Positions 1-11,607 of a stretch of DNA of 11,607 nucleotides are shown piece by piece (position 1 is the first letter of the stretch; each line of letters opens with the position of its first letter). The stretch comes from Octopus sinensis (taxonomy: Eukaryota): positions 1 through 11,607 of the forward strand of contig NW_021826744.1 of the NCBI RefSeq assembly GCF_006345805.1, read 5' to 3'. The position numbers were made by a program, and so were the translations under genes. The notes beneath the pieces are model-generated. The model did not search any database, was not told the origin of the DNA, and worked only from the letters and a program-made list of their open reading frames with translations.

Positions 1-40
1 GTACCAAATATTGAAAGCCGTGTTAGTTTCGAATTTAAAG

Positions 41-232
41 TAAGGTGGCGAGCTGACAGAATCGTTACTGCGCCAGGCAAAGTACTTAACGGCATTTCTT
101 CCGTCTTTACGTTCTGCGTTCAAATGCCGCCGGGGTCGACTTTGCCTTTCACCCCTTCGAGATCGATAAACTAATTGCCAGTTGAATATTGAGGTCGGTG
201 AAATAGATTCAACCGCATCCTCTTCAAATTAG
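41..232 (+). mobile_element. tRNA-derived SINE, family A (diverged, near full length)
   Basis: The head TAAGGTGGCGAGCTGACAGAATCGTT is A-box-like and GTTCAAATGCC (118-128) is B-box-like. The body GGGGTCGACTTTGCCTTTCA...TCGATAAA recurs at 1910, 7249, 8628 and 10826. The 3' boundary is approximate. Confidence 0.85.
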
Positions 233-510
233 AAAGCTCAACCAACTGGAAATAAAAGAAGTCTCTCTTAAAATCACACTATTCAGTTTTTGAAAAAAAA
301 TGTGGGGACAGATTTGATAAAGATTTTATGGGTCCACTATTCTTGAAAAAGAAGCTGGTCATCCTTTAAATTTCTTTGATCTCAGATGCAAGCATGGCTA
401 TGAGATCAAGAAGCTTAGTTAATAACCACGGCCTAATCTAGTCAGAAATTTCCTGAGAAAAGATATGGATGTTAAGCGGTAGCATGCATCTGAATTAATT
501 ATTTCTACCT

Positions 511-1159
511 AGAGCCGGATTATGACCCATGGAGGCCATAAGCACTTAAAAGATTTTGGTGCCCCCATATGTATATATATATATGTCATTCAAAATATAA
601 CAATAATTTTTCGAAACGGATTTACCGCACTACTCGATACAAGCCAGGCAAAAGCCACACAGACATCGTAGTCAGCCATAAGGTATCGTAGCAAATGCGT
701 CTCAAAGATTCTGGTCTCGTTCGTGCCTCCCACTCACCGCTGGATTAAACATTAAGCAAAATAAGCACGCAGTTATAGCATCAAGAAAGGAGGACACCAC
801 AGAAATTGTAAATGGTTTACGGCCCAAAAGAAATCCCTTTAAACTTTTCCCGATGGTTAGTGAAAGGTTTTTCTTTTAATAATATTCGTGATGCCTAATC
901 TCTATTAAATATAGAAGCAGATGTGTTACGTAAGATTAGTTTTGTCGGTCTGATCAAAGACTTTGTAATTTAAAAAGTAGGAGAAAACTTCTCAAACATA
1001 AAGTGGAAGTATACAGAACTAAATATTCTCCATCTTATTTTTAGTTTCGTTTTATTTTGAAAAATATGAATTTATTTCATGGTTTTATTATTGTTTATAT
1101 TTTGGGGGCACCAAAATATCTTGAGTGCATGGGGCCTCTATGGGTCTTAATCCAGCCCT
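511..1159. mobile_element. MITE / non-autonomous DNA transposon with long imperfect TIRs
   Basis: 511-567 (AGAGCCGGATTATGACCCATGGAGGCC...ATTTTGGTGCCCCCA) is the imperfect reverse complement of 1103-1159. The match resumes after a ~25-nt TA-rich insertion in the left arm (AAAATATAACAATAAT, ~592-607, vs 1085-1102). There is no internal ORF and no convincing TSD. Confidence 0.8.
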
Positions 1160-1185
1160 TCCACCACCTCTAGATTTATTGACCT

Positions 1186-1590
1186 AAATTCTCTTTTACT
1201 TGTTTCAGTCATTTGACTGCGGCCATGCTGGAATACTGCCTTTAGTTGAGCAAATCGACCCCAGGGACTTATTCTTTGTAAGCCTAGTACTTATTCTATC
1301 GGTCTCTTTTGCCGAATCGCTAAGTTACGGGGATGTAAACACACCAGCATCGGTTGTCAAGCGATGTTGGGGGGGGGGACAAACACAAACACATACACAC
1401 ACATATATATACAAATATTTATATACGACGAGCTTCTTTCAGTTTCCGTCTACCAAATCCACTCACAATGCCTTTGTCGGCCCGAGGCTATAGCAGAAGA
1501 CACTTGCCCAAGGTGCCACACAGTAGGACTGAAACCAGAACCATATGGTTGGTAAACAAGCTACTTACCACACAGCCACTCCTACGCCTA
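1186..1590 (-). mobile_element. tRNA-derived SINE, family B (CORE-like; resembles octopus OR-type SINEs), full length
   Basis: The reverse complement begins TAGGCGTAGGAGTGGCTGTGTGGTAAG, contains GTGGCACCTTGGGCAAGTG and an internal (TA)/(CA) tract, and ends GTAAAAGAGAATTT. By hand there are 20 mismatches in the first 160 nt versus the copy at 10320. Confidence 0.9.
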
Positions 1591-1825
1591 TTCGTTCAAT
1601 AAGTGTCATTCTTACCACACCATCCCTAGATTCTGTGCATTTCTGCCTTTCAATCTACATGTTGGACTGCATTATGAGCTGATAAGCCGCCTAACTTGTT
1701 TGATTTAGTAATCGGTTATACTAAGTTTAACAATGAATTCTGATGCAAACAACAGACCAGACAGTTTAGGTGAAAGGTTATTTAATATAGATTATGGATG
1801 ATCAAATCGGCGAAATGACTTGACA

Positions 1826-1901
1826 GGAATTCTGTTATTTCATCGATCCTCGAGAGGATAAAAAGGGGAAATAGAATTCGACATGATTTGGACACAGAAT
1901 G
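1826..1901 (-). mobile_element. Highly degraded family A SINE body fragment
   Basis: TTTCATCGATCCTCGAGAGGATAAAAAGG...TTCGACATGATTTGGACACAGAATGCA aligns loosely to TTTATCGACCCCGAAAGGACGAAAGG...CTCGGCGGAATTTGAACTCAGAACGTA of the 7249 copy. Confidence 0.5.
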
Positions 1902-1909
1902 CACCTTAG

Positions 1910-1985
1910 TATTCGACTGGCAATTAGTTTATCGACCTCAAAGGGGTGAAAGGCAAAGTCGACCCCCGCTGTTTCTGTCAGTGGC
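1910..1985 (-). mobile_element. Internally deleted family A SINE (head fused to body, B-box region lost)
   Basis: 1910-1966 is the reverse complement of 132-188 at 54/57 nt. The adjacent sequence reads CTGACAGAAAC on the minus strand, matching the head of the copy at 41. Confidence 0.8.
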
Positions 1986-2060
<75 letters not shown>

Positions 2061-2495
2061 GATGATGTTGATGATGATGATGATATGATGATGATGATGA
2101 TGATGATGATGATGGTGAAGGTGATGATGATGATGATAATGATGATGATGATTGATAATGAACAATGATGATCTTTATCATCGTCATTATCATTATCATC
2201 ATCATGACAACGATTTTAATAATGAGGAGGAGGCGGCGGCAGCGGCGGAAGAGGAGGAGGAGGAGGAAGAAGAGAATCTGAATCACTGCCGTCAATTGTC
2301 ATTATCAACGCGTCACCACGACACTCATAGTTTTCATCATCATCATCACAACCATCATCCACACCACCACCACCCACCACCATCATCATCATCATCATCA
2401 CTCTAACCACAACCATAACCATCAGCACCACAACCGCAGTCAAAAACCAAACGACGACCACCCACCACCACCACCACCACCACCACCACCACCAC

Positions 2496-2529
<34 letters not shown>

Positions 2530-3095
2530 TCACCCTAACCACAAGCATAACCATCAGCATCACAACCGCAGTCAAAACCAAACGACGACCACCCACCACC
2601 ACCACCACCACCATCATTGCTATAATCATATTCATATTCTTTACCACCATCAAGATCTCCATCATCATCATCATCACATCATATCATCATCATCATCATC
2701 ATCATCGCCGTCGTCGTCGTCATCATCATCGTCATCATCATCATCATCATTATCAAGGCAATAATTGACTTCCCAAGACGCTACTTTTGCTTACGCGAAT
2801 TTTGCAGTCCATAAGATCAGTCGAGTGTAACGACAGCATAAACACCACAATCGCCACCACCACCACCACCACTACAACCACCAACTCCACATTTACTACT
2901 GCCATTATCACCACCACCATCCCCACTGCTATCATCAACACCGCAAACACTACCGCCACCATCGCCACCATTACCACTTCCACCAACATCATCACCACCA
3001 CCACTACCACCACTATAACCATCACCGCTTCCACCGGCGCCACTATAACCATCACCGCCTCCAACACGGCGGGTACTACCGCTACCAGCGCCGCC
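1986..3095. repeat. Compound trinucleotide microsatellite region: (GAT)n, (ATC)n, (GAG)n, (CAT)n/(CAC)n, (ACC)n
   Basis: Directly visible. It generates the poly-M/H/I/E/V/T ORFs in the track. Confidence 0.95.
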
Positions 3096-3520
3096 TCTTT
3101 TAGTGACCGACACACTGAGAGAATTTTAAAAAAAGAAAAGAAAAAAACCCTTTCACCAACCATCGGATAACAAACTCCCTTGTCGGCCCATGCTAGAAAC
3201 CATGGAAACACATTAGCGGTACCAAGTAGAATCGATCAAACACTAAGATCTCAGAACATTATATATCATTCAGCCGTGGTTTTTGGTGAAGGGTTTGTTG
3301 TACGTCGTGAGTGGTGAATGGGAGGAGAGAGAAATTTGGAGTGGGAGGACAGAATGGAGGGAGTTTCATTGGAAGGGCAAGTAAAAACAGAGTTGGAAGC
3401 GTTAGGGGCTGGAATCGAGCTCCTTTGTTTGTTCGGCCATAGCACGGCTTTTCATTAGACGTAAGCGAGAATATAAACACGAGCCAGAAAATTTGTATTT
3501 ATTTGCATACACTCTCTCCC

Positions 3521-3633
3521 AACACCTTCCCATTCTCTCTCTTTATCTCTCTCTCTCTATCTCTCTCTCTCTCTCTCTTTCACATATACACACTCACACA
3601 TATACATGCTCGTGCGAATATCCATTCATATAT

Positions 3634-3682
<49 letters not shown>

Positions 3683-3711
3683 CAGATAGATAGAGAGAGA
3701 GAGAGAGAGGC

Positions 3712-3800
<89 letters not shown>
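3521..3800. repeat. Compound microsatellite: (CT)n, then (TAGA)n-(GA)n-(CAGA)n-(TAGA)n
   Basis: Directly visible; the tetranucleotide block spans 3635-3800. Confidence 0.95.
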
Positions 3801-3801
<1 letters not shown>

Positions 3802-4011
3802 GTTTCTTTATTGGCCACACAGGGCTGCACACATATGGGACAAGTTACAAGGTAGAGCTTTTCTTTTGGGGGAGGAAAAAAACAAAAAACAAAAGAAACA
3901 AAAAAAAGTTGGCGTAGGTTTTCGATCAAAAGGGATCGTAAAAGAGAAAAAGAAGAACAAAAAAAATGTTTTAAAATTTTTAAAAAATAAGATAAAACAA
4001 AAAAAAAAAAT

Positions 4012-4089
<78 letters not shown>
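4012..4089. repeat. (GATA)n microsatellite
   Basis: Perfect GATA run. Confidence 0.97.
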
Positions 4090-4170
4090 CCGTAGTTAAG
4101 TTCCAGGTTCGGTGATTATGCGAATAAGGGGTTCAACGTTGGGATGTATGTTTATGTATATATATATATA

Positions 4171-4384
4171 TTACGGAGATATACTTGCATAGCAAGTGTC
4201 CTGATCTGAGATCGTGTGCTGGAACGAAAACAATTGCAACGTGGAAGGTGTTTATAAGCCATTTAAGAACCACACAAAAACCATTTGATTTTGTTCAACA
4301 TTTAAATTTAATTTGTCAAAATATTTTCGTCGCTTTGAGACCGCGACCTGTTCACTGACGAATTCCGTGCACACTGCAATTGTT
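4171..4384 (+). mobile_element. Right-truncated MITE-like element (second family)
   Basis: Starts TTACGGAGATATACTTGCATAGC immediately after (TA)n and matches 11179-11219 at 32/41 nt. The internal inverted repeat AACAATTGCA (4229-4238) / TGCAATTGTT (4375-4384) marks where the right TIR begins and is then cut off. Confidence 0.65.
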
Positions 4385-4404
4385 AGATATATATATATTG
4401 TTAG

Positions 4405-4446
<42 letters not shown>

Positions 4447-4515
4447 TATATATATAATTTATTGTTAGATATATATATATATGATTTATTGTTAGATATA
4501 TATATATATATATAT
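4380..4515. repeat. Four tandem units of TTGTTAGAT+(AT)n
   Basis: TTGTTAGAT occurs at 4380, 4398, 4462 and 4489, separated by variable (TA)n. Confidence 0.9.
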
Positions 4516-4906
4516 AATTTCAGCAAAAATTTAGATAAATCTAAAAAACATACAAATAAAAGTAATACGAATAATAACTCTCGTGGGATCAGTAATAATT
4601 CAACTAACCCTAAATCTAATTTAAGAAAATATAATAAAGAAAATATAATCTGGTTGAATGTTCCTTTCAACTACGCGATCTTATCGGATATATACGGCAC
4701 ATTCAAATATTAAATATAACCTAAAATGGGATATAGTTAGAAAGGCAGTACCTTATAGAAATAATAGGGTGAGTTGTCAACTCTGTTCCATGGAGACATA
4801 TGAGATTGTAAAGCATAGAAAAAATAAAAAATCTACTGAATAACCGTATAGAATTAGGTCGTCTTGTATTCACTCAAAAATCAAAACTCTACAATATTTT
4901 AAATAG
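4516..4906 (+). pseudogene. Frameshifted, internally deleted remnant of a Penelope-like element ORF C-terminus (GIY-YIG endonuclease region)
   Basis: Motifs in order across frames: NIIWLNVPFN (4642-4671, cf. PLE IIWFNPPY/F), KYNLKWDIV (from 4712), CQLCSMETYEI (4775-4807, cf. C-x-L-C-x-x-E-K), NLLNNRIEL (from 4830, cf. LLNKRSEL) and SCIHSK...YFK* ending at 4906. No GIY/YIG motif lies between the first two. Confidence 0.8.
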
Positions 4907-5842
4907 AAATCTGTTGGTTCTCCCACTGGTGTTCTTTCTAACTATACCTTTTTAATATAAAAATAAATAGTATTTGTACTATGCTAACTTTTAATTGACT
5001 CTATAGTCAATTTAATTAACCTTACTTAAATCATATAAATTGCTAATCTTTCTTAATTCTATTCTAAATTTAATATGTAATACTATTCCCTTAATGATAC
5101 ATTTAATTTTCACTATGAATTTTGAATAAGTAAAATTCCCCAACAAATTGCTATTGAATTCATTTGACCTCTAGATGTCGACCTAAATTCTTTCTTACAA
5201 TATATAAACATAAGTTAAAATAGAAACAATAATAAATAAATAACCTTCTATTCTAATGTTATCCTTAACTTTCTTACTGTATCTTCCTCTACTGATAACC
5301 TGTGACCCCTTTAGTGTTTTCCTTTGATCTCTCTGTATTCTTTATCCCACCATTAACTCTGTGAGCTTCTAAGTTCAGAGCTAGCCGTGATTAAACTTAC
5401 TCTTCTTTTATGAATTTAAGATTCCTTCAACACCGACCTAGATTTTCTGTCACCACAGAAATAGACTAACCTTTGTCTGTGGCATCTTTATTCCCTCTTA
5501 CTCCCCCACTTCTTTCCTCCCATAAGGTCCTTTACTTTGGCTAAACCTACCTCGCTGTCTTTCTTGCTACTATAAAATTCTGTCTGCAACAGTTAGATGT
5601 GAACTGAACCGGTGTGTGACCAGTATCTTTCCTCATGTCTCCTGGAACTTATACCTGCATCTTTATGGATGGATTTACCTTCTCTGAGAAGTTAATAATC
5701 ATTTTAAAAACATTTTTTTAAAAACTGTGCATTGTTGGAAAACATATAAAGTCTGCTTATAATCTTACTTCAAATTCATAGAACTCACTCCTAATACTTC
5801 ATAAGGATATTTACACTCTCTAGGATGTTGAAAAACATATAT

Positions 5843-5937
5843 GTGATTTAGCTGATGAATACTTGACATTATATTTGCTGTAATATTTGCAGCTTTAAAT
5901 AAAATGTTCTTAGTATGAAACAATTATACTAAACTAC
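5843..5937 (+). ncRNA. Type I hammerhead ribozyme motif (minimal stem III, extended stem II)
   Basis: Stem I TTTAG (5847-5851) / CTAAA (5929-5933), plus 3 bp beyond one mismatch. Core CTGATGA at 5852-5858. Stem II ATACT (5859-5863) / AGTAT (5912-5916). GAAA at 5917-5920. Stem III A-C-AATT-A-T. Cleavage triplet ATA at 5926-5928. Confidence 0.8.
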
Positions 5938-5967
5938 TGATCCATTCTTGTTACTTTTTTCTTGGTT

Positions 5968-6420
5968 TATATATATATATTTATATATATATATATATAT
6001 TATACATAAATACATATTGTTATGTATATGTGTGTGTATATATATATATACATATAAGTGTGTGTTTGTATATGTGTGTATGCATACACACACACACACG
6101 TGCATATCTGCAAATGTGCATATAAATGTGTGCGTGTCTCACTCTACGTGTGTGTGTGTATGCTAATGTTCGTATACACTCATAAATACATATGCATTGA
6201 TACGTTTATATATATATATTTTCATTTATACACACACACATAAAAACATGTATGTGTGTAAGTTATGTTTGCATGCATGCATGTATGCATGTATGCATGT
6301 ATATATGTATATATGCATGTAAGTATGCATGCATGCATGTATGTATTATGTATGTATGCATGCATGTAAATGTATGTATGAATATATGTATGTATGCATG
6401 CATGTATGTATGTATGTTAT
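5968..6420. repeat. Compound (TA)n/(TG)n/(CA)n/(ATGT)n/(ATGC)n microsatellite
   Basis: Directly visible. Confidence 0.93.
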
Positions 6421-6427
6421 GTATTAC

Positions 6428-6550
6428 CTTGTTTAGTGAACAATGGCGTTGCGATGTTGGTAAGAGGTTTCCAGCCGGTCAACCACTTGTTTTCATTGCA
6501 TTTGTCACAGCGAGAATGGCAAGGAAGCGTTTGTAAATCAAGGAGCATTG
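6428..6550 (-). CDS. Candidate internal coding exon B of an unidentified host gene (123 nt, phase 1-1): MLLDLQTLPCHSRCDKCNENKWLTGWKPLTNIATPLFTKQ
   Basis: Minus-strand acceptor CCCGCTGCCCTCCTAG|CA and donor CAAG|GTAATA. Length is divisible by 3 and only one of three frames is open. An in-frame TGA lies about 20 nt upstream of the acceptor. The exon is a non-repetitive island among microsatellites. Confidence 0.55.
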
Positions 6551-6704
6551 CTAGGAGGGCAGCGGGTTTTCACTCATGTTTACATCCGATGTGGACATAA
6601 AGTTATAGCACCGATAACCTGTGGAGCCATTGTGCATTCTCATAGATTAAATCTCTCTCATAACTGATATAAAACTGTACGTCCATGAGCGTCTATCATC
6701 ATAT

Positions 6705-6725
6705 ATGTGCGCGTGTGTGTATGAA

Positions 6726-6761
<36 letters not shown>

Positions 6762-6814
6762 TGTGTGTATGTGTATGTGTGTGTGTTTGAGTGTGTGGGG
6801 TGCTTGTGTGTGTG
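6705..6814. repeat. (GT)n microsatellite
   Basis: Directly visible. Confidence 0.95.
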
Positions 6815-7031
6815 GTGGGGTGCTTGTTGTAGAGCTGAAAACGAGGCAATTTGTACTCTTCTCCTCTGGAATCCATCTACTCGCGATACCAGAGGGCGCA
6901 CACTCTCCTACCCTAATGTAATCTCCAGGGATACATGCATCCAGCAACAGGACCTCCGTAATGCTATGATGGACCGTGAAGTCTGGCGTAGCACAGTAAG
7001 TTCTATTGTCTCGAACAATGATGATGATGAA
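6815..7031 (+). mobile_element. 5'-truncated 3' end of an RTE-type LINE
   Basis: Translates to GACCRAENEAICTLLLWNPSTRDTRGRTLSYPNVISRDT...DLRNAMMDREVWRSTV, resembling the RTE-clade ORF C-terminus (LLLW-x-P...GR...AM-x-DR-x-x-WR). It is followed by a short (GAT)n tail at ~7017-7031. Confidence 0.75.
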
Positions 7032-7142
7032 GATTTTCAGAGGCATTTAAGCGTCCGAAATTAGACTTATCCTTCTTGAGCATCCTAAAGGATTTTTCAC
7101 TGCCTTCTACGGTGATCATTATTTTCTCTGTAGCATTCTTTT

Positions 7143-7190
7143 ATTCTTTTATTTGTTCCAGTCACTCGACTGCGGCTATGCTGGAGCACC
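7143..7190 (-). mobile_element. 3'-terminal fragment of family B SINE
   Basis: TTGTTCCAGTCACTCGACTGCGGCTATGCTGGAGCACC matches TTGTTTCAGTCATTTGACTGCGGCCATGCTGGAATACT at 1201-1238. Confidence 0.8.
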
Positions 7191-7248
7191 ATGAAAAAAC
7201 CACTCCGCTCCTTTGTCCTTTCCATGTCGATTCATGTACCAACACCTG

Positions 7249-7673
7249 TAATACCTATTTCTTTATTACCCACAAGGGGCTAAACACAGAGGGGACAAAC
7301 AAGGACATACATAGGTATTAAGTCGATTACATCGACCCCAGTGCGTAACTGGTACTTAATTTATCGACCCCGAAAGGACGAAAGGCAAAGTCGACCTCGG
7401 CGGAATTTGAACTCAGAACGTAACGGCAGACGAAATACCTATTTCTTTACTACCCGCAAGGGGCTAAACACAGAGAGGACAAACAGGGACAGACATAGGT
7501 ATTAAGTCGATTACATCGACCCAAGTGCGTAACTGGTACTTAATTTATCGACCCCGAAAGGACGAAAGGCAAAGTCGACCTCGGCGGAATTTGAACTCAG
7601 AACGTAACGGCAGACGAAATACCGCTAAGCATTTCGCCCGGCGTGCTAACGTTTCTGCCAGCTCGCCGCCTTA
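7249..7673 (-). mobile_element. Young family A SINE with a tandemly duplicated 184-bp body
   Basis: The head (reverse complement TAAGGCGGCGAGCTGGCAGAAACGTTAG, from 7673) is followed by two units, 7434-7617 and 7250-7433. Each contains the B-box-like GAGTTCAAATTCC. The units differ at 6 positions. Confidence 0.92.
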
Positions 7674-7939
7674 TACCAACAAATGTTATATGTTGTATGG
7701 TTAACATTATTTCACTATCCTTCTGCCACCTGTTTCATATTGTTATATTATTCTGGTGACTCATGGCTAAAAGGTTGAACGTTCAATTGATGGTCAGCTG
7801 ATTAGAAGCACCCCCACCACCATCTCATTACCCTTTCCGTTCAACCGTCCTATCATTCAGCCAATTGCATGCTTTCACTCTCAAGTGGAATAGTTCTTTC
7901 CTTTTATTTTTTCCCATTTGGTTTTTATTTCTTGAGAAA

Positions 7940-8616
7940 ACAATATCTTCTTCCTTTTCTTCTCTTCAAACTTCCTTCTTCCTCTTCTCTTATTATGCTT
8001 CTTTTTTCTCTTCTCCTTTCTTCTCCTTTTATTCTTTCTCCTCTTTCTTTCTTCTCCCTCTTCTTCTTCTTCTTCTTCTTCTTCCTTCCACTTCTTCCTC
8101 TTCTACCTCTTATTCTTCTTCTTCTTCCATTTTTTCCACTTCGTTTCTTCTTCCGCATCTTCTCTTCTTCCGCATTTCTTATTCTTCCTCTTCTTTTTCT
8201 TCTCTTCTTCCAATTCTTCTTCTTCTTGCTTCTTCTTCTCTTCAAGATTACTCTTCTTCTTCGCTTCCTCTTCTTCATTTTTCTTCTTTCTGCTTCTTCT
8301 TTTTTTCTTTTTCTTCTTCTTCCGTTATTATTATTCTTTCTTTTCTTTTTCTTCTTCCTCTTCTTTTTCTTCTTCTTCTTCCACTTATTCCTCTTCTTCT
8401 TCCGCTTCCTCTTCTTCCTCTTTTCTTCTTCTTCTGCTTCTTCTTTCTTTTCTTTTTCTTCTTCTTCCGTTTCTTATTATTCTTTCTTTTCTTTTTCTTC
8501 TTCCTCTTCCTTTTCTTCTTCTTCTTCCATTTCTTCTTCTCCTCCTGTTCTTTCTTCTTCTTCCTTCTTCTTCTTCTTCTTCTTCTTCTTCTTCTTCTTC
8601 TTCTTCTTCTTCTTCT
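7940..8616. repeat. Long (CTT)n-based polypyrimidine/polypurine tract
   Basis: About 680 nt that is nearly all C/T on the + strand and ends in a pure (CTT)n run. Confidence 0.95.
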
Positions 8617-8627
8617 CCGTTCTGGTT

Positions 8628-8822
8628 GCTGAAATCCTTAGCGGTATTTTGTATGTCTTTACGTTCTGAGTTCAAATTTCGCCACGGTTGACTTTGTCTT
8701 TCATCCTTTCGAGTTCAATTAAATAAGTACCAGTTACACACCGAGGTCGATGTAATCAACTTAATCCCTTTGTCTGTCCTTGTTTGTCCCCTCTATGTTT
8801 AACTCCCTGTGGGCAATAATGA
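8628..8822 (+). mobile_element. 5'-truncated family A SINE running into a (TAT)n tail
   Basis: CTTAGCGGTATT...GTTCTGAGTTCAAAT...AAGTACCAGTTAC...TTTGTCCCCTCTATGTTTAAC...GGGCAATAATGAA is the reverse-complement homologue of the 7250/7434 units. Confidence 0.85.
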
Positions 8823-8890
<68 letters not shown>

Positions 8891-9117
8891 TCCTCTTCTT
8901 CTTCATCATCCTCATCATCACTTCGCCTCTCCACGTCCTCCACCTTCTCCTGCTGCTTCATCATCCTCGTCTTCATTTTCATCTTTGTCTTCTTCTTCTT
9001 CTTCTTTTTCTTCTTCTTCTTCTTCTTCTTCTTCTTCGTTTTATTATTATTATTATTATTTATTATTATTATTATTATTATTATCAGTATTATTATTATT
9101 ATTATTTTATTATTATT
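8823..9117. repeat. (TAT)n-(CAT/CTT)n-(TAT)n compound microsatellite
   Basis: Directly visible. Confidence 0.95.
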
Positions 9118-10032
9118 CCTTCGTAACATAGTGTAGGTAAAAATGCCTCGGAATTTTTAGTCATTTGTCAAGTCACAACAAGGACCTCAGACAGATTATT
9201 CTTTCCTTAAGATGTGCGCTGCGCCCAATAAGGCTGCTTTTTGCAAGACATCAATCTTGCATGGGATTTCCAGTTGCCTTAAGAAGTTTTGAAATTTCAG
9301 TGGGATTGATCCCAGCGCTCCGGTCATCACTGGTATCACTTTTACATTACCCTCTCGCATTCCATACAGTCTTGCCATTTCCACTTTTAATTCGGAGTAC
9401 TTGGTGATTTTTTTCAAGCTCTTTACTTACAACATTCATGCCATTTGGTATGGCTACATCAATGATCTGATAGTATTTGTCTCTCTTATTCAATATGACA
9501 ATATCGGCCGACGGTGTTCGATTACACGATCCATCTGAAAATCATAGTCCCAGAGTGTCGTTACATTTTCACCTGCCTGCGTAACTTTACTTGGTACATG
9601 CTCATACCAGTTCTCTGTTAACTCATATTGGTATTTACGGCGTAAGAACCAACAAAGATACACTCAAACTCTATCGTGGCGGCGCTTGTATTCTTTTTGT
9701 GCAAGGCTCTCACATCCACGTACCAAGTGGGTCACATTTTCCACACTCTTTCCACAGAGTTTGCATGTCTGGGTGTCAGAAGTTTTATAGATGTTATACT
9801 TCACTGAATTGGTAGCGAGAGTCTGGCCCTGTGCAGCAATGATCAGGCTTTCGGTGGTACGATTCAAATCACCTCGCTGAAGCCATTCCCACGTTGCTGT
9901 ATTATCCTTAACGTCCTGTGTACACCTTTCAAACTTTACATGCATTCTCATTTCAAGAAAGTCTTCTTTTCTCTTCTCCTCAGGTCTTTGGTTAAACTCT
10001 TCCTTGCCCATCATTTCATCTGCAGTTACACC

Positions 10033-10033
<1 letters not shown>
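9118..10033 (-). mobile_element. 5'-truncated, inactivated RLE-type non-LTR retrotransposon (R4/Dong-like)
   Basis: The minus strand encodes WLQRGDL...TESLIIAAQGQ, a CCHC knuckle CKLC-x8-H-x4-C, YKRRHDRV, WYEH-x-P, LWD, RP/DIV...IIDVAIP...KELEK/ITKY (PD-D-K endonuclease), PV-x-x-GALG and LQKAALLGAAHILRK*, followed by a ~75-nt 3' UTR. Lesions: TGA at 9666-9664, a -1 shift near 9506, and a +1 shift in the A7 run at 9414-9408. Confidence 0.88.
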
Positions 10034-10081
<48 letters not shown>

Positions 10082-10083
10082 TA
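10034..10083. repeat. (TAT)n / (TAA)n microsatellite
   Basis: Perfect run abutting the 5' junction of the retrotransposon. Confidence 0.97.
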
Positions 10084-10116
10084 CTTTTAATCTGCATGTT
10101 TGTTACAATCACTTAC

Positions 10117-10179
10117 CGACACACACCCAGCGTCCTAGGGCGAGTGAAGGATAAGAGATGTTACAGTATGACTGAAAGC
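10117..10179 (-). CDS. Candidate internal coding exon A of an unidentified host gene (63 nt, phase 1-1): FQSYCNISYPSLALGRWVCV
   Basis: Minus-strand acceptor CCCCTGCCATTTCCCCTCTCCAG|GC and donor TCG|GTAAGT. Length is divisible by 3 and only one frame is open. It joins exon B in frame (G+CA = Ala). Confidence 0.55.
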
Positions 10180-10319
10180 CTGGAGAGGGGAAATGGCAGG
10201 GGCAGTAGCGAAATATCTTCATGAAATAAAACGCAAACATTTAAATTGATAGGGTTTTTCTAAGGATGAGGGCAGTATATATCAACACAAACTTTTGGAT
10301 TTCTGACAATTACTGACCA

Positions 10320-10492
10320 TAGGCGCAGGAGTGGCTTTATCGTAAGTAGCTTGCTTACCAACCACATGATTCCAGGTTCAGTCCCACTGCGTGGCACCTT
10401 GGGCAAATGTCTTTTACTATAGCCTCGGACCGACCAAGGCCTTGTGAGTGGATTTGGTAGACGGAAACTGACAGAAGCCCGTCGTATATATG

Positions 10493-10541
<49 letters not shown>

Positions 10542-10758
10542 TTGTGTGTCTGTGTTTGTCCCCCCAACATCGCTTGACAACCGATGCTGGAGTGTTTATG
10601 TCCCCGTAACGTAGCAGTTCGGCAAAACAGACCGATAGAATAAGTACTAGGCTTATAAAGAGTAAGTCCTGGGGTCGATTTGCTCAACTAAAGGCGGTGC
10701 TCCAGCATGGCTGCAGTCAAATGACTGAAACAAGTAAAGAGAGAGTAAAAGAGAATTT
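10320..10758 (+). mobile_element. tRNA-derived SINE, family B, full length
   Basis: TAGGCGCAGGAGTGGC head, B-box-like GGTTCAGTCCC, GTGGCACCTTGGGCAA core, internal (TA)(TG) tract and (GTAAAAGAGA)2 tail. It is an inverted homologue of 1186-1590. Confidence 0.9.
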
Positions 10759-10825
10759 AAATGTCTGTGTCGTCATACATGAAGCTATTTCGATGGTGTG
10801 CACGAATGGTTACATTCGGAATCAA

Positions 10826-10958
10826 GGGATTAAGTCGATTACAACGACCCCAGTGCATAACTGGTACTTTATTTATCAACCCCGAAAGGATGAAATGCAA
10901 AGTCGACCTCGGCGGAATTTGAACTCAGAAAGTAGCATTTCTGGCAGCTCGCCATTTT
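10826..10958 (-). mobile_element. Family A SINE with a deletion inside the head
   Basis: The body matches the 7250 unit (ATTAAGTCGATTAC...AAAGTCGACCTCGGCGGAATTTGAACTCAGAA). It then jumps directly to TTTCTGGCAGCTCGCC, skipping about 45 nt present at 7605-7650. Confidence 0.85.
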
Positions 10959-11178
10959 AGTCGAAATATTTATTATTAGAAGATTCCACTTTTTGATAAT
11001 AGTGTGAAAGCAAAGGATTCCAGTGGGATTTCAAATATTAATCGCCTCGTATACTTTCATTCCGATTTATGCTGGATTAAATTATACTGCAGGTGGTTTA
11101 CAAACGGATGACGACTTTCTAATTAGAGAAACTCTCAAACGAATGCAATCAAATGAATTCATAAGAGCACTAATTACG

Positions 11179-11434
11179 TTAGGGAGATGTGCTTGCATGG
11201 CTAGTGTTTAGATCTGCGAACGACCATATGTGGAAACGAAAACGACTGCAGCGTGGGAGACACAAGTTAGCCATTCAGAAACAGAGAAACACAAACGTTG
11301 TCAGTGAGCAGATCGCAGTTTGGAATAACGAAGATTTCGACACCAGATCACAAACAATTGTTGTTTAAGTGATGTTAAGTATGTTTGAGTGTTTTTAAAT
11401 ATAGCTAACATGTGTCTTCCACAATGCAATCGTT
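11179..11434 (-). mobile_element. Diverged MITE-like element related to 4171-4384
   Basis: 11179-11219 matches 4171-4211 directly (32/41). 11300-11319 matches 4340-4359 in reverse complement (17/20). It has its own inverted repeat 11241-11272 / 11403-11434 (26/32). Confidence 0.6.
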
Positions 11435-11607
11435 ACTAATTATGTTATTTCATGATTTAAACACGAATACTGTCTGTAGCAAACTTAAAATAGTAAAAAT
11501 TTCTTAGATGTAAAATTTAAATTCAATAAAAATAAATTCCGGCTCTACCTTAAAACAAATGATTAAATATAATGTAAAAACAAAACAGTATATTTCTTAG
11601 ATGTACA

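What the first reader, a model, noticed from the sequence alone, without database searches (positions are those of the whole stretch)
5843..5937. Hammerhead ribozyme with a long four-helix stem II at the 3' end of a Penelope-derived element
Seen in sequence: all core nucleotides are in type I order (CUGAUGA 5852-58, GAAA 5917-20, UH 5927-28), with a closing stem I of 5 bp plus 3 bp. Stem II is not a short hairpin but a ~58-nt arm of stacked helices: ATACT/AGTAT, ACATT/AATGT (5866-70/5903-07), TATTT/AAATA (5872-76/5897-5901) and GCTGTA/TGCAGC (5877-82/5888-93). Stem III is ACAATTAT, one G>A change from the palindrome ACAATTGT. Established: Penelope-like elements carry minimal type I hammerheads whose palindromic stem III loop supports cleavage as a dimer. 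Inference: this is the processing ribozyme of the element, possibly weakened in this copy (ATA instead of GTA triplet, C-A mismatch). The long stem II could be a family-specific module for tertiary contact, dimerisation or RT recognition. The class is known; this architecture or family may not be described.
Basis: partly seen in the sequence, partly recalled or inferred. Interest (0 to 1): 0.85.

Follow-up and report, generated by a model that had tools for sequence, protein, structure and literature searches.

The report
Retrotransposon hammerhead relic with oversized stem
This is the decayed self-cleaving RNA (hammerhead) motif at the tail of a broken Penelope-like jumping gene; its second stem is about 58 bases long instead of about 12, an uncommon variant of a well-known kind of ribozyme.

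Summary
My loose hammerhead descriptor hits once in the window against 0.0005 expected per shuffled window.

The context claim holds. Positions 4609-4894 are the linker and C-terminal endonuclease remnant of a Hydra-clade Penelope-like element (PLE). The copy is 5'-truncated, internally deleted, and lies between two (TA)n tracts.

Related Hydra-clade elements carry ordinary type I hammerheads near their 3' ends. They share the same GAAAC...GU(A/U/C) half.

The closest relative with enough downstream DNA (L001, from a host sharing a SINE family with the window) has CTGATGA, 58 nt, GAAAC, N4, GTA. The spacing is identical to the window's (expected by chance 1.5e-5).

The four-helix pairing of the long arm is not conserved in L001. 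Only its length, the cores, proximal stem I (two compensatory pairs) and the stem III closing pair are conserved.

This copy is probably catalytically dead or weak. It has a C·A mismatch in stem III, an A-U pair at 10.1/11.1, a competing 9-bp hairpin, and no partner motif.

Verdict: a real hammerhead relic and a new variant of a known kind. Genomic copies could not be retrieved, so family-wide covariation is untested.

The parts
4384..4520 (.). (TA)n-rich microsatellite on the 5' side of the element; presumed insertion target
   Evidence: The Hydra clade inserts into (TA)n (PMC8557442).
4609..4704 (+). Remnant of the PLE linker between RT and endonuclease (PKSNLRKYNKENIIWLNVPFNYAILSDIYGTF)
   Evidence: tblastn against P0031 aa 164-195, E 0.007, and P0092, E 0.061. 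L001 carries the same 'WFNVPF' segment.
4706..4894 (+). Remnant of the C-terminal end of the GIY-YIG-type endonuclease (NIKYNLKWDIVRKAVPYRNNRVSCQLCSMETYEIV...SSCIHS), with one in-frame stop. About 136 aa, including the CxCX5C motif and the catalytic core, are deleted at 4704/4706.
   Evidence: phmmer against representative proteins, best E 2e-6; alignment A1; tblastn against P0007 E 5e-13 and P0006 E 1e-8.
4895..5842 (+). Long non-coding 3' region of the element. It cannot be aligned with L001 apart from one short box.
   Evidence: No ORF and no protein match. Local alignment z = 0.5-0.7.
5804..5822 (+). Short box GGATATTTACACTCTCTAG, shared with L001 2340-2358 at a similar distance upstream of the core
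   Evidence: z = 2.9; 5 of 300 shuffles as good. A weaker echo occurs in L039.
5843..5851 (+). Stem I, 5' strand (GTGATTTAG)
   Evidence: The proximal 4 pairs are kept in L001, two through compensatory changes.
5852..5858 (+). Hammerhead core C3-A9 (CUGAUGA)
   Evidence: It is the only CTGATGA in the window and is identical in L001.
5859..5916 (+). Stem II: a 58-nt arm (5 + 5 + 5 + 6 bp with internal loops; apical loop 5883-5887)
   Evidence: z = -4.0. L001 has the same 58-nt length, but the pairing is not conserved there.
5917..5920 (+). Core G12 A13 A14 A15.1 (GAAA)
   Evidence: GAAAC is conserved in L001, L036, L037, L038 and L039.
5920..5927 (+). Stem III / loop 3, ACAATTAT: an A15.1-U16.1 pair, a C15.2.A16.2 mismatch, and loop AAUU. 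It differs by one transition from the palindrome ACAATTGT found in L039.
   Evidence: Self-duplex energy is +0.6 kcal/mol against -6.4 for the G form.
5928..5928 (+). H17 (A). The predicted cleavage is between 5928 and 5929.
   Evidence: Inferred from the motif geometry. GUA is also the triplet in L001, L037 and L038.
5929..5937 (+). Stem I, 3' strand (CTAAACTAC)
5938..5967 (+). 3' terminal tail of the element. The (TA)n begins 40 nt after the predicted cleavage site, against 36 nt in the L037 copy.
5968..6000 (.). (TA)n microsatellite on the 3' side of the element

Best explanation
The 5843-5937 segment is the 3'-terminal type I hammerhead module of a Hydra-clade Penelope-like retrotransposon, in a sub-lineage where stem II has grown from the usual 4-5 bp hairpin to a 58-nt arm. 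In an active ancestor the element's transcript, on the same strand as the ORF, would fold stems I and II around the CUGAUGA/GAAA core. Stem III is too short to hold as a monomer. It would form by pairing its palindrome (ancestrally ACAAUUGU) with that of a second copy, in a tandem transcript or in trans. Cleavage would then fall after U16.1-H17, about 40 nt from the element's 3' end. The copy in this window is a dead relic. It is 5'-truncated, lacks the endonuclease core, and has no partner motif within 5.6 kb or more on either side. It has lost the C15.2-G16.2 pair (G to A at 5926), has A-U instead of G-C at 10.1/11.1, and prefers a competing hairpin. It most likely no longer cleaves. Shown here: the motif, its improbability by chance, the PLE context, the matching position and sequence halves in relatives, and the recurrence of the 58-nt spacing. 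Inferred: self-cleavage, dimeric action, and any role for the arm.
For: Motif and chance level. The arm is unusually stable and is more stable on the + strand. PLE (Hydra-clade) remnant upstream on the same strand, flanked by (TA)n. Related elements carry hammerheads with the same GAAAC-loop-GU(A/U/C) half on the ORF strand downstream of the ORF. Where the 3' end could be read (L037), the (TA)n starts 36 nt after the cleavage site, against 40 nt in the window. L039 has GAAAC AATT GT, so its stem III is ACAATTGT, one transition from the window's ACAATTAT. L001 holds the closest endonuclease remnant (E 5e-13) and comes from a host sharing a SINE family with the window. About 1 kb downstream of the ORF end, as in the window, it has CTGATGA + 58 nt + GAAAC + N4 + GTA. 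The expected number of such matches by chance is 1.5e-5 for the exact architecture and about 0.008 for a loose version. The surrounding 3' regions are otherwise unalignable, so the cores and spacing stand out as conserved. Stem I proximal pairs covary (G-C to A-U and U-A to G-C), and RNAalifold recovers stem I on its own.
Against: No Rfam hammerhead model matches. This carries little weight, because the ordinary-looking hammerheads of L036, L037 and L038 are not detected either. Only two sequences carry the long arm. The G10.1-C11.1 pair, highly conserved in natural hammerheads (PMC4209133), is A-U here. In the window copy the hammerhead fold is about 3.4 kcal/mol worse than the best fold. No cleavage data exist. 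The role of hammerheads in PLE transposition is unresolved (PMC11167929, PMC8557442).
Confidence: 0.75

Rival explanations
1. The module descends from a hammerhead but no longer works as a ribozyme in this sub-lineage. On this reading, the 58-nt insertion in loop II was a one-off event in the common ancestor of the window and L001 families. The cores persist because the region serves another purpose, such as a structured 3' signal recognised by the element's RT/EN, or because only these two decayed copies have been seen.
For: The arm pairing is not conserved between the two copies, and the L001 arm is no more stable than shuffles. The stem II base is weak in L001, and is A-U at 10.1/11.1 in the window. 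Hammerhead cleavage was dispensable for insertion by a vertebrate PLE in vitro (PMC11167929). A short shared box lies just upstream.
Against: CUGAUGA, GAAAC and the U16.1-H17 dinucleotide (UA in both copies; position 16.2 is A in the window and G in L001) are all kept, while the rest of the 3' region has diverged beyond alignment. Stem I covaries. This pattern is what selection on the catalytic fold would produce. It is general knowledge, not tested here, that stem II extensions are tolerated by hammerheads.
Confidence: 0.2
2. The motif is a chance look-alike in AT-rich non-coding DNA: a stable hairpin that happens to be flanked by CTGATGA and GAAA.
For: AT-rich sequence pairs easily. There is no Rfam hit. 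The exact pattern CTGATGAATACT..AGTATGAAA also occurs at random in bacterial and metagenomic DNA.
Against: The expected number is 0.0005 per window. The same architecture recurs in L001 with identical spacing (1.5e-5 expected). The motif is on the ORF strand, at the position where Hydra-clade relatives carry their hammerheads, and shares GAAAC AATT with L039.
Confidence: 0.05

Closest known systems
Hammerheads of Hydra-clade Penelope-like elements (Craig, Yushenova, Rodriguez and Arkhipova 2021, PMC8557442); examples seen here in L036-L039
   Same: Same element clade: C-terminal endonuclease with CxxC and CxH motifs, and (TA)n targets. The motif is type I, on the ORF strand, near the 3' end. 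It has the same GAAAC-short loop-GU(A/U/C) half with a (near-)palindromic stem III. L039 has the identical GAAAC AATT.
   Different: The relatives have stem II of 4-5 bp with a 4-6 nt loop, and their hammerheads start within about 200 nt of the stop codon. The window and L001 have a 58-nt stem II and lie about 1 kb from the ORF end. The window copy has A-U at 10.1/11.1 and a C.A mismatch at 15.2/16.2.
Minimal PLE hammerheads that act as dimers (Cervera and de la Pena 2014, PMC4209133; Lunse, Weinberg and Breaker 2017, cited in PMC6765202)
   Same: They are associated with PLEs, are type I, have stem III reduced to 1-2 bp with a palindromic sequence, and are predicted to need two copies. Stem II is 'larger than usual'.
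   Different: There, 'larger' means 6-8 bp, a bulged nucleotide follows A9, and G10.1-C11.1 is highly conserved. In the window, stem II has 21 bp over 58 nt, there is no bulge, and 10.1/11.1 is A-U.
Type I hammerheads of metazoan retrozymes and satellite repeats (newt, Schistosoma, mussel, coral, axolotl; PMC7229834)
   Same: [quoted passage not shown]
   Different: Those occur in short tandem repeats of 170-400 nt, with 4-bp stem II and loop-loop contacts. The window has a single copy at the end of a PLE remnant, with no tandem repeat.
'HHR_half_core' cases in Naiad PLEs (PMC8557442, Methods)
   Same: The two halves of the catalytic core are separated by a much longer distance than usual (35-50 nt there, 58 nt here), in the 3' UTR of a PLE.
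   Different: Naiads have an N-terminal endonuclease. The authors did not treat those cases as hammerheads and describe no stems. I could not inspect their sequences.

Membership tests
Hammerhead ribozyme, type I | Core C3 U4 G5 A6 N7 G8 A9 | tested here: met
   CUGAUGA at 5852-5858
Hammerhead ribozyme, type I | Core G12 A13 A14, with A15.1 paired to U16.1, followed by H17 (not G) | tested here: met
   GAAA 5917-5920; U5927; A5928
Hammerhead ribozyme, type I | Stems I and II abut the core, in the order stem I 5' strand / core / stem II / GAAA / stem III / UH / stem I 3' strand | tested here: met
   Stem I is 5 + 3 bp. Stem II closes with 5 bp directly next to A9 and G12.
Hammerhead ribozyme, type I | A stem III that can form, either as a hairpin or between two copies | tested here: not met
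   Only the A15.1-U16.1 pair forms; 15.2/16.2 is C.A. The self-duplex of ACAAUUAU is +0.6 kcal/mol against -6.4 for ACAAUUGU. The feature is met in relatives L001 (C-G closing pair only; its ACAUCCGU is not self-complementary, -0.3 kcal/mol), L037 and L039.
Hammerhead ribozyme, type I | G10.1-C11.1 pair at the base of stem II | tested here: not met
   A5859-U5916 in the window. It is G-C in L037 and L039, G-U in L038, and C.C in L001 (or G-C if a bulged C is allowed).
Hammerhead ribozyme, type I | Match to the curated covariance models (Rfam Hammerhead families) | tested here: inconclusive
   No hit at E<=10. The ordinary-looking hammerheads of related elements are missed as well.
Hammerhead ribozyme, type I | Covariation supporting the stems across homologues | tested here: inconclusive
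   Only one homologue (L001) shares the architecture. Stem I has two compensatory pairs. The stem II arm is not supported (17 of 31 pairs against 12.9 +/- 2.7).
Hammerhead ribozyme, type I | Mg2+-dependent self-cleavage 3' of H17 | not testable with these tools
   Needs in vitro transcription, or mapping of RNA ends.
PLE-associated dimeric hammerhead | Lies in the terminal repeat or 3' end of a Penelope-like element, on the element's sense strand | tested here: met
   It lies about 950 nt downstream of the endonuclease remnant on the + strand and 40 nt before the flanking (TA)n.
PLE-associated dimeric hammerhead | Palindromic 15.2-16.2 / loop 3 | tested here: inconclusive
   ACAATTAT is one transition short of a palindrome. 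L039 has the perfect ACAATTGT. L001's ACATCCGT is not palindromic.
PLE-associated dimeric hammerhead | Unpaired nucleotide between A9 and 10.1, and stem II of about 6-8 bp (PMC4209133) | tested here: not met
   There is no bulge, and stem II has 21 bp over 58 nt.
PLE-associated dimeric hammerhead | A second copy nearby (tandem or pseudo-LTR arrangement) | tested here: not met
   This is the only hammerhead-like site in the 11.6-kb window, even with a relaxed descriptor. Nothing in the window repeats 5700-5940.
Hydra clade of Penelope-like elements (for the host element) | RT followed by a C-terminal GIY-YIG endonuclease without the CCHH motif; CxCX5C linker; CxxC and CxH around the conserved E and N; insertion into (TA)n (PMC8557442) | tested here: met
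   The window keeps CQLC...E...CIH and the (TA)n flanks; its RT and CxCX5C are deleted or truncated. Family members P0031, P0090 and P0006 show RT motifs, CNCRx5C, CxxC and CRH.

The most novel reading that the evidence does not exclude
A lineage of Hydra-clade Penelope-like elements, apparently in a mollusc-like host, maintains an active hammerhead whose stem II is a ~58-nt arm. On this reading the internal loop 5 bp from the core replaces loop II, and the arm serves as a protein-binding or dimerisation platform. By extension, PLE families scored as 'hammerhead-less' or 'half-core', such as Naiads, may carry overlooked hammerheads with expanded stems that standard descriptors and Rfam models cannot see.
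Probability: 0.25. Interest if true: 0.6.

Novelty: new variant of a known kind. Interest (0 to 1): 0.4.

Why it matters
Hammerheads in Penelope-like elements are well known, so the class is not new. Two points give the finding some value.

First, a stem II about 50 nt longer than any described for PLE or retrozyme hammerheads is invisible to the usual descriptors and to Rfam. Counts of 'hammerhead-negative' PLE families may therefore be underestimates. The unexplained 'half-core' cases in Naiads become a concrete thing to re-examine.

Second, the cores and the exact spacing are kept between two elements whose 3' regions are otherwise unalignable. This is indirect evidence that the hammerhead is under selection in PLEs, where its role is still debated.

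The particular copy in this window is a dead relic of no functional consequence.

Tried and rejected
1. Rfam cmscan on the whole window and on a 211-nt slice gave no hammerhead. The same negative result for the ordinary-looking hammerheads of L036-L038 shows this test is uninformative here.

2. A covariance model (R1) built from the L037/L038 hammerheads was too sequence-specific. It did not recover the L036 hammerhead as a hammerhead (only a 6.7-bit partial overlap at 5415-5454, E = 8), nor the window or L001. MAFFT misaligned L036, so a broader seed could not be made.

3. Collecting genomic copies failed:
- The word-indexed protein search with the remnant found nothing.
- A profile of the closest remnants found only four short contigs.
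- Exact-product look-ups of window ORFs found nothing.
- DNA pattern scans of the viral, metagenome and bacterial/archaeal genome collections returned only unrelated chance matches.

4. L002, L034 and L040 were too short or had no hammerhead core downstream.

5. The region 4895-5842 shows no coding signal and no similarity to L001 beyond one 19-nt box.

6. I considered a Naiad (N-terminal endonuclease) origin because of the (TA)n flanks. I rejected it because family members have the RT upstream of the endonuclease.

7. The Rfam microRNA and snoRNA hits in the window are microsatellite artefacts below the gathering score.

8. The host organism could not be established; the SRA run of L001 appears in no held paper.

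Full report
**The observation.**
- Core: CUGAUGA at 5852-5858.
- Stem II: a 58-nt arm at 5859-5916, made of 5 + 5 + 5 + 6 bp.
- Second core half: GAAA at 5917-5920.
- Stem III region: C5921, AAUU, A5926, U5927, then A5928 as H17.
- Stem I: 5 bp (5847-5851/5929-5933), then an A.C mismatch, then 3 bp.

The order of parts is that of a type I hammerhead. A deliberately loose descriptor finds this site and no other on either strand. It gave 0.0005 hits per dinucleotide-shuffled window and none in 2000 block shuffles. An even looser version also finds only this site. The arm alone is an unusually stable hairpin: -14.8 kcal/mol, z = -4.0, with 0 of 200 shuffles as stable. It is weaker on the opposite strand (-9.4 kcal/mol), which fits a structure read on the + strand.

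**Points against the fold.** No Rfam hammerhead family matches, even at E<=10 on a 211-nt slice. The free fold of 5843-5937 prefers a 9-bp hairpin (5910-5918/5924-5932) that sequesters GAAA and the cleavage site. The hammerhead-compatible fold is 3.4 kcal/mol worse, and stem I and the stem II base have about 6-7% pairing probability.

**Context.** The window is eukaryotic repeat-rich DNA, with microsatellites and two SINE-like families.

Upstream on the same strand, 4609-4704 and 4706-4894 encode two remnants: PKSNLRKYNKENIIWLNVPF...GTF, and NIKYNLKWDIVRKAVPYRNNRVSCQLCSMETYEIV...SSCIHS. An exhaustive phmmer search placed the second remnant in a large family (best E 2e-6; alignment A1).

Longer members of that family (P0031, P0090) carry, in order:
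- RT motifs (FISFDIVEFYPSI, MGS..GA, YRDDGL, FLDV);
- the NIIWFNPPYS linker;
- a CNCRx5C motif;
- a GIY-YIG-like core;
- CxLC...EK...LNKRSE..CRH.

This is the layout and motif set that Craig et al. 2021 describe for the Hydra clade of Penelope-like elements: a CxCX5C linker, CxxC and CxH around the conserved E and N, no CCHH motif, and insertion into (TA)n (PMC8557442). Their supplementary alignment shows Hydra-1_aJap 'ISFDIVE.F.P.S'.

tblastn maps the window remnants to P0031 aa 164-195 and 332-372, and to P0007 with E 5e-13. About 136 aa are missing between them, and no RT is present. The block 4521-5967 lies between two (TA)n tracts.

So 'the 3' end of a Penelope-derived element' is right. 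The copy is 5'-truncated and internally deleted.

**Hammerheads of related elements.** I fetched DNA around family members.

| Locus (position) | Stem I 5' | Core | Stem II | GAAA + stem III | Triplet / stem I 3' |
|---|---|---|---|---|---|
| L037 (two inverted copies) | TCTGT | CTGACGA | GTGC CTTC GCAC | GAAAC TCAGA | GTA ACAGA |
| L038 | not given | CTGATGA | GTGT GTAA GCAT | GAAAC TCAGT | GTA |
| L036 | not given | CAGATGA | not given | GAAAC ATTAAT | GTC |
| L039 (two copies) | GTCA | CTGAAGA | GCGCC CCTGT GGTGC | GAAAC AATT | GTT TGAC |

In one L037 copy, 36 nt follow the cleavage site before the (TA)n.

All four are type I, lie on the ORF strand, and start within about 200 nt downstream of the stop codon. 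All have a 4-5 bp stem II and a short, (near-)palindromic stem III.

The window matches this pattern in position: the (TA)n starts 40 nt after the predicted cut. It also matches in the GAAAC-loop-[G/A]U-H half.

None of these ordinary-looking hammerheads is detected by Rfam either. The negative Rfam result for the window therefore carries little weight.

**The long arm recurs once.** L001 is a 2.5-kb Logan contig that holds the closest endonuclease remnant. It shares a SINE-like repeat with the window (79-93% identity), so it comes from the same or a related host.

About 1 kb downstream of the ORF end, as in the window, L001 has TAA CTGATGA + 58 nt + GAAAC ATCC GTA TTGC. The 58-nt spacing and the 4-nt loop are identical to the window's. 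Position 16.2 is G, forming the C-G pair that the window lacks.

The expected number of such matches in an L001-sized sequence is 1.5e-5 for the exact architecture. It is about 0.008 for a loose version with a 48-68 nt spacer and a 3-6 nt loop.

The two 3' regions are otherwise unalignable (z = 0.5-1). The exception is a 19-nt box 30-50 nt upstream of the core (z = 2.9). The cores and their spacing therefore stand out as conserved.

In stem I the four proximal pairs are kept, two of them through changes on both sides (G-C to A-U and U-A to G-C). RNAalifold recovers this stem independently.

**What is not supported.** The four-helix pairing of the arm is not conserved.
Slid registers score 9-16.
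- The two middle helices are mostly broken in L001.
- The L001 arm is no more stable than shuffles (z = 0).
- The L001 stem II base is C.C, or two G-C pairs if a bulged C is allowed.

With only two copies, both from decayed elements, I cannot tell whether the arm was a selected structure or merely a tolerated insertion of fixed length.

**State of this copy.** Stem III cannot form as a hairpin or as a dimer. The self-duplex is +0.6 kcal/mol, against -6.4 for the G form and -7.4 for L037. The 10.1/11.1 pair is A-U, where PLE and other natural hammerheads keep G-C (PMC4209133). A competing hairpin is favoured. No second hammerhead lies in the window. The element itself is broken. I therefore consider present-day cleavage unlikely.

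**Mechanism.** The following is inferred, not shown. In active relatives the sense transcript folds stems I and II around the core. Stem III forms between the palindromes of two copies, as proposed for PLE, newt and viroid hammerheads (PMC4209133, PMC6765202). Cleavage would then occur about 40 nt from the 3' end.

What this does for the element is unsettled. Cleavage was dispensable for insertion by a vertebrate PLE in vitro (PMC11167929). Naiads proliferate without canonical hammerheads (PMC8557442).

In the window's fold, the 5-bp stem IIa is followed by an asymmetric internal loop, and the 5-bp stem I by a mismatch. That geometry could mimic the loop II / stem I contact of ordinary type I hammerheads. 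This is speculation.

**Comparison and novelty.** The class (PLE hammerhead) and the clade (Hydra) are known. 'Large' stem II in the literature means 6-8 bp (PMC4209133; bioRxiv 10.1101/2024.05.16.594327). I found no description of a ~58-nt stem II in a PLE or retrozyme hammerhead.

The nearest published hint is the 'HHR_half_core' note for eight Naiads, where the core halves lie 35-50 nt apart (PMC8557442). I rate the finding a new variant of a known kind. Confidence is moderate because family-wide copies could not be retrieved.

**Scores.**

| Quantity | Value |
|---|---|
| Best explanation (real hammerhead relic of a Hydra-clade PLE with expanded stem II) | 0.75 |
| Rival: non-catalytic derivative | 0.2 |
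| Rival: chance | 0.05 |
| Interest | 0.4 |

Noticed in passing
window 41-212, 1916-1969, 7250-7433, 7434-7617, 8631-8826 (inverted), 10762-10945: A SINE-like repeat family containing ACTGGTACTTAATTTATCGACCCCGAAAGGACGAAAGGCAAAGTCGACCTCGGC. It includes a 97% identical tandem pair at 7250-7617.
   Followed up: no
window 1195-1591 and 10319-10738 (inverted); L001 1-135: A second interspersed repeat, 84-94% complementary between the two window copies. It is also present at the start of the Logan contig L001 (79-93% identity), which links the hosts of the two sequences.
   Followed up: partly
window 9664-10035 (-): A 123-aa ORF resembling the C-terminal zinc-binding part of a non-LTR retrotransposon RT (Pfam zf-RVT, E 0.0038, below the curated cut-off).
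   Followed up: no
window 5804-5822; L001 2340-2358; L039 about 1410-1430: A short box, GGATAT(T)TTACACTCT(C/T)TA, lies 30-50 nt upstream of the hammerhead core in the window and in L001 (z = 2.9). It is the only alignable stretch of their 3' regions apart from the cores. A weaker echo (TTCATA..GAT.TTTACA) occurs in L039. It may be a second conserved 3' signal.
   Followed up: partly
L037 688-716 (-): A second, minimal-type hammerhead-like motif, CTGATGA A GCC CTCACAA GGC GAAA AGTC, with the bulged A typical of PLE minimal hammerheads. It sits inside a ~95-nt inverted repeat next to the Hydra-clade element.
   Followed up: no
L036 5446 (+) and 2281 (-): A Hydra-clade hammerhead-like motif with CAGAUGA (A instead of U at core position 4) and the perfect palindrome ACATTAATGT in stem III. 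It is present in two inverted copies starting 17 nt after the ORF stop.
   Followed up: no
window 2120-2206 and 6017-6415: Rfam 'microRNA' and 'snoRNA' matches (mir-598, mir-297, mir-3149 and others) fall on (ATG)n and (TG/TA/TGCA)n microsatellites. All are below the gathering scores and are artefacts of simple repeats.
   Followed up: yes
window 5910-5932: A 9-bp hairpin (UUAGUAUGA / UUAUACUAA) arises because ATACT occurs both at the stem II base (5859-5863) and at 5927-5931. It competes with the hammerhead fold with pairing probability about 0.93.
   Followed up: yes
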